A DNA stretch of 47,173 bases. Origin: Patescibacteria group bacterium (GTDB lineage Bacteria > Patescibacteriota > Patescibacteriia > PEXW01). The position numbers were made by a program, and so were the translations under genes. Below are positions 1 through 47,173 of the stretch, piece after piece. Numbering within the stretch: position 1 is the stretch's first letter; each line of letters starts with the position of its first letter. The notes below the pieces were generated by a model, which had not been told where the DNA came from, did no database searches, and saw only the letters and a list, made by a program, of their open reading frames with translations. The stretch is from the NCBI GenBank assembly GCA_041665345.1, contig JBAYJA010000004.1:114122-161294 (forward strand), given 5' to 3'.

Positions 1-128
1 TTCTTCCGTCTGGCGATATGATCCAAAACTCTCTGCCGGTGGAGCTGAATCTTTTTGGGATCAGGTTCCCCAGAACGTTTTCGTTCCTTCCTTTTCCATG
101 CTCTGCGCGTACTTTTTGATCGAGACAT
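1..128 (-). CDS. partial CDS (N-terminus only, continues past the window edge); very basic hypothetical protein
   Basis: ATG at 128-126 preceded by GAGGAGG (revcomp of 132-138). Frame stays open to position 1: MSRSKSTRRAWKRKERKRSGEPDPKKIQLHRQRVLDHIARRK. Too short in the window to appear in the ORF track. Confidence 0.5.
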   Translation of the reverse strand, partial: MSRSKSTRRAWKRKERKRSGEPDPKKIQLHRQRVLDHIARRK

Positions 129-165
129 TTTCCTCCTCGGTTTTTTCAATTTTCTATTTCAGCCG

Positions 166-195
166 AGTGTACGTTAAAAAACGTACCTTCGTCAA
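166..195 (-). promoter_or_regulatory. sigma70-like promoter for the leftward partial gene
   Basis: Minus strand reads TTGACG (190-195), 18-nt spacer, TACACT (166-171), about 35 nt upstream of the ATG at 128. Confidence 0.4.
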
Positions 196-452
196 GGGGG
201 GTGGGTAAGGTTTGGGTGTGGCAGCGTGTATGGTTGGAAGGTTGGGGTGTGGGATGGGTAGAGGGGAAGACGGTGAAAATTTGGTTTGATTTGAATAGAG
301 CATGTTCCATGTAGTACAGACTTCGGACCGGTAAGGGTTACTTCTCCTTACCCCGGGGTGCTTCCGATGGGTCGCACCCGCCTGCTGGCCCCCTTGGAAA
401 GGGGAGGACATCTATGAACAGGCTTTGGTCAGTAATAAACCTCTATCCTCCC

Positions 453-575
453 CCCTCTGTCATTCTGAGTCTGACGACCTGTCCGCCGAAGTTTCTGAAC
501 GTAGGCGGAAGAATCTCCGAAGTGTACCCACAGTCTGGGGATCCTTCATATGATTCAGGATGACAGAAAGGAGGG
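453..575. repeat. palindromic intergenic element (CTGTCATTCTGA ... TCAGGATGACAG arms)
   Basis: Arms 457-468 and 555-566 are inverted repeats (11/12). An internal hairpin TCCGCC...GGCGGA is present. The element abuts the stop of the GDPD gene. The CTGTCATT core recurs at 17619-17629 (reverse) and 38177-38187. Confidence 0.45.
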
Positions 576-576
576 C

Positions 577-1245
577 TTAAGAAACCCGGTCTGGAAAATC
601 CGTGGCTACCCCGTCAACGCCTAGGGCACGTAAAGCCGCAATGCGGGTGGGTGTATTTGGAGTCCAGGCAAAAATTTTCAAACCCATACCATGCGCACGC
701 TCTACCATGTGTCTCGTTATGATGGGGAAAAAAGCACAGATTGTCATTGCCTGCATACGACGTGCTCCCCTTTCCCAGCCCCACGGCCACCAAAAGACAA
801 AGCCCATCCTCGCCGCGGGTCTAAGCACACGATATGTTTGGAGGAAATGCGAATGAAAGGAGATGATAAGCAAGTCGTCTTCCCGTACATGCTCGGTCTG
901 TGCCACAATCTTCGCAACAGCCTCAGCACTCCCAAAACTTTTTAATTCTACATTAATGTAGACCTTTTTATCCACCAACCTGAAAACTTCCTCCAAGGTT
1001 GGGATTCGTTCCCCTTTACCCGCGTCCAGCTTTTGCAATTCTGCCAACGTCATGTCTGCCACTCGGCCATGGCCGTTGGTGGTTCGATCCACCGTCGCGT
1101 CGTGGATGACCACCACTTCCCCGGTCTTACACACGTGCACATCCAGCTCCACCATGTCGCAGCCCAGGTCGATGGCTCGCTGAAAAGACCGGAGCGTGTT
1201 CTCCGGTTCCAGACCTGCGGCGCCGCGATGGCCAATGGTGAGCAT
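577..1245 (-). CDS. glycerophosphodiester phosphodiesterase (GDPD family)
   Basis: IGHRGAAGLEPENTLRSF, ELDVHVCKTGEVVVIHD and NVELK motifs typical of UgpQ/GlpQ. Start moved from 1377 to the ATG at 1245 (MLTIGHRG). The 44 residues upstream have no homology character and contain the promoter. Confidence 0.85.
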   Translation of the reverse strand: MLTIGHRGAAGLEPENTLRSFQRAIDLGCDMVELDVHVCKTGEVVVIHDATVDRTTNGHGRVADMTLAELQKLDAGKGERIPTLEEVFRLVDKKVYINVELKSFGSAEAVAKIVAQTEHVREDDLLIISFHSHFLQTYRVLRPAARMGFVFWWPWGWERGARRMQAMTICAFFPIITRHMVERAHGMGLKIFAWTPNTPTRIAALRALGVDGVATDFPDRVS

Positions 1246-1251
1246 GAAAGT

Positions 1252-1281
1252 ATTGTAGCCTGAGCCGCATCTCACCGCCAA
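1252..1281 (-). promoter_or_regulatory. promoter placed for a leaderless GDPD transcript
   Basis: Minus strand reads TTGGCG (1276-1281), 18 nt, TACAAT (1252-1257), then 6 nt, then the ATG at 1245. No Shine-Dalgarno. Confidence 0.4.
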
Positions 1282-1369
1282 TCTCCAGTACCCTTGACCA
1301 TTTCCACTTTCCGTAGTACAAAGAACGTTCAGTAAAAAACAAAAAACTTGGACGTTGAAAGGATGCAAC

Positions 1370-1837
1370 ATGGACAACTTGGAAATATACCAAGCCTTCG
1401 AAAAAAAATGGTTCGCCCTCCCGCTGGGAAAAGTGATTGTGGCGAATCTTCCTCGAGATCGCCGAACCTACACAGTCGCTTTCGCCTGCGGCAACCTTCG
1501 GCTCATATCCTCTTTGATTCTTAGCTCGCATGGTACCGTGTCGGAAGAGGTAACCCTGGTGGATATTGCGCAGCCCGTCGCCACGGACCGGGTACTGCTG
1601 CACGATAGAACCTTTGTGGGTCTGCCCACCCTGCTCATTGAATTGCCTAGTCTGGACCACATGATTCGGACAGGGCAAGGCGCGCCGCACGATCTGTGCC
1701 TGGAGCGCATGCACTTCAAGTTACTCTGGTTAAAAAGTAATCCAGAGCAATCGGAGGCATTTCTCCGTTCCCTCAAGCCCCATACGGAAACCGTGGGCAC
1801 CCTCTCTGCCTGGCGCACTGCCTACACAAAGGCGTAA
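1370..1837 (+). CDS. hypothetical protein (155 aa)
   Basis: AAAGGA 6 nt before the ATG at 1370, and a plus-strand rho-independent terminator follows the stop. The competing minus-strand ORFs overlap the GDPD gene. Confidence 0.55.
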   Translation: MDNLEIYQAFEKKWFALPLGKVIVANLPRDRRTYTVAFACGNLRLISSLILSSHGTVSEEVTLVDIAQPVATDRVLLHDRTFVGLPTLLIELPSLDHMIRTGQGAPHDLCLERMHFKLLWLKSNPEQSEAFLRSLKPHTETVGTLSAWRTAYTKA

Positions 1838-1854
1838 CAAAAAAAGTTCCTCCA

Positions 1855-1882
1855 GCAGCACCCCCAAAGGTGCTGCTTTTTT
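1855..1882 (+). terminator. rho-independent terminator
   Basis: GCAGCACC / GGTGCTGC stem followed by TTTTTT. Confidence 0.7.
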
Positions 1883-1885
1883 ATA

Positions 1886-1914
1886 ATGACAGAATTCCCT
1901 TTGTGTCGTACAAT
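1886..1914 (+). promoter_or_regulatory. promoter placed for a leaderless recombinase transcript
   Basis: ATGACA (1886-1891), 17 nt, TACAAT (1909-1914), then 7 nt to the ATG at 1922. No Shine-Dalgarno. Confidence 0.45.
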
Positions 1915-1921
1915 ATCAGAC

Positions 1922-2866
1922 ATGGCCGTCCCCATAAAAAAACTCCTTACTGACTTCCTGGAGTATTTGGAAGTGGAGAAGAATGTCTCACCGCTTACCG
2001 TGCGGAACTACGGCTTCTACCTCAAACGATTTGTAGATTCAGCCAAGCTGGAAAAACCCACCGATGTCACTATCGAAAAAGTGCGGCAGTTCCGGCTTTT
2101 CCTCAACCGCCAGCTGAACCACCAAAAAGAAGTATTGAAAGCCAGTACTCGGAATTATCACTTGATTGCGCTGCGCGCATTTTTGAAGTACCTGGCCAAA
2201 CGGGATGTCCCCAGTCTGGCTGCAGAGAAAGTGGAGCTTGCCAAGCAGACCGAGCGGCAGGTGAGCTTTTTGGAAGGGACGGACTTGGAGCGATTCTTGG
2301 AAGCACCGTTGAAATTGGAACAGCCGGATTTGCTGAAGGCCCGGGACAAGGCGATTCTGGAACTCCTCTTCTCCACTGGCTTGCGCGTTTCAGAACTGGC
2401 GAATCTAAAGAAGGATGGGATCAATTTGGAGAAAGACGAGTTTACGGTTCGCGGCAAAGGCGGGAAGCTCCGCATTGTCTTCCTCTCCCACAATGCCCGG
2501 CACTGGGTAGGCGCATATTTGAAAGCCCGGAATGATGACGAGCCGTGGATTTTCCTACGGCATGACCGCGCCATCAAACGCTCCGGCGCAGAACACAAAC
2601 CCTTGACCTCCCGATCCATTCAACGGTTGGTGCAGCACTACGCCACCGTGGCCGGCATTACCAAACGAATTACCCCGCACACGCTCCGGCACTCCTACGC
2701 CACCGACCTGCTCATGAATGGGGCGGACATTCGGAGTGTGCAATCCATGCTGGGACACGCCAGCATTACGACCACGCAAATTTACACCCACGTCACCAAC
2801 CAGCAGCTCCGCGAAGTGTACCAGGCCTACCACGGCCGGCGCCGGAAGAAAGACTCGTCCAAATAA
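1922..2866 (+). CDS. tyrosine site-specific recombinase, XerC/XerD-like
   Basis: C-terminal HTLRHSYATDLLMNGADIRSVQSMLGHASITTTQIYTHV (R-H-R-Y catalytic signature region). N-terminal SAM-like LTDFLEYLEVEKNVSPLTVRNY. Start chosen at MAVPIKK (1922) rather than 1886. Confidence 0.85.
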   Translation: MAVPIKKLLTDFLEYLEVEKNVSPLTVRNYGFYLKRFVDSAKLEKPTDVTIEKVRQFRLFLNRQLNHQKEVLKASTRNYHLIALRAFLKYLAKRDVPSLAAEKVELAKQTERQVSFLEGTDLERFLEAPLKLEQPDLLKARDKAILELLFSTGLRVSELANLKKDGINLEKDEFTVRGKGGKLRIVFLSHNARHWVGAYLKARNDDEPWIFLRHDRAIKRSGAEHKPLTSRSIQRLVQHYATVAGITKRITPHTLRHSYATDLLMNGADIRSVQSMLGHASITTTQIYTHVTNQQLREVYQAYHGRRRKKDSSK

Positions 2867-2873
2867 CTCCCTT

Positions 2874-3977
2874 ATGAAATACCTCATGATCGTGTTCATC
2901 GTTGCTGCCACTGTCATTATCATTGCCGGACATGGGCTGCTCTTCGTCTCGTGGGTGAAGTTTTTTCACATCACCTCGCACAGTCTCAAACTCTGGCTGG
3001 GTATTGCGTTGGGCATACTGAGCATCAGCTTCTTGGTGACCATCCTATTGGTACACGCTGTGGAGACGCAGTACACGGACGCACTGTACGCCGGTGCCTC
3101 GGCCTGGCTGGGTTTTGTGTGGTACGCCGCGTTAGCTGTTGCACTCACCTGGGCGCTCATTGGTTTGGCAAAATTGGCGCAGGTGAACCTGCCCATTAGT
3201 ACAATCTCCGCCATACTCCTGGTCATCGCTTTGGGCGTGAGTGTGTACGGCGTCTGGAATGCCTTTCACCCAGTGGTCACGCGCATAACCGTTCGTTTGC
3301 CCAACCTGCCCGAAACATGGAAAGGCCGGGTGGCTGTGCAACTCTCCGACATTCACCTGGGACCCATTCACCGTAAGAGCTTTTTGGATGACGTGCTCGC
3401 CCTGACGAAAAAAGAAAACCCCGACATTGTTTTTGTGACTGGTGATCTATTTGATGGCGGCGGCGCAGATATAGCAAACCTCCCCCTTGCCTTCAATACC
3501 CTTACCCCACCGCTTGGTACGTTCTTCAATACCGGGAACCACGAACAGTACCTGGGCTTGGAAAAATCCTTGGCTGCCATTGCAAAAACCAACTTGCGCG
3601 TGTTGCGAAACGAAATTGTGGATGCGGATGGAATGCAAATTGCCGGGCTGGATTACGCCGACACGCCGGATCGTACGGCAATCCAGAGTGTCCTGGCCAA
3701 GCGGGATACCACCGCCCCACTCATTGCCCTGTACCACGTCCCAATACTGCGTGACCTCTTCCAGGAAAATGGCGTGAACCTGCAACTCTCTGGCCATACG
3801 CACAAAGGCCAGCTCTGGCCCTTTGGGATTATTACCAAATGGGTGTACCAGGGGAAGGACATTGGCTTGCACACCGATGGCGAGTACAACATTTACACTT
3901 CAACCGGTGTTGGCACCTGGGGCCCGCCCATGCGCACGGGTAATCGACCAGAAATTGTAGTGATAAGATTTGAGTAG
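2874..3977 (+). CDS. membrane-anchored metallophosphoesterase (calcineurin-like)
   Basis: Several N-terminal TM helices, then SDIHLG, GDLFDGG, GNHE and GHTH motifs. Start moved to the ATG at 2874 (MKYLMIV), 5 nt after the recombinase stop. Confidence 0.8.
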   Translation: MKYLMIVFIVAATVIIIAGHGLLFVSWVKFFHITSHSLKLWLGIALGILSISFLVTILLVHAVETQYTDALYAGASAWLGFVWYAALAVALTWALIGLAKLAQVNLPISTISAILLVIALGVSVYGVWNAFHPVVTRITVRLPNLPETWKGRVAVQLSDIHLGPIHRKSFLDDVLALTKKENPDIVFVTGDLFDGGGADIANLPLAFNTLTPPLGTFFNTGNHEQYLGLEKSLAAIAKTNLRVLRNEIVDADGMQIAGLDYADTPDRTAIQSVLAKRDTTAPLIALYHVPILRDLFQENGVNLQLSGHTHKGQLWPFGIITKWVYQGKDIGLHTDGEYNIYTSTGVGTWGPPMRTGNRPEIVVIRFE

Positions 3978-3980
3978 TGG

Positions 3981-4009
3981 TTGACGTGCAGAGCAATCCA
4001 ACGTAGTAT
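3981..4009 (+). promoter_or_regulatory. sigma70-like promoter driving the tRNA-Arg / tRNA-derived array
   Basis: TTGACG (3981-3986), 17 nt, TAGTAT (4004-4009). The first tRNA-like unit starts at 4019. Confidence 0.55.
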
Positions 4010-4018
4010 GAGCAACTT

Positions 4019-4398
4019 GCCCCGGTAGTTCAACCCCGACGTTTGCGCAGCGCAAAGTCGGGGCTCCGACGCCAAAGGCCGTCGGAGCGGATAGAACCGT
4101 GGACTTCCCCGCCCGACTCGCCTGACGCCCTTGTAGTTTCCGGCGGAGCCGGATCCCCCGCCTCCCGAAGCCGTGCGGCGGGCAGGCGCTTCTGCGGGAC
4201 AATAGAGAAACCACGGACTTCCCCGCTTGCCTTGTTCGCCCCTGTAGCTCAACGGATCAGAGCAAGGGACTTCTAAGCCCGAGATGCACGTTCGATTCGT
4301 GCCAGGGGCACCAAGGCAAGCGGGGCAGGTAAGCCGGTTGTTGGGTTTCCGGCGTAGCCGGACCCCGCTACGCGGGGCAATTCCCTCCCGGGGCACCA
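4019..4398 (+). ncRNA. GC-rich structured array of tRNA-derived units (~110-nt period) enclosing one intact tRNA
   Basis: tRNA 5' starts recur at 4019 (GCCCCGGTAGTTCAAC), 4127 (GCCCTTGTAGTTTC) and 4238 (GCCCCTGTAGCTCAAC). The spacer ATAGA..GGACTTCCCCGC recurs at 4091-4112 and 4202-4226. Positions 4019-4025 pair perfectly with 4388-4394, followed by ACCA. No credible ORF. Confidence 0.6.
4238..4313 (+). tRNA. tRNA-Arg (anticodon TCT), CCA encoded
   Basis: 7-bp acceptor GCCCCTG/CAGGGGC. D arm GCTC-AACGGATCA-GAGC. Anticodon loop CTTCTAA. T arm GCACG-TTCGATT-CGTGC. Discriminator A plus CCA. The anticodon stem has only 3 G-C pairs, flanked by two A-G mismatches. Confidence 0.8.
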
Positions 4399-4413
4399 CC
4401 TATTCTGGACGAG

Positions 4414-4431
4414 TTCTGAAGGTGTACCTAA
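4414..4431 (+). repeat. left direct repeat bounding the AT-richer cassette
   Basis: TTCTGAAGGTGTACCTAA. Its partner at 7174-7192 is TTCTGAAAGGTATACCTAA (one indel, one substitution). Confidence 0.75.
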
Positions 4432-4471
4432 TATTGTATGTTTGTCTAAAGACCTAACACTAAATAGAAAA

Positions 4472-5542
4472 ATGGGAATTCAAGCACATAAAAAAACTCT
4501 CCCTTTGTTGACCGGGAATCTAGACGGCCTCAATCACTCGAAGTTACCGATACAAAATTGGGAATTTGTAGAAGCACGGTCATCTATCCGCGCTGCGCTT
4601 CGGTTCTTATTAGGAAAGCAACGATCGGACGGATCATGGCGCGATTTTAACGTCTTATTTGGTGAATCTTCTTCTTGGGTCACTGCATGTGTTCTCATCT
4701 CGCTTAGCGACACTCCTTCGTATGTACCTCGGGCTGACTTAGCCGGCGTTAAGGCCAAAGCACTTCAATTTCTTCGTTCGAGCTGCAAACCAACAGGCGG
4801 TTGGGGCTATAATGAAAATCCGATTGTTCCAGATGATTGTGATTCTACTGCCCATGCGATTCTCGCGTTCCGAATGAATGATCAGATGGTACCAAATCGT
4901 AACATAAGACGACTTGAGGAATTTGAGATCGAACCCGGTCATTTTGTCACATTCCTTAATCGAAAGGAAGGCCATTCTTGGGGTTTAACACATTCCGAAG
5001 TTGGGGCTATTGCAACAATCGCATTAGGTGGGTCTTCACGAGTTAGGGGACTGGCTGAGAAACTTGAATATGATCTGGACAGATTTGGCTCCTGGCCCAG
5101 TTTTTGGTGGCGCAAACCACTATATTCGACATATGCATGTTCTTGGTTCCTTTCGCATTTTGGAATTTGTTGTAGGTCTTTATCAGATCGTAGCGAGCAG
5201 TTGGCAGATACGCTGAGCAGTAGATCACCCTTGGAAGCAGCATTCTCAGGGCTTGCGGCGTATCAACTTGGCCATCACCAATTCGTGAAGAAAGCCTTTC
5301 GATACCTTATACGCAATCAGAAATCGGACGGATCTTGGGAATCATCAAGGCTCTTGCGTAATACCGATTCAGATCAAACTTCGAATTGGCTAAACACCGG
5401 TAAGGTTCGAGGCAAGTTGTATCACGATCAAAATAAAGTTTTTACAACATCTACAATCACACGATTTCTTATGACTGTAATCACCGAAGTACAACCATGT
5501 GACTATTCGATGTCGGCCTTTGAAGCTCATAATGTTCTATAA
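4472..5542 (+). CDS. prenyltransferase / squalene-cyclase-repeat protein (class II terpene cyclase-like, single alpha/alpha barrel)
   Basis: QW-type repeats QRSDGSW and QKSDGSW. GGWGYN followed by PDDCDSTA in the position of the GGW...DxDDTA motif. The ATG at 4472 is preferred over the TTG at 4442. Confidence 0.7.
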   Translation: MGIQAHKKTLPLLTGNLDGLNHSKLPIQNWEFVEARSSIRAALRFLLGKQRSDGSWRDFNVLFGESSSWVTACVLISLSDTPSYVPRADLAGVKAKALQFLRSSCKPTGGWGYNENPIVPDDCDSTAHAILAFRMNDQMVPNRNIRRLEEFEIEPGHFVTFLNRKEGHSWGLTHSEVGAIATIALGGSSRVRGLAEKLEYDLDRFGSWPSFWWRKPLYSTYACSWFLSHFGICCRSLSDRSEQLADTLSSRSPLEAAFSGLAAYQLGHHQFVKKAFRYLIRNQKSDGSWESSRLLRNTDSDQTSNWLNTGKVRGKLYHDQNKVFTTSTITRFLMTVITEVQPCDYSMSAFEAHNVL

Positions 5543-5553
5543 ACTTCTATAGT

Positions 5554-6588
5554 TCATTGATAGCCTGCAGCAATGAACTCATTCTGATCCCAGCAAGCTC
5601 GCTGCCGAATCCACTCGCAAAAAGCCCTGAGTTGCTCGCGTGTGCTGCCCGGCGAGAATTCAGCAAGCAGCCTCAAAGTCAACTCGAATTGTTTTTCAGC
5701 TCTCTGAAGCGCTGTTACCTGAACTTTCAATTCTCTCAATAATTGAGCAATCTGCCCTCCCGTCTTGGAGTCACACGTCTTTCCAATCGCGCCCAAAACT
5801 AGACTTCGCTCTGACGTGCTCGCTGAATCCAAAGCCACAGCGATCGGCAGGCTGAGATTTACCACATAGGAACTAGGCGCTTTTCGTCGCACCGAACTTT
5901 CCCCAGATTCATCGTATACATCATTATACATCTGATACGTCTTGCCAATTTCATTACCCAATGTCGCATAGCGAGTTACTGAATCACTATCGAAGCGCTG
6001 TAGACGAGCTGCGGCTATAAAGACAAAACGAAATAACGCGGATGTCTTCTGAAGTACCACTGACTCATAGAGTTCGACATATGATCCTCGAGGGGAAACA
6101 TACCCAACGTCGGCAAGTTCTCCAGTTGACATGCGGCGTATGGCGTGTCCGAACTCTGCGGCTAGATCTAATTTGTGGCTCTTATCTACTTTGTGCAGCC
6201 GAAGTATCGACTCTCCCAACAAGAGGGGAATGAGCAAGTTCGTTGCTTTGTTACCGTGCTGTTGGTGAAAGGTCTGATGCCCACGTCGGATGACATCCTC
6301 GTCAATTAAATCATCGAGAATGATTGATCCACGATGACACAATTCGATCACGGTCGCCAATTCTCCTGCTATCAGGTCATTTGACACGGTGTTCTTCTCA
6401 AGAAGCAGCATAAAGGTAAGTGGGCGCAATCTCCTGCCGGGGAAAAGAGCATCTCGCAGCAGTCCACGAAGCACAGAATCGCTTGTCGCCATAACGAAGT
6501 GATTCAAATTCTCATCAACTAACGATTGCACCTGACGGCGCGTCGAACGAGATAGAAACGAATCTATAGTGAGCTGCGGTTGGGACAT
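5554..6588 (-). CDS. polyprenyl (isoprenyl) diphosphate synthase-like protein
   Basis: GRRLRP, first Asp-rich motif ILDDLIDEDVIRRG, KTSALF, and second motif GKTYQMYNDVYD (N replaces the first Asp). Convergent with the cyclase-like gene, with an 11-nt gap. Confidence 0.8.
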   Translation of the reverse strand: MSQPQLTIDSFLSRSTRRQVQSLVDENLNHFVMATSDSVLRGLLRDALFPGRRLRPLTFMLLLEKNTVSNDLIAGELATVIELCHRGSIILDDLIDEDVIRRGHQTFHQQHGNKATNLLIPLLLGESILRLHKVDKSHKLDLAAEFGHAIRRMSTGELADVGYVSPRGSYVELYESVVLQKTSALFRFVFIAAARLQRFDSDSVTRYATLGNEIGKTYQMYNDVYDESGESSVRRKAPSSYVVNLSLPIAVALDSASTSERSLVLGAIGKTCDSKTGGQIAQLLRELKVQVTALQRAEKQFELTLRLLAEFSPGSTREQLRAFCEWIRQRACWDQNEFIAAGYQ

Positions 6589-6842
6589 ATTACAATACTA
6601 CCCCTTTGTCGTTAGCTGGCACAAGGACAAACCCCATCTGCATGTGGCTTCAGTAACTTACTGTGCCACAACCGCTCAGACAAGTGTACAGAGCCTCTAC
6701 GCTCCTTCCCAATTTTCCTTCCCCCAGAAACACCAGCTTCTTTATTTTTTTGCAGAAGCTCTTTGAACGTGAGTATGCCAGGATTATTCTGGTAGAAGGT
6801 TCAAACGTCGTGTATCAGGGCGCACCACCACAATAAAGCCTC

Positions 6843-6871
6843 TTGACGATATATCGTATATGATATATAGT
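6843..6871 (+). promoter_or_regulatory. promoter with overlapping palindrome (possible XRE operator)
   Basis: TTGACG (6843-6848), 17 nt, TATAGT (6866-6871). The perfect 10-bp palindrome CGATATATCG (6847-6856) overlaps the -35/spacer. Confidence 0.45.
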
Positions 6872-6892
6872 AGTTGTTGCGTAGACTATTTT

Positions 6893-7159
6893 ATGAATAA
6901 GAATAACTATCTCTACAAATTGCAAAAAAATAAGGAGTATAAGAAACTTCTTAAAGAAGAGAAGGATCTACTTGATATTGCTTTGCAGATTTCCCAAACA
7001 CGAAGGAAGCGTAAAATTACTCAGGTGCAATTGGCAAAAAGAGCTGGCATGCCCCAAAGTCAAATTGCAAGAATTGAAAGTGGGAATCATAACGTGACTA
7101 TCGGGACTCTAAATAGGGTTGCGGGTGCATTGAACTTACGAGTGGTTGTTGGAGAGTAG
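6893..7159 (+). CDS. XRE-family helix-turn-helix transcriptional regulator (88 aa)
   Basis: ITQVQLAKRAGMPQSQIARIESGNHNVTIGTLNRVAGAL is a classic HTH_3/Cro-C1 motif. Start moved to the ATG at 6893, because 6860 lies inside the promoter. Confidence 0.8.
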   Translation: MNKNNYLYKLQKNKEYKKLLKEEKDLLDIALQISQTRRKRKITQVQLAKRAGMPQSQIARIESGNHNVTIGTLNRVAGALNLRVVVGE

Positions 7160-7173
7160 TACGCTGGCATTCA

Positions 7174-7192
7174 TTCTGAAAGGTATACCTAA
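7174..7192 (+). repeat. right direct repeat bounding the AT-richer cassette
   Basis: TTCTGAAAGGTATACCTAA, 15 nt after the XRE stop. Partner of 4414-4431. Confidence 0.75.
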
Positions 7193-7371
7193 ACTTCCTC
7201 TACTTACTTTGAGGAATTTTACGTATTCACAGATTGAACGCAAAAAAACAAAGGTATGTTATGATTTCCAAAAATCAGCTTTTTTAGTCAGCCTTGACAA
7301 CGTTACCAATTTGGTATAAGTTCGTATTTGGACATACACAGACACTCACATTACAACCCAAGGAGGAAATT

Positions 7372-7662
7372 ATGTGCGGTGGATATCCTTACCCGCACCC
7401 GGCAGGACACGTCATTGCGCAGCTGGTATCTGGGCAAGAAGTGAAAGTTGCCAAAGGCTTTGGCTTTCCGAAAAAGCAAGAAGATTCGACCTGCATTATT
7501 GCACGCGTCGTTGGCTACTCTGCGCTTTGCGCTGATGGCACGCTGCTAGGTTGCATGGATGGCGCAGGCGTCACACCCACAGACGTCATCCACCAAACTT
7601 TTGAACTGAGCGATGCAGCCAAACAGAAAATCGCCGAGGTTGACGCAGAAAAACAAACCTAA
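7372..7662 (+). CDS. hypothetical small Cys-containing protein (96 aa)
   Basis: AAGGAGG 5 nt before the ATG at 7372. Possible promoter TTGACA (7294-7299) with TGgTATAAG (7312-7320). A terminator follows. Confidence 0.6.
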   Translation: MCGGYPYPHPAGHVIAQLVSGQEVKVAKGFGFPKKQEDSTCIIARVVGYSALCADGTLLGCMDGAGVTPTDVIHQTFELSDAAKQKIAEVDAEKQT

Positions 7663-7675
7663 AAATGTTACGTTA

Positions 7676-7702
7676 ACCGAGCGTCCTCTGCGCTCGGTTT
7701 TT
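7676..7702 (+). terminator. rho-independent terminator
   Basis: ACCGAGCG / CGCTCGGT stem followed by a T-run. Confidence 0.7.
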
Positions 7703-7711
7703 CATTATTCT

Positions 7712-7720
7712 TGCTATACT
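7712..7720 (+). promoter_or_regulatory. extended -10 element TGCTATACT
   Basis: TGnTATACT lies 26 nt upstream of the Nudix ATG. The same 9-mer recurs at 34968-34976 and (minus strand) at 40908-40916. Confidence 0.4.
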
Positions 7721-7746
7721 ACCAAAAGTTCGCTTTTCTTTGAGTT

Positions 7747-8253
7747 ATGCCCATCAACACTGATCCTCACATTCACCAGAATGTGATGTGCGCAAATGTG
7801 TACATCCGAAAAGGTGATAAGTATCTACTGCTCAAGCGCTCACCCAAGAAGCGGTTTTTGCCAAATCTCATTAATCCCATTGGCGGAAAAATTGAGCCCA
7901 ACGAAAACCCTTACCAAGCCGCACTCCGCGAAGTGCAAGAAGAGGCCGGGATTACGCTGAAGAACCTTCGGTTAGAGGCGGTGATTCTGGAAATTCAACC
8001 CTACAAGGATAAGCCGCACAACTGGCTGGTCTTCCATTTTTCTGCGGATTGGGACGCTGGTGAGCTGCAGCCCACAGAAGAAGGCGAGTTCATGTGGTTC
8101 ACCGCCGCTGAGATTCCACAGCAACCTCTTTTCCCGTCCGTGCGGGAAATTATTCACCATATCCTGAACCCAAAGGATGGCACGGTTTTCGCCACGATAT
8201 CCTATGATGAGAAAGGGAAGGTGGTGAACGTAGAAAAACAACTTTGCCTATGA
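7747..8253 (+). CDS. Nudix hydrolase
   Basis: Nudix box GGKIEPNENPYQAALREVQEEAGI. Confidence 0.85.
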   Translation: MPINTDPHIHQNVMCANVYIRKGDKYLLLKRSPKKRFLPNLINPIGGKIEPNENPYQAALREVQEEAGITLKNLRLEAVILEIQPYKDKPHNWLVFHFSADWDAGELQPTEEGEFMWFTAAEIPQQPLFPSVREIIHHILNPKDGTVFATISYDEKGKVVNVEKQLCL

Positions 8254-8783
8254 CGGACATAGAACTCCTCCACGTTATGGATGAACAAGGTAATGTGCTC
8301 CGCACAGTGACCCGTGAAGAGGCGGAGCGGGATAACCACCTGACCCCGAACGCTATCATGTTTATTTTTACGCCCAAAGGTGAAGTTTGGATCCAAAAGC
8401 GGGCGAAGACCAAGAAGCACTTCCCCGGGGTGTGGGATATTTCCGCGTGTGGCGGGATAGTCCACGATGAGAAACCAGAAGAGAGCGCACGGCGGGAAAT
8501 GGAAGAGGAGATGGGCTTCACTTGCAAGCTGCATTTCGTAGAAGCATTTTTGAACGAATTCCCAGGGGAAGACGGCTCGCTACGGCGGCGGCTATCCCAT
8601 CTCTTCATTGGCGTGAGTGACAAAATTCCGCAGGTGAACGAAGAAGTAGAAGAGTTTGCGGCAGTGTCTGTGACTGAACTGGTGAAAAGGATTCAAAGCC
8701 AGCCGGCAATGTACGTTCCCTCATTCCTGATGGAACTGGAGAAGGCGCGGGTAGCTGCCCAAGCTTTGGGTTTCCTACAGTAG
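8250..8783 (+). CDS. Nudix-superfamily protein resembling type 1 isopentenyl-diphosphate isomerase
   Basis: KRAKTKKHFPGVWDISACGGIVHDEKPEESARREMEEEMGF parallels E. coli Idi [20 protein letters not shown] (recalled from memory). The ATG at 8250 overlaps the upstream TGA (ATGA). Confidence 0.7.
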   Translation: MTDIELLHVMDEQGNVLRTVTREEAERDNHLTPNAIMFIFTPKGEVWIQKRAKTKKHFPGVWDISACGGIVHDEKPEESARREMEEEMGFTCKLHFVEAFLNEFPGEDGSLRRRLSHLFIGVSDKIPQVNEEVEEFAAVSVTELVKRIQSQPAMYVPSFLMELEKARVAAQALGFLQ

Positions 8784-8866
8784 CCACCTCGTCAGTTGCC
8801 CTGTGGTTGGTTAATGTTAGTATTGAATCATGCTAAGTCTTTTCCGCAACAATTCATTTCTTGGCA

Positions 8867-8875
8867 TGCTACACT
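8867..8875 (+). promoter_or_regulatory. extended -10 (TGCTACACT) placed for a leaderless HD-gene transcript
   Basis: TACACT (8870-8875), then 7 nt, then the ATG at 8883. No Shine-Dalgarno. Confidence 0.4.
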
Positions 8876-8882
8876 AAGATTT

Positions 8883-9536
8883 ATGAAGAGCAAGCAAATC
8901 ATCACCAACGTCGCAAACCTCGTCCGCAAAAAGTTTGAGGGTGAGGGTTCAGGCCATGACTGGTGGCACATTCTCCGGGTTTGGAACATGGCCAAACATC
9001 TGAACCAGGAAGAACGGGCTGATGCTTTTGTGGTGGAACTTTCGGCGCTCTTGCACGACATTGCAGATTGGAAATTCCACGACCGAGACGAATCGGTTGG
9101 GCCACGGGTAGCGCGGGAGATACTTACAAAGCAAGGGGTACAAGCCGCAACAATTGATCACGTGTGTGATATTGTGGCGAACATCTCCTACAAAGGCGCA
9201 GGTGTGCAAAATGGCATCAGTACTTTGGAAGGCAAAATTGTCCAGGATGCTGACCGTTTAGATGCCCTTGGCGCGATTGGCATTGGACGCACATTTGCAT
9301 ACGGCGGGCATGTGGGGCACGCCATGTACAATCCAGAAGAAAAACCTGTACTGCACCAAACCAAAGAAGCATACAGCAAAAGTACAGCCTCAACGGTCGG
9401 CCACTTCTACGAAAAACTCTTACTCCTCAAAGATCGGATGAATACGAAGACCGCGAAACAGTTGGCGAAAGACCGACACAAGTTCATGGAAACCTTCTTG
9501 GCGGAGTTTTATAAGGAGTGGGAGGGGGAGCTATAA
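8883..9536 (+). CDS. HD-domain metal-dependent phosphohydrolase
   Basis: HDWWHILRV, LLHDIADWKF and QDADRLDALGAIGIGR. Start moved to MKSKQII at 8883. Confidence 0.85.
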   Translation: MKSKQIITNVANLVRKKFEGEGSGHDWWHILRVWNMAKHLNQEERADAFVVELSALLHDIADWKFHDRDESVGPRVAREILTKQGVQAATIDHVCDIVANISYKGAGVQNGISTLEGKIVQDADRLDALGAIGIGRTFAYGGHVGHAMYNPEEKPVLHQTKEAYSKSTASTVGHFYEKLLLLKDRMNTKTAKQLAKDRHKFMETFLAEFYKEWEGEL

Positions 9537-9562
9537 AAAATCCTTCGCCAGTAGAGCGAAGG
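9535..9562 (-). terminator. rho-independent terminator for 9587..9838 (may also serve the convergent HD gene)
   Basis: CCTTCGC / GCGAAGG stem with a T-run on the minus strand (A-run 9535-9540). Confidence 0.6.
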
Positions 9563-9586
9563 TTGTAGCATTCGGTGAAAAAAGAA

Positions 9587-9838
9587 TTAGATCTGCAATG
9601 GTACCCCAAGCTTGTCAGCGATTTGCTTGATCCATTTTTCATGCCGGTCAACACGGTGTACTTGGACAACGAGCTCTTGGAAAAAAGTATCAGCCTTTTT
9701 GGCGTAGGCATCTACTGAACTAATAAGCGAAGACACCTTTTCATCAAGGCGTTTTTCGGTATCTGCCAAATCTTGCTTTGTAGCAAAAGCATTGCTGAGA
9801 CCATCAATTAGTTGGGTGATTTCTTCCTTGTTTAACAT
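9587..9838 (-). CDS. small coiled-coil hypothetical protein (83 aa)
   Basis: Clean ORF with a terminator downstream. Similar size and charge pattern to 42709..42960. Confidence 0.55.
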   Translation of the reverse strand: MLNKEEITQLIDGLSNAFATKQDLADTEKRLDEKVSSLISSVDAYAKKADTFFQELVVQVHRVDRHEKWIKQIADKLGVPLQI

Positions 9839-9904
9839 AGCTTCCTTAGAGTACCGAAAAGCGGTTTTCTCGTCAAACCGGTTGATTATCCATCTTGTAC
9901 GCTT

Positions 9905-10044
9905 TTCTTACGGGGTCCCCACGAATGTGGCGCGGAGTCCTGCCGCAGGACGAGCACGCGTTCGTGGGGCAAAGCGAGGCTTCGCGCGACGGGCGGAGCG
10001 GAGACGTAGCAACGTCTACGCGCAGCTCTGAGCGCGAAACGAGC
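9905..10044. other. GC-rich multi-hairpin block directly 3' of tRNA-Lys
   Basis: Nested stems CCCCACGAA...TTCGTGGGG, GTCCTGC-C-GCAGGAC and AGACGT-AGCA-ACGTCT. No credible ORF and no T-run. Confidence 0.45.
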
Positions 10045-10120
10045 TGGTGCGTCCAGAGGGAATCGAACCCCCAACCTTGGGCTTAAGAGGCCCCTGCTCT
10101 GCCAGTTGAGCTATGGACGC
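10045..10120 (-). tRNA. tRNA-Lys (anticodon CTT), CCA encoded
   Basis: The reverse complement reads GCGTCCA-TA-GCTC..GAGC, anticodon loop CTCTTAA, T arm GGGGG-TTCGATT-CCCTC, then TGGACGC-A-CCA. Confidence 0.9.
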
Positions 10121-10130
10121 GTGCCAGACT

Positions 10131-10158
10131 ATTGTACTTATTCTGCAGCGCAATGCAA
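10131..10158 (-). promoter_or_regulatory. promoter for tRNA-Lys
   Basis: Minus strand reads TTGCAT (10153-10158), 16 nt, TACAAT (10131-10136), 10 nt before the tRNA 5' end. Confidence 0.5.
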
Positions 10159-10339
10159 GCCTTTCGGTTATCCAGTTGACCTATCAAACGTAAAAGAGTG
10201 AAATTGGACAACAAAATGAAAGGCCCTTTGAAAGGCGCCAACGTGCCACGTGCGAAGCATGGCGCTGCTGGCCTCATCATCGAGAAGAAAAAATGAAGTA
10301 CCTTGGGCGACGTAGCAATGCGCCGCCTTCTTCATCTGC

Positions 10340-10367
10340 AAAAAAGCCGAGTTGTGTAAACTCGGCT
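10340..10367 (-). terminator. rho-independent terminator (copy 1 of a 28-nt repeat)
   Basis: The minus strand reads AGCCGAGTTTACACAACTCGGCTTTTTT. Identical apart from 1 nt to 10965-10992. Confidence 0.7.
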
Positions 10368-10381
10368 GTAGTAACGGTCTG

Positions 10382-10876
10382 CTATTTTCCGTAGTACATA
10401 TGGACTAAGGAGATAGCAAGGTACTCAGGAAAAGATCGGCACGAGCGAATTTGGAAACCAATACGAACTGTGCCATCCATCGTATTGAACCCTGCATTGT
10501 AACCATCGCCACATTGCGCAAGGAATGCGGAGCCCCATGCACAGGCACTTTTTTTAATGACCTTTTGCACATGATCAATTGCAGCATCCACAGACTGGAA
10601 CGTTTTCCAAGGACCATAACCATTGAAGTAGGAATTTGGCCTCCCAGGTTCTGGCGCATGCCATCCACCAATGAAGAGCACGGGGTAGCTCGCGCTTTGG
10701 TCCTTGAACACTGGAGGCAAATGTAGGCTGAAGTCTGAACTCGTCCTGTCCAGCATTTTCACGGCCAATTCTTGCGTTGCATCCAGTACCGTTGGCATAG
10801 CTACAGTTAAGTACTGCTTGAGTAGTGCCGGTGAATCAACTTCAACCAGAAATTCTTGCACTTTGTGAATGGGCAT
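10382..10876 (-). CDS. hypothetical protein (164 aa)
   Basis: AAAGGAGGG precedes the ATG at 10876 (MPIHKVQEF). No motif recognised. Confidence 0.6.
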   Translation of the reverse strand: MPIHKVQEFLVEVDSPALLKQYLTVAMPTVLDATQELAVKMLDRTSSDFSLHLPPVFKDQSASYPVLFIGGWHAPEPGRPNSYFNGYGPWKTFQSVDAAIDHVQKVIKKSACAWGSAFLAQCGDGYNAGFNTMDGTVRIGFQIRSCRSFPEYLAISLVHMYYGK

Positions 10877-10964
10877 TGGCGCCCTCCTTTCAAACTTTTT
10901 TCTACTATTTTGGATACTTCTTCTTATCATTCCACCGAAAGTTTGTCAAAGCATATAAGCATAT

Positions 10965-10992
10965 AAAAAAGCCGAGTTGTGTAAACTCAGCT
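10965..10992 (-). terminator. rho-independent terminator (copy 2 of the 28-nt repeat)
   Basis: Same sequence as 10340-10367, with G to A at one stem position. Confidence 0.65.
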
Positions 10993-11012
10993 TTGAAAGT
11001 ACATTGAACTCC

Positions 11013-11660
11013 TTACAGCCCGCGTATTGCATCTCTCCGAATGTCGAGACTAATTATAACTCCAGGGATGAGACTCTCAGCTCGTTGCCGCATCTGGTCC
11101 AAGAAAGGTTCAAGTGCGCAACGTTGGCAACTCAGACTCGCCGTCGTATCAACCCGTGGAATGGGTGTTTCCAGCAGCGTGTGAAATTTCTTCCTGGCAC
11201 CCGCCTCAAGTGCATCTTGATTCTGATATATACGGTGGAGCTCAAGTAGTCGCGCAGTGTCCGGCATTACCCAGGCCCACATCGTGCTGCCGTCAACTGA
11301 TACCCTATAGTACTCCGCCACCTTTTCACCATGCCAAGTGAAAAAGAAACCATCACCCATCCGATCCAACAATTCATTTTCTGGGACGCAGATAACCTCA
11401 TCATGTGAAGCATGATTGATGAGCAGCGGCAGGCTAAAGCCGGCTTGCCAGATCAAAGTACCCACTACCAAGTGTGCCCAAGTCAATTTGTCAGACACCA
11501 TCGGAAATAAACTAAATGCGAAACCGACCAATATTCCTAATACCAGAATGAAGCCCCGGTCAACCGTCATGCCGCCCCATACGCTTGTGCCTAACCATAG
11601 AAGCACCCAAATCCCACTGGTCAAAACGAAATTCGTTATGAGCCACTTTTTAAAACTCAT
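11013..11660 (-). CDS. hypothetical membrane protein (about 4 N-terminal TM helices plus a soluble C-terminal domain)
   Basis: AAGGAGAAGG precedes the ATG at 11660. Hydrophobic N-terminal half. Confidence 0.6.
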   Translation of the reverse strand: MSFKKWLITNFVLTSGIWVLLWLGTSVWGGMTVDRGFILVLGILVGFAFSLFPMVSDKLTWAHLVVGTLIWQAGFSLPLLINHASHDEVICVPENELLDRMGDGFFFTWHGEKVAEYYRVSVDGSTMWAWVMPDTARLLELHRIYQNQDALEAGARKKFHTLLETPIPRVDTTASLSCQRCALEPFLDQMRQRAESLIPGVIISLDIRRDAIRGL

Positions 11661-11692
11661 ACCTTCTCCTTGTTTTTATCATCGGCTTAATT

Positions 11693-12016
11693 TTACTCTT
11701 CTTCAATTTCCCCAAGCTCTTTTTTGAGCTGCGTGATTTTCTCTTCGTTACGTATTTCAGCACTCACGACTTTATTTACAGCAAGCAGCCAGGCCCCAAA
11801 CCAGATCAAAACGAACGCAACAAGGAAGAAGACATTTTCAATAATGACTGCTACCTCAGGGTTGCTGTCTGCCCATATCCGAATAAACATTGGAACCGGA
11901 AACATCATCAGCGTGCAATACAATACTGAGATGACCCAAAAGACGAACTTCTGTTTCTCAATCTTTCTCTTAAGCCTCTGGATCTCTTGCCGTTTGTCCT
12001 CATCGGTCTCAAACAT
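11693..12016 (-). CDS. small membrane protein (107 aa, 2 TM) with charged coiled termini
   Basis: GAGGT lies 5 nt before the ATG at 12016 (MFETDEDKRQ). This start removes the overlap with the upstream gene. Confidence 0.55.
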   Translation of the reverse strand: MFETDEDKRQEIQRLKRKIEKQKFVFWVISVLYCTLMMFPVPMFIRIWADSNPEVAVIIENVFFLVAFVLIWFGAWLLAVNKVVSAEIRNEEKITQLKKELGEIEEE

Positions 12017-12033
12017 TTCTACCTCATTTCGAA

Positions 12034-12402
12034 TTACTCTTTGTTTTCCAAATACCCACAGACACAAATAATGAGAATGAAAAACCCCTCAATAATCCAC
12101 GACCAATACAAAACCAATGGATTCTCAGTAATTTTAATAACAATTTGCGCACGGTCTGGAAGAATGAACATAGCAACCTCTGCAATAGCAATAAAAACTA
12201 GTATGGCGCGTGGACCAGAGGAAACCCATATGATTCTTCTGACCCGCTGAGTAAGCGGTTTGTCATTCCTGAAAAGCAGCCGGAAATCATTGATAATGAA
12301 TGCAATCAATGCAACCACTCCAAGATAATAGAATGTCGTTAACGTATATGCCTCATTTCTCAATTGTGAAAGTTCTTTGTTTAACCACCTATGATAGCGC
12401 AA
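12034..12402 (-). CDS. small membrane protein (about 3 TM); start codon uncertain
   Basis: There is no in-frame ATG before the first TM helix, and the ORF-track start is a TTG. A TTGACA-17-TATCAT promoter on the minus strand (12414-12419 / 12391-12396) would put the -10 inside this N-terminus. Confidence 0.4.
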   Translation of the reverse strand: MRYHRWLNKELSQLRNEAYTLTTFYYLGVVALIAFIINDFRLLFRNDKPLTQRVRRIIWVSSGPRAILVFIAIAEVAMFILPDRAQIVIKITENPLVLYWSWIIEGFFILIICVCGYLENKE

Positions 12403-12498
12403 ATATACGTATATGTCAATTATTACGTTATATACTTAGTCAATAATTTAGCTAATATTAAACATATATTGGATATATATTTATGAATGACATAATTA

Positions 12499-12527
12499 TT
12501 GACACATTTTGATATTTGATTTATACT
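12499..12527 (+). promoter_or_regulatory. consensus promoter placed for a leaderless TrmB-like transcript
   Basis: TTGACA (12499-12504), 17 nt, TATACT (12522-12527), then 6 nt to the ATG at 12534. No Shine-Dalgarno. Confidence 0.55.
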
Positions 12528-12533
12528 GAAGTT

Positions 12534-13298
12534 ATGGATATTCAAGAAGCACTGACCGAGCTCAACCTCAGCCCACGGGAGGCGGCAATATATACGGAAT
12601 TACTGGGGATTGAGCATGCTTCCCCGGCTTTTTTGGCTCGGCGGACTGGCTTCAAACGCTCCACTATATACCTGGATTTAGAATCCCTGAGAAGGAAGAA
12701 ACTGGTGGGTCTAGCTTTTGCCGGCAAACGGACTGTATACGCCGCAGAATCCCCCACCCATTTGCTTCAATCTATAAAGCAACAGGAAAAGACGGCCGTT
12801 GCCTTACTGCCCTATTTGCAAGCCAAAGCAAACCACCAGAAGGGTAAACCGCAGATTCGGTACTATGATGACCCTAAGGACATCAAAAGAGTCTGGGTAG
12901 AGGAAACGTTTAATGCAAAAGACAATGATTATGTCTCACACTACGTGGACACGCTGACAGAATTTGCAGATCTTGAGGAGAAGTACCAGGCAAAAATTAA
13001 TGATGGAACAATTCAAAAAAATAGGGAGCTGCACCCTTACACGCCCGAAAGTATTTCTTTTTCACTAAAACACGCAAAGAAAAACCGGCCTATCCGAATA
13101 ATGCCCGCGGGTATGCAGTTTGATGTAGATATTTCCGTCTGGGAAGACTCCGTGGCGCTGTACTCGCAGTCAGGCAAGTACATGCTGGTCATCCGAGATG
13201 CGGCAATCGCCCAGAGCTACCACACACTCATCGACATGGCATGGCAGGTGTCTTTGACGCCGCAGGAAGCGGAGAAACAATTGAGAGTGAAAAAATAA
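12534..13298 (+). CDS. TrmB-family transcriptional regulator
   Basis: N-terminal winged helix LNLSPREAAIYTELLGIEHASPAFLARRTGFKRSTIYLDLESLRRKKLV. Start at MDIQEAL (12534). Confidence 0.75.
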   Translation: MDIQEALTELNLSPREAAIYTELLGIEHASPAFLARRTGFKRSTIYLDLESLRRKKLVGLAFAGKRTVYAAESPTHLLQSIKQQEKTAVALLPYLQAKANHQKGKPQIRYYDDPKDIKRVWVEETFNAKDNDYVSHYVDTLTEFADLEEKYQAKINDGTIQKNRELHPYTPESISFSLKHAKKNRPIRIMPAGMQFDVDISVWEDSVALYSQSGKYMLVIRDAAIAQSYHTLIDMAWQVSLTPQEAEKQLRVKK

Positions 13299-13299
13299 A

Positions 13300-13327
13300 A
13301 CACCGCTCTGGGAAGCAGAGACGGTGT
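13300..13327. terminator. hairpin shared by the convergent TrmB-like and PPK2 genes
   Basis: ACACCGCTCTG / CAGAGACGGTGT stem (one bulge) between the two stop codons. Confidence 0.5.
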
Positions 13328-13350
13328 GTTTGCATAGAAAGGGCGAGGCG

Positions 13351-14151
13351 CTACGGGATGATGATGCTTTGCGGATCAAACGTCGGGGTTGGGTACCGCA
13401 TTTTCAAATCCTCCAGCGTTTTAACGACAATCCGGGCGATAGCCAGGTTCCGGTACCACTTGTGATTTGCCGGAATGATATGCCACGGAGCAGCAGAGGT
13501 GCTCGTTGCCGAAATAGCGTCCTCGTACGCTTGTGTGTACTTCGGCCACAGTTCACGTTCCTTTAGGTCGTCCGGGTTAAACTTCCAGACTGCCGTTGGA
13601 TCTTGCAACCGTTCCAACAGACGCTGCTTCTGCTCTTCCGGATCAATGTGGAGGAAAAATTTCAGAATGGTAACGCCACTAGCAGCCAGTATGGCTTCGA
13701 AGTTGTTAATAGCGGCGTACCGTCTGCGACATTCTTTTTTGGTAATCAGACCATGGACAGGCACCACGAGCACGTCTTCGTAGTGGCTACGATTGAAAAT
13801 GACCAACTCGCCTTTGCCCGGCACTTTCTGGTGCACACGCCACAGGAAGTCATGGCTGCGTTCCACTGCAGTGGGTACTTTGAAATTGGAAACTTGCACT
13901 CCTTGGGGATTCACACCACTGAAGACATGGCGGATAACGCCGTCTTTACCGCTGGTGTCCATGCCCTGCAATACGATGAGAATCTTGTGCTTGTCTTCTG
14001 CATACAGGCAAGCTTGCAGGGCGCCAATTTGGGCTGTAAGTTTTGCCAGCTCCTTTTGACTCTTTTTCTTGCCACCATCGAAATCCGGTGTAGCATTCGG
14101 ATCAAGCTTTTCCAGATTGACCTTGGTTTGCGGTTTCACTTTGAGACTCAC
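13351..14151 (-). CDS. ppk2: polyphosphate kinase 2 family protein
   Basis: ILIVLQGMDTSGKDG P-loop and the overall PPK2 layout. GTG start with AAGGAG 5 nt upstream. Confidence 0.9.
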   Translation of the reverse strand: MSLKVKPQTKVNLEKLDPNATPDFDGGKKKSQKELAKLTAQIGALQACLYAEDKHKILIVLQGMDTSGKDGVIRHVFSGVNPQGVQVSNFKVPTAVERSHDFLWRVHQKVPGKGELVIFNRSHYEDVLVVPVHGLITKKECRRRYAAINNFEAILAASGVTILKFFLHIDPEEQKQRLLERLQDPTAVWKFNPDDLKERELWPKYTQAYEDAISATSTSAAPWHIIPANHKWYRNLAIARIVVKTLEDLKMRYPTPTFDPQSIIIP

Positions 14152-14301
14152 GTTTTCTCCTTGGTTGTAAAGGTTGCATTCTACTTTTCTGTTCCAGCAA
14201 CCCTAGCGGGTTTTGGGGTGGCTGTCAAGACCAATGCCATTCTCTTGACTGCCAATCAGGAGTGGACTAGGTTGAAATGAACACCAAACATTGGAGGTTA
14301 T

Positions 14302-14859
14302 ATGCACGTTGCTATTGTGTGCGGGTACGGATTGTACGATCCTGCAGTACGCACCCCAGAAGAAATGGAGGGTTTACAGGAATACCTGACGGCGGTCTTC
14401 CAAGATATTCAACGCCGACCGGAAATCACCACCATTGTGCTCTGCGGTGGATGTACCAACCCATTGCGACCACAGGTATCTGAAGCGAAGTCCGTCATGG
14501 AAAACTGGGTGCTGAAGCAAACCGTTTTCGACCCACGAGAGTACCGGTGGGCCTTGGAAGAGGCGAGTGCGAATGCAGCGCAAAGCCTAAGCTTCGCCGC
14601 GATGCTACTGCTGTACCACCTGCCACAAAAATGTACGGTATACTGTGACACTGTGCGAGAGTGGAAAACCCGGATTCTCGCAAAGCAAATTCTTGGCAAC
14701 CTGGGCTACGCGTACGAAGTGGTTGGCTTCCCCCGCCGTGACATCCACCCGCGCAGTACCTGGGGTATGCAAATTGCCCAAGGCATTCGCTGCCTGGTCT
14801 CTCCAGAGTACGTGCGCAGCCTGCTGATGGCCGAACCCGCACATCCGCCTTCTCCTTAA
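14302..14859 (+). CDS. YdcF/DUF218-like protein
   Basis: IVLCGGCTNP...SEAKSVM pattern typical of DUF218. GGAGG 4 nt before the ATG. Confidence 0.5.
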   Translation: MHVAIVCGYGLYDPAVRTPEEMEGLQEYLTAVFQDIQRRPEITTIVLCGGCTNPLRPQVSEAKSVMENWVLKQTVFDPREYRWALEEASANAAQSLSFAAMLLLYHLPQKCTVYCDTVREWKTRILAKQILGNLGYAYEVVGFPRRDIHPRSTWGMQIAQGIRCLVSPEYVRSLLMAEPAHPPSP

Positions 14860-14873
14860 GAGAAGGCGGTTTT
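14845..14873 (+). terminator. rho-independent terminator whose loop contains the stop codon
   Basis: CCGCCTTCTC-CTTAA-GAGAAGGCGG followed by TTTT. Confidence 0.65.
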
Positions 14874-14881
14874 CCTATGAC

Positions 14882-14908
14882 AAAAAGCCGAGTCCTTATG
14901 ACTCGGCT
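14882..14908 (-). terminator. rho-independent terminator
   Basis: The minus strand reads AGCCGAGTCATAAGGACTCGGCTTTTT. Confidence 0.65.
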
Positions 14909-14925
14909 GTGGCAAACTTGTGGGC

Positions 14926-15483
14926 TTACGACGTTTCCTTCGGGAGTAGCTTCCAAGAAGGAAGCCACTGAGATAAAACGGTGAGCACAATTGCTTCCCG
15001 CTCAGCAAAGGTATTACTCTCGCTATACCAAGGAATGAGCTTGGTCAGCCAGAGAATGTCCACCGCGCCAGTAATAGCAAACTCTTCCGGGGTGTCTTGA
15101 TCGTAGTAGGTCCAAGATTCACTCCGAGCACAGAGCTCCTGATTCTCAAAGATACTGTTGAGTGTACTGGCGACATCCTGTAATTGGCTGTCGGTCAGCT
15201 CGCTGAAAAACTGCCACCGCTTCGGATGCTGTTCAACTGCTTGAAGCACAGCTTCAACGATGTTCCCATCGCGGTCGCCATGTATCCCTTGAGGCAAATC
15301 AAAGATGAGAAATCTGAATCGCTCCTGAACTGGTGTAGTGTACAAATCCTCTGGCGGTACAGGGGGTTTGTACCCCGGCTGTAAGCAATTTTGGCGGGTG
15401 AACTTCAACCAGAAGAAGACAATTGAAAAGAAGATGATTTGCTGCTCACGAAGATTCGGTTTTCTCAAAGATCCACAATCCAT
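14926..15483 (-). CDS. hypothetical protein (185 aa)
   Basis: GAGGG 4 nt before the ATG. No motif recognised. Confidence 0.55.
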   Translation of the reverse strand: MDCGSLRKPNLREQQIIFFSIVFFWLKFTRQNCLQPGYKPPVPPEDLYTTPVQERFRFLIFDLPQGIHGDRDGNIVEAVLQAVEQHPKRWQFFSELTDSQLQDVASTLNSIFENQELCARSESWTYYDQDTPEEFAITGAVDILWLTKLIPWYSESNTFAEREAIVLTVLSQWLPSWKLLPKETS

Positions 15484-15561
15484 GTTTCCCTCGCTTGGTT
15501 TGGATTTTCAATAACAAAAAGTAGCACAGTAAGCCGGCTCTGTCAAGCGTCTGTACGTTCT

Positions 15562-16482
15562 CTACTCCCCCTTCGCTGCCAAAAACTTCTCTGCGTCCAG
15601 CATAGCCATGATACCCCAGCCAGCCGCAACCCCAGCTTGGCGGTAGCGCGGGTCTTGCACATCACCAGCCGCAAAAACCCCAGGCACGGAAGTATTGGTG
15701 TAGTTCGATACCACCATGAACCCATGGCTATCCGTCTGCACCTGGCCTTGGAAAATGGTGGTCGCTGGCACGTGACCAATTGCCAAGAATAACCCTTGGC
15801 AGGTAAAGTCTGATTCCTCTCCGGTTTTTGTATCTTTGAGCTTAAGCCCGGTAACGACATTTTCACCCAGCACATCGGTGATGCCCTTGTTCCAGAGTAC
15901 GGTGATTTTTGCATTGTTCAGCACACGCTGCTGCATAATCTTACTGGCATTGAAGGTGTCTTTGCGGTGGACGATGGTCACCTTGCTGGCAAACTTGGTG
16001 AGGAAGTTTGCTTCTTCCATGGCTGAGTCACCGCCGCCCACAATTGCCACTTCCTTGCCCTTGAAGAAAAATCCATCGCAGGTGGCACAGGCCGAGACAC
16101 CCCGACCGCGGAGCCGCTGCTCATTGGGCAGGTTCAACCAACGGGCACTAGCGCCCGTGGCAATAATGACGGATTCGGCCTGGTGCTCTTGGTCACCCAC
16201 CCAAACTTTGAACGGTTGGTTTGTGAAATCCACCTTGGTTGCATCGCCGTCCACAAAAGTTGTGCCAAAGCTCTCGGCCTGCTTCCGCATGACTTGCATA
16301 AGCTCTGGACCTTGGATGCTGGGTACACCGGGGTAATTTTCCACTTCCGTGGTGTCCATTAGCTGGCCACCAGGCTTGCTGCCAGAAATGACCACGGGTT
16401 TGAGATCAGCGCGGGATGCGTAAATGGCGGCGGAAAGACCTGCTGGGCCGGAACCGATGATGAGAAGTTTATGGGGATTCAT
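15562..16482 (-). CDS. trxB: thioredoxin-disulfide reductase
   Basis: GSGPAG FAD motif, redox-active CATCDG, and GGGDSAMEEA NADPH motif. Confidence 0.95.
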   Translation of the reverse strand: MNPHKLLIIGSGPAGLSAAIYASRADLKPVVISGSKPGGQLMDTTEVENYPGVPSIQGPELMQVMRKQAESFGTTFVDGDATKVDFTNQPFKVWVGDQEHQAESVIIATGASARWLNLPNEQRLRGRGVSACATCDGFFFKGKEVAIVGGGDSAMEEANFLTKFASKVTIVHRKDTFNASKIMQQRVLNNAKITVLWNKGITDVLGENVVTGLKLKDTKTGEESDFTCQGLFLAIGHVPATTIFQGQVQTDSHGFMVVSNYTNTSVPGVFAAGDVQDPRYRQAGVAAGWGIMAMLDAEKFLAAKGE

Positions 16483-17144
16483 AAAGATAACGTTGCTTGG
16501 GGTTTGATAGTAAAACGACGAAGATCATTTTCAACAAAAACCCGTTGGATATCGGTACTCGCGATCATCGTCGGAACAGGCTTCGTTGATTCTGCCGCAT
16601 CTATTGCTGGAATTGAAAAGCCGATGTACTCAATAAGTTTCTTTCCACGATTTCGAACCCAGTCAATGGCAGGGACAAGATCTGTGTCTGAGCTCACGAC
16701 AATTGCAACGTCATACCTATTATCAACCGCTCCTACAATAAGATCAGTTGCAAGCTTCACGTCTATACCTTTCTCTCGACTTCGCGTAAATTCAATTTTT
16801 TCTACACCTAGTTTCAAAAGACGCTTATAGTCCTTTACACGCGTATCAATAGTGAGCCGTTCTGTACGTATCCGAAGTTTGCTTGTCTGAATTTGCCACC
16901 CTGTCTTTTGAAGTACTGTAAAAAGCTGCGTTTGCCTGGACATCGCTTCTATAGTTTTTGGATTTTTTACGTCTTCACGAACAGTGCCAATGTAGTAGCG
17001 CTTCCCTAATGAAGTAATCACGCGCTCACCTGCAAGAAATATGGAAAATTTTTCAAAGTCAAAATCACGCTCTTTCAGTCCAAGCGGCTTTAACGCGCGA
17101 TGGTAGAAATTTCCAGCGTCAATAAAAATTTGTACTCGTTGCAT
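16479..17144 (-). CDS. NYN/LabA-like (PIN-related) putative RNase
   Basis: QIFIDAGNFYH, KGIDVKLATDL and VVSSDTDLVPAI. Its stop overlaps the trxB ATG (ATGA). Start at MQRVQIF (17144). Confidence 0.8.
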   Translation of the reverse strand: MQRVQIFIDAGNFYHRALKPLGLKERDFDFEKFSIFLAGERVITSLGKRYYIGTVREDVKNPKTIEAMSRQTQLFTVLQKTGWQIQTSKLRIRTERLTIDTRVKDYKRLLKLGVEKIEFTRSREKGIDVKLATDLIVGAVDNRYDVAIVVSSDTDLVPAIDWVRNRGKKLIEYIGFSIPAIDAAESTKPVPTMIASTDIQRVFVENDLRRFTIKPQATLSL

Positions 17145-17298
17145 AAATGAAGGTATAGAAACCCTGCACACTGCCCCCGGAGGGGCAGGCGCAGGGGACG
17201 TAACACTTGAAGCCTAGCGGATTGTGGGACATCTGTCAATACCACGCTTTAGCAGAGAATTCCACAAAATTTTTTATGAAAAGACATGCATCCTTCAG

Positions 17299-17454
17299 CT
17301 ATATTTCATGAGTTCGATTTTTGATCTTCTTCATATTTTCAAATCTTTGCGCATCGGGCATTCCGTTCTTTTTGCATATTTTTTCATGTTCTAGACGTTC
17401 TTCATTAGTGATGTATGATTTTTCACAAAATGTGCACTGGTAGTATGTGGGCAT
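17299..17454 (-). CDS. possible 51-aa zinc-finger protein (C-x2-C-x12-H-x3-C)
   Basis: MPTYYQCTFCEKSYITNEERLEHEKICKKNGMPDAQRFENMKKIKNRTHEI, in an otherwise ORF-free AT-rich 0.5-kb gap. No clear Shine-Dalgarno. Confidence 0.35.
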   Translation of the reverse strand: MPTYYQCTFCEKSYITNEERLEHEKICKKNGMPDAQRFENMKKIKNRTHEI

Positions 17455-17529
17455 AAAAAATTTTAGGGAATCAGCGTTTCCATAATAGCATATTCAACTA
17501 CCTGATACTGTTTAGGGTTACCACCCCTT

Positions 17530-17629
17530 CCCCTCCTTAAAAAGGAGGGGACAGAAAATGCACCGAGGCTGGTTCCGTGTTACAGCGGGATTGCCGCGTC
17601 ACTCGAGGACTCGTTCCTCGCAATGACAG
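17530..17629. repeat. palindromic intergenic element related to 453-575
   Basis: Hairpin CCCCTCCTT-AAA-AAGGAGGGG (17530-17550), followed by GACAG and, at 17619-17629, the reverse complement of CTGTCATTGCG. Confidence 0.35.
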
Positions 17630-17688
17630 ATTGATACAATACTGCAAGATCTCTAATGCTCTATACCTTTATACCTCTACACCTTCCC

Positions 17689-19665
17689 CTACTCCTCCTC
17701 CCAACTCAAAATATCGTACTGGCCAGTGGTGGGGAAAGAGGGTGGCGGGGCAAAGGTGAGGTTGGAGTCAAAGATTAAGTCACGGGTGCAGTACCCGGAA
17801 TTGTTCCAGCTGCTGCCGCAGTTGAAGAGATTGAAACCGGTCCAGGCAAAACCGTACCGCTGGTTGGTGGCAATGGAGCCAAAGGCAGTGAGCTGGGTGC
17901 GGCCACGGTACTCCTGGCAAGTGGAGGTCCCAGCCGGATTCGCGCTGATGATACAGGTGCCTGGGTTGACGCAGTTTGCCGTGGTTGCACAGGCGCGGTT
18001 CACGTTGTTGGAACAGTACCCCCGAAGCGGACTGAATAAGCACACTCGATTACTTCCAGATGGACAATTACTGTTGACCGTACATACCTGGTTGACGCTG
18101 TTCTGACAGTAGCCAACCGTAGGCGAAAGTTGGAAATTCGCATTGTTCGTGGAACTGGTGAAGCCCGCTCCATAGTATGGGCGGCCCACCCGGCCATTCT
18201 GGGCAATGAGCGCCGCGTCAATGCGAAGGTCATTTTCGCTAAAGAATCCAGCGAGAATGTTGTTCTGCGCTATGAGGCCAATCGCATCTGTGCCATCGTA
18301 CGGGGCAGTGTACGTTAGGTCATTGGTTACAAAAATATTTGCATTACCAGATGCCAAAGGCTCACGTGCGGCTACAAGCGTCACCCGAGAATTGTTGACA
18401 GAACCGTCCACCCACACATCGTCCTCAATGAAGATAATCCCATTCGTTGGTAAGTCAACCCCCAATGATGAACCGCTATTGTACGTAAAGGTAGACTGAT
18501 CTGTATCACGAGAACCAATGGAGTGACTTGACTGCGTGCAGGAAAAACCATTGGTAATGCAAGTACCAGCGCCTTGCGATGAGCAATTGAGGTTCGTGGT
18601 ACAAGTGAGATTCCCATTGCCGGAGCAGTAGTTACAGTTGCTGGTTTGCGTGCACGAGCGGTTGAAGTTGTTAGAGCAGTACCCATAGTCCCGCCAGTTA
18701 CCGCCAGAATTGTACTGGCAGCGAAGCTGGGTGTTGACCACGCGCATATCCACTTTGCCGTCCGTACGGAAGGTCACATGGTAGCCTTGCCCGCCGGAAG
18801 GCAGGAGGTGAATCCCGTTGGCCAACGCAAGAGTTTTCATGTTCTGCAGATCGACGGTGATGGCATTGAAGTCCACGCGTGGCACAGGAAATTGCCGCCC
18901 AGCCTCAAAGACATCTGGCCGAGCGGGTACTGGGTTTGGCGGAGCTTCCAGAGCGCGGAACGTGTCATTGATGGTTGAGCCAGCGCCAGTGTCCGTATCA
19001 TGCGTGTGCACGGCATATTCATCATTCCCGCTATGATCCGGGTCGTCATAGGTGGAACGGTACGACGTCACCAGATTGTGCGCCAGACCGTCAAACCGAA
19101 TACCACCATTGCTATGGATAGGACCAAAGACTTCCGTACCCACACCAAAGCGCATATCCGCATTTGCCACCACGGCCCACTGCGTAAAGGAGGGAATGCC
19201 CTGGCGGATAGTCACCGTGCGCTTGCTCCCAGGCTTGTTTGTGAGTTGACCCACAGATTGAATGGTCACCACGGTGGAACCTGATGGCGGTGGCGTAATG
19301 CTGAGGCTGAAAGTGCCAATCACATTCCCGCTCACATCTTCGTAGTTATGGACGTACGGACCAGCCGCACCAGTGCCGTCTTCAAAATCATCGGGTACGT
19401 GCGCCAGGTGCCAGCGGTAGTATTCCACTCCAGCTTCCGCAATCTGGAGCGCGCGCTCCCGATCCACCCGCTGATTGGTTGCGTTGTTCTGGGTAATGAT
19501 GAACTGCAAAGCAAGCATGCCCAGAGTAACCAGCAGCCCGGTGATAACAAGGATGCTGACGAGCATGGAACCGTGAGGGGAAGCCATACGCCGTAAGCCG
19601 TAAGCTATATGCTTATGCATTCTCTTTTTCGTATATTCGTATCTTTTTTCGTAATTCGTACGCAT
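17689..19665 (-). CDS. large PilX-like minor pilin / pilus-associated protein with Cys-rich repeats
   Basis: N-terminal hydrophobic helix followed by ALQIAEAGVEYY (PilX_N-like). Three GYCxNxxNxxCxxxxNC repeats. The start could be 19665, 19620 or 19587. Confidence 0.7.
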   Translation of the reverse strand: MRTNYEKRYEYTKKRMHKHIAYGLRRMASPHGSMLVSILVITGLLVTLGMLALQFIITQNNATNQRVDRERALQIAEAGVEYYRWHLAHVPDDFEDGTGAAGPYVHNYEDVSGNVIGTFSLSITPPPSGSTVVTIQSVGQLTNKPGSKRTVTIRQGIPSFTQWAVVANADMRFGVGTEVFGPIHSNGGIRFDGLAHNLVTSYRSTYDDPDHSGNDEYAVHTHDTDTGAGSTINDTFRALEAPPNPVPARPDVFEAGRQFPVPRVDFNAITVDLQNMKTLALANGIHLLPSGGQGYHVTFRTDGKVDMRVVNTQLRCQYNSGGNWRDYGYCSNNFNRSCTQTSNCNYCSGNGNLTCTTNLNCSSQGAGTCITNGFSCTQSSHSIGSRDTDQSTFTYNSGSSLGVDLPTNGIIFIEDDVWVDGSVNNSRVTLVAAREPLASGNANIFVTNDLTYTAPYDGTDAIGLIAQNNILAGFFSENDLRIDAALIAQNGRVGRPYYGAGFTSSTNNANFQLSPTVGYCQNSVNQVCTVNSNCPSGSNRVCLFSPLRGYCSNNVNRACATTANCVNPGTCIISANPAGTSTCQEYRGRTQLTAFGSIATNQRYGFAWTGFNLFNCGSSWNNSGYCTRDLIFDSNLTFAPPPSFPTTGQYDILSWEEE

Positions 19666-19679
19666 GTTCGTAATTCGTA
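19628..19679. repeat. six TTCGTA hexamers in three pairs
   Basis: TTCGTA at 19628, 19636, 19648, 19655, 19667 and 19674. The pairs lie about 19-20 nt apart and span the junction of two pilin genes. Confidence 0.5.
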
Positions 19680-19680
19680 T

Positions 19681-20289
19681 TTATAAATTATCCTTCAAGT
19701 TACGGAACGCAATGTTGGTTTCTAATGTCAACGTGGTCGGTGGCAAGTTTGGGTCGGTATCAATTTGGAGATTCACGTGCACCAACCGAACGTTCTGCGT
19801 GGTGACCGGCTGCGTCAGCGCCGCCTCAGAGCCAGTAAAGCTTGCATCGTAGTAGGTGAAAACAGCTTGCGCAGCATTGCGCACGTTGCTCGCCATCACC
19901 CGCACAGCTTCGCTCCCTGCTGGGTAGGTTGCCGGCGTGCCGGTGGGCTGAATGATCCCTTCACGCAATTCCGTGCCCTGCAAGAAGAAGCGTACTTGCT
20001 CACGGTCAGTATCACTGTCCACGTTCGTGTAGAAAACCAAAGATTGCGCTGCTGCGGCGTTGATGGGGTAACTGCCGTTACTCGACGTCTGCGCTTCTCG
20101 GATCAGCTTGGTCATCCGCGCCAGCGCTTCCCGAGCGGTTTCCTGCGCTTCCACCTGTGCACGATTTTGGTTCCAGGAGCGCAAGCCGCTGACCGTCAGG
20201 ACGCCCAACAGCGTCCCTACCATAGCAGTGATGCCAGCAGTGATGAGCAGTTCCATGAGGGTGAAGCCTTTTGGTGAGGTACGGCGCAT
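19681..20289 (-). CDS. prepilin-type N-terminal cleavage/methylation domain protein (pseudopilin)
   Basis: KGFTLMELLITAGITAMVGTLLG is a class III signal with Glu at +5. Confidence 0.85.
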   Translation of the reverse strand: MRRTSPKGFTLMELLITAGITAMVGTLLGVLTVSGLRSWNQNRAQVEAQETAREALARMTKLIREAQTSSNGSYPINAAAAQSLVFYTNVDSDTDREQVRFFLQGTELREGIIQPTGTPATYPAGSEAVRVMASNVRNAAQAVFTYYDASFTGSEAALTQPVTTQNVRLVHVNLQIDTDPNLPPTTLTLETNIAFRNLKDNL

Positions 20290-20292
20290 AGG

Positions 20293-22464
20293 TTAGCTTG
20301 GGCTGAGGGAGAACGTCTCTTGCTCGTTGCCATCCACATCCACATCCTGGGTAAACGGGTTGTAACCGGTTTTAGAAATTGTTACCGTGTACGTCCCAAC
20401 GCTTAGCGCATCGAAGAACGATTGGCCAGGCGGCGTGCAGCCAGAAGTGTACCCAACGGCCACATCGGAAACCCCTGGAGAAAACTGGGGGTCTGCGGTT
20501 TGCAAGAAGAGCCGATACCGTATGTAGCGCTTGGTCTGCTGCGCGGCGGCCACGGGGGTGCCACTAATGGTGTAGTACGTCCCGGCAGTACCATCTGGCC
20601 CAGCGTAGTTCCAGGTGGCGTTATCATCATTCGTGGCCAGTTGGAAACGCACACTGTCTGCACCAGTGCCCACCGGCTGGCTTTCGGGGTTCCAACTAAG
20701 GGTGACGAAGGTGCTGGGTGTCCCTGTATCAAAGCTGGAGGAGGTGAGTGTGCCCGAGCCAGCGTACGCATCCACAACTACCTGTATACTCAGGCTATCC
20801 ACGGTTGGCGTTATGCTCCCATTGCCCGTTGCCAGAGATACCCGGAACCGGAAGTCATTGCCCGTGGTGACAAAGGTATGCTCCACGCCTGGGGTCACAT
20901 CCTCAAAGTTAATGCCATTCGCCGTCAGGGCATACTGGATGGTTTCCCCATTCGCATTGTCTGAGGCCGTGAGCGTTGCGCGGACAACTTTCCCCGCCGG
21001 AATGCTCAGGGTAGAGCTCTGCGCCTGGGCTGATGCATCGTAGACTCCCGCGGTCTGCGGCAGACGCAATTCGCCCGCGCCTGTGTCCCACACCGCCGTG
21101 GTACTGGCGCCGTCCCGGTTGCTGGTGGTGCTAAAGGTTTCGCTGAGGTTTTGGGATGAACTGGATTGCGTCAGCGTCACTTGCCCACCGGTTGTCGTGG
21201 GGTCAATATTAGCATCGGCAGATTCGAACATCGTGGCATCGGTAAAGTCCGCTTGGCCAGCACCGCCAATCCAGGTGGTCTGCGCCCACGCGCCTTGGCC
21301 CGTGGTCTTGGTTTCATCGTACACGCCGCCCTGCACGCGAATGGTGGCACCGCTAATGGCCAAACCGGTATTGGCATCTTTCAGGTTCGCCAGCAGCGTT
21401 TGCGGATTATAGGTGCTGGACATAATCAAATCCAAAGCAGCGTTGGTGCCGGGAAGGACATTCAGACTCGCTGGCGGAATGAGCCCAATGAGATTTCGGC
21501 TGGTACCGCCAAGCGTGAGCTGGTAGTTGTCCCACTCCAGGTTCGCAATGTTCCGTGCGCCTGCGCCATCAGTCGTGAAATTTTGGTCAAACTCCAAAAT
21601 TGGTGTGGGTGGTGGATTGCCAATGAGCTTTTGGCCACGGAGGTTGAAGCTAATATTTCCCAAGGGCTGGCAGAGATCATCCTTCGTGGTAATTGCCAGA
21701 CTAGCTACTTGGTCAATGGCAAAGCTACTGGTAGAAATGGCGTTGGCCAAAATGGAAACATTGGGCTTGATGGGATTTGGGTTGGCGCCGGAAATGGCAA
21801 TGGTCGCGTCCGTGGTATACCCAGCTTTGCTCACCGTCACCACGTAGTCGTCAGCGTCTGGTGGGTAGCCAATGAATTGGTAGTTGCCGCTGCCATCAGT
21901 TTGGCGAGTGAGATCAATGGCTGGAACCAAGGTGCTATTTGCCAAGCGGACATCTGCATCTGCCACAGGTAAACCCGACGCATCAAAGACGCTCACGAGT
22001 AAGGAGCCGGTATTCGCCGGGGCTTCCACGCCCTGGGGCGCAATGGAAGAGGTGAGCTTCACGCTCGCCGTGGCGTTGGGCCAGGTGATTTGCACCTCAG
22101 CTTTTTTGTAGTCTGTGGGCGTGGTGTCAGCCGGGATCACCCCATCAAAGGGATCATCCACCCAGTCCACGCGGGTGGTGACGGTGAAGGCAATGTTGGA
22201 CCGAGTGATGGTCTGGGTTTGGGGAATATTTCCAGATGGCACCCCGCTCTGCGTACCCACGGCATTGAAACTCAGATTCCGAATCGTCTCTAGCTGCTCA
22301 TTCGCTAAGGCAGTGGCCAGCACGCGCATTTTGGAACGGCTCAACCGATCTGTGCTGGTAACGAACACCCCAATGACAAAAGTGAAGATCATGGCCAGAA
22401 TCGCCGTGCCCACCAAGGCTTCAATTAATCCCACACCACTTTTCAGACCCTTTTGCTTTTGCAT
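20293..22464 (-). CDS. very large prepilin-like protein (723 aa) with carboxypeptidase-regulatory-like beta-sandwich domains
   Basis: KSGVGLIEALVGTAILAMIF (Gly, then Glu at +5). Segments such as LLVSVFDASGLPVADADVRL...VTVSKAGYTT and YTVTISKTGYNP. Start moved from 22671 to the ATG at 22464. Confidence 0.75.
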   Translation of the reverse strand: MQKQKGLKSGVGLIEALVGTAILAMIFTFVIGVFVTSTDRLSRSKMRVLATALANEQLETIRNLSFNAVGTQSGVPSGNIPQTQTITRSNIAFTVTTRVDWVDDPFDGVIPADTTPTDYKKAEVQITWPNATASVKLTSSIAPQGVEAPANTGSLLVSVFDASGLPVADADVRLANSTLVPAIDLTRQTDGSGNYQFIGYPPDADDYVVTVSKAGYTTDATIAISGANPNPIKPNVSILANAISTSSFAIDQVASLAITTKDDLCQPLGNISFNLRGQKLIGNPPPTPILEFDQNFTTDGAGARNIANLEWDNYQLTLGGTSRNLIGLIPPASLNVLPGTNAALDLIMSSTYNPQTLLANLKDANTGLAISGATIRVQGGVYDETKTTGQGAWAQTTWIGGAGQADFTDATMFESADANIDPTTTGGQVTLTQSSSSQNLSETFSTTSNRDGASTTAVWDTGAGELRLPQTAGVYDASAQAQSSTLSIPAGKVVRATLTASDNANGETIQYALTANGINFEDVTPGVEHTFVTTGNDFRFRVSLATGNGSITPTVDSLSIQVVVDAYAGSGTLTSSSFDTGTPSTFVTLSWNPESQPVGTGADSVRFQLATNDDNATWNYAGPDGTAGTYYTISGTPVAAAQQTKRYIRYRLFLQTADPQFSPGVSDVAVGYTSGCTPPGQSFFDALSVGTYTVTISKTGYNPFTQDVDVDGNEQETFSLSPS

Positions 22465-22470
22465 GGGGAT

Positions 22471-22476
22471 AGTATA
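22471..22476 (-). promoter_or_regulatory. -10 hexamer TATACT placed for a leaderless pilin transcript
   Basis: Minus strand reads TATACT, then 6 nt (ATCCCC), then the ATG at 22464. No Shine-Dalgarno, and the -35 is weak. Confidence 0.35.
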
Positions 22477-22504
22477 GCGCAATTTGCTGGTTTTCTGGGA
22501 TAAC

Positions 22505-22532
22505 AAAAAAGCCGACCTTGGTAGGGGCGGCT
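22505..22532 (-). terminator. rho-independent terminator after the AAA+ gene
   Basis: AGCCG..CGGCT imperfect stem, with a T-run on the minus strand (A-run 22505-22510). Confidence 0.5.
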
Positions 22533-22549
22533 TTCTGGAATGTGCAAAA

Positions 22550-24346
22550 TTAATTCTTACGACCTTGGTAGAGCTTTGTGACCGTGATGGATGCATCGGG
22601 TCGCTGTTCGCTATACTCGTGTAGAGCGTCCGTGTGGTCGAGCAGCTGCTCGGCACGGTGTGCATCAGCAATGGCCGCGACTACGTCTGCAAATTGCAGA
22701 GCAATGGGCCCGTTACCTTTCTCAATGCGCGTTGCGGCAATGCGTTTTGCCTCCTCGACAATCGCATCATCGATGAGCGCACCACTATTGAGATCGGAGA
22801 GTCCAAATTGTACTTCTTCAACACCTTCTGGCGTCGTCACGCTCAACTGGTACAGGGGGTACCGGTCAGAGTAAAGTTCTCCCGTAGCTTGCTCGGCAAG
22901 CGCTTGAGGGCTCACACCATCGAGCGTCACGCCGTTGAAGTAATAAGTGAACATTGCGACGGTTGCGGTCTGGTCGGGACGACCCACGATGATCTTTTTG
23001 CTAATTCGGCCTGGCCGAATGAGCGCGGGATCAAGTGTACGATGACGATTCGTAGCGCCGATGATGAACCCTGGTGTTTGGTCAATTTCGATGAGCATCG
23101 TGTTGACCAAGGTGTCCGTGGCGTCAGAGCTGATGCCTGAGCCACGAATTTTTCCCACCGCGTCAATTTCGTCGATGAAGAAGATTGGTTGAATACCAGT
23201 CTTCCGGAAGAATGCAAGTCCCTGCGCAAAAATGTGGCGAATGAGCGCCTCGCCCTGGCCAACTAAGGAGGCCAGCAACTCAGGAGCCTTGATGAAGAAG
23301 AAGCCTTGTTCGAGGCCGACTTTACCGTGCAGCTTGAGCATGGCTTTTGCCGCAGCTTTTGCTACACGTGTCTTGCCGCAGCCTGGAGGGCCAATCAGCA
23401 ATACACCTTTCAGTCCCTTCATTTTCAAGGCTTGGATAATGTCGGCACGTTTACCGGGAAGTTCGATCGCTTGGCGTAGTGCGGCTTTTGCCACGTCTTG
23501 GCCAATGACGTCATCCCAGTCTACATTTGGCACTTCTGTGAAGTGAAACCCGAGGTCAGTGTTCCCAAGGTTTCGGAGGATGAGTTTACCGGTGCTGTCG
23601 AGAACGACCCGGTTCCCAATTTCTACATTTGAGACCGCGGGTATTGCGGTTACTATTCGTTTGGTCATGCTGTCAACAGTGACCACAAACTCGTGCGTAC
23701 CGGCGATACTATCTACCGTTGCAAGGTCGCCTGCACCGTCTGCCCATTTCGCCACGCTCGAGAAGTGTTTCCTGCCATCCAGGCGAACCGTATCGCCGGG
23801 AATAACCGTGACATTCTCAGGAATGGTAATTTCGATAAAGGCACCACCCAGCGCTACGACCGCTGTTTTTGATGACAGCGGAGCGCGAGTGATAGCTTCG
23901 GCGGGTACTGGCTCTGTTCCGTCGTGGAGTTGGTACTCACTGTGTTCGCCATTCGCAAACACAACGAAGCACTGACCATCCGTCTCTTCCTGAAGCGCGT
24001 AACCAATCATACCAATGCATGTAGCATTGGCACTTGCAACGACGCGCACGCGGAAAAATTCAGACGCATCTGTTGGCATACTTGGCTGAGTAGGATCGCT
24101 CACCCAAAGAACGTGTGCTAGGTCTTTTGGCTCCGCACTGCTTTGTTCCAGTTTGCCCACAATTTCATAAAGAAACGCAGTTGCGCGTCCTTCAGTGGCA
24201 ACCTCCTGTTGCAGCTGCTCTTGCCTTTCGACTCGGTGGTTCTGCGGATCAGCCTTGTCGAATTCTTCTTTCGAAGTATCCAACGTAGACAAATCGCCCA
24301 ACTTTTTTTGAAGGGCTTCCCATTTTTTGCGGATAGAATCCACCAT
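22550..24346 (-). CDS. AAA+ ATPase with N-terminal coiled coil and OB-like region (ARC/Mpa/PAN-like architecture)
   Basis: Walker A GPPGCGKT, Walker B FFIDEIDAV, and ATNR/RPGR second-region elements. About 40 aa of heptad-like N-terminus, then about 250 aa rich in beta strands. SD GAGAGG upstream. Confidence 0.8.
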   Translation of the reverse strand: MVDSIRKKWEALQKKLGDLSTLDTSKEEFDKADPQNHRVERQEQLQQEVATEGRATAFLYEIVGKLEQSSAEPKDLAHVLWVSDPTQPSMPTDASEFFRVRVVASANATCIGMIGYALQEETDGQCFVVFANGEHSEYQLHDGTEPVPAEAITRAPLSSKTAVVALGGAFIEITIPENVTVIPGDTVRLDGRKHFSSVAKWADGAGDLATVDSIAGTHEFVVTVDSMTKRIVTAIPAVSNVEIGNRVVLDSTGKLILRNLGNTDLGFHFTEVPNVDWDDVIGQDVAKAALRQAIELPGKRADIIQALKMKGLKGVLLIGPPGCGKTRVAKAAAKAMLKLHGKVGLEQGFFFIKAPELLASLVGQGEALIRHIFAQGLAFFRKTGIQPIFFIDEIDAVGKIRGSGISSDATDTLVNTMLIEIDQTPGFIIGATNRHRTLDPALIRPGRISKKIIVGRPDQTATVAMFTYYFNGVTLDGVSPQALAEQATGELYSDRYPLYQLSVTTPEGVEEVQFGLSDLNSGALIDDAIVEEAKRIAATRIEKGNGPIALQFADVVAAIADAHRAEQLLDHTDALHEYSEQRPDASITVTKLYQGRKN

Positions 24347-24461
24347 GTGTTTTCCTCTCTTTCTTGTATATACAACTATTCAATTTTCAAAGTTCAACAA
24401 AAGAGCATAGCAGTTTTCTTGAAAAATGTCAAGCCTTTACTAAGAAAAAACGAACAAAAAG

Positions 24462-24485
24462 AAAAGCCGAGTATTTCTACTCGGC
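24462..24485 (-). terminator. rho-independent terminator after the ABC operon
   Basis: GCCGAGTA / TACTCGGC stem with a T-run on the minus strand. Confidence 0.65.
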
Positions 24486-24507
24486 CTTCGAAAAGTGCAT
24501 GTGGATT

Positions 24508-25377
24508 TTACAGCTCTTTAAACTGCCTTTTGATGTCTCGTACAAAAGTCAGAAAGTGTTGTTCTTCGGTGATCGAAGGTCTCCAGGCCAAACCCTCTTC
24601 AACGAGATTATATTTGTACTTGATGTACGAACCAGAGGTGGGTGAGCCATCAGGATTGTTATCCCGGCCCATCAACCACAAGGTATCGGCCACAGTACAG
24701 CCTGCAGTCACGTCGTGGGTGACGACAAAGACTGTGTTTTTCTCGTTCTCGTTCGCAACTTCCATAATCGTCCTCGTGACGTTGTCAACTGCGATGGGAT
24801 CGAGACCGGAAAATGGTTCGTCCATTAGCAGCAGGTGCTCAGAACACATAAGCTGCTGACAGATTGCAATGCGCTGGCGTTGCCCTCCGGAGAGGAGTAC
24901 CGGCCACTGGTCTGCTTTATCGGCCATGCCGAAGCGGTCCAGGTAGTGCATTGCTTTTTCCCGTGCCCCAACTTTAGTCAAGCCAGCTTGACGGCCAGCA
25001 ATGACTAAATTTTGTAGCACTGTACGGTGCTCGAGCAACGGGTAAAATTGTGATACCACACCGACCATGCCAGGGCGTACGACTGTTCCTTCTGGACCAA
25101 TAAGTACTTGACCGGTGGTGGGTTTTTGTAAGCCAGCGATGATGCGGAAAAGTTGGGTCTTCCCACGACCCGACGGTCCAAGGAGACAAACAATTTGCCC
25201 CTGGGTCATATTCGGCCGAATGATGTCGCTGACTGTTTCTGAGATGCCGTCCAGAATGAGGTGCTCTGCACTAGCAATGGAACCATCAGGATTCTTCTTG
25301 ATTTTTCCATACGCCATGGAAATGCCTTCAATCCGAAGCAGGGTCTCACCAGTGGTATAACTGAAGTCTGTTATCAT
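24508..25377 (-). CDS. ABC transporter ATP-binding protein (nitrate/sulfonate/taurine-type)
   Basis: Walker A GPSGRGKT, signature LSGGQRQR, Walker B LLLMDEP. The ATG at 25377 overlaps the permease TGA (ATGA). Confidence 0.9.
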   Translation of the reverse strand: MITDFSYTTGETLLRIEGISMAYGKIKKNPDGSIASAEHLILDGISETVSDIIRPNMTQGQIVCLLGPSGRGKTQLFRIIAGLQKPTTGQVLIGPEGTVVRPGMVGVVSQFYPLLEHRTVLQNLVIAGRQAGLTKVGAREKAMHYLDRFGMADKADQWPVLLSGGQRQRIAICQQLMCSEHLLLMDEPFSGLDPIAVDNVTRTIMEVANENEKNTVFVVTHDVTAGCTVADTLWLMGRDNNPDGSPTSGSYIKYKYNLVEEGLAWRPSITEEQHFLTFVRDIKRQFKEL

Positions 25378-26180
25378 GCACGCCTCCCAATCTTTATGAA
25401 TGCGTAGGCGCACTTACGACGAATAACAACTCCACCGCAGAGATCAATAACAACCCCAACGATGAAGATGGCGAGCGCCATGGCAAAGATATCCTCAATG
25501 CGTAGGTACTTGTCACTGTTCAGTATCATCACGCCGATACCACCCTGGGATCGCGATAGACCTTCAACGGCAGTGAGAATTGCCCATCCATAGCCAGCAA
25601 ACTGCAGCAAGACGCCTAGCGTCTCATGCAAGGTGCCGAGGATAACAATTTCCCACAACGTCCGCCACCGACCCATGCGCATCGTGTACCCGTACTCAAT
25701 ACGATCGTCGGTCACCCCACGGACAATCGCAACGATTGCCATGAGATAGAACCAAGTGACTGCAAAGAGCATGAGTGACATCTTCAATCTAAACCCGGTA
25801 CCGATGTACAGGGAAAAGAGAAAGACTAACCCAGTGAAGCCCAAGAAACGTAACTTCGTACAGAAGATTACGATCGGGCGGATGGCTGGGATCGTGGACA
25901 AGTACCCTAGGCCGAATGCAATGCATGAACTTGCGCCCAGGGCGTAGAAGTTCAGCTTCAAACTCGTTAGGATTTCCCCAAACAACCCGCGCGTGGTCCA
26001 AAGTGTGCCGAACGCACTGAGCGTATCGCCAAATTTTGGTATGAACGGGAGCTTGACGAATGTCCACAGGATCAGTAGCAAAGCAACTAATCCCCAGCTG
26101 TACCGACGCATCGCTTGTGTTGACACAATCTCAAGAGGGGTTAAGAATCGCACCACCTCACGGAGAATTTTTTTCAACAT
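25374..26180 (-). CDS. ABC transporter permease (binding-protein-dependent type)
   Basis: About 6 TM helices. Start moved to MLKKILREV (26180), with AGGAAA upstream. Confidence 0.8.
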   Translation of the reverse strand: MLKKILREVVRFLTPLEIVSTQAMRRYSWGLVALLLILWTFVKLPFIPKFGDTLSAFGTLWTTRGLFGEILTSLKLNFYALGASSCIAFGLGYLSTIPAIRPIVIFCTKLRFLGFTGLVFLFSLYIGTGFRLKMSLMLFAVTWFYLMAIVAIVRGVTDDRIEYGYTMRMGRWRTLWEIVILGTLHETLGVLLQFAGYGWAILTAVEGLSRSQGGIGVMILNSDKYLRIEDIFAMALAIFIVGVVIDLCGGVVIRRKCAYAFIKIGRRA

Positions 26181-26241
26181 GTTTTCCTTTCTGTGTACTG
26201 CCCAACCTAGGAGAGGTCGGGCAGTCACAAGGTGCAAAGCG

Positions 26242-28050
26242 TTAGCGGCCAGTGATGACATCCACGCGACGATTCAGCTGACGACCTTCCGGCGTGTCAT
26301 TGTCCGCCTTCGGTTTCGCTTCACCGTAACCCACAATATTCATGCGAGATATCGGGAAATTGTAGGGATAGTGACTGAATAACCAATCGCGGCATGCTTT
26401 GGCACGCGCCTCTGATAACAGTTGATTCTTGTACTCATCACCAACGTTATCAGTGTTGCCTTCGAACATCATTTTGAGATCGAAGTCACTGCTGTGCTCG
26501 GAAGCAAGTTGTTCAAGCGCAGCTTCGCCCTGAGACGTCAGTTGCGCACTGCCGAACTCAAAGGTGATGCTGCCCCATGACTTTTTACCAACGGCCTGCG
26601 TAATTTCCGCACCCGCTTGGTACTTTGCCATGGTCGGCGAAGCCTGCGTATTTGTTTCGTTCTTCACCTGCAGGATGTAACTCAAATTGACGACCTGCTC
26701 GTAAGGCGGGTAGGTCGGAATAAACTCTGGGTAGAGTTTGGCGTACAATCTGCCAAAGTAGTTGTACGTGTCCTTGAAGACGTCACGACTATTCGGTGCC
26801 ATACCGAAATAGCCAACGACATCCTGGAGGGTACAGACTCTAGAGCCACCAAGACTGAGTACATACGAACGTCCTTCAACTTCAACCGTACGAGGTTCGC
26901 CGTCGAAGTACTTGTACCAATATGTACCGTCATTCTGCTTGTAAACCTCAGCACTGATTACCGCACCGCGCATACGAGCTTGGTCGTTGCTGCGGATGGC
27001 TTTAGCGCCTTCGTCTGCTGACTTGATAATGCCCTTAATAATTTCAGGATGGCGCTGGTTGAACGCCTTGATTCCAACGACCAGGCATGGCATCTGCCCG
27101 GCGTAATCCTTGGTAGAGGCAACGGTTATGACGCCACCTCTCTGATCAACGACTAACTGGTCACCGGGAAGCCAAGTAGCAACACCTTCGGCCGTGATGG
27201 TCTGGTTCTTCCCGGTCCGCTTGCCGTGATTGACGACAGGACGTTCCTCGGTCACGCCTGAGATGAACAGCTGTGCCGCATGGGAACAGCTATTGGCAGG
27301 GTAGAAGTTGATGGCATTCGGATCATAGGTTGTTGGATCCGGATTGACGTCAATATCATTATCGGCGGCCCACTTCAGTATGATATTCTGGTCACCATCA
27401 CGTAAGACGCAAATGGTGAGACTACCCCGAGCCGAATCTGGAAATTGCTTCCAAATCGGTCTGCCAAGCCACTTGTCTTCTTCGTAGCTAAATCCCCACA
27501 TGTCAAAGGCCTCGACAATGTACTCCGGCCCCAACTCACTGATAATCAGCGGATTGATGGCCTGAGCGAAGCTGGCGTAGTTGTCACCCATGAAGGCGGC
27601 AAAAGTAACACCTTGGCCACTGAAGTCATTGCCCTGAGCGCAGGCTTTGGCATGTGCCATGAGTCCCTGCTGCATGTGAGAGTATTCGTCGTCCCATTGA
27701 AAAGTCAGATTCACGCCATTCTTGGCCATCATGCTGCCTTCGGTAGTAGTGACACCGCCGTTTGCAAACATCGCGCCAAGCTGGGCGTTCCAGGCGGCAA
27801 CCATCATGGTTGTCGCTTCGTTGCTCTGTACCGGTGTGGTACTCGGCATGGTCACATTCACCGTTCCCGCCAACTTGTCGCCGACGGTCACCTTTTGAAT
27901 GTTGGTCTTCTCAAGTTTCTGGGATTCGGTTGTCGTCAGGCCGGGGGCAATAAAGTCCAGCCAACCGTACTGAATGGAACCATAAATAAGAATGGCGCCA
28001 ACGACGACAATAATGGCCACCCACGTGGCCCAACCAATTTTCTGAAACAT
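26242..28050 (-). CDS. membrane-anchored substrate-binding-like protein fused to a C-terminal OmpA-like peptidoglycan-binding domain
   Basis: N-terminal TM WATWVAIIVVVGAILIY, a central region of about 400 aa, and a C-terminus GNTDNVGDEYKNQLLSEARAKACRDWL...GYGEAKPKADNDTPEGRQLNRRVDV (OmpA_C motif). Confidence 0.75.
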   Translation of the reverse strand: MFQKIGWATWVAIIVVVGAILIYGSIQYGWLDFIAPGLTTTESQKLEKTNIQKVTVGDKLAGTVNVTMPSTTPVQSNEATTMMVAAWNAQLGAMFANGGVTTTEGSMMAKNGVNLTFQWDDEYSHMQQGLMAHAKACAQGNDFSGQGVTFAAFMGDNYASFAQAINPLIISELGPEYIVEAFDMWGFSYEEDKWLGRPIWKQFPDSARGSLTICVLRDGDQNIILKWAADNDIDVNPDPTTYDPNAINFYPANSCSHAAQLFISGVTEERPVVNHGKRTGKNQTITAEGVATWLPGDQLVVDQRGGVITVASTKDYAGQMPCLVVGIKAFNQRHPEIIKGIIKSADEGAKAIRSNDQARMRGAVISAEVYKQNDGTYWYKYFDGEPRTVEVEGRSYVLSLGGSRVCTLQDVVGYFGMAPNSRDVFKDTYNYFGRLYAKLYPEFIPTYPPYEQVVNLSYILQVKNETNTQASPTMAKYQAGAEITQAVGKKSWGSITFEFGSAQLTSQGEAALEQLASEHSSDFDLKMMFEGNTDNVGDEYKNQLLSEARAKACRDWLFSHYPYNFPISRMNIVGYGEAKPKADNDTPEGRQLNRRVDVITGR

Positions 28051-28114
28051 ATGTTTACTCCAAAATTCGTGTTTATGATTCGTGCGGCCAAAGGTGACCG
28101 CGTTGATTTATCGC

Positions 28115-29191
28115 TTACTGCTGGTTCCGATTCCGCAACCCGAAGCGCGAAGGTTGAATGACCGGCTTCCGCTGTTCGGCAGCGTGCTCGGTAATTTTCG
28201 TCGGGTCGCCAGTCGCGGCCGCGTCGAAGTTCCCTTTCGCTTTAGTTGCCATCTGTTCGGCATTTGAGCGCAGAGCTAAGATGCGTTTCCTCATCTTTTC
28301 TCCCGCTATTGCCATGGAGAGATCCTTCGCAGTAGTGAACCTCTTCGTCAGGTCGAGAGCGGTATCGATCTCGCCTGCCATGCGACTGATGTCCTCGCGG
28401 ACGATATCAGCCGCCATATTGAAGTCGCGAAGTTCCTTCCCACCAAGGAGTACACGTTGAGCTGCACGAGCGGATCTTTCACCACTCTGCATTCCGCGGT
28501 ACTCAATTGACTTGATCCGGACTGTTTGGCGAATGTACTTCGCATTGTAGTCCAGGGTCTGGTGGAGGGATTTCAGTGCTTCGAGAAGTTCAAACAGGAC
28601 ATCCCGTGAACTCTGAAGGCGCTTAATAGATTCCTCGCTATCGTCGACGAACTTTGAGGCCAGGTTGTAGGCACCAAGTTCCTCATCATTTAGTTTCGTC
28701 AGGTCATTACCGCACTGACTCATTAGGAAGTCCGCATGCTCTTGATTGCTTGCTACCTCCTCTTTGAGTTGTTCGATAATCGTGTCCTGCTCTCGAATCG
28801 CAGCTTTTAGGCCTTTGATGCCCTCGGCGCTCTCCTCGAGCTTTCCGTCCAAGTACTCCTGCGCAAATCCTTCCATGAGTTCAAGAGGACCCATGCGAAT
28901 AATTGCCTTGGAGATCTTTTTAGAGTAGATCGTAAACAAATTTCCACTATTCTTGATGAGAATGAGTAAGAAAATTGCCAAGATGATGAGGATTCCACCC
29001 ATGACCGCAACGGCGATGCCGTAGGCCAGGGAAGTCAGAAGACCTTGGAGAATTGCGATCAATGTCGGCAAGATGAGCTTCAGGACTAGACCTGCAACTC
29101 CGATACCGACAATCGTTCCGATGACTCCCCACATTTTCTCTTTCTTCAAGAGGAAGAGTTTATTGGGAGCTTCGGTCATAATATCAGCCAT
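28115..29191 (-). CDS. membrane protein with 2-3 TM helices and a long PspA-like coiled-coil domain
   Basis: The ATG at 29191 (MADIMTE) overlaps the upstream stop by 8 nt. The helical region MGPLELMEGFAQEYLDGKLEESAEGIKGLK... resembles PspA/IM30 N-terminal helices (weak, by eye). Confidence 0.6.
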   Translation of the reverse strand: MADIMTEAPNKLFLLKKEKMWGVIGTIVGIGVAGLVLKLILPTLIAILQGLLTSLAYGIAVAVMGGILIILAIFLLILIKNSGNLFTIYSKKISKAIIRMGPLELMEGFAQEYLDGKLEESAEGIKGLKAAIREQDTIIEQLKEEVASNQEHADFLMSQCGNDLTKLNDEELGAYNLASKFVDDSEESIKRLQSSRDVLFELLEALKSLHQTLDYNAKYIRQTVRIKSIEYRGMQSGERSARAAQRVLLGGKELRDFNMAADIVREDISRMAGEIDTALDLTKRFTTAKDLSMAIAGEKMRKRILALRSNAEQMATKAKGNFDAAATGDPTKITEHAAEQRKPVIQPSRFGLRNRNQQ

Positions 29192-29945
29192 TAGCACTTC
29201 CTTCAGTGTGTCCACCCTCCAGGAGATCCAAGAGTATGGCGATGCCAAACCAGTTGTTGCTGGGGGCACCCTGTTTCACGGCTTCACATGCGCTGGTGAA
29301 TGCCTGGCGATCGAGCTCCAATTGGGTATCGACCGAACTGACGGCATTTGACTCGGCTTGCAACTTTTGGGTTGTGTCGTCGAGTTTTGTTTGTAAGTCT
29401 CGGAGATCCTGTTCAAGATCACTCTTGAGTCTCTCCAATTCCTGCTTCTTCTTCGCATGCTCAGCCTTTTGATTAATCGCGTCCTGCTGGGTATCCTCAG
29501 CGAATATTTTCTGGACCTCAGACATGGCCGTGAGTTGATCTCGCAGCGTCTTGATGACAATTTCCTTCGTCAGTCCCGTAGTGGGTCCGACTGTGGCTAA
29601 GGCCATATCAATGCGCTGCTCCAGCGGTACGGAAGCCATCGTCGTAGCCATAGTGAGTGCCAACTGAATAAGTTGATCAAATCCCTGTGGGCTCTTGACG
29701 CGACTGCCAATATTTTCCAGAATTTTCTGGAAGTAGTACTGGTCGAAGTCGGCTGGGGCTTTCGTCCCCTGTGACCTGCGTGCCGTTGTTACGCTACGCG
29801 GGACAACGCCAGAAGTCTGGTTTGACTGCCGCGGTACGTACGTTGGCCTGGCGCCAGGCGGAAGTTGCGTTTTCTGCGGATCTGACGATTTGTCATCGTC
29901 ATCACCTTTATAAAACGCGCCTCCAATTTTTTTCCAATCAACCAT
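29184..29945 (-). CDS. hypothetical protein: disordered N-terminus plus coiled coil
   Basis: First gene of the co-oriented run 29945 to 24508. Contains KKKQELERLKSDLEQDLRDLQTKLDDTTQKLQ. Confidence 0.6.
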   Translation of the reverse strand: MVDWKKIGGAFYKGDDDDKSSDPQKTQLPPGARPTYVPRQSNQTSGVVPRSVTTARRSQGTKAPADFDQYYFQKILENIGSRVKSPQGFDQLIQLALTMATTMASVPLEQRIDMALATVGPTTGLTKEIVIKTLRDQLTAMSEVQKIFAEDTQQDAINQKAEHAKKKQELERLKSDLEQDLRDLQTKLDDTTQKLQAESNAVSSVDTQLELDRQAFTSACEAVKQGAPSNNWFGIAILLDLLEGGHTEGSANG

Positions 29946-30094
29946 TTACGTTTCCTTCACAAATCTCCGACATGTCATTACTGTATGTCGGTAAATGGAA
30001 CTTCCCTCACAATCCCACATTACTGCAGGCAGAGGACTTCTTTCGACTTTTCGCGAACTTGCGCTCGAAGAAAGTCTACTTCTGTTTGACTACG

Positions 30095-30427
30095 TTAAAC
30101 CGGATCAATCCAAGCTTTGTACGCACGATGCTTCACTTCATCTTTGCGTTTCCGCTTTGATTTTAACCGAGCTTGCTTCGACGGACGATGCTTTCGAACA
30201 TCATCAAGTCGAACGTAGTCACCTTCATTGGGCCATTCACCTTTCCATGTTACTTTCCGCACCTTCGTGGGATCAGTTTCAATGGAAAAAGATATTTCGC
30301 CCAAATCTTTACGCTCGTCGCATCTTGCGAATGCATGAGCGCCGTTATGACCTACTGGAGCCACACGGGTTACATAGGCCAAAATTGACGTGTCTCCAGG
30401 CGCACGTCCTACCTTGTGATTACTCAC
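30095..30427 (-). CDS. hypothetical protein (110 aa) with a Lys/Arg-rich tail
   Basis: AAGGAGAAAC precedes the ATG. No motif recognised. Confidence 0.5.
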   Translation of the reverse strand: MSNHKVGRAPGDTSILAYVTRVAPVGHNGAHAFARCDERKDLGEISFSIETDPTKVRKVTWKGEWPNEGDYVRLDDVRKHRPSKQARLKSKRKRKDEVKHRAYKAWIDPV

Positions 30428-30629
30428 ATTGTTTCTCCTTTCCTTGTGTTTGTTCGCGGTTTACGTCTGTAACCTCCTTTCACTTTCTTTCTCATTCATG
30501 TCAACGTCCATACCACCCACTTTTTGCGCAGTAGTTGCCGCGCGTTTGGACAGATTTTCGCAGTGTGGATAGCGTCCCAACCTAGCGCATGTTCGTCAAT
30601 TTGTCAATACCTAAGCCATTTTCACCAGT

Positions 30630-30656
30630 AAAAAGCCCGCAACGTGATGTTGCGGG
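30630..30656 (-). terminator. rho-independent terminator (copy 1 of a 27-nt repeat)
   Basis: Minus strand stem GCCCGCAAC / GTTGCGGGC plus a T-run. Identical 27-mer at 31264-31290. Confidence 0.7.
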
Positions 30657-30674
30657 CTACTGTAATTCGGTGCG

Positions 30675-31127
30675 TTACGACGCGACCTTTGGAACTGCTA
30701 CTACCCAGCAGTTCGGTGCCCAGTCGCTCTCGTCCCAGTCGATCCAGAGCTTCCGGATCAGCTTTTTGACGTAGAACATAGTGACGTATCGGCAGCCGCA
30801 GGCATGGTTCCAGGTCTGTCCGATCTGAAGAATGATCGCATTGTTGTCGATTGCAAGTTGGGTAGCAACCACAGCCAGCAGGTCATCATTTTGCCCAGGC
30901 TGCAGACCTTCTTCGTCGAGCTTCTCCCGCATTTCGTCGCTGCTCAGGATTTCGTTGAAACAGACGAGGGTGATCTCCCTCTCGACCTTGCCGCTCGTTT
31001 GCTGGCGGGGGAAGTTTGGTTCAGTGATGTCGACAAAGACTTCATCGCAGTTGCAGCCGCTCACCATCACGTCGAAAGAAGCATCGTAGTCGATTGGCAC
31101 GCGGAGCGTCATTTTTGAAAGTGGCAT
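30675..31127 (-). CDS. hypothetical protein (150 aa)
   Basis: GGAGG 6 nt before the ATG. No motif recognised. Confidence 0.6.
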   Translation of the reverse strand: MPLSKMTLRVPIDYDASFDVMVSGCNCDEVFVDITEPNFPRQQTSGKVEREITLVCFNEILSSDEMREKLDEEGLQPGQNDDLLAVVATQLAIDNNAIILQIGQTWNHACGCRYVTMFYVKKLIRKLWIDWDESDWAPNCWVVAVPKVAS

Positions 31128-31263
31128 GTTGTACCTCCAAGTACGTTATTGGTTTTTCTACCCTAGGCGTTTTGCCACGCATTAGGTTTGAAAACTTCGC
31201 AATCTATATATGAGTTAGCATTCATAGCAGAAAAAGTCAAGAAGGGTGTGATTTCCCCATGAA

Positions 31264-31290
31264 AAAAAGCCCGCAACGTGATGTTGCGGG
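31264..31290 (-). terminator. rho-independent terminator (copy 2 of the 27-nt repeat)
   Basis: AAAAAGCCCGCAACGTGATGTTGCGGG is identical to 30630-30656. Confidence 0.7.
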
Positions 31291-31313
31291 ACTTTGTGTT
31301 TTGACCGTAAAGA

Positions 31314-31910
31314 TCAGTCAGCACTGTACAGTGGAATCGTTGCCTGAAACCGAATGTTCCAGCCGACATCACCAATGTATGTGCCGAGTTCGAACACCCC
31401 CATGCCTAGACGAGCGCCACCTTGGGCAGTTGTGCGTCCAGACTGTTCAATAACTTCAATGTGCGGGCCAACCCAGGCTCTCGTACGAGACACCTCAAAG
31501 TTGTAATCGACACCAGCCCAGCCGTAGAAATCAGTGAAGTCCTTGTGGAGAATGACATCGGCCTCGATGTTCCCAAACCATGGTCCGTGCGGAAAATCAA
31601 GATTGATCCCAAGCATACCGGCGTCTTTTTCGACCCAGTTTGAGACCAAGCCGCCGTAGAAACTGGTATTCTTATACGTCGGACCAAGGTAAACAAAGGT
31701 CTGGGTAAAAGCACTTTGGGGCATGAAAAAAGCCGCAGCTTTGCCGAATAGGTGCCAGTTCACTTCTTGCCTGCTCCACTGCAACGGCGGGTTATACGTA
31801 ACTTTCAGCACGAACTGATGTCCGGCGTAGTCACCAGCGTCAGCCTGCGCGGGATGCGGAAGTCCAAAAAAAGCAATAGCGATGAGTAGGGAGAAGAGCA
31901 AACTCTTCAT
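31314..31910 (-). CDS. secreted protein with alternating-hydrophobicity strands (possible small beta-barrel)
   Basis: Signal peptide MKSLLFSLLIAIAFFGLPHPAQA. Aromatic- and Gly-rich alternating pattern throughout. Confidence 0.6.
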   Translation of the reverse strand: MKSLLFSLLIAIAFFGLPHPAQADAGDYAGHQFVLKVTYNPPLQWSRQEVNWHLFGKAAAFFMPQSAFTQTFVYLGPTYKNTSFYGGLVSNWVEKDAGMLGINLDFPHGPWFGNIEADVILHKDFTDFYGWAGVDYNFEVSRTRAWVGPHIEVIEQSGRTTAQGGARLGMGVFELGTYIGDVGWNIRFQATIPLYSAD

Positions 31911-31994
31911 TTTTTCCTCCTGTTTGGAAAAGGTTACGTGACGCGCACAATGCGCATTTTTTGATTTTCATAAAACCCTATCCATATTCTGCGG

Positions 31995-32052
31995 TTTTGT
32001 CAAGTCCAACAGAGTCAATTCCCTTGACAAAACATTCCCTTCCTGTTACATT
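31995..32052 (+). promoter_or_regulatory. promoter of the NfeD-flotillin operon with a 10-bp inverted repeat over the -35
   Basis: TTTTGTCAAG (31995-32004) and CTTGACAAAA (32023-32032) are perfect inverted repeats. TTGACA (32024-32029), 17 nt, TACATT (32047-32052). Confidence 0.5.
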
Positions 32053-32130
32053 TTTCTGCTAAAAATACTCACAGAAATTGTTTCATTACCAACTACATAT
32101 GTACACACAAAACCTTGAAGGAGGTTCAGA

Positions 32131-32655
32131 ATGATGGTTTTTGCAACGATCGGGATATTTGGCTTTGCCATACTCCTGCTGAGTTTGCTTTTCGGGCATG
32201 ATCACGACCATGATTTCAGCGATCATGACCATGACGGAGCACACGATGGAGATAAAGGCCCATCAATTTTTTCAGTGAAAATGTTGGCCATCGTCATGGT
32301 AGGCTTTGGTATTGCTGGATTTGGGATAAGCGCAGGAACCGATTGGTCAATGCTCGCTGCATCCCTGTGTGGAATCGGCGGTGCTGTGGTCATGGGTTTT
32401 CTTGGCTACACTGTCATAAAGACAATCTGGAGCCAGCAAGCGTCATCGACCATTACCAAATCCGACATCATTGGTGCGGTTGGCCGATTAATTGACGCGA
32501 TTGGGAAAGACAGTGTTGGCCAGGTGGCTTGCAATGTCCGGGGTCGCGAAGACACCTATATGGCGAAGACGGAGGATGGCCATGCAATTCCACTTGGCGC
32601 CACCGTAAAAATTATCGACAAAGTTGGACAGTACGTTATTGTTGTTGAATCGTAA
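32131..32655 (+). CDS. NfeD-like membrane protein with a His/Asp-rich loop
   Basis: TM helices, GHDHDHDFSDHDHDGAHDGD, and a C-terminal OB-like GQVACNVRGREDTYMAKTEDGHAIPLGATVKIIDKVG. GAAGGAGG upstream. Confidence 0.75.
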   Translation: MMVFATIGIFGFAILLLSLLFGHDHDHDFSDHDHDGAHDGDKGPSIFSVKMLAIVMVGFGIAGFGISAGTDWSMLAASLCGIGGAVVMGFLGYTVIKTIWSQQASSTITKSDIIGAVGRLIDAIGKDSVGQVACNVRGREDTYMAKTEDGHAIPLGATVKIIDKVGQYVIVVES

Positions 32656-32684
32656 CCCAAAATCACCTAACCCAAGGAGGATTC

Positions 32685-34292
32685 GTGACTGAATTTTTCA
32701 CCAATTTCATGTGGCCGATTTTAGCCCTCATCACCCTGTTGGCCTTAATCATTTTGGTACGCATCATGACCAGCTTCTACGTGAAGGTGCCGCCGCACAA
32801 GGCTGCGTTCTTCTACGGCGCGAAGTCGGGCCAGAAGAAAGGCGCCGAAGTGCATACGCCCGCAACTGGAGCAGCAACTGTTCGCGTGCTCCCAGCCGGA
32901 ACCGTGGTGGTCACTGGTGGTGGTCGGTTGCGCAAGCCGATTATCGAAGCAGTGGAATTTCTGGATTTATCGGAAATCACGCTGCAAGTGCAAACGAAGA
33001 ACATGGCGAACAAGGACGGCGTACTGATCACCGTTGAAGCCTTGGCGAATATCCGTTTTAAAGACGACGCGGATTCGCTGTTGATAGCTGGTGGCCGGTT
33101 CCTGGGCAAAACAGCACAGGACATCCGCCAGACTGCACAGGAGACGCTGGAATCGAACTTGCGTGGTGTGATTGGCCGTCTCACGGTCGAAGAACTCATC
33201 AACGACCGGGAGAAGTTCCGTACCGAAGTACTCAAGGAAGCCGGTGAAGACTTGGCGCGCTTGGGCATTCAGATTGACGTGTTCAACCCGCAGTCAATTA
33301 CCGACACGCAAGGGTATATCGAGGCGCTTGGCAAGAAGCGAACCGCGGAAGTGCAGCGCGACGCTTCGATTGGCGAGGCTGAAGCAAAGGCAGAAGCCAA
33401 GAAACGGTCCACGACTGCGGCGCAACAGGCTGAAGTCGTAAACCAGAATAACGAGAAACTCCAAGCTGAGGCAACGAAGAATACGAACGTTGCGAAGCAG
33501 CAATACAATGCGGAAGTTGCGAAGGAAACAGCAACTGCCGGACAGGCTGGACCACTTGCAACGGCCCAAGCGAAGCAAAGCGTCGTCATTGCTGAAGTCA
33601 AGGTGGAAGAAGAGCAAGCACGCGCCATGATCGCCGTGGAAGAGCAGAACATCAAACGCGAAGAGAAGAAGCAGGAAGCTGACGTGGTTGTGCCAGCCAA
33701 AGCCAAGGCCGATGCACAAGTCAAAGAAGCGGCCGGCTACCAGCTTGCCCAAGAAGCCAGAGCTTCAGGTGACAATAAGGCGATCATCCTTCGCGCCGAT
33801 GCCGAGTCGCACAAGCGGAAGGTTGAGGGCGAGGGCATGGGATTTGCGATCGAGGCTGAAGGTTTGGCCAAGGCAAAGGTGACCAAGGAAACAGGCCTTG
33901 CTGAGGCCGAGGTTATTCGGCAGAAGCTCCTGGCCGAAGCCGAAGGATTAGCGAAAAAAGCTGAGGCGTATAAACAATTCAGCCAAGCGGCAATACTTCT
34001 TGAAGTCGTGCGTGAACTGCCGCCGGTGGTAACGTCGTTTGCGTCTGTCTTTGGAGCAATTGCTGCGCCGATGGGCAACATCGACAAGGTCATTGTCTAC
34101 GACGGTGGCGGGAGTGGTGACGGCCAGGGTAGCTCACTAACTCGCATGGCAATGATGGGGCCAAAAATGATCAGCCAACTCCTCGACAGTGCCCAGGCGA
34201 TGGGTTTTGACATTGAAGGGCTCCTCAACCTTGCGAAAATCAAGGTTGCAAGTGCCCAGGATGCTGCCACAATCACTGATAAGAAGGAGTAA
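32685..34292 (+). CDS. flotillin / SPFH (band 7) family protein
   Basis: N-terminal TM, an SPFH domain, and a long Ala/Glu/Lys-rich flotillin repeat region (EAEAKAEAKK...). GTG start 4 nt after AAGGAGG. Confidence 0.9.
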   Translation: MTEFFTNFMWPILALITLLALIILVRIMTSFYVKVPPHKAAFFYGAKSGQKKGAEVHTPATGAATVRVLPAGTVVVTGGGRLRKPIIEAVEFLDLSEITLQVQTKNMANKDGVLITVEALANIRFKDDADSLLIAGGRFLGKTAQDIRQTAQETLESNLRGVIGRLTVEELINDREKFRTEVLKEAGEDLARLGIQIDVFNPQSITDTQGYIEALGKKRTAEVQRDASIGEAEAKAEAKKRSTTAAQQAEVVNQNNEKLQAEATKNTNVAKQQYNAEVAKETATAGQAGPLATAQAKQSVVIAEVKVEEEQARAMIAVEEQNIKREEKKQEADVVVPAKAKADAQVKEAAGYQLAQEARASGDNKAIILRADAESHKRKVEGEGMGFAIEAEGLAKAKVTKETGLAEAEVIRQKLLAEAEGLAKKAEAYKQFSQAAILLEVVRELPPVVTSFASVFGAIAAPMGNIDKVIVYDGGGSGDGQGSSLTRMAMMGPKMISQLLDSAQAMGFDIEGLLNLAKIKVASAQDAATITDKKE

Positions 34293-34300
34293 GTTCCACA

Positions 34301-34897
34301 ATGAATGGACGCAACATTGCAGAACAATCCAAAAGCGGGAGAGCGAGCCAAGCTGAAGAAAAAGCAGCGAGGGTCGTTGCTCCACGACGAGGTGAACCGA
34401 CGCCCATCGTGGCATCAGAACCACAGGAGGTACAAGCCACGGAATACCGGCACAACAAACCGGTATATCGTCTTGACAATACGCCGTCTGAAACGCTCGT
34501 AATCCACTGCAGCTCACCTCGGTTTCAGAAAGCTTTCCGGCTATTTGTTACTGAGGAGCTGGGTATTGAGCACTACACGCCAATCATGATTGGTGGCGGC
34601 GCTCATGCCTTTGGGATGTCAATGTTCTTACCGAAGAATTTGAAGTTCCTTTGGGAGCAAATCAAATTCTTCGTGAAGGAACAAAAGGTCAAGCAAATCA
34701 TCATCATCAACCACCGCGATTGTCAGTGGTATGAGAAGATGAAAGGCTACCATCCGACAGTCGATCTCCCGTTGAAAGGACGGGTTGACCTTCGAACCGC
34801 AACCAAGTCAATTTTGACTGATTTCGCGGGGGTGCACATTCGATCATTCTACGCCGATGTGCATGGCGACGAAATTGTGTTCGAAGAAGTAGTGTAA
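34301..34897 (+). CDS. hypothetical protein with conserved-looking Cys/His positions
   Basis: Third gene of the flotillin operon. Disordered N-terminus of about 60 aa, then LVIHCSSPRF, GGGAH and IIINHRDCQWY. Confidence 0.6.
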   Translation: MNGRNIAEQSKSGRASQAEEKAARVVAPRRGEPTPIVASEPQEVQATEYRHNKPVYRLDNTPSETLVIHCSSPRFQKAFRLFVTEELGIEHYTPIMIGGGAHAFGMSMFLPKNLKFLWEQIKFFVKEQKVKQIIIINHRDCQWYEKMKGYHPTVDLPLKGRVDLRTATKSILTDFAGVHIRSFYADVHGDEIVFEEVV

Positions 34898-34917
34898 ATT
34901 CGTACATTCGTACTTTG

Positions 34918-34949
34918 CAGGAGCAGCCACTTGGCCGCTCCTGTTTTTT
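34918..34949 (+). terminator. rho-independent terminator
   Basis: CAGGAGC / GCTCCTG stem followed by TTTTTT. Confidence 0.7.
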
Positions 34950-34967
34950 ATTAGTCGTTTCTGGCCG

Positions 34968-34976
34968 TGCTATACT
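34968..34976 (+). promoter_or_regulatory. extended -10 element TGCTATACT
   Basis: Lies 33 nt upstream of the ATG at 35010. Confidence 0.4.
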
Positions 34977-35009
34977 TCCGCCAACCCCGCAAACTAACCA
35001 AAAAAAGGT

Positions 35010-38000
35010 ATGCGAACAGTCTCCAAACGTCTGTGGTCCAAAGTTAGCACCACGCTAGCCATCACCACCTTGCTTTTTGCTACCCCAGGGTTGTCCGCTC
35101 TTCCGGCTTTGGCCATTACCAATGTGGTGACGGGCACGGTGACCACGACCACCGGCACAGCCATTGCGGGTGTGGTGATGGAACTGCACACCCCAGACGG
35201 CATTTTTAGTGTGCAGACCACCACTGCCGCAGATGGCACGTATAGCTTTTCGAATGACTTAACCAACGGCACCAGCTACGTGGTGGAAGCGCGGACACCC
35301 ACTGGCTACAACCGTTTTGGGGAAGGCTCAATTAACTTTTCCTACGTCACCGCCGCCACACACCCCAATGTCAACTTCCAGTTTATCCAAACTAGCAAGA
35401 CCATTAGTGGCACAGTGCGGAACACCGCCGGCGCACTCATTACCGACGCGGACATTACCATTGACCCCTACAACATTTCCGGCGCCAGCCGAGTCTCAAC
35501 CCGAACTGATGGCAGCGGGAACTACACGGCCACAGTGGTGGGCGGCACCTGGTTTGTCCAACCGGAGATCAACCTGTCCGAGTACACGCCCCGGTGGATT
35601 TCTGAGATTCCCCCACAGCGCGTGGATTTTGCCGCTGACGCCACCACCCAATCCACAACCCTGAATTTCACCGTGACCCCCGCCACCGGCAAGGTGAGCG
35701 TCTGCTTGCTCAACAGCGATGGGAGCAAACTCACCACCAGCAACTTCGTGGCAGATATTGACTTCCGCCGTTCAGACGGCGTGGGCACCCGACGCAAGGT
35801 GCAGCAGGCTGACTCCTGCCTGAGTGTCTACCTCACCCCAGGGATCTACGGCATTTCCGCTTTCCACAATGACCTGAATGGAAAATCATTTGACCCTGCA
35901 GCCACAACCTTTGTGATGACTGAAGGTGGGATTGTGGATTTGGGCACAGTAACCGCGCAGATAAACAGCGGGCACTTGAAAGGCAAGGTGACCAATACCA
36001 CAGGCGCAGCCATTGGCAATGTTGCTCTACTCGCTGTTCGTGAAGGTGGAAACGAACGGGTGAATGCGAACAGCGACCCTGCCGGCAACTTTGACTTGAC
36101 CGTGGGTGGCGGCACCTGGACCATTGGTTTGAATGCGCCCACCGGCAAGTCCCAGTACTCCCAAGTCACCCCAGCCACGGCAACGATCACCAACGGGCAG
36201 ACAGTGACAGGTCTGAACATCCAGATGAAAACCATTGACCGGAATGTGAGCGGCAACGTGCTGAATAGCGCGGGAACAAAAGTGACGGACTTCGTAGGCA
36301 GCGCCTACGTCCGGACCACCAACAACAAAGTTCGTATTGCTGCCCCAGTGGTGGACGGCGCCTTCAGCATTGACTTCTCCTCTTCCGAAGTAACCGGCAG
36401 CAAGGTTGTGGTGGGCGTCATGGCTGCACCCGGCGCAGACTACGCGGGTGGTGCGGAAAAGCAGGTAACCATTGTTGGCGCCGGCGCAACCCAAAACCTC
36501 ACCCTCAAAGCCTACGACGCAACCATGACCGGCAGCCTCCGGGTTGGTGGCGCAGTGCTGACCAGTGCTGGGTCTGACATCCAAGTTGTTGCCCTGGATG
36601 CTGATGGCAACTTCACCAGCACCACGGTTGCCGCTGATGGTTCGTACACCCTGCCCCTAGCAGCCGGTACGTGGCTGTACGATTACGATATTGAAAACCC
36701 TGAGCTGACTGCTGGGCTGCTGAACAAACCCGCCGGACAAAACAGCATTACGGTGAAGGCTGGTCAGGCTGTCACGAAAAACATTACGGTCTTCAAAGGG
36801 AACAATACCGTTACCGGTACAGTAACCGATGCCGCAGGCGGCGTGGTGAAGCGTGCCGTGGTTACCTTGGACAATCGGAATGCACTAGAAGCAACCGGCA
36901 CCACGGATCCAAATAATCTCATAACGGTGACTGCAGAAACGAATGACAGCGGTGTGTATACCGCCAAGGTGCCAGATGGAACCTACCTCATTACCGTTGG
37001 CGAAACCCCCGCCGTGGCTGAGACGCAGCTACCACCTGATGCGAAGACGGTAAAAATTTCCGGCAGCACCACTGCAACTGCCAACCTGGTCTTCGAAAAG
37101 ACTGACGCCACCTTGCAAGGTACAGTGAAATTCAACAACAAGGCGGAGAAGGGCGGAACCGTGACTGCGTACTCTAATGATGGTTCTCAGGTAACAGGCA
37201 CGGTCAGCCCCACGGGGACGTACAGCCTGAGTGTCACCAAAGGTGAACGTTGGAATGTGGTGGTGACTGACCTCTCTGGGAATACCCTGACGTCCAGTGA
37301 GCCAGTGGGTGTTACGCCAAAAGCCGGAGCGAACACCGTCAACCTAACCTTGAAGAGTACAGGTATTGCCGTGCCTGGTCCGGTAACGAAGTCTGGGAAT
37401 GCAGATGACAGCATAAGCATTGGTTTGGCAGATGGTACGACCGTGACCGTCCCGCCTTTCGCCTTGGGAACCAGCGGTACAGTTTCCCTCACCGTCACGC
37501 CAACCGTTGATATTGATCCCACCACTTTGGATCGGCCAGCCTCCCTGGCCTACGAAGTGAAAGCCCTTGATAGCACTGGGCGCGAGAAGAAGGATTTGGA
37601 TCAACCTGCCACCATCACCCTGCCGTACTCCGATGCAGCAGTTGTGAACAGCGGGCTGCGCGAAAAAGGTTTGGCCACGAAGTTCTGGGATCCGAACACC
37701 GAAACGTGGTCCACCGATGGTGCAACTGGTTTGGTTGATGTGAAAGATAATACCGCCACCTTAACTACAACGCACCTCACCAAGTTTTCCGTCACCGGAA
37801 CCTCTCGCGTCAAACCCACGGTGAGCAAATTTAGCGTAAAGAGCAAGAACAGCAGCACCATGGTGCTCACTGTTGCGGGCACGAACTTCAAAGGCAAGGT
37901 TGGGCTAAAAGTTGGAACCATCGCTGCCTCCAAAGTCCAGGTGGTGAATGCAACAACGCTGCTGGCCACTGTCCCGCTGAAAAATTTGAAAAACACCACA

Positions 38001-38108
38001 TACGATGTGACGGTGACGAATGGCGATGGCCGCCAAACCATCAAGCGCATGACCTACAGTAAGGGTCGGGTGCTGGGTGCCAGCATAGTGAAGCTCATTC
38101 CTCGGTAA
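35010..38108 (+). CDS. large secreted repeat protein (1032 aa): carboxypeptidase-regulatory-like beta-sandwich repeats plus a C-terminal IPT/TIG-like domain
   Basis: Signal peptide ending ALPALA. Many repeats of the form GTVTxxxGxxxxxAxV...DGSGNYT...GTW. C-terminus PTVSKFSVKSKNSSTMVLTVAGTNFKGKV... Confidence 0.8.
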   Translation: MRTVSKRLWSKVSTTLAITTLLFATPGLSALPALAITNVVTGTVTTTTGTAIAGVVMELHTPDGIFSVQTTTAADGTYSFSNDLTNGTSYVVEARTPTGYNRFGEGSINFSYVTAATHPNVNFQFIQTSKTISGTVRNTAGALITDADITIDPYNISGASRVSTRTDGSGNYTATVVGGTWFVQPEINLSEYTPRWISEIPPQRVDFAADATTQSTTLNFTVTPATGKVSVCLLNSDGSKLTTSNFVADIDFRRSDGVGTRRKVQQADSCLSVYLTPGIYGISAFHNDLNGKSFDPAATTFVMTEGGIVDLGTVTAQINSGHLKGKVTNTTGAAIGNVALLAVREGGNERVNANSDPAGNFDLTVGGGTWTIGLNAPTGKSQYSQVTPATATITNGQTVTGLNIQMKTIDRNVSGNVLNSAGTKVTDFVGSAYVRTTNNKVRIAAPVVDGAFSIDFSSSEVTGSKVVVGVMAAPGADYAGGAEKQVTIVGAGATQNLTLKAYDATMTGSLRVGGAVLTSAGSDIQVVALDADGNFTSTTVAADGSYTLPLAAGTWLYDYDIENPELTAGLLNKPAGQNSITVKAGQAVTKNITVFKGNNTVTGTVTDAAGGVVKRAVVTLDNRNALEATGTTDPNNLITVTAETNDSGVYTAKVPDGTYLITVGETPAVAETQLPPDAKTVKISGSTTATANLVFEKTDATLQGTVKFNNKAEKGGTVTAYSNDGSQVTGTVSPTGTYSLSVTKGERWNVVVTDLSGNTLTSSEPVGVTPKAGANTVNLTLKSTGIAVPGPVTKSGNADDSISIGLADGTTVTVPPFALGTSGTVSLTVTPTVDIDPTTLDRPASLAYEVKALDSTGREKKDLDQPATITLPYSDAAVVNSGLREKGLATKFWDPNTETWSTDGATGLVDVKDNTATLTTTHLTKFSVTGTSRVKPTVSKFSVKSKNSSTMVLTVAGTNFKGKVGLKVGTIAASKVQVVNATTLLATVPLKNLKNTTYDVTVTNGDGRQTIKRMTYSKGRVLGASIVKLIPR

Positions 38109-38130
38109 GGAATCGAGAAGAAGCAGAAAA

Positions 38131-38156
38131 CCCGAGTGACAACGCTCGGGTTTTTT
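38131..38156 (+). terminator. rho-independent terminator
   Basis: CCCGAG / CTCGGG stem followed by TTTTTT. Confidence 0.7.
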
Positions 38157-38288
38157 GTTGGGTACCCCAGGTCCCCCTGTCATTCGACGGGGCAGGCTTG
38201 ACCTGGCTGCTGCCAGTATGACATTTGACAAGTACCAACCCTCTGCTAAGCTTCTGTGAAACCAAAGAACTCTAGAAAAGGAGCGGAT

Positions 38289-38564
38289 ATGCCGGTAATG
38301 ACAGCGCATAAGATACCTAAAACCACGAATACAGTTGAAAAACCGTACCTGCAAACGGTAAAGAAAATGAGCGAGGACGTGCTCAGTTACGAGGAACTTG
38401 GCCGACTACAGAAAGTGCGCCTACGGAAATATGCAAAACACACCAGCTTGCAGTACCTGCTGGTTGGCGTTGACTGTACGGTTGAAGTGAAGATGAAAAT
38501 TTCACCCAGCGCCCAGGTGAAAAACCACACGATTGTGGAAACTGAAGCGGTTGTGTACCGCTAG
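38289..38564 (+). CDS. hypothetical protein (91 aa)
   Basis: AAAGGAG 6 nt before the ATG at 38289, and a terminator follows. Confidence 0.5.
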   Translation: MPVMTAHKIPKTTNTVEKPYLQTVKKMSEDVLSYEELGRLQKVRLRKYAKHTSLQYLLVGVDCTVEVKMKISPSAQVKNHTIVETEAVVYR

Positions 38565-38580
38565 TAATCGCACGAAAGTA

Positions 38581-38609
38581 GCCCCCAGGAATAACCTTGG
38601 GGGCTTTTT
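38581..38609 (+). terminator. rho-independent terminator
   Basis: GCCCCC / GGGGGC stem followed by TTTTT. Confidence 0.7.
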
Positions 38610-38617
38610 ACATTGTA

Positions 38618-38645
38618 TTGACAACCCACACGGGTGCGTTAAGAT
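38618..38645 (+). promoter_or_regulatory. promoter of the Clp_N-repeat gene
   Basis: TTGACA (38618-38623), 16 nt, TAAGAT (38640-38645). Confidence 0.45.
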
Positions 38646-38689
38646 GCAGCCAAAATACATTGGATACAGAACTTTCCCAAGGAGTTACA

Positions 38690-39619
38690 ATGATCGAGAT
38701 CTTCTCTGAGCTTTCTAGAAAAGCAATTGAATTTTCACGCGACGAAGCAGTCCGCCTTCGGCATGATTACATTGGTACTGAGCACATGCTCTTGGGACTT
38801 ATTCGGGGTGGACCCAACCGCGTAACAAAAATTCTGGAGGATGCAAGCATCCAACTGGATGAGCTCATTCTTGAAATTGAGGATGTTACACAACCAAGCA
38901 ACACTTCCTCGCTAATCATGGGGCAGCTCCCACTGACTGCACGGACAAAAAAGTGTCTGGAGCTAGCTCTGCAAGAAGCGCGGACACTGCAATCCAAAGA
39001 AATCGAACCTGAGCACATCCTCCTCGCGTTGCTGAAAGAGGAAGAAGGGGTTGCCGCACAAGTACTTTCCCTGTTCGACTTTGACTACAAGACTGCCTAC
39101 GAAGGTCTCACAGGCACGCCAAAAATTGCAGCAGAAGGGACGAGTTTCCCAATTTCCCCGGCTGTACGTGACATTCTGGAGCATGCAAAGGCTGAAGCTG
39201 TAAAACTTCGCAAATCATATCTTGGTGTGAGCCTTCTTTTCCTGGGTCTCCTTAAACTCGAATCTGACCCGGCGACTCTATGGTTGGCGAACTCAGGCGT
39301 GGACTTCAATAAGGTAAAAGCCGAACTTGAAGATCAGCTCTTGCCGGATGAAAACACCAAAATACACGTTAACCTCCGTACGCTGAGCCTGCACGTGGGG
39401 CAACCCATAGTGGCTCCACGAAGAATGCCCATAAATACTGCATACCAGCGCACACTGTTACTTGCTTTAAAGGAAGCTCAGACGCAAGGGCTCCAGGAAA
39501 TAACCCCGATGTGCATACTCTTGGCAATCCTCCGAGTGCCGGACAACCTACCGACAGAGGTTCTCACTCGGCACAACATAAAATACGAAATGCTAAAGTC
39601 CATGCACCCAACTGTGTAA
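38690..39619 (+). CDS. stand-alone protein made of four Clp_N (ClpA/ClpB N-terminal) repeats
   Basis: Four copies of the ...A...A..L.H.YIGTEHLLLGLL... repeat (IGTEHMLLGLIRGG, EPEHILLALLKEE, LGVSLLFLGLLKLE, ITPMCILLAILRVP). No ATPase domain. AAGGAG before the ATG at 38690. Confidence 0.8.
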   Translation: MIEIFSELSRKAIEFSRDEAVRLRHDYIGTEHMLLGLIRGGPNRVTKILEDASIQLDELILEIEDVTQPSNTSSLIMGQLPLTARTKKCLELALQEARTLQSKEIEPEHILLALLKEEEGVAAQVLSLFDFDYKTAYEGLTGTPKIAAEGTSFPISPAVRDILEHAKAEAVKLRKSYLGVSLLFLGLLKLESDPATLWLANSGVDFNKVKAELEDQLLPDENTKIHVNLRTLSLHVGQPIVAPRRMPINTAYQRTLLLALKEAQTQGLQEITPMCILLAILRVPDNLPTEVLTRHNIKYEMLKSMHPTV

Positions 39620-39634
39620 TGAAGGTCGTTTTTT

Positions 39635-39667
39635 ACCGCCACTTCCAATAGGAGCTGGCGGTTTTTT
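39635..39667 (+). terminator. rho-independent terminator
   Basis: ACCGCCA / TGGCGGT stem followed by TTTTTT. Confidence 0.65.
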
Positions 39668-39672
39668 ATACC

Positions 39673-39697
39673 AAAAGCCACCGGTTTTCCGGTGGCT
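39673..39697 (-). terminator. rho-independent terminator for 39719..40885
   Basis: AGCCACCGG / CCGGTGGCT stem with a T-run on the minus strand. Confidence 0.65.
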
Positions 39698-39718
39698 GTA
39701 AAATCGTACTCGTGAAAC

Positions 39719-40885
39719 TTACTCCGTTACCTCACTCTGCGCTTCTTTGAAGAAGATGCGCGTTGCCGCTAGCTTTTTCGTGTTGGAGGTGTAGGTTCCT
39801 AATACTTTCACCTTGTCCCCAACAGAAACGTCGGCAAAGGTTCGGAGACCGTTCTCATCCACGTATTTTGTGCTGGCAGTGGTGGTAACGGTTACATCGC
39901 CAAACTTCTTGCTGCTCACGCGCAGAACAAAAGTTTGCGCTGTAGCATCCACGGATTTCACCGTACCCGTGAAGTCCCCAAACTTAATGGTGAGGGTGTT
40001 GTTGCGGATCACGTTCGCATTGAGGGTGTTGGCCGTTGCTGTCCGTGTCCCCCGCACTTCCAACTTGTCGCCCACCAGAAATTCTTCAATCGTGGCCTTC
40101 CCCATGTAGCGTCGGAAAAGCTTGGTGGCGCTGGTAACGTTCACGGTCCAGGTCTCGGTGGTAGTTTCAGTGCTGTCAGATGTGCTGGCGCGCACCGAAC
40201 TGCTGTGAACTTTCACCTTCCGTTCAAGGGTCAACGTCGCTTGTAGGCCGCCGTTGGTGAGAGTGATGCTGGCAATGGTACCCGAGATGGTTTTCATGTC
40301 CACCACCACGCGGTCTGCGTCAATGCGGTTGCTGGACTGGCGCCAGAGCCCAATGACTTTTGCACGTTCGCCATTCTTCAAACCAGCACAGGTTCCCACT
40401 TCCCCACCCCGGGTAATTTTTGTGGTGCTGGAGAGGTAGACAGTCTGCTGCACTCGCTTATCAGGCAAAAAGGTGAACGTGTTGTTTACACAGTCCGTGG
40501 TGACAATGGTACCTTTAAACGTGCCACCAACGCGTTGCATAGTCCAATTTTTAACGCGTGTGGCGTTAATGGAATTTGCGGCGTCGTTCAAGGCAGTGCC
40601 GCGCACTTCTACCCGATCACCAATGAGAAACTCCCCCAGATCGGACGTGCCGTTGTACCGACGGAGAATTTTCGCTGTGGTTGGCACTTCCACCGTATAG
40701 GTGGTGGCTCCCACGAGCAGGCTGAGCGTGGACGGCAACGCAGTACCGCTGATGGCGGTAAGCGTCCCGGTAACGGTAATACTCCCAGCGGCTGGCTCAC
40801 TGGCCGCTTGGGCTGGCGTGAATCCGCCAAAGACGGTCGCCAAAGCAATGGCGCCTGTCCCGATAATTGCTGCGACTTTTCGCAT
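39719..40885 (-). CDS. secreted repeat protein (DUF5666-like beta modules)
   Basis: Signal peptide ending TPAQA. Repeated ...TVxVxxxTKxxRRYxGxxxxxEFLxGDxxEVRGT... modules. Confidence 0.7.
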   Translation of the reverse strand: MRKVAAIIGTGAIALATVFGGFTPAQAASEPAAGSITVTGTLTAISGTALPSTLSLLVGATTYTVEVPTTAKILRRYNGTSDLGEFLIGDRVEVRGTALNDAANSINATRVKNWTMQRVGGTFKGTIVTTDCVNNTFTFLPDKRVQQTVYLSSTTKITRGGEVGTCAGLKNGERAKVIGLWRQSSNRIDADRVVVDMKTISGTIASITLTNGGLQATLTLERKVKVHSSSVRASTSDSTETTTETWTVNVTSATKLFRRYMGKATIEEFLVGDKLEVRGTRTATANTLNANVIRNNTLTIKFGDFTGTVKSVDATAQTFVLRVSSKKFGDVTVTTTASTKYVDENGLRTFADVSVGDKVKVLGTYTSNTKKLAATRIFFKEAQSEVTE

Positions 40886-40907
40886 AGGCTTATGGGGTTA
40901 GGGGCGA

Positions 40908-40916
40908 GGTGGGAAG
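40908..40916 (-). promoter_or_regulatory. extended -10 element TGCTATACT (minus strand)
   Basis: Lies 22 nt upstream of the ATG at 40885 (positions 40886-40907 between them), with a C-rich leader and no Shine-Dalgarno. Confidence 0.35.
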
Positions 40917-40947
40917 TAGTATAGCACACCCCTAAAACCCAAGGTTT

Positions 40948-42540
40948 TTAGCCAATTTCGTCCCGCTTCTCCCGCAAGAAAGAGAACCACTCTTCAACGA
41001 CTTCCACGAAGATTTTGAAGGGCGCTTCAATGATGAAATCCAGAATGAAGCTGAAGAGGTTGAATTTGGGAATTTTCTTGGAAAACCACCGGCCCACCCG
41101 GAGAATGGGGAGGGAGAAGAAATCCAAGAGGAGCATGAAGAGATTTTCTCGTCGGTCCAGGATAACCAAATCCCGCACCACCAGCCGGACGCGCATGCCA
41201 AAGAAGCTGATGACCGAGAGGAAGAAGAGGAAAATGAGAATGCTAATCCAGGTGAATTGCAAAGACAGGAGCAGCCAAGCAATGCCGCCGAAGCTCAAGA
41301 CGAACGTGGCCAGGTAGGCAAGCGTGAACACGAAATTTGTTACCGAACGACGGCGACGCGGCCGGTGCTTTTTCCCAAACACTTGGCGTGGTGAACTTGG
41401 ATTCAAAATTTCACGCACGGCAAGGACCACCCGTTCGGTATTCTCTTTCCCCGGGACCACGGCACTGAGCCCAATGAATGCCATGAGCACCGGATGGAAG
41501 GTGGCGTTGATGTAGAGCGGGAGCAACGCATGGTTCCGGAAGAAGAGCAGTTCAATGGGCAATTCCACCAAGAGCGCCAAGAACATTTTGGTAATGAAGA
41601 TGTACACAATGCTCCGGACCGTGGTTCGGCGCAAGCGGGTCCGCACCAATTTCACCCGGTCGCCCATAGCCTTCCGCACGGTCTCATCCATCAAATCGGG
41701 ATTCATGACCAGCGTGCGCTCTTGGCCAGCGTTCGTCCGCAGCACGTCTGCCAGCGTAATGAAGGAGATGGCGTACCGACGGCAAATGCTCAACATCCGT
41801 TCGGACAGCGGATGATTGATGCGTCGTTCAATCCCTTCCACCAAGCTAGCAAAGTGGGTTCGGACTTCCTCAGTGATTTTATGGTCTGGATTCCGCCAAG
41901 TCGGATACGCCCAGGTGAACAAATGGTACCGCAGGGTTGCTTCGTCAGACTTCAGCAACGCGCGGTGCATGGCCAGGTAGACCAGCACATCCTGCTCTTG
42001 ACCTGTCGGAACCTCATCCGGAAGCACAATGTTATTCCGCAATGTTCCGTACATCACTTCTACCAATGCATCTTCCCGCGTGGTTGGTGACAAGCGCTCT
42101 TCCACATCTGCAGATGCCACGCTCAGAATCCAACCAATGTGCTTCCGGTCTTCCGGGCTGGTCCGGTGCAGCTGCAGGTGGTCAAGGAGCGACAAGTACC
42201 GGTCAATGTAGTTCTGGACAATAGGTATGAGCGACTCCGGCAGTTTATCATTGGGTAAGTAGCGCGCGCGGATGAGCTCATGCACCAGGAGCTTCGCATC
42301 AATGAGCTTTCGGTTCTCCACCAAGTACCGCCGACGGAGAATCCGCTCAATGGCATTCCGGCGGAGCAAATGCTCTTCCCGGAAATCAATAGAGTTCCGC
42401 ACTTTTTCGTACACGTAGGCCAGTTTGCTGATGACCTCATTGAGCTTAATCCGTGGCACGCCCGGCAAGGCCTCCAGGTTGGGTAGAGGTTTTTCGTACG
42501 AAGTAATGAGTTTTTCTACACTCTGTGGGTAAGAAGCCAT
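40948..42540 (-). CDS. hypothetical polytopic membrane protein (530 aa)
   Basis: Soluble helical N-terminal half of about 300 aa, then about 6 TM helices. No motif identified with confidence. Confidence 0.7.
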   Translation of the reverse strand: MASYPQSVEKLITSYEKPLPNLEALPGVPRIKLNEVISKLAYVYEKVRNSIDFREEHLLRRNAIERILRRRYLVENRKLIDAKLLVHELIRARYLPNDKLPESLIPIVQNYIDRYLSLLDHLQLHRTSPEDRKHIGWILSVASADVEERLSPTTREDALVEVMYGTLRNNIVLPDEVPTGQEQDVLVYLAMHRALLKSDEATLRYHLFTWAYPTWRNPDHKITEEVRTHFASLVEGIERRINHPLSERMLSICRRYAISFITLADVLRTNAGQERTLVMNPDLMDETVRKAMGDRVKLVRTRLRRTTVRSIVYIFITKMFLALLVELPIELLFFRNHALLPLYINATFHPVLMAFIGLSAVVPGKENTERVVLAVREILNPSSPRQVFGKKHRPRRRRSVTNFVFTLAYLATFVLSFGGIAWLLLSLQFTWISILIFLFFLSVISFFGMRVRLVVRDLVILDRRENLFMLLLDFFSLPILRVGRWFSKKIPKFNLFSFILDFIIEAPFKIFVEVVEEWFSFLREKRDEIG

Positions 42541-42708
42541 AGGGAAACAAAAAAGGCGACTACCTATACTTTACAGGCTGCCAGACTGAATGGGAAGCGG
42601 GTGATACGCTGCTCAGGCGGTTTTAAGACCCAATTCCAATTTCTGAATGCGGATTTCAGCATCCCGGAGATGTTACCGCATGACGGTGCATTCCTGATTG
42701 AGGTCTGT

Positions 42709-42960
42709 CTAAATTTTGACAAACCGGTCGACTGACGTTGTGAACGTCTCAAATTTTTGTTCCATAACCAGGAGCTTTCTTTCCTGCGCGACAAGAGTTT
42801 CTTTCACAATGAGCAGGTCTTTACCGAGTGTACCCACGGTTACTTGTACAGCCTGAAAGTTCTCACTCATTTCATCAAAACCACGTTTCGCGGAGCCTAA
42901 AATATACTCCGCGTGTGCTTCTAAACGTTTGTCTAATTCTTCGAGGGTGAGGGCACTCAT
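42709..42960 (-). CDS. small coiled-coil hypothetical protein
   Basis: ATG at 42960 (MSALTLEELDK). The ORF-track start at 42966 is a TTG. Confidence 0.5.
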   Translation of the reverse strand: MSALTLEELDKRLEAHAEYILGSAKRGFDEMSENFQAVQVTVGTLGKDLLIVKETLVAQERKLLVMEQKFETFTTSVDRFVKI

Positions 42961-43187
42961 GGGCAATCTGTACTGTACTAAGCGGGTTCATTTTTTGTCA
43001 ATTTAATGTGTCTAGCAGCACAGCTTATGAAAAGTACTTTGATTGCTACACGGGGGTCTCCAGGAACGAACTCTACGACCACCTATACGCCCTACCTACA
43101 ATTGACAAAAAGGAGATACTTTGCTACGTTAGCCTGAAAATGAAAAGTCCTTCACATTCATCTTCCACACACGCAGAGGAGGAAATC

Positions 43188-43724
43188 ATGCGTAAAGTAA
43201 TGTTGATGTCTACCCTTTTACTACTCTTCATCCTTGCGATTCCTGTGCAAGTATCGGCTGGCCTGAGGATTGTGGCAAAGGCCTCAGTTGACAGCCAAAC
43301 TGTTCAGGGAGTATCGACTGCCGTTGCGAACGGCGTGAACAAGAAAAAAATGCTGCTTTGGAAGCAATACCAGGCTCCTTACTCCGGCTACCAAGCGGTT
43401 ATCACAATGGATGGGAAACGGTATACCATCTACATCTCAAATCGCTCGGGATTACCGGATTCAACCAACCTGGACCTAATCTCAATTTGGGTTCGGCCGG
43501 AGGGTACGACCGGGCAAAAAGTACTCACGACCTGGACGGACTACAATTTCGATGGATCGGTTGATTGGGCGCTTGGTCCGCTCGATTGGGGGACATTTGG
43601 TTCATCCGAACCACTCGATTTCAGATCAGACACCTCCCTTGTGGTTCTGAATAACAAAGGACCATTTCAATTGCTGCACAACGATACGATCATAAAACTT
43701 GCAATGTTTTTCCAAAAGAAGTGA
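43188..43724 (+). CDS. secreted hypothetical protein
   Basis: GAGGAGG 5 nt before the ATG at 43188. Signal peptide MRKVMLMSTLLLLFILAIPVQVSA. Confidence 0.65.
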   Translation: MRKVMLMSTLLLLFILAIPVQVSAGLRIVAKASVDSQTVQGVSTAVANGVNKKKMLLWKQYQAPYSGYQAVITMDGKRYTIYISNRSGLPDSTNLDLISIWVRPEGTTGQKVLTTWTDYNFDGSVDWALGPLDWGTFGSSEPLDFRSDTSLVVLNNKGPFQLLHNDTIIKLAMFFQKK

Positions 43725-43755
43725 AATTACGATCGTCCCGATTGTACCTAAACAC

Positions 43756-43788
43756 AGAGTCTATTCCTACCAAGGAGTAGACTCTTTT
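43756..43788 (+). terminator. rho-independent terminator
   Basis: AGAGTCTA / TAGACTCT stem followed by TTTT. Confidence 0.6.
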
Positions 43789-43803
43789 AAAAACTATTAT
43801 TTC

Positions 43804-43828
43804 GATTGGTGCACGGGGGTGGCCAATG
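43804..43828. repeat. 25-nt duplicate of the tRNA-His 3' end plus trailer
   Basis: GATTGGTGCACGGGGGTGGCCAATG is identical to 44790-44814. Confidence 0.85.
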
Positions 43829-43895
43829 CCCGCCCGACACGCTCCCGCCTGCGATGACGGGATGTCGGGTAGGTTGCTTGCGCAGCGGGAAAGAA
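43829..43895. other. GC-rich hairpin block abutting the tRNA-His fragment
   Basis: CCCGACA...TGTCGGG enclosing TCCCG...CGGGA. Shares CCGCCCGAC-CGC and TTGCGCAGCG strings with the tRNA-Arg array. Confidence 0.4.
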
Positions 43896-44121
43896 CACTT
43901 TTTACCTCGCACATTCAGCCATACGCGCACTTGACATGCGTCATTAGGTGTTGTAAGGTGTGCGGTTATTAAGAACCTTGAAAAATCGTTAGCATTTGTC
44001 TGCTATCAAGAATAGGAATGGCTCAGCCCAGCACCTTTGCGCTAACTACCATAGAGAAAATTACACCTTGTTATCACCATAAACCCAGATCATCCACGAT
44101 GTGGAGGAACGGAGTGTTTGT

Positions 44122-44628
44122 ATGCGAGGCTATGTGCGCATCGCAGTAGTCGTCATGGTGGCTCTGACCATCGTCTTTTTATCATCCTTGCCGGCGGCAG
44201 CAACTCATTTGACCGAGGCGCAACTCATGGCAGAACCACTCGATACCGGGATGGTTATCCAGTTCGACCAGGTGGAAATGGTTCGATTTGAACCACGCAT
44301 CTGGTCAGACAGAAGCATTGGTGTCGTTTTTCTCTACACCGATTCAACCACCGAGGACGGAAAGAAAGTTCGCAATGTTTATCGGTATGATATCGATGAC
44401 ACATCGACGGTGTGGGTGATATTTAATATGGATGACAACGAGGTGGGTGATAATACTGCCTCTGTTGGTCTCCATGACGTGAACCGCCCCAATGAGGCTT
44501 TCGGACGGAGATCCTCCCCCGAAAAGAGGCTCGTACCAACCCTCTACATTAATTTAACAGATGTAGAAAGGGCAATAAGTCTCTTTCAGAAGTTGCCGGG
44601 AGTATTTTTACTTAATTTTAGCGACTAG
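44122..44628 (+). CDS. hypothetical signal-anchored protein (168 aa)
   Basis: ATG at 44122 (MRGYVRIAVVVMVALTIVFLSSLPAAA). The only gene between the two 25-nt repeats. Confidence 0.55.
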   Translation: MRGYVRIAVVVMVALTIVFLSSLPAAATHLTEAQLMAEPLDTGMVIQFDQVEMVRFEPRIWSDRSIGVVFLYTDSTTEDGKKVRNVYRYDIDDTSTVWVIFNMDDNEVGDNTASVGLHDVNRPNEAFGRRSSPEKRLVPTLYINLTDVERAISLFQKLPGVFLLNFSD

Positions 44629-44657
44629 TTTCAAGAGGCCGTGGAAACACGACCGAA

Positions 44658-44690
44658 AGCCCTTTGGAATATTTCCCCTGGGCTTTTTTT
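44658..44690 (+). terminator. probable rho-independent terminator
   Basis: AGCCC / GGGCT stem followed by TTTTTTT. Confidence 0.5.
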
Positions 44691-44789
44691 ACACCAAAAA
44701 ACTCTACCTTTTTTTGGCAGCCGTCCTCGCCCTTCGAGTCCCACATACTTTACTCCAATGACGCACCTAATGCCTGAAAAAGAGTTTTT

Positions 44790-44814
44790 GATTGGTGCAC
44801 GGGGGTGGCCAATG
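44790..44814. repeat. 25-nt repeat copy overlapping the tRNA-His 3' end
   Basis: Covers the last 11 nt of the tRNA (44804-44814) plus 14 nt of trailer. Confidence 0.85.
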
Positions 44815-44876
44815 GGACTCGAACCCACAACCACTGGTACCACAAACCAGTGCTCTACCATTGAGCTATGGCCACC
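44804..44876 (-). tRNA. tRNA-His (anticodon GTG) with encoded G-1
   Basis: The reverse complement reads G-GTGGCCA-TA-GCTC..GAGC, anticodon arm CTGGT-TTGTGGT-ACCAG, T arm GTGGG-TTCGAGT-CCCAT, then TGGCCAC-C. The 3' flank reads CCC, so CCA is not fully encoded. Confidence 0.9.
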
Positions 44877-44939
44877 CCCCTATATCAATCACATGACAAA
44901 GGACTTCTCTCAGTGTACCCAGAGGTAGCAGTGTACGCA

Positions 44940-44968
44940 ACGGCTGAGATCGTGTCAACAAAAAAAAC
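44940..44968 (-). promoter_or_regulatory. promoter for tRNA-His
   Basis: Minus strand reads TTGACA (44963-44968), 17 nt, TACACT (44940-44945). Confidence 0.5.
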
Positions 44969-45005
44969 CAAGTGCGGTTCTACACTTGGAGCGTCTGTAT
45001 GAAAA

Positions 45006-45815
45006 TTACTTCGCCTTCCGCCGGAAAATGGTGGTGGTGACGGTCAGGCCGACCACTAAAATAATGCAGCTCCACACCACTGTCCACCCCACGTGGTTGC
45101 CCACTGGAGTACCCACTAGCAGAGCGCGGATGGCTTCAATGAGGTGGGTGAGTGGCTGGTTCTCAGCGAAGACGCGCAGCCACGAGGGCATAGTACTCAC
45201 GGGCACGAACGCGCTGCTCACGAAGGTGAGCGGGAAAATAAGGATGAAGCCAAACTGCTGGACGAACTGGATGGATTTGCCAACCAACGCCACCAGGACG
45301 AAGAGCCACGAGAGGGAGTACGAAAAGAACAGCAACAGGGCGATGGCCAGCACCCACTCACTGGGGCTTGCTTCGGGCCGGAAGCCAACAGCCAAACCTG
45401 CGCCAACCATCACTGCGGTTGCCAGCAGGTTGCGGAATAAGTCGGCCGTCACGTGTCCCGTGAGCACTGCGCTCTTCACCATGGGCAAAGACCGAAACCG
45501 ATCCATAATGCCTTTTTCCAAATCAATGGCCACGCTGTAACTAGACATGGTTGAGCCGAACGCTGCCGTCTGCACGAAGATGCCAGCCATGAGGAAGTTG
45601 ACGTAGCTCACGCCACCCGTATCAATGGCTCCACCAAAGACGTAGCGGAACAGCACCACGAACATAATTGGCTGGATGGTGAGACCCAGCAGCTGCTCCG
45701 GGTCTTGCCGGATTTGCAGCAAGCTCCGCTTGACCATGACCCAGCTATCAATGAAGAACCAGGTGAGGCCTGAGTGTTTTTGCTGCGGGATTTTGCTCGC
45801 AATAGTTGTAGACAT
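45006..45815 (-). CDS. ABC-2 type exporter permease (DrrB-like)
   Basis: 6 TM helices and an ABC-2 membrane layout. The ATG shares one base with the upstream TAA (TAATG). Confidence 0.85.
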   Translation of the reverse strand: MSTTIASKIPQQKHSGLTWFFIDSWVMVKRSLLQIRQDPEQLLGLTIQPIMFVVLFRYVFGGAIDTGGVSYVNFLMAGIFVQTAAFGSTMSSYSVAIDLEKGIMDRFRSLPMVKSAVLTGHVTADLFRNLLATAVMVGAGLAVGFRPEASPSEWVLAIALLLFFSYSLSWLFVLVALVGKSIQFVQQFGFILIFPLTFVSSAFVPVSTMPSWLRVFAENQPLTHLIEAIRALLVGTPVGNHVGWTVVWSCIILVVGLTVTTTIFRRKAK

Positions 45816-46768
45816 TATGGTTTCTCCTCGGTTTTTATCTCGGCTTCGTGACCAGTGAGCTTCAAGAACACGTCGTCCAACGTGGGCCGGTGGGTAGCAA
45901 TGCTCTTCACGTTAATGTGCGCTTCATCAAACTGGTCAAGAATGGATCGCAGTTGGTGCACACCGTGCTCAACCGGGAATTTCATCGTCCGTGTTGCCGC
46001 ATTGTGCTGGACCGCCTGCGTGCCAAGCTCAGCCACGGCTTTGGTAAAGTCCGCGTCGTTCTCCATTTCCACTGCCAGCTGCTCGCGGCCCACTTTGTCT
46101 TTGAGCTCATCGGCCGTGCCCATAGCAATCACCACGCCGTTGTCAATAACAGCAATCGTATCTGCCAGCCGGTCTGCTTCTTCTAAGTACTGCGTCGTCA
46201 GGAGAATGGTGGTCCCCTCCTTCACGAGTTCCTCAATAATCGTCCACATGGTGTTGCGGCTGTGCGGGTCCAGGCCAGTCGTGGGCTCGTCCAGGAAAAT
46301 GATCGGCGGCGTCACAATCAAACTAGCAGCCAAGTCCAGACGGCGACGCATCCCACCAGAGTACTTCTTCACCGCCCTGCCCGCGGCATCTAGCAGTTCA
46401 AACCGCTGCAGCAGTTCCTGGGCGCGGCGCTTCGCATCGGCGGCGCTAATGTGATAGAGCCGGCCAATAATTTCCAAATTTTCCCGGCCGGTGAGCTTCT
46501 CATCCACAGCCGCAAACTGGCCCGTAAGGCCAATGATCCCCCGAACCTCCTGCGCCTGCGATTTCACGTCAAAACCGCCAACGGTTGCAGTGCCGCCATC
46601 AAGCTGTAGGAGAGTTGAAAGGATACGCACAATGGTTGTCTTCCCAGCGCCATTTGGCCCCAGTAGAGCAAAAACCGTGCCCGCGGGTACTTCCAGGTTA
46701 ATCCCCTTCAGGACATGGTTTTCCCCAAAGGATTTATGGACGTTGGTGGCGGATATGGCGACAGACAT
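45815..46768 (-). CDS. ABC transporter ATP-binding protein (DrrA-like)
   Basis: Walker A GPNGAGKTT, signature YSGGMRRR, Walker B IIFLDEPTTGLD. Confidence 0.9.
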   Translation of the reverse strand: MSVAISATNVHKSFGENHVLKGINLEVPAGTVFALLGPNGAGKTTIVRILSTLLQLDGGTATVGGFDVKSQAQEVRGIIGLTGQFAAVDEKLTGRENLEIIGRLYHISAADAKRRAQELLQRFELLDAAGRAVKKYSGGMRRRLDLAASLIVTPPIIFLDEPTTGLDPHSRNTMWTIIEELVKEGTTILLTTQYLEEADRLADTIAVIDNGVVIAMGTADELKDKVGREQLAVEMENDADFTKAVAELGTQAVQHNAATRTMKFPVEHGVHQLRSILDQFDEAHINVKSIATHRPTLDDVFLKLTGHEAEIKTEEKP

Positions 46769-46816
46769 AAGAGTACAAATACAATATCATACTAAAGCGG
46801 TATGAGTATAGTGTGG

Positions 46817-46846
46817 AAAAAAACGGGCCTGCTGGTGCAGACCCGT
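46817..46846 (-). terminator. terminator/attenuator hairpin between a 20-codon ORF and the ABC exporter genes
   Basis: Minus-strand RNA ACGGGUCUGC-ACCA-GCAGGCCCGU (10 bp including one G-U) followed by U7. On the plus strand the same stem has a C-A mismatch. Confidence 0.55.
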
Positions 46847-46872
46847 GTGTAGGTTAAGCGGAAAGCCACCTA

Positions 46873-46935
46873 CTATTCGTCATCTTGCCAGGGATGAGCA
46901 CTGTAAATCGAGATAAGCCAATTCCACCAGAACAT
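46873..46935 (-). CDS. possible 20-aa Trp-rich leader peptide
   Basis: AAGGAG 9 nt before the ATG. MFWWNWLISIYSAHPWQDDE. Followed 26 nt later by the hairpin at 46823-46846. Confidence 0.3.
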   Translation of the reverse strand: MFWWNWLISIYSAHPWQDDE

Positions 46936-47082
46936 CGTCAGTTACTCCTTTCTCGTCTTGAAATTGTGAGGGACTATTCCTGTACCCAAAAAGTGTACAG
47001 GGGCGGTTAAGGTACTACTTGTTGTCCTCTATTCTAGGGATAAATTCCTGCATATGCAAGTTCCAGACTGCAATTGATTCTT

Positions 47083-47111
47083 TTGACCTTCTGTGCAACC
47101 TTTGGTACAGT
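47083..47111 (+). promoter_or_regulatory. promoter for a rightward gene starting at the window edge
   Basis: TTGACC (47083-47088), 17 nt, TACAGT (47106-47111). GAAAGGAGAG plus TTG lies at the very end of the window. Confidence 0.35.
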
Positions 47112-47173
47112 GGTCAACCATAATACAAAAGGGCAGTTATCTTACAACGGAGAAAGGAGAGTACTTTGAAAAA

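Follow-up and report, generated by a model that had tools for sequence, protein, structure and literature searches.

The 380 bases at positions 4019-4398 of the window, by which we mean the whole 47,173-nt (47-kb) stretch of Patescibacteria DNA analysed here, are a tRNA-Arg(UCU) gene interrupted by inserts in its D loop, anticodon loop and T loop, and a second, intact tRNA-Arg(UCU) gene is nested within the anticodon-loop insert (Table 1). We favour, with a probability of roughly 60%, the interpretation that a resident tRNA-Arg(UCU) gene was repeatedly invaded at the DNA level by short, GC-rich, site-specific palindromic cassettes, some of which carried a replacement tRNA.

Table 1. Features of the nested tRNA-Arg locus (window coordinates).
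Feature	Position	Strand	Description
Promoter, sigma-70-like	3981-4009	+	TTGACG (3981-3986), 17-nt spacer, TAGTAT (4004-4009)
Outer tRNA-Arg, piece 1	4019-4033	+	acceptor 5′ GCCCCGG, U8 A9, D-stem 5′ GTTC, AA
D-loop insert	4034-4087	+	two GC-rich hairpins, hpA and hpB
hpA	4034-4063	+	CCCCGAC..GTCGGGG
hpB	4064-4087	+	CTCCGACG..CGTCGGAG
Outer tRNA-Arg, piece 2	4088-4107	+	D-loop 3′ CGGATA, D-stem 3′ GAAC, C26, GTGGA (anticodon-stem 5′ strand), CTTC (loop positions 32-35)
Anticodon-loop insert of outer gene	4108-4329	+	after C35, between C35 and U36
Beta flank	4108-4126	+	left flank of first anticodon-loop insert, CCCGCCCGACTCGCCTGAC
Beta, degenerate second tRNA-Arg 5′ fragment	4127-4221	+	GCCCTTG TA GTTT, insert, AATAGAGAAAC C ACGGA CTTC
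Hairpin insert inside beta	4140-4200	+	GC-rich, 61 nt
Inner cassette	4222-4329	+	108 nt; left arm, spacer TTC, intact tRNA, right arm, tail CAGG
Alpha, only intact gene, tRNA-Arg(UCU)	4238-4313	+	encoded CCA; ARAGORN tRNA-Arg(tct)
Resumption of interrupted tRNA	4330-4347	+	TAA (36-38), GCCGG (anticodon-stem 3′ strand), TTGT (variable region), TGGG (T-stem 5′), TT (T-loop start)
T-loop insert	4348-4377	+	hairpins CCGGC-GTA-GCCGG (4349-4361) and CCCCGC-TAC-GCGGGG (4363-4377)
Outer tRNA-Arg, 3′ end	4378-4398	+	CAATT, T-stem 3′ CCCTC, acceptor 3′ CCGGGGC, A73, CCA

The outer tRNA-Arg gene is interrupted in three loops

By deleting positions 4034-4087, 4108-4329 and 4348-4377 in silico, we obtained a 74-nt sequence that ARAGORN calls as tRNA-Arg(tct) with CCA. 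This reconstructed tRNA shares 69-78% identity with other tRNA-Arg genes of Patescibacteria, the range also seen among most pairs of intact ones; its T stem has 3 bp only and its anticodon stem contains a G.G pair. When the native sequence of 4019-4398 was scanned, the outer tRNA was detected neither by ARAGORN, including its intron option, nor by Rfam. The inserts measure 54 nt in the D loop (two hairpins), 222 nt in the anticodon loop and 30 nt in the T loop (two hairpins). Removal of the last restores a TTCAATT T loop, and the D arm freed of its insert, GTTCAACGGATAGAAC, differs by one base from that of a plain ortholog, GTTCAATGGATAGAAC (L002). The 3′ ends of the outer gene and of the intact tRNA share 79% identity.

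A preliminary description of this DNA had pointed out that the first seven bases, GCCCCGG (4019-4025), pair perfectly with CCGGGGC (4388-4394), followed by ACCA. All the sequence features that it listed were recovered at the coordinates given, this pairing among them, and the two strands are the termini of a single interrupted tRNA-Arg gene. The T6-A67 to G6-C67 difference from the inner tRNA that it reported as compensatory is also real, but it is simply a difference between two homologous tRNA-Arg genes, in each of which the acceptor strands match. In the same way, the motif ATAGA..GGACTTCCCCGC, taken at first for a spacer, does recur, but it combines a piece of tRNA with the beginning of an insert: the 3′ side of the D arm, the 5′ strand of the anticodon stem and the opening four bases of the loop come first, and the initial bases of the insert follow.

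The promoter-like site TTGACG-17-TAGTAT, already noticed in the preliminary description, was the single match in a promoter search over 3800-4600 (0.4 expected). Its predicted transcription start lies about 2-3 nt 5′ of the outer tRNA start, and a counterpart (TTGACA-17-TACAGT) is found at the equivalent position in L043, one of the relatives presented below. Folding of 4019-4398 gave -197 kcal/mol (z = -5.85), with none of 100 shuffles equally stable; in the minimum-free-energy structure both ends are paired and the inner tRNA retains its acceptor, D and T arms. Two repeat pairs are shared within the stretch (4095-4112 with 4209-4226, 89% identity; 4136-4157 with 4345-4366, 91% identity), and the recurring hairpin described earlier, with the pattern TTTCCGGCGNAGCCGGA, occurs at 4137 and 4346 and nowhere else in the 47-kb window.

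We give next to no credence to a chance resemblance or an assembly chimera. Contigs of relatives (L043, L045) do often end inside the arrays, where assemblers struggle. However, positions 3890-4460 of the window recur with 100% identity in a Logan assembly made independently (L049), which rules out an assembly artefact, and the fold z-score, the length of the shared repeats (shorter than typical assembly k-mers) and the presence of the same architecture in four unrelated samples all speak against this explanation.

An intact tRNA lies between the inverted arms of an inner cassette

Alpha is the sole intact tRNA of the stretch, as had been stated: besides the ARAGORN call, it scores 61 bits over 4238-4310 (E = 7e-13) with the Rfam tRNA model RF00005, for which the gathering threshold is 29 bits, and no other Rfam family reaches threshold in 3950-4450. 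The arms of the cassette that carries it (4221-4234 and 4312-4325) form a perfect inverted repeat. A perfect helix around the tRNA had been described before with 11 bp; its true length is 14 bp. The left arm shares C4221 with the recipient and the right arm overlaps the CA of the CCA. No short-range perfect inverted repeat in the window exceeds this helix in length. Short-range inverted 11-mers number 12 there, compared to a mean of 1.66 in shuffled sequence, 4 of the 12 coming from the 14-bp helix itself.

Upstream of the inner cassette, the beta fragment is broken after C35, like the outer gene. The beta flank and the next 5 bases are identical (24/24) in L043, where they follow the 5′ half of alpha, and TAAGCCGGTT, within the resumption at 4330-4347, is identical to the uninterrupted beta sequence of L043. 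No acceptor 3′ strand matching beta was found in 4300-4450, and joining the beta fragment to the shared 3′ half gave no tRNA call.

The three tRNA 5′ starts reported earlier, at 4019, 4127 and 4238 (14/16 and 10/12 bases shared with the intact tRNA), are all present. Their spacing of 108 and 111 nt would suit the decay of a tandem tRNA array, one of the origins suggested in the preliminary description, here with three or four tRNA-Arg copies separated by GC-rich DNA, but we consider this highly improbable. First, Tandem Repeats Finder returned 0 rows at a minimum score of 30. Second, both truncated units, and those found elsewhere, end at the same nucleotide. Third, the interrupted gene resumes 3′ of the intact tRNA, with its parts nested, and the locus of another genome (L066) is an unambiguous onion. 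The proposed periodicity of ~110 nt is not borne out either: it is a by-product of nesting, and the architecture is nested rather than tandem or periodic.

The same break point is used in other Patescibacteria

Three further Patescibacteria contigs (L043, from sample SRR22387771; L045, MAG contig CAYHJX010000038.1; and L066) contain the junction CTTC^CCCGC(C/T), where ^ marks the break. The filled junctions thus number six in 4 genomes (two each in the window and L043, one each in L045 and L066). The break point lies after CTT(C/T) in all six, the inserts at these junctions all start with CCC(C)GC(C/T), and the six recipient anticodon stems are all different. Seven uninterrupted genes read CTTC^TAAG at the break point. 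By comparing filled with empty sites, we found no target-site or core duplication at the insert junctions: the left junction is CTTC^CCCGC, the right junction is GGGGCAGG^TAAG, and a common core is absent. The junction motifs are CTTC^CCCGCY and CTTGCCCCG...CGGGGTGAAG. A pattern scan of a genome collection gave one true relative (L045) and four chance matches. The window is the one complete anticodon-loop example (n = 1), L043 and L045 being cut by contig ends.

The roles of the two inner tRNAs are exchanged between the window and L043. In L043 the beta flank breaks up alpha, the gene that is intact in the window, and beta, degenerate in the window, is uninterrupted in L043 as far as the contig reaches. 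The D-loop insert is kept in L043, with hpB 24/24 identical and hpA carrying a compensatory T-A to C-G change. Identity between the two reaches 90% over the outer shell, compared to 57% in the intergenic region and 39% when third codon positions in the neighbouring gene are aligned. The neighbouring gene of these two shell-bearing genomes is near saturation at third codon positions. Relative to CGGATA^AATAGAAAC in L043, the window contains ~107 extra nt, which makes the order of insertion events uncertain.

In L066, three tRNA levels are clearly nested by way of the D loop, reading O5′-arm-M5′-arm-intact tRNA-arm′-M3′-arm′-O3′, with a fold z of -6.15. Its arms are 12-13 bp long and the arm pairs differ compensatorily (GACA/TGTC vs GATA/TATC). 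Once freed of its insert, the middle gene is called as tRNA-Arg(tct), and it is otherwise near-perfect. This is a nearly complete D-loop example, the contig ending before the right end of the outermost insert.

Plain tRNA-Arg(tct) genes occupy the orthologous positions of sister genomes (L002, L063-65 and L080). The loci of closer homologs of the neighbouring metallophosphoesterase (P0002 in L042, P0005 in L061 and P0008 in L062) have no array, and among 38 metagenome loci reached through this gene (34-42% identity), no ARAGORN tRNA-Arg was found in the 32 scanned.

Comparison with known RNA and mobile-element classes

At gathering threshold, Rfam detected only tRNA in the whole window. With relaxed cut-offs, it gave no tmRNA, group I or II intron or other family in 3950-4450 (E <= 10), and no group I intron or other non-tRNA family in 3700-5740 of L066 (E <= 1). 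Low-scoring Rfam miRNA matches are noise. A tmRNA, suggested by the paired ends and the ACCA, combines a two-end tRNA-like domain bearing G3.U70 with a tag reading frame and pseudoknots; this candidate was rejected on a negative ARAGORN tmRNA search and on a third acceptor pair that is C-G, without G3.U70.

Group I introns are characterized by a conserved P3-P9 catalytic core and a U at the 5′ splice site. They are reported from bacterial tRNA anticodon loops (PMC3984707). Like these introns, the inserts described here include an anticodon-loop insertion in a bacterial tRNA gene, with an insert ending in G. Unlike them, they give no Rfam Intron_gpI signal, the 108-nt cassette is too small for the core, and the exon ends in C instead of U at 5/6 junctions.

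In archaeal disrupted tRNAs, intervening sequences lie in the D, anticodon and T loops, GC-rich helices join the halves and the elements appear mobile. These cases depend on a splicing endonuclease and on the bulge-helix-bulge motif, in which two 3-nt bulges are separated by a 4-bp helix. A further tRNA with the same anticodon inside an archaeal intron is not known to us. Archaeal disrupted tRNA genes include multiple-intron, split and permuted forms, with intron transposition in Thermoproteales, and are the subject of reviews (PMC4090602, PMC3978253). Our loci resemble them in the three loops hit, in the GC-rich helices and in the apparent mobility. They differ in their bacterial host and in that no bulge-helix-bulge motif was seen by eye at the junctions of the window and L066: the former has a 3-bp helix, a 1-nt bulge and then an uninterrupted 14-bp helix, and the latter CTT/AAG, a G/TG internal loop and then a 12-bp helix. 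No tRNA splicing endonuclease or ligase was found among the 25 of 48 long ORFs of the 47-kb window that were scanned with Pfam.

REP/BIME sequences, MITEs and Rickettsia palindromic elements are short, GC-rich, non-coding hairpins, sometimes inside functional genes, which exist in many dispersed copies and carry no tRNA. The inserts are likewise short, GC-rich, non-coding and hairpin-forming, with terminal inverted repeats (arms of 14 bp in the window and 12-13 bp in L066). Unlike these families, they lie at the tRNA-Arg locus only, no dispersed copies of insert motifs being found elsewhere in the 47-kb window, they hit tRNA loops and they leave no target-site duplication.

A useful analogue was found among phages. 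In actinobacteriophage tRNA-dependent lysogeny, an element enters an essential host tRNA gene without rebuilding it, this element being an entire prophage that has a tyrosine integrase and shares a ~10-bp common core (Guerrero-Bustamante and Hatfull 2024, PMC10865867). As in that system, the outer gene is split and the cassette supplies a tRNA-Arg(tct). Unlike such a prophage, the cassette is ~108 nt long and has no gene, no core duplication and no phage genes; in the window its tRNA lies between inverted-repeat arms, and cassettes nest in each other's tRNA. Blastn against phages and plasmids matched the tRNA part only, scans of viral contigs gave chance matches only, and there are no phage genes at the locus. 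The inserts (30-222 nt) are without credible ORF or integrase gene, and no transposase, homing endonuclease or dedicated recombinase for the cassettes was identified.

Integration of genomic islands at tRNA genes prefers the anticodon loop as sublocation; a segment of the tRNA is then directly repeated on either side of the island, and an integrase gene is present; sublocation classes for such events were reportedly defined by Williams in 2002. Tyrosine and serine recombinases both leave a shared core or direct repeat. The present loci also have a tRNA gene as target and variable islands beside tRNA-Arg in relatives, but their inserts lack direct repeats at the ends and an integrase gene. We regard it as quite improbable that the fragments are classical att-site scars, for which integrase-driven islands would have entered tRNA-Arg repeatedly, substituting a portion of the gene, and would since have disappeared, with tRNA fragments left out of place. 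The tRNA-Arg(UCU) site is indeed variable, with different small islands following it in L080 and L066 and none in L063, a tyrosine-recombinase gene lies at 1886-2866, 1.1 kb upstream of the array, and the tRNA 3′ end is repeated 85 nt downstream with 79% identity. However, no insert has a common core or direct repeat on its two sides, the fragments are nested with complementary arms instead of lying as displaced halves beside an island, the flanks are identical across genomes, an outcome not expected from the random loss of islands, and the recombinase gene is syntenic in L002, beside a plain tRNA-Arg. Among the three origins offered in the preliminary description, scars of repeated integration at a tRNA come closest, with the geometry of an onion and not of an array.

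A model of repeated cassette insertion

In the model that we favour, the cassettes would be mobile and site-specific. Each insertion would destroy an essential single-copy tRNA gene, so that only cassettes bringing a replacement tRNA with the same anticodon would persist. The newly arrived copy would then be the next target, and an onion would build up. In the window, the flank and the beta fragment probably represent an earlier cassette, now degenerate, within the outer anticodon-loop insert. The ancestral promoter would transcribe the entire stretch, from which RNase P and 3′ processing would release the innermost tRNA, and the arm helix stacked under the inner acceptor stem may act as a processing stem. 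The outer fragments would be co-transcribed remnants, non-functional as tRNAs, leaving the innermost copy as the only functional one, and by pairing with each other they might avoid mispairing with the functional tRNA. The earlier idea of one long structured transcript carrying a tRNA module would hold here in a trivial sense only, co-transcription of the pieces being probable.

Several observations have to be accommodated. For beta, which lacks a 3′ partner, one has to suppose a secondary deletion or rearrangement. In addition, a neutral relic should have decayed, so the 90% identity of the shell calls for either selection on it or recent horizontal spread. Moreover, the innermost tRNA of L066 is native-like, with 89-92% identity to the residents of sister genomes, and its middle tRNA is foreign (~73%), an arrangement that a simple picture of foreign cassettes with foreign tRNAs did not predict.

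Alternatively, the inserts could be intervening sequences at the RNA level, or the composite could be a functional RNA. The inner tRNA would be cut out by RNase P and 3′ processing, and the halves, held by the arm helix and the acceptor stem, would be ligated or kept as a split tRNA; or else the shell would be a stable structured RNA derived from leader and trailer. The conservation of the shell (90% vs 39% at the neighbour's third codon positions) is like that of a functional RNA, hpA and the L066 arms contain compensatory pairs, the acceptor stem of the outer gene has 7 perfect base pairs and an encoded CCA, the L066 middle tRNA is near-perfect bar its insert, and the geometry resembles that of Nanoarchaeum, in which GC-rich helices hold split tRNA halves together. 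We nevertheless find this rather unlikely, given the 3-bp T stem and the G.G anticodon-stem pair of the insert-free outer gene, D- and T-loop inserts that replace the tRNA elbow contacts, a second-level fragment (beta) lacking its 3′ half, and junctions with neither bulge-helix-bulge nor group I intron signal. To our knowledge, no protein-based tRNA-splicing pathway exists in bacteria.

We give a rather low probability to a more novel reading, in which the inserts form a previously undescribed class of tRNA-targeting mini-elements or intervening sequences in Patescibacteria. These would have CCCCG...CGGGG arms, would home to the D, anticodon or T loop of tRNA-Arg(UCU) genes and would in some cases have a spare tRNA on the tip of the hairpin. 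After transcription they might be processed in such a way that the interrupted outer tRNAs survive in split or re-joined form.

Implications and detection of nested tRNA genes

As far as we know, disrupted tRNA genes (split, permuted or with multiple introns) have been treated as a speciality of archaea and algae, and self-splicing group I introns are the only introns known in bacterial tRNAs. We found no report in the literature of tRNA genes from the candidate phyla radiation that are nested, or interrupted by anything other than group I introns, nor an earlier one of nested interrupted tRNA-Arg genes in bacteria. Nests of tRNA-Arg up to three deep, in several Patescibacteria lineages, would reveal a new way for selfish DNA to live in an essential gene. 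The novelty of this strategy would be that the selfish DNA brings its own replacement for the gene it occupies, with a precise site and complementary arms. If the shells are processed RNAs, bacterial tRNA splicing or split tRNAs become open to direct test, and if the outer tRNAs survive split or re-joined, bacteria would have an equivalent of the disrupted tRNA genes of archaea.

At nested loci, tRNA finders report the inner gene only, gene callers annotate spurious proteins over the shell, and assemblies tend to break, so the phenomenon is probably under-counted. A 142-aa antisense ORF over the array, compared with 5.8 billion proteins, matched only its own sequence from another assembly, a self-match that independently confirms the sequence, and a 168-aa antisense ORF likewise had no homolog but itself. 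One such spurious product is present in a public protein collection.

Sequence and authenticity of the array

On reading the region, the sequence of the array (4019-4398) proved to be as the preliminary description had it, including the promoter, which is the sole sigma-70-like match in 3800-4600. ARAGORN and Rfam, run on 3950-4450, returned one intact tRNA-Arg(tct) (61 bits) and no second match beside it. A repeat finder recovered the reported repeats (4095-4112 / 4209-4226 and 4136-4157 / 4345-4366) and the inverted repeats that flank the tRNA and link the array's two ends, and also found the tRNA 3' end (4295-4313) repeated at 4380-4398; Tandem Repeats Finder reported no tandem repeat in the array. 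The helix around the inner tRNA is perfect over 14 bp (4221-4234 / 4312-4325), the longest short-range perfect inverted repeat of the 47-kb window. Folding of the 380 nt gave -197 kcal/mol (z = -5.85) with the ends paired and the inner tRNA preserved in its acceptor, D and T arms. A separate public assembly of the locus (L049) is base-for-base identical over the array, which indicates that its sequence is real.

Antisense to the whole array, a 168-aa ORF (3893-4399, minus strand) is called as protein P0121 in a public assembly. As it has no homolog but itself, the call is spurious and covers a structured RNA.

An interrupted tRNA-Arg gene encloses the intact one

Judged from its sequence, the outer unit is one interrupted tRNA-Arg gene. 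In L002, another Patescibacteria contig, the plain tRNA gene has a D arm that reads GTTCAATGGATAGAAC and equals the outer unit at all but one base when 54 nt are skipped, as GTTCAA-(54 nt)-CGGATAGAAC. Joining 4019-4033, 4088-4107, 4330-4347 and 4378-4398 in silico gave GCCCCGGTAGTTCAACGGATAGAACCGTGGACTTCTAAGCCGGTTGTTGGGTTCAATTCCCTCCCGGGGCACCA, which ARAGORN called as tRNA-Arg(tct) and which is 69-78% identical to the group's other tRNA-Arg(tct) genes, the range for most intact pairs. As a tRNA the joined remnant is weak, with a T stem of 3 bp and an anticodon stem that contains a G.G pair. The pairing of the first 7 nt with the final CCGGGGC-ACCA, reported earlier, is real and represents the two ends of one gene, split three times.

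Past the cassette within the anticodon-loop insert, the interrupted gene continues as TAAGCCGG. The second tRNA-Arg fragment has no matching acceptor 3' strand in 4300-4450, so that a secondary deletion must be assumed. The related contig L043 reads CGGATA/AATAGAAAC, and the window carries ~107 extra nt at the slash.

Features of the arrays and associated stretches
Contig	Feature	Position	Description
Window	Promoter	3981-4009	TTGACG-17-TAGTAT
Window	D-loop insert	4034-4087	two hairpins
Window	Anticodon-loop insert	4108-4329	222 nt, between C35 and U36
Window	Left flank of anticodon-loop insert		19 nt, CCCGCCCGACTCGCCTGAC
Window	Second tRNA-Arg 5' fragment (beta)	4127-4221	own GC-rich insert; again cut after CTTC
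Window	Cassette	4222-4329	108 nt: arm, TTC, intact tRNA, arm, CAGG
Window	Intact tRNA-Arg(tct) (alpha)	4238-4313	
Window	T-loop insert	4348-4377	two hairpins
L066	Nest, 5' side		outermost gene 5' part TCTCCCTGTAGCTCAAC; TTG-CCCCGTTAGACA-TAT; middle gene 5' part CCCCCTGTAGTTCAGC; TTG-CCCCGTTAGATA-A
L066	Nest, core (intact tRNA)	3900-3971	
L066	Nest, 3' side		TATCTAACGGGG-TGAAG; middle gene 3' part; TGTCTAACGGGG-TGAAG; outermost gene 3' part
L066	57-nt sequence, two copies	4165-4221, 5084-5140	GCTCACCACAAGAAGAAC(C/T)CGGAGAAAAACATC...
L080	Small island	4386-5500	two short ORFs (one DUF2283) and a membrane-protein ORF

Relatives are interrupted at the same point

We aligned the junctions of six filled sites, two from the window, two from L043 and one each from the contigs L045 and L066. 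In all six, the break falls after CTT(C/T) and the insert starts with CCC(C)GC(C/T), while the recipient anticodon stems are mutually different (6/6). Seven uninterrupted genes read CTTC/TAAG at the insertion point, and none of the aligned filled sites has a repeat common to the insert's two sides. Furthermore, the alpha type, intact in the window, is the interrupted one in L043 (34/36 identical over the 5' half), where it is broken by the window's beta flank (24/24 identical over the flank and the next 5 bases). The beta type, degenerate in the window, is uninterrupted in L043 to the contig end.

The L066 array, downstream of a histidyl-tRNA synthetase gene, forms a clean three-level nest via the D loop (fold z = -6.15), and its two arm pairs differ by one compensatory base pair. 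Deleting the insert in silico from the middle gene yielded a tRNA-Arg(tct) call; the outermost gene is also broken after CTTC, its insert starting with CCCGCCTGC. Sister genomes of the same synteny (L063-65 and L080) have a plain tRNA-Arg(tct). The innermost L066 tRNA is native-like (89-92% identity to the sister residents) and the middle one foreign (~73%), suggesting that gene conversion took place or that the cargo tRNA was swapped.

Different small islands lie behind the tRNA in L080 and L066, marking this tRNA-Arg gene as a variable spot. That of L080 separates the plain tRNA-Arg from the genes that adjoin the tRNA in L063, so that tRNA-Arg(UCU) is a variable spot in that lineage. Beyond the nested tRNA of L066, a small AT-rich ORF follows each 57-nt copy, and the copies look like cassette-like units of an island.

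Several tRNA-Arg genes have an A31.G39 mismatch in the anticodon stem (window 4264-4280, L043 4189-4205, L066 3997-4013), and the window's intact tRNA has A27.G43 too (NC line of the Rfam alignment); these mismatches seem to be a lineage feature, not decay. Relatives' contigs stop inside arrays (L043 at 4209, L045 at 1), and many of the contigs on which the L045 histidyl-tRNA synthetase has a close homolog reach just ~1.4-1.5 kb. Assemblers probably break at the repeated tRNA pieces, so that arrays are likely under-represented in MAGs.

Proposed mechanism and comparison with known systems

The arrays are nested, have a precise common insertion point and complementary arms, differ in occupancy between genomes and lack target duplication. 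We infer that the inserts are site-specific mobile cassettes. A cassette hitting the sole tRNA-Arg(UCU) gene would persist only with a working copy aboard, and this new copy would be the next target, producing an onion. Transcription would presumably proceed from the ancestral promoter and begin 2-3 nt ahead of the outer unit's 5' end; L043 has an equivalent promoter site. RNase P and 3' trimming would free the inner tRNA, and the 14-bp arm helix, stacked under the 7-bp acceptor stem to make about two helical turns, is a candidate processing stem.

The defining features of tmRNA, group I introns, BHB introns, tandem arrays and integrase att scars were tested, and each was rejected, the array lacking them. 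The earlier observation is confirmed, and its reading is supported in the part that invoked scars of repeated insertion; the arrays are nested and cassette-borne rather than tandem.

In tRNA-dependent lysogeny, a phage breaks a tRNA gene of its host and supplies a working copy (PMC10865867). The array follows the same logic, the damage to a tRNA gene being made good by a copy brought along, but has no phage, integrase or common core. It looks like archaeal disrupted tRNA genes without having the archaeal splicing motif, and those of its inserts that consist of hairpins alone are reminiscent of REP, MITE and Rickettsia palindromic elements, although they are restricted to tRNA loops. Full-text literature searches returned no account, for these bacteria, of tRNA genes nested in one another or of tRNA intervening sequences other than group I introns, though one may still have been published. 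The array joins the known themes of mobile DNA at tRNA genes and of disrupted tRNA genes, and the variation on them is new; that it represents a class of its own, whether of element or of intervening sequence, is a real possibility, though the less likely one.

Conservation of the shell

Between the window and L043, identity is 90% for the shell (acceptor 5' strand, the D-loop insert's hairpins hpA and hpB, and CGGATA), 39% at third codon positions of the adjacent gene and 57% in the promoter region. The hpA stem is kept through a T-A to C-G double change. This conservation, like the native-like innermost tRNA of L066, sits uneasily with a simple cassette model. Selection could act on the shell as a leader or trailer structure, or as a quarantine that stops fragments resembling tRNA from pairing wrongly with the functional one; the shell might also be processed into an RNA with a role of its own. 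Alternatively, it may have spread horizontally along with the cassettes.

Genomic neighbourhood and other structured stretches

The gene upstream of the array encodes a metallophosphoesterase, whose best named homologs are from Patescibacteria; before it lies a gene for a Xer-type tyrosine recombinase. L002 keeps the recombinase, phosphoesterase and tRNA-Arg(tct) genes in this order, its tRNA gene being plain and 74 nt long; in L043 the two protein genes are followed by the start of a homologous array, within which the contig ends. The last ~150 nt of the recombinase gene (1886-2866) also fall within the longest phosphoesterase ORF (2718-3977), and since the public call for the phosphoesterase (P0001, 367 aa) begins later, its true start probably lies around 2874. 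Immediately after the array (4400-8000), GC falls to ~45% and the encoded proteins are a squalene-hopene-cyclase-like repeat protein, a polyprenyl synthetase and an HTH protein; the L002 genes downstream of the tRNA differ from these. This stretch may be an island adjoining the tRNA.

Directly 3' of tRNA-Lys(ctt) (10045-10120), ~140 nt on the minus strand (9907-10045) are 70-74% GC and hairpin-rich (e.g. CCCCACGAA...TTCGTGGGG), the largest of the window's few short >68% GC stretches, the tRNA-Arg array aside. With its tRNA it folds with z = -2.3; possible readings are a hairpin insertion akin to those of the array, an RNA derived from the trailer, or a terminator. Finally, ~70 nt downstream of tRNA-His (44801-44876, minus strand), 44733-44743 repeats the T-arm segment TTCGAGTCCCA (44813-44823) in inverted orientation, perfectly over 11 nt, possibly by chance, as shuffled windows contained 1.66 short-range inverted 11-mers on average.

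Follow-up and report, generated by a model that had tools for sequence, protein, structure and literature searches.

A likely horizontally acquired two-enzyme terpenoid cassette beside a tRNA-Arg locus in a Patescibacteria genome

A three-gene terpenoid cassette lies directly 3' of a tRNA-Arg locus in the roughly 1.07-Mb genome of a Patescibacteria (CPR) bacterium. We asked whether this block (positions 4399–7371) was acquired from elsewhere and whether the short direct repeats at its two ends are the junctions of that event. The analyses cover a 47,173-nucleotide stretch of the genome, henceforth referred to as the window. Pfam matches and gene calls agree with the layout given in a preliminary description of the locus, in which a terpene cyclase-like gene, a convergent polyprenyl-synthase-like gene and an XRE regulator are enclosed by the repeat copies. 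[quoted passage not shown] The trans-polyprenyl-synthase-like gene (5554–6588, reverse strand; 344 amino acids; Pfam polyprenyl_synt) converges on it across a gap of 11 nt. The third gene (6893–7159, forward strand) encodes an XRE/Cro-type helix-turn-helix regulator of 88 amino acids in the public assemblies, with Pfam HTH_3, NCBIfam and PADLOC helix-turn-helix matches. This gene does have a promoter-like site and a palindrome of its own, as had been proposed: a sigma-70-like promoter (TTGACG-17-TATAGT; 6843–6871, forward strand) upstream of it overlaps AT-rich palindromes (ACGATATATCGT) in a 304-nt divergent region common to the synthase and XRE genes. The cassette also lacks a recombinase, in agreement with the preliminary description: the three genes carry no recombinase domain and the spare open reading frames have no Pfam match. 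The PADLOC defense-system models gave zero matches for the cyclase and the synthase.

The left neighbor of the cassette is a nested tRNA-like array (4020–4398, forward strand) that contains an intact tRNA-Arg(TCT) at 4238–4313. As a feature, the array is more unusual than the cassette beside it. Its outer shells were considered as intron-containing tRNAs and were not recognized by ARAGORN with introns allowed.

The identity of the cyclase is established by sequence and by predicted structure. Sequence searches of the PDB retrieved 6ij1, 8pak and MstE with E-values down to 5e-15. The AlphaFold2 model (pLDDT 86.8, pTM 0.87) depicts a single-domain, beta-only alpha/alpha barrel of ~350 amino acids, and its top Foldseek matches are 8pak, 8paj, 6sbb and 6ij1 (TM 0.70–0.74). 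The acid motif DxD, as defined for monodomain class II cyclases (PMC12414744), corresponds to D122-C-D124 within PDDCDST. This segment aligns with PEDADST and PADADST of 6ij1 and 8pak, and both aspartates are invariant in an alignment of 18 homologous sequences. The protein is rare, with just 20 homologs in a set of 5.8 billion proteins, the closest of which is 47% identical. A 2025 survey of the MstE clade names many phyla, and the word Patescibacteria is absent from its text (PMC12414744).

The synthase-like protein scores 97.7 bits against Pfam polyprenyl_synt (gathering cut-off 27), and none of its PDB and NCBIfam matches reaches equivalog cut-offs, the NCBIfam scores being far below. Its first aspartate-rich motif is DDLID (92–96), and D92, D93 and D96 are invariant in the subfamily alignment. 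The second is NDVYD (222–226). The ND of this motif is kept in 20 out of 20 subfamily members, whereas the canonical synthases aligned with them have DD. Without a canonical second DDxxD motif, the chemistry of the enzyme is uncertain. The C-terminal tail reads CWDQ...AGY. This enzyme is rare as well: its subfamily comprises about 24 cluster representatives (E ≤ 1e-30, among 1.84e9), with the nearest at 42% identity.

We compared the composition of the cassette with that of the window. It is AT-richer by 6–9 points, as had been reported, but the earlier contrast of 25–50% G+C inside with 57–60% in the flanking genes was overstated. The cassette has 44.9% G+C, compared to 50.9 ± 2.9% for windows of the same size (2.05 SD low) and 52–55% for the upstream genes. 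Its dinucleotide distance is 105 versus 56 ± 21 (about 2.3 SD above the mean). The GC3 values of its genes are 0.37, 0.48 and 0.37 versus 0.557 ± 0.088, and they account for two of the window's three lowest GC3 values. Their codon usage ranks with the worst-fitting of the window, and it fits worst of all among the open reading frames that are also called in public assemblies. We note that a shift of only about 2 SD counts against acquisition, as does the region at 10–13.3 kb, which is as AT-rich as the cassette. The GC3 of the synthase gene equals that of the flanking 96-amino-acid gene.

Related loci provide a second line of evidence. The gene for the nearest cyclase homolog (L030/L031) directly follows Prim-Pol/PriCT and HTH_17 excisionase-type genes, and 3.7 kb downstream of it lies a convergent gene for a synthase homolog that is 39% identical over the C-terminal 101 residues. 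A relative from the same sample as the window, L037 (metallophosphoesterase 56% identical), keeps PNPase, NYN, S15, Xer, metallophosphoesterase and a plain tRNA-Arg(TCT), after which unrelated genes follow. Relatives of the metallophosphoesterase were found at 22 loci in genome contigs; 18 were scanned and none has a tRNA just downstream. L008 (88% for the metallophosphoesterase) ends within that gene, L038 (59%) ends within the array and L039 (64%) has no tRNA. On the other side, the flanking 96-amino-acid protein has one relative (69%), whose upstream neighbor is a DUF1801 gene, and the homology stops at the promoter. Exact-protein look-ups yielded no empty site or cassette-free strain, and all other contigs with the cassette are 100% identical to the window, with no variation among strains. 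An exact-pattern metagenome scan with the 3' end of the array gave 0 matches. The same kind of scan with the conserved array hairpin gave three chance coding matches and one tRNA-Asp leader, and no relevant locus. Viral contigs scanned for the cyclase, the synthase and the repeat pattern contained no relatives (the four pattern matches are coding), and BLAST searches of plasmids and phages returned a single distant match on a Deinococcus plasmid and nothing else. A precise insertion is not demonstrable because the informative relatives are too distant and synteny is lost downstream of the tRNA.

Horizontal acquisition of the cassette is nevertheless likely, given the low G+C content, the rarity of the enzymes, the homologous pair next to a primase/excisionase-type module and the divergence of L037 after tRNA-Arg. 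Our main reading, to which we assign a probability of roughly 0.6, is that the genome acquired 4399–7371 horizontally, as a cassette of two terpenoid enzymes and a dedicated regulator, and that the region immediately 3' of tRNA-Arg in which it lies is variable. The earlier proposal of a foreign cassette beside tRNA-Arg thus stands as regards deviant composition, rarity and the break in synteny; its further claim of a mobile unit bounded by repeats is unproven because no empty site was obtained.

We then considered what the flanking repeats represent. The left copy, TTCTGAAGGTGTACCTAA (4414–4431, forward strand), lies 41 nt upstream of the cyclase ATG and begins at the 16th nucleotide past the ACCA that ends at 4398, exactly where the preliminary description had placed it. 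The right copy, TTCTGAAAGGTATACCTAA (7174–7192, forward strand), starts 15 nt past the XRE stop codon. The copies are identical at 17 positions and differ by a single 1-nt indel and a single G/A change, which confirms the earlier count, and together they bracket exactly the compositionally deviant block. The longest exact block common to both is only 7 nt. The 19-mer is not a dispersed repeat: it has two copies in the window, and its four matches in viral contigs all fall within long open reading frames.

The match had been judged very unlikely by chance in 47 kb, and this is wrong. The window contains 29 direct-repeat pairs that are equal or better (≥ 17 matches, ≤ 1 mismatch, ≤ 1 indel), whereas shuffling with an order-2 Markov model yields 18.4 ± 4.5 (7.0 ± 2.2 with a spacing of 0.5–10 kb). 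Window-wide, matches of this quality are common, which counts against our preferred explanation, and on statistical grounds the repeats alone are not acceptable as recombination junctions. Between different intergenic segments ≤ 10 kb apart only 0.053 pairs are expected, so the match is suggestive in that narrower class only. The pair may therefore reflect a chance similarity of two AT-rich intergenic regions, in which case the three genes, acquired or ancestral, would have no limits set by repeats. The shortness of the exact block fits this alternative, as do the absence of terminal inverted repeats just inside the two copies and of tRNA sequence in them (the window has no further copy of either tRNA-Arg 3' end, downstream or elsewhere). 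The genuine repeats of this genome are also much stronger (27–29 nt, 96–100% identity). Apart from the low intergenic expectation, chance does not readily account for a pair whose positions match the limits of the most deviant three-gene block as well as the end of the tRNA locus. Nor does it account for the same 10-nt palindrome in both copies, for which 0.06 occurrences are expected. We regard a chance match as a serious possibility that falls short of even odds.

This palindrome, AGGT(A/G)TACCT, is present as a near-palindrome in the left copy (AGGTGTACCT) and is perfect in the right copy (AGGTATACCT). It suggests another alternative, namely that both copies may be binding sites for one protein, such as operators of the XRE regulator or of a different dimeric regulator, rather than a recombination scar. 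Dimeric helix-turn-helix proteins typically bind sites with palindromic cores of this kind. A possible -10 element (TAATAT), 40 nt ahead of the start of the cyclase gene, overlaps the left copy, and the genome reuses identical intergenic elements in the form of repeated terminator hairpins. However, the palindrome at the XRE gene's own promoter is unrelated, and the similarity between the copies extends asymmetrically, with TTCTGAA on one side only. About 100 nt separate the right copy from the next promoter downstream, and no target for it is obvious; at the left copy, promoter scoring picked out no site. A binding site is an unlikely explanation.

The preliminary description had also pointed to Xer-exploiting integration, as in IMEX elements such as CTX phage and the gonococcal genetic island, which use the host XerCD to insert at dif. 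According to this model, the cassette would be a recombinase-less element with the 18/19-nt repeats as recombination sites, moved in trans by the host Xer. The cassette resembles IMEX elements in that it has no recombinase of its own and that an Xer gene is present in the host genome; the window holds a single Xer-type tyrosine recombinase gene (1886–2866, forward strand), 1.5 kb upstream. The 10-nt palindrome of the repeats occurs nowhere else in the window, and the left copy does match the XerC arm of E. coli at 8 of 11 positions, as had been counted. The arithmetic is correct, but the resemblance does not extend to the full site: against the 28-nt E. coli dif, which may not be that of the host, the left copy scores 16/28 and the right copy 13/28, and these scores are reached at 26 and 992 positions of the window. 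Unlike IMEX elements, neither end of the cassette has a dif-like 28-nt site (11-nt XerC arm, 6–8-nt spacer, 11-nt XerD arm); the repeat is a short palindrome-containing 18/19-mer and the indel between the copies falls inside the putative core. A match to the conserved dif 22-mer with ≤ 3 mismatches was not found, although the dif of this lineage may differ from that motif. GC skew, weak throughout the 47 kb analyzed of the 1.07-Mb contig, does not change sign near 4–7 kb, so that the cassette sits at no detectable skew switch. The Xer gene has no demonstrable link to the cassette. In the window, as in the related genomes from which L008, L037 and L038 come, it adjoins the metallophosphoesterase gene, a position that fits a resident gene, as expected of a chromosome-dimer resolvase. 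Xer-exploiting integration is thus unsupported, and nothing singles out this gene as the mobilizer in trans; we consider the model highly improbable. A broader version is very unlikely. In it, the repeats would be true recombination sites belonging to a minimal cassette without a recombinase, mobilized in trans either by the single Xer-type enzyme or by a helper-element integrase, and this cassette would have delivered a previously undescribed pair of NDxxD synthase-like protein and monodomain class II cyclase to its CPR host.

Returning to the main reading of an acquired cassette, the most probable route of entry would be carriage by an integrative element whose integration module was lost afterwards. 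Eroded junctions of that integration may survive in the 18/19-nt repeats, a tentative interpretation that we hold at below even odds. The polyprenyl-synthase-like enzyme would make or handle a polyprenyl diphosphate. The cyclase would then protonate the terminal C=C bond via its DxD acid (D122/D124) and cyclize the chain, and the XRE protein may control the divergent synthase/XRE promoter region. CPR bacteria are noted for minimal metabolism. If the cassette is functional, a CPR bacterium of roughly 1 Mb would make a cyclic terpenoid with a rare two-enzyme set. The synthase-like partner belongs to an uncharacterized subfamily with an altered second metal-binding motif, so the pair could represent a new terpenoid route, albeit a small one. 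To the study of mobile elements the locus adds little: it would be a further small acquired island by a tRNA gene, its boundaries are equivocal, and no new mechanism of mobilization is demonstrated.

We compared the two enzymes to characterized families. Like MstE (the merosterolic acid synthase of Scytonema; 6SBB) and the proteins of 8PAK, 8PAJ and 6IJ1, the cassette cyclase is an alpha/alpha barrel of ~350 amino acids with a DxD rather than a DxDD acid motif. Unlike in MstE systems, it is one of just 21 proteins that make up its subfamily, is only 21–25% identical to MstE and other monodomain cyclases, and is found in a CPR host. Its partner is one divergent polyprenyl-synthase-like gene, whereas an aromatic prenyltransferase and other meroterpenoid genes are absent nearby. 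The synthase shares its fold family, first DDxxD motif and flanking arginine residues with FPPS, GGPPS and OPPS (PF00348). It differs from these canonical enzymes in the NDxxD that serves as the second aspartate-rich motif throughout its subfamily, and in a conserved C-terminal extension (CWDQxE..AGY) that canonical members lack.

The cassette as a whole was also compared to known mobile elements. Unlike transposons and insertion sequences, it has neither a transposase nor an inverted repeat inside the copies, and a target-site duplication of 18/19 nt would be longer than is usual for transposons. In tRNA-linked genomic islands, insertion is mediated by an integrase and the att repeats are derived from the tRNA 3' end. 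A textbook-style example of such a repeat is present in the same window, where a 29-nt repeat with the 3' end of tRNA-His occurs at 43800 and 44786. The cassette differs from these islands in its very small size (2.8 kb), in its lack of an integrase and in its repeats, which have no tRNA sequence. It resembles them in its position directly 3' of a tRNA locus, its atypical composition, its content of accessory cargo plus a small regulator, and the break at the tRNA in the synteny of the relative L037.

The cassette holds three genes directly 3' of the tRNA-Arg locus, and a search of these genes and of the spare open reading frames (ORFs) between the repeats returned no recombinase or transposase domain, as the preliminary description had held. 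The first gene (4472-5542, plus strand) encodes a cyclase of 356 aa, which we characterized using Pfam, PDB sequence matches and an AlphaFold2 model. It matches the squalene-hopene-cyclase domains of Pfam weakly, and solved monodomain class II terpene cyclases match it clearly (6ij1, E 5e-15; 8pak; MstE, 6sbb). The model, built from 18 homologs (mean pLDDT 86.8), has these same monodomain enzymes as its top structural matches (TM 0.70-0.74), with drimenyl-diphosphate synthases and squalene-hopene cyclase ranking well behind. The acid motif is D122-C-D124 inside GGWGYNENPIVPDDCDST, and both aspartates are invariant across the family alignment. The cyclase thus shares the DxD motif that, in place of DxDD, is the hallmark of the MstE clade (PMC12414744). 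A search of 5.8 billion proteins gave only 20 homologs, of which the closest shares 47% identity. In a region of another contig (L033, 266-8316), a 34%-identical monodomain-cyclase homolog lies between genes for a LanM-type lanthipeptide synthetase and for a MacB/FtsX and C39-peptidase ABC transporter; because of this lanthipeptide context, some members of the cyclase-like family may serve peptide rather than terpenoid natural-product clusters. Another distant homolog lies within an operon of unknown proteins.

The second gene (5554-6588, minus strand) is convergent with the cyclase gene across a gap of 11 nt and matches the Pfam polyprenyl-synthase family at 97.7 bits. Judged from its motifs, the protein is a non-canonical member of that family: it retains the first Asp-rich motif (D92, D93, D96), and the second reads NDxxD (N222) in place of DDxxD. 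Its subfamily also conserves a C-terminal CWDQxE..AGY tail that ordinary octaprenyl and solanesyl synthases lack in the same alignment. Just 24 of 1.84 billion cluster representatives belong to this subfamily at E ≤ 1e-30, the nearest at 42% identity. The NDxxD subfamily (the window protein and P0145-P0166, about 24 clusters) appears uncharacterized. The third gene (6893-7159, plus strand) encodes an XRE-type regulator of 88 aa, assigned with Pfam and preceded by a promoter-like TTGACG-17-TATAGT that overlaps AT-rich palindromes. Pfam and the promoter scan bear out the gene content read earlier from the sequence alone. Family membership and motifs suggest that the synthase-like enzyme would provide a polyprenyl substrate, which the DxD cyclase would protonate and then cyclize.

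We assessed whether composition sets the cassette apart. Its G+C content is 44.9%, against 50.9 ± 2.9% in windows of the same size (z about -2), a smaller contrast than the one noted earlier; the region at 10-13.3 kb, and no other, is equally low. The dinucleotide signature distance is 105 against a mean of 56 ± 21, exceeded only once across the window. At 0.37 each, the GC3 values of the cyclase and XRE genes rank with the three lowest of 52 ORFs; the synthase gene, at 0.48, matches the flanking gene for a 96-aa protein. The codon-usage fit of all three genes is among the poorest, and is the worst among ORFs also annotated as genes in public assemblies. The nearest cyclase homolog (P0002) directly follows a Prim-Pol/PriCT primase gene and an HTH_17 excisionase-type gene on its contig, and CRISPR-Cas genes lie farther upstream. 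The window's synthase also has a homolog there, convergent and 3.7 kb downstream of P0002 (39% identity across its last 101 residues), so the enzyme pair is linked elsewhere too, beside hallmark genes of integrative elements. More distant cyclase homologs occupy other contexts. Composition, rarity and homolog context together favor horizontal acquisition of the enzyme pair.

Relatives of the locus are scarce. The window forms the final 47 kb of a metagenomic contig of 1,075,605 bp (ERZ27249449 k141_1145919) and recurs at 100% identity in one JGI and two Logan assemblies; the flanking metallophosphoesterase matches mostly Patescibacteria proteins, which identifies the host as a CPR bacterium. 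Contigs with related metallophosphoesterases were compared. In L008 (88% identical), Xer and then metallophosphoesterase are kept and the contig stops inside the latter gene. In L037 (56%, same sample), PNPase, NYN, S15, Xer and metallophosphoesterase precede a plain 74-nt tRNA-Arg(TCT), beyond which the genes are unrelated: they encode a protein of 94 aa, one with a GIDE domain, and tRNA-His. After this tRNA-His comes a non-coding stretch (9203-9400) that is rich in GC and apparently structured. L038 (59%) keeps Xer, metallophosphoesterase and the elaborate tRNA-like array in which it stops, and in L039 (64%) no tRNA follows the metallophosphoesterase gene. The 96-aa protein on the right flank has one relative (69%), whose upstream neighbor is a DUF1801 gene. 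From these gene orders, synteny is kept up to tRNA-Arg and is gone directly after it. An empty site, with the array followed by one repeat copy and the gene at 7372, was not found among these relatives, which are too distant to resolve one precisely, and two exact-pattern scans of a metagenome collection gave no usable locus.

The repeat copies lie at 4414-4431 (TTCTGAAGGTGTACCTAA) and 7174-7192 (TTCTGAAAGGTATACCTAA), and direct reading reproduced the 17 identities, the 1-nt indel and the G/A change described previously; the longest exact block is 7 nt. The left copy begins 15 nt past the ACCA that ends the array (4398) and 41 nt ahead of the cyclase ATG, and the right copy begins 15 nt past the XRE stop codon. 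Allowing up to three errors, we found no further copy in the window, which argues against a dispersed repeat. The match had been considered very unlikely by chance, and this did not hold. Enumerating direct repeats with ≥17 matches, ≤1 mismatch and no more than a single 1-nt indel gave 29 pairs in the window, compared with 18.4 ± 4.5 in order-2 Markov sequences, 7.0 ± 2.2 of them spaced 0.5-10 kb. A chance match is accordingly a serious, if somewhat doubtful, explanation. A narrower test was confined to matches that join two different intergenic segments ≤10 kb apart, and shuffled the sequence within each segment. Three pairs were observed where 0.053 per window were expected; two are repeated terminator hairpins of 27-28 nt and the third is the cassette repeat, which makes it mildly unusual within its class (p about 0.05). 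Its copies also happen to enclose the block of genes that deviates most across the window. We regard this evidence for a real boundary as suggestive, not compelling, and give the reading of the repeats as eroded junctions of an insertion somewhat less than even odds, about the same as or slightly more than a chance match. The two copies share a palindrome of 10 nt, AGGT(G/A)TACCT, that is absent from the rest of the 47 kb (0.06 occurrences expected). On an unlikely reading, the repeat is a site that a dimeric protein binds at both places. The two terminator-like hairpin pairs, each nearly identical, lie at 10340-10367 and 10965-10992 (AAAAAAGCCGAGTTGTGTAAACTCGGCT) and at 30630-30656 and 31264-31290 (AAAAAGCCCGCAACGTGATGTTGCGGG). 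Within a pair the copies are some 630 nt apart with one gene between, and the genes beside them showed no paralogy in either pair.

Movement of a repeat-bounded cassette in trans by Xer, as previously proposed, found no support in the following tests. Neither repeat copy includes any part of a tRNA, no extra tRNA-Arg 3' end lies downstream in the window, and no terminal inverted repeats were detected just inside the two copies. No likeness to a bipartite dif site was seen in either copy: compared with the 28-nt dif of E. coli, the best scores were 16/28 (left) and 13/28 (right), reached at 26 and 992 window positions, and no dif-like 22-mer with ≤3 mismatches was found in the window. GC skew is weak across the 47 kb, with no switch near 4-7 kb. 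The Xer gene (1886-2866, plus strand) is XerC/D/A-like and occupies the same place in the genomes behind L008, L037 and L038, as would be expected of a resident dimer-resolution recombinase. Integration of the Xer-exploiting (IMEX) kind is thus highly improbable. Much more convincing as a tRNA-type repeat is a 29-nt direct repeat (43800-43828 and 44786-44814, 28/29 identical) that takes in the tRNA-His 3' end (tRNA-His, 44801-44876, minus strand). An ORF (44101-44628) lies between the two copies, which are 986 nt apart; on the minus strand, GC-rich hairpins precede the distal copy. It is either a classic tRNA 3'-end duplication, the scar of a small island, or a second nested array.

The array to the left of the cassette (4016-4402, roughly 380 nt) has an outer acceptor stem of GCCCCGG (4020) paired with CCGGGGC-ACCA (4388-4398), and the D-loop of this outer unit carries two inserted GC-rich hairpins. 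A second tRNA-like 5' half (4133-4230) appears to resume past an insert at about 4331 (TAAGCCGGTTGT), and a 14-bp helix (CCCCGCTTGCCTTG / CAAGGCAAGCGGGG) encloses an intact tRNA-Arg(TCT) at 4238-4313. This tRNA has A-G mismatches at both ends of the anticodon stem, leaving three Watson-Crick pairs, and its CCA end is encoded. The array folds with an MFE of -197.8 kcal/mol (z = -5.9) behind a promoter-like site (3981-4009); neither Rfam nor ARAGORN recognized its outer shells. About the first 100 nt are some 90% identical in L038 (3985-4209), compared with 59% for the adjacent protein, with compensatory changes in the hairpin stems and the units nested in a different order. The same hairpin pair lies within a tRNA-Asp-like leader in L045 (about 7310-7400), and a plain tRNA-Arg takes the place of the array in L037.

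The best explanation, to which we assign a probability of about 0.6, is that the block is an acquired cassette of two terpenoid enzymes plus their regulator, located in a variable region 3' of tRNA-Arg. As a mobile element it is mechanistically nothing new, and the nested tRNA-like array is the more surprising object of the region. The parts are of known kinds, namely an MstE-type monodomain cyclase, a polyprenyl-synthase-family protein, an XRE regulator and a small island beside a tRNA gene; what is noteworthy is their combination in a CPR genome, together with the NDxxD synthase subfamily.

Follow-up and report, generated by a model that had tools for sequence, protein, structure and literature searches.

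The window, the whole stretch of 47,173 nucleotides analysed here, carries a pair of terpenoid-type genes beside a tRNA-Arg gene. The tRNA (anticodon TCT; 4238..4313, + strand) was predicted using ARAGORN, scored 61 bits against the Rfam tRNA model and forms the left edge of an accessory stretch. The first gene of the pair (4472..5542, + strand) encodes a single-domain (beta-only) class II terpene cyclase of the MstE family, as assigned using Pfam, phmmer, AF2 and Foldseek. Read from the ATG at 4472, the protein has 356 residues followed by the stop codon; the open reading frame, 4442..5542, also provides an alternative TTG start at 4442. The second gene (5554..6588, − strand) encodes a 344-residue trans-IDS-fold enzyme of a rare subfamily, based on Pfam polyprenyl_synt, AF2, Foldseek and subfamily conservation. 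We refer to the two products as the barrel protein and the prenyl enzyme. The genes are convergent: the TAA stop codon of the first, at 5540-5542, and the stop codon of the second, at 5554-5556, are separated by 11 nt. The first-pass annotation had described a convergent, terpenoid-like pair with this gap, and indeed both genes code for terpenoid-type enzymes. Its length of 357 residues for the barrel protein was amended to the 356 that follow from the ATG at 4472; the motifs it reported in that protein lay where it had placed them.

An intergenic region of 6589..6859 separates the prenyl-enzyme gene from a divergent gene (6860..7159, + strand) for a 99-residue XRE-family helix-turn-helix protein (Pfam HTH_3, 4e-12), which matched only generic HTH models in PADLOC. 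The ATG at 6893 may be the true start of the latter. A consensus scan of the region revealed a promoter-like site at 6843-6871 with 10 of 12 hexamer matches, such sites being no more numerous than in shuffled sequences, and a repeat search yielded a 16-nt inverted repeat with arms at 6739-6754 and 6921-6936. These elements may have a regulatory role, and the XRE protein probably controls the adjoining prenyl-enzyme gene. The last gene of the accessory stretch (7294..7662, + strand) encodes 122 residues from a TTG or 96 residues from the ATG at 7372. Its product had no Pfam, NCBIfam or PADLOC match, and no homologue of it turned up in the loci retrieved or in the rest of the genome. A scan also detected a terminator-like hairpin (7675..7699, + strand), with a 10-bp stem followed by a run of T, which likely marks the right edge of the stretch.

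The DNA between 4400 and 7700 had no match in three relatives, in which both flanks were matched. Specifically, the DNA to the left of the tRNA-Arg gene was conserved in relatives, that to its right was not, and the DNA from 7745 onward matched a same-family genome. No ortholog was detected in 150 same-class genomes, the best match scoring 46 bits. The GC content of the stretch was 0.45-0.46 versus 0.52-0.54 upstream. Overall, the stretch is probably a horizontally acquired accessory insert just downstream of the tRNA-Arg gene. The locus had been described as a mobile-looking cassette with its own XRE regulator. Its accessory nature and the regulator gene were borne out, but its mobility was not: the only recombinase nearby (1886-2866) is conserved, together with its flank, in a same-genus genome at 83% identity, and a repeat search around the island yielded no convincing attachment-site repeats. 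Viral contigs contained no relative of the barrel protein or of the prenyl enzyme. Among plasmids, the prenyl enzyme had no match, and the barrel had a single remote relative (25.7% identity), encoded on a Deinococcus plasmid where the gene context was uninformative. Apart from generic HTH models and one match at E 0.007, the PADLOC defence models matched neither of the two proteins, nor the 7294-7662 product, nor the neighbours of relatives. The island junctions are not an assembly artefact, as contigs from a second groundwater study (run X2), identical to the stretch, bridge 3889-5524 and 5496-7547. The sequencing runs that contained the stretch were of groundwater origin; there was no RNA dataset among those listed.

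By sequence and by fold, the barrel protein belongs to the known family of single-domain (beta-only) class II cyclases typified by MstE. It scored 31.6 bits against Pfam SQHop_cyclase_C (cut-off, 26.1) and matched the PDB entries 6ij1 (4.9e-15), 8pak (2.4e-13) and MstE (1.8e-11) using phmmer. Its characteristic motifs are GGWGYN (residues 109-114) and PDDCDSTA (residues 120-127), the latter containing the acid motif D122-C-D124-S-T. In the phmmer alignments, DDCDST lines up with DADTT (MstE) and DADST (6ij1 and 8pak). These alignments to solved structures show homology rather than chance resemblance, and the motif positions, whose misassignment had been raised as a concern, are correct. The chain numbering of 6sbf (Y157F) in these alignments is that of the paper plus one; therefore, D109 of MstE is the second Asp of DADTT and is aligned with D124. 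The central, proton-donor Asp is thus kept, as had been claimed. Two QW-type repeats, at approximately residues 40-56 and 272-289, were called using what we take to be the QW consensus, and are also visible as a 41-nt DNA repeat (4599-4639 and 5298-5338; 71% identical). The AF2 model (pLDDT 86.8, pTM 0.86) consists of one helical barrel, that is, a single alpha/alpha barrel of ~350 residues lacking a gamma domain. Using Foldseek, the best 12 PDB chains were all single-domain cyclases of 334-352 residues (TM 0.70-0.75), and ranks 13-20 were two-domain class II cyclases such as drimenyl diphosphate synthase.

The acid motif had been considered non-canonical. However, D122, D124, S125 and T126 were invariant in all 18 aligned relatives, and MstE itself uses DxD instead of DxDD, according to the available text of PMC12324236. 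D-x-D-(S/T)-T is thus the standard acid motif of the MstE-type single-domain cyclases, already described, and the seemingly odd motif is the signature of that family. A canonical two-domain cyclase such as SHC or CPP synthase was rejected as an assignment: the protein has one domain, its third Asp is a Ser, and its match to SHC was ~1e-3 over 80 residues. Finally, it is very improbable that the protein is a binding or thioester-type alpha/alpha-toroid, either A2M TED-like or LanC-like, rather than a terpenoid enzyme. It did score 28.3 bits against Pfam TED_complement (cut-off, 22), over residues 36-110 only, but complement C5 ranked 49th among the fold matches (TM 0.46), of which the best 12 were terpene cyclases. 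Moreover, neither the acid motif nor GGWGYN varies within the family, and LanC was matched neither in Pfam or NCBIfam nor among the Foldseek matches listed. The barrel is thus of neither toroid type, the two folds that the first-pass annotation had named as contrary outcomes.

The prenyl enzyme scored 97.7 bits against Pfam polyprenyl_synt (PF00348; cut-off, 27). In its AF2 model (pLDDT 85.8), the best Foldseek matches were medium- and long-chain trans-IDS, with TM values of 0.69-0.78 to many IDS structures; the closest folds were C40-C50 and GGPP synthases. The first Asp-rich motif, or FARM, is DDLIDED (residues 92-98) and is intact, as had been noted. The second, or SARM, is NDVYD (222-226, within NDVYDESGE at 222-230) and carries N in place of the first D, also in agreement with the initial reading. 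It is preceded by Y218-Q219, and the C-terminus reads CWDQ...AGY. In a phmmer alignment with the octaprenyl diphosphate synthase 3rmg, DDLIDED is matched with DDVVDES and NDVYD with DDIFD. The 16 NCBIfam matches were all far below their cut-offs, the best scoring 87.3 bits versus 450, and none was to ComQ. The named synthase equivalogs, namely FPP, GGPP, hepta-, octa- and solanesyl-PP synthases, were rejected on these scores. A housekeeping FPP synthase was rejected as well, as only 4 of 30 relatives contained any PF00348 gene versus 18 with a UPP synthase.

A search of 1.84 billion proteins yielded a subfamily of ~35 clusters at 50% identity. All 35 members have the N-D-x-x-D second motif, with N for the first Asp, and an R where the GK motif normally has K; in 33, a Tyr stands before the Gln. 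The A-G-Y C-terminus occurs in 34 of the 35 and in 1 of 120 neighbouring library matches, 41 of which also begin the second motif with N. D92, D93 and D96 of the first motif are present throughout, as are R52/R53/R55, H85, R101/R102, K181/T182 and Q219, which we take to be the allylic and IPP diphosphate-binding residues of true synthases. Because the enzyme retains all of the latter, it might still elongate chains. The second motif had been likened to the class I (N/D)Dxx(S/T)xxxE motif, or NSE/DTE. The subfamily does not bear this likeness out: position 5 is always Asp (35/35 members), with no Ser or Thr, and only 1/35 has Glu at position 9. None of the 35 representatives, all of 323-375 residues, is fused to a cyclase. 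As judged from these signatures, the prenyl enzyme appears to be no ordinary synthase and to belong to a distinct subfamily. This coherent group of uncharacterised prenyl-diphosphate enzymes, which occurs sporadically and in accessory variable regions, now has a clear sequence signature. Protein Atlas clusters agreed with the family names of both proteins.

The loci of barrel relatives revealed a different partner. In 34 of 51 metagenome loci, a gene for ~370 residues lies directly upstream of the barrel gene, and a profile of its product matched DMATS-type aromatic prenyltransferases (6zrz, 4.2e-13; PriB, 1.6e-10; 6-DMATS, 4.1e-10). Of the loci whose upstream side could be judged, also 34 in number, 29 had the DMATS-type gene, and in two of these 29 it was fused to the barrel. 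No trans-IDS gene was detected in any of the 51 loci using tblastn and an HMM that recovered four positive controls. The one longer fused barrel relative was an 821-residue, two-domain SHC-like protein; a fusion to the prenyl enzyme was not seen. In the same phylum, four further small genomes encode MstE-like barrels; neither an IDS nor an ABBA prenyltransferase lies within 8 kb of these. In the barrel tree, a quick tree with SH-aLRT support from which 8 of the 51 loci, those with <250 aligned residues, were omitted, the branches of the window clade are long. A soil origin of the metagenome loci is suggested by Acidobacteriota-dominated Atlas clusters only. A protein closely related to the prenyl enzyme was found in one genome only, an Ignavibacteriales MAG, in which no barrel was detectable anywhere. 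There, the neighbours of the prenyl-enzyme gene (locus L013) encode a 200-residue membrane protein and an MFS transporter. At a further locus, L014, a barrel gene accompanies one for a VTT/DedA protein. The pairing of barrel and prenyl enzyme was thus seen in no other locus examined.

This absence, the convergent orientation, and the occurrence of each family alone in an island with a serine recombinase (the prenyl enzyme in L013, the barrel in L014) would all be expected of two unrelated accessory genes that lie side by side and have no joint product. We nevertheless consider this reading improbable: the two genes share a single 3.3-kb stretch that relatives lack, both proteins use isoprenoid chains, and the genome contains no other partner for either, neither UbiA nor a second SQHop-type gene being found. 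In addition, the L014 barrel may not stand alone. P0178, a 329-residue protein encoded two genes downstream of it, contains strings resembling the first and second Asp-rich motifs. It had no Pfam or NCBIfam match, its hhalign probability against the prenyl-enzyme subfamily was 0.2%, and its only PDB match was dehydrosqualene synthase (E 0.4-0.6). Its candidacy as an Asp-rich prenyl enzyme is accordingly a motif-level lead only.

The host genome (1.32 Mb; 100% complete by the tool's figure) bears on the source of the substrate. IspG, Dxr, GHMP kinases and HMG-CoA reductase were not found across it; IspH is present, on a contig other than that of the window. The window itself had been said to contain no MEP or mevalonate genes, and none was found there. 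Genome sizes of 0.6-1.3 Mb across the phylum sampled, the groundwater origin and the missing pathways suggest a CPR/Patescibacteria-like organism. With these enzymes and UbiA lacking from the genome, the cell would have to obtain the prenyl donor or its C5 units from elsewhere, presumably from a host or partner.

Considering these data together, the reading we favour, at about even chances, is that the barrel protein and the prenyl enzyme form a module in which a prenyl chain is transferred or built and then cyclised, as in NctPC and ChrPC. As described in the available text of a review (PMC13290415), NctPC joins an ABBA prenyltransferase to an MstE-like cyclase domain, and ChrPC joins a trans-IDS-like prenyltransferase to a cyclase domain. 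Most likely, the two island enzymes would process a single isoprenoid chain one after the other. In the first step, the intact first Asp-rich motif of the prenyl enzyme would, with Mg2+, bind an allylic prenyl diphosphate; the second motif is altered to Y-Q-x-x-N-D-x-x-D, and the enzyme would most likely pass the chain to an acceptor other than IPP. This step is modelled by analogy on Ord1/XiaM, ComQ, PalQ and the P domain of ChrPC, chain extension or irregular coupling being less likely. Small residues at positions −5 and −4 relative to the first motif suggest a deep pocket, possibly for chains of C15-C20 or longer. In the second step, D124 of the single-domain cyclase, whose fold and motif are established, would protonate the terminal double bond in the role of the catalytic D109 of MstE, and the prenyl tail would then fold into a polycyclic moiety. 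The module is favoured by the lack of any other prenyltransferase in the genome, including UbiA; the convergent orientation, by which the two genes are not one operon, and the absence of the pairing from the other loci examined speak against it. A search for a nearby gene encoding a Trp-bearing precursor peptide or other acceptor yielded no convincing small ORF. The ORF at 7372-7662 was rejected as such an acceptor: its ATG form lacks Trp, and it had neither relatives nor a family match. A complex prediction for the two proteins (score 0.00, mark 0.32) was used neither for nor against the pairing.

A simpler route, the minimal terpenoid pair of the first-pass annotation, would dispense with the acceptor: the prenyl enzyme would act as a chain-elongating or irregular-coupling synthase, and the barrel protein would cyclise the prenyl diphosphate or its alcohol directly. 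The residues that we take to bind diphosphate in true synthases, kept in 35/35 members, fit such a minimal pair, as do the 97.7 bits against polyprenyl_synt and the closeness of the fold to C40-C50 and GGPP synthases. Two-domain cyclases such as drimenyl diphosphate synthase, among Foldseek ranks 13-20 of the barrel, use FPP itself. Further, the available text of PMC10960109 links the N-D-x-x-D second motif of chrysanthemyl diphosphate synthase to irregular coupling and describes a mealybug enzyme with NDYYD that still gave regular coupling. Against this, MstE and the C domains of NctPC and ChrPC use prenyl chains already attached to an aromatic group, as far as the available texts of PMC12324236 and PMC13290415 describe them, and barrel relatives are paired with an aromatic prenyltransferase (29/34) and not with a trans-IDS (0/51). 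The genome also lacks an IPP pathway to feed an elongating enzyme, and several invariant positions, together with the C-terminal tail, set the subfamily apart from ordinary synthases. On balance, we hold the minimal pair to be rather unlikely.

Terpenoid-tailoring genes in a genome with no C5 route lead to the testable prediction that precursors are taken up from a partner organism. In a bolder and decidedly speculative reading, the N-D-x-x-D/A-G-Y proteins would be a new functional class of trans-IDS-fold enzymes that transfer, rather than elongate, a long prenyl chain. A host-dependent, ultra-small bacterium lacking IPP synthesis would have acquired one of them together with a single-domain cyclase to convert host prenyl diphosphates into a polycyclic lipid or lipidated peptide, and this product could function in the membrane like a sterol or hopanoid or act at the host interface. 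The loci also add genomic support for single-domain class II cyclases as modular partners of prenyltransferases of differing folds: an ABBA-type enzyme in the metagenome loci examined and a trans-IDS-type enzyme in this island.

Among known systems, the barrel protein most resembles MstE (merosterolic acid synthase of Scytonema; 6SBB), 8PAK, 8PAJ and 6IJ1. Each is one alpha/alpha barrel of ~350 residues without a gamma domain, with D-x-D-(S/T)-T at the aligned position and QW-type repeats. The GxWGYN-type loop is GGWGYN in the barrel protein, 8pak and 6ij1, and GEWGYN in MstE. Identity to this group is nevertheless only 21-25% (Foldseek), and the MstE loop containing Y157 and R337 could not be aligned reliably. 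The substrate of MstE is made by a different kind of prenyltransferase, and the setting also differs: the barrel's host has a 1.3-Mb genome with neither IPP synthesis nor UbiA. Squalene-hopene cyclase and the two-domain DxDD cyclases share the superfamily, the position of the proton-donor Asp and the QW repeats; in contrast, the barrel protein has one domain and D-x-D-S, and its matches to them are weak (phmmer, ~1e-3; TM normalised by target, 0.34).

The prenyl enzyme shares with canonical trans-IDS (FPP, GGPP and octaprenyl synthases) the fold, the first motif, RRG, KT and the Gln that precedes the second motif. It differs in having Asn as the first residue of the second motif instead of Asp, Tyr for Phe, GR for GK, and E-R-G for the G-K...D that follows the second motif; its CWDQ...AGY C-terminus is unique. 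Asn for the first Asp of the second motif is also found in fungal ILTPS (NDxxSxxxD/E) and chrysanthemyl diphosphate synthase, according to the available text of PMC7484799 and PMC10960109. Unlike IDS-derived terpene synthases, however, the prenyl enzyme has Asp at position 5, a non-conserved position 9 and thus no full NSE/DTE triad, and it has no phylogenetic link to them. The tryptophan/indole prenyltransferases Ord1/XiaM, ComQ and PalQ likewise have a trans-IDS fold with an intact first Asp-rich motif, although Ord1 was absent from the best 60 sequence matches and best 50 Foldseek matches of the prenyl enzyme. The second motif is D-D-x-x-A in Ord1, lost in ComQ and N-D-x-x-D in the prenyl enzyme. 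The Tyr-Gln upstream of it corresponds to Y215/Q216 of Ord1; as reported in the available text of PMC12510300, both Ord1 and XiaM contain Y-Q together with a pseudo-SARM, and Ord1 carries out no condensation of isoprene units.

As an arrangement, the island is closest to NctPC and ChrPC, which likewise combine a prenyl-transferring enzyme with an MstE-like cyclase. The island enzyme keeps what we take to be the IPP-site residues. ChrPC, compared here through its description in the available text of the review (PMC13290415), has a trans-IDS-like transferase, and that of NctPC is ABBA-type. In ChrPC-type systems, which act on ribosomal peptides, the P and C domains form one polypeptide, whereas the island has separate, convergent genes and no precursor peptide was found there. 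The NctPC-type combination of an ABBA enzyme with a cyclase is the arrangement seen in 29 of the 34 judgeable loci of barrel relatives.

The barrel gene and the convergent gene for a trans-IDS-fold protein, here the prenyl enzyme, lay where the first-pass annotation had placed them, with a gap of 11 nt and all of the quoted motifs present. The barrel ORF runs on the plus strand from an ATG at 4472 to a stop at 5540-5542 (356 aa; TTG 4442 is an alternative start) and encodes two QW-type repeats, GGWGYN (residues 109-114) and PDDCDSTA (120-127). The prenyl enzyme ORF (5554-6588, minus strand, 344 aa) encodes the Asp-rich motifs DDLIDED (92-98) and NDVYDESGE (222-230). Upstream of the barrel is tRNA-Arg(TCT) (4238-4313); downstream of the pair are an XRE gene (6860-7159; HTH_3, 4e-12), an ORF without a family (7294/7372-7662), and a terminator-like hairpin (7675-7699). 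The genome spans 1.32 Mb in 11 contigs and is rated 100% complete by the tool used. In a second groundwater study, 3889-5524 and 5496-7547 were bridged by identical contigs, so the gene arrangement is not an assembly artefact. Sequencing run X1, possibly the source sample, was not counted as independent.

Two observations concern the tRNAs. The tRNA-Arg is bracketed by a 24-nt inverted repeat (4218-4241/4305-4328) and flanked by short GC-rich pieces (3912-3944, 4104-4192, and 4341-4385) that recur in relatives' genomes and, as loose ends, in further contigs from the two groundwater runs; one contig in each run has a CT insertion behind 4171. Beside tRNA-Lys (10045-10120, minus strand), 9900-10080 holds a dispersed repeat of ~130-170 nt with more than 20 separate matches at 70-93% identity in a same-genus genome (G536) and several in genome G537; Rfam identified only tRNA in this region.

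Pfam returned only a local match of the barrel to SQHop_cyclase_C (31.6 bits) and one to TED_complement (28.3 bits) over residues 31-114. The best sequence matches among solved structures were 6ij1, "Prenylcyclase" (4.9e-15), 8pak (2.4e-13), and MstE (1.8e-11); squalene-hopene cyclase was far weaker (~1e-3). Using an AlphaFold2 model built from 18 relatives (pLDDT 86.8, pTM 0.86), the 12 top PDB chains were all single-domain class II cyclases (8pak, 8paj, MstE entries, and 6ij1; E 1e-14 to 8e-12, TM 0.70-0.75), with two-domain drimenyl diphosphate synthases and SHC at lower ranks. By sequence and predicted fold, the barrel is a putative single-domain class II cyclase, a known kind of enzyme. 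A new and divergent addition to this known family, it shares 47% identity with its closest relative among 5.8 billion proteins (P0002, encoded on a 27-kb contig). A LanC- or A2M-type fold, which the first-pass annotation had named as the outcome that would speak against a terpenoid assignment, was not borne out, as cyclase chains headed both the sequence and the fold searches and complement C5 appeared only at rank 49. A non-terpenoid role for the barrel, set against these matches, is highly improbable.

In an alignment of 18 barrel relatives, D122, D124, S125, T126, and G110-W-G-Y-N114 were invariant. The aligned motif is DADTT in MstE and DADST in 6ij1 and 8pak. The catalytic residue of MstE, D109, is named in PDB titles (D109N, D109A). 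Phe occupies chain position 158 in 6sbf, a Y157F mutant, so chain numbering equals paper numbering plus one; with this offset, D109 is the second Asp of DADTT and aligns with D124 of the window barrel. Thus, the acid motif was correctly described as D-C-D-S-T-A, but it is not non-canonical or unusual, since this form is the norm of the single-domain family.

The prenyl enzyme matched Pfam polyprenyl_synt at 97.7 bits, and none of its 16 NCBIfam matches reached cut-off (best, 87.3 against 450). Alignment to 3rmg upheld both motif assignments, whose possible misplacement had been raised. The AF2 model (pLDDT 85.8) matched medium- and long-chain synthases (TM 0.69-0.78), and no prenyltransferase structure stood out as particularly similar. 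Seven close relatives came from a word-indexed search; when 1.84 billion cluster representatives were searched with a profile, a graded set reaching the C-terminus was obtained, from 485 down to 180 bits. Together with the query set, the subfamily numbers 35 sequences, all unfused and 323-375 aa long. N222, D223, D226, R52, and all first-motif Asp residues are present in all 35 members and Y218 in 33, while a C-terminal A-G-Y occurs in 34 as compared to 1 of the 120 next-best library matches. The Asn opening the second motif is also found in 41/120 neighbouring library matches. The likeness of this motif to the NSE/DTE motif of class I terpene synthases did not survive the comparison: position 5 is Asp in every member and Glu at position nine (E230) occurs in 1/35, so the resemblance is a coincidence of one sequence. 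The prenyl enzyme is a trans-IDS-fold member of a rare subfamily.

We propose, with about even confidence and as the most parsimonious account, that the pair forms a two-step module in which a prenyl chain supplied by the trans-IDS-fold enzyme is cyclized by the single-domain cyclase. In the first step, transfer to an acceptor other than IPP would be likelier than elongation; in the second, D124 would protonate the distal double bond, leading to cyclization of the chain. The prenyl enzyme keeps every residue that we take to bind both diphosphates in true synthases, and sequence alone cannot discriminate between a transferase and a synthase. The main rival likewise assumes a module, but with a genuine or irregular synthase as its first enzyme and the diphosphate as the substrate of the cyclase; we consider this possible, if doubtful.

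IspH and UPP synthase were present in a whole-genome search, and IspG, Dxr, GHMP kinases, HMG-CoA reductase, and UbiA were not found in the whole genome; all of these searches were backed by positive controls from 5-14 reference genomes. With Dxr, IspG, GHMP kinases, and HMG-CoA reductase not found, IspH looks like an orphan. As the genome yielded no IPP pathway, any product of the pair must come from imported prenyl units. A second PF00348 gene, on another contig (G000:C1; L002, 574-2625), encodes a 683-aa protein with an N-terminal extension of ~270 aa lacking an NCBIfam match and a second motif, NDLGD, that likewise opens with Asn. Among 30 relatives, UPP synthase occurs in 18 and any PF00348 gene in only 4. 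The lineage therefore needs no trans-IDS of its own to run UPP synthase, and the window prenyl enzyme is not a housekeeping FPP synthase. A Nudix gene at 8244-8783 (plus strand), most like type 1 isopentenyl-diphosphate isomerase, scored below cut-offs (NF002995, 77.4 bits against 127; TIGR02150, 43.2 against 105.8). A same-family genome lacking the island that holds the pair conserves this gene, which therefore lies outside that island.

In a DNA search of 12 kb of the window against three relatives, this island (4400-7700) had no match. The left flank (986-3702), including a XerC-like recombinase and a metallophosphoesterase, was found at 83% identity in a same-genus genome, and Nudix genes from 7745 onward in a same-family genome. 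GC drops from 0.52-0.54 to 0.45-0.46. No prenyl-enzyme ortholog was found in 150 same-class genomes (best match, 46 bits), and weak barrel matches occurred in only 7 of 400 phylum genomes (E 1e-9 or worse). The first-pass annotation's "mobile-looking cassette" is thus accessory, having no match in the relatives searched and being marked by the GC drop, but its mobility found no support: the nearby "integrase" is a conserved chromosomal gene, since the recombinase is conserved with its flank in the same-genus genome, and no attachment repeats were found around the island. Among inspectable relatives, the one close relative of the prenyl enzyme with visible context (L013) and the barrel's nearest relative in the metagenomes (L014, 35% identity) are on islands that include a serine recombinase. 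L013, in an Ignavibacteriales MAG that is the sole subfamily carrier among 285 genomes of its class, contains XRE, a 200-aa membrane protein, the prenyl enzyme, an MFS transporter, the recombinase, and restriction-type genes. At L014 (5195-12749), the serine recombinase lies beside a cut Mg-chelatase-like gene; then come the barrel, a VTT/DedA membrane protein, and two unknown proteins of 329 aa (P0178, 9641-10627) and 703 aa. P0178 appears to carry Asp-rich strings like those of prenyl enzymes.

A metagenome scan identified 51 loci with barrel relatives. Neither tblastn nor an HMM, which recovered the positive controls L001, L002, L071-L073, and L013, found a trans-IDS gene in any of them. 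In 34 of the 51, a conserved gene of ~370 aa lies directly upstream, overlapping the barrel start. A 15-member profile of this gene matched DMATS-type aromatic prenyltransferases (6zrz, 4.2e-13; PriB, 1.6e-10; 6-dimethylallyltryptophan synthase, 4.1e-10), and Pfam Trp_DMAT was found in 4 of the 15. At L060 and L061, an aromatic prenyltransferase is fused to the barrel, plus an acyltransferase domain; the 1041-aa L061 protein (287-3409) joins a region resembling aromatic prenyltransferases, an MstE-like barrel, and Acyl_transf_1 (6.2e-54). On a quick maximum-likelihood tree, a DMATS-type prenyltransferase was present at 29 of the 34 loci with a judgeable upstream side. The window barrel, its closest homolog P0002, and the L014 barrel formed a separate long-branched clade (SH-aLRT 100) adjoining the clade that pairs with an ABBA enzyme. 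At least four further small genomes from this phylum (L091-L094) also encode MstE-like single-domain barrels (116-144 bits to the family profile), none with a prenyl enzyme within 8 kb. That the window holds two unrelated accessory genes side by side would fit the convergent orientation, the absence of the pairing elsewhere (0/51 barrel loci, 0/1 prenyl-enzyme locus, and 0/4 other small-genome barrels within 8 kb), and the failure to find an acceptor gene; we regard it as unlikely.

The combination of a prenyl enzyme and an MstE-like cyclase is an already known kind of system. A review (PMC13290415) describes two fusions with an MstE-like cyclase: NctPC, whose prenyltransferase is of the ABBA type and which geranylgeranylates tryptophan and then cyclizes the chain, and ChrPC, whose prenyltransferase is trans-IDS-like. 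It adds that trans-IDS-like prenyltransferases have the second motif repurposed for acceptor recognition. The prenyltransferase pairing of the barrel relatives matches the NctPC/ChrPC pattern. L015 (2352-6932) and ~30 similar metagenome loci carry a conserved operon that opens with three ORFs without a Pfam family (273, 303, and 251 aa) and in which a DMATS-type prenyltransferase is followed by an MstE-like cyclase; no precursor was identified in these operons, which look like a split form of the NctPC type. Ord1, according to PMC12510300, is an IDS-fold farnesyl-indole transferase with Y215-Q216 and a pseudo-SARM that performs no isoprene-unit condensation; its Tyr-Gln also occurs in the window's subfamily. 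New here are the split convergent arrangement, the as yet uncharacterized N-D-x-x-D/A-G-Y subfamily as partner, and the occurrence in a genome without IPP synthesis.
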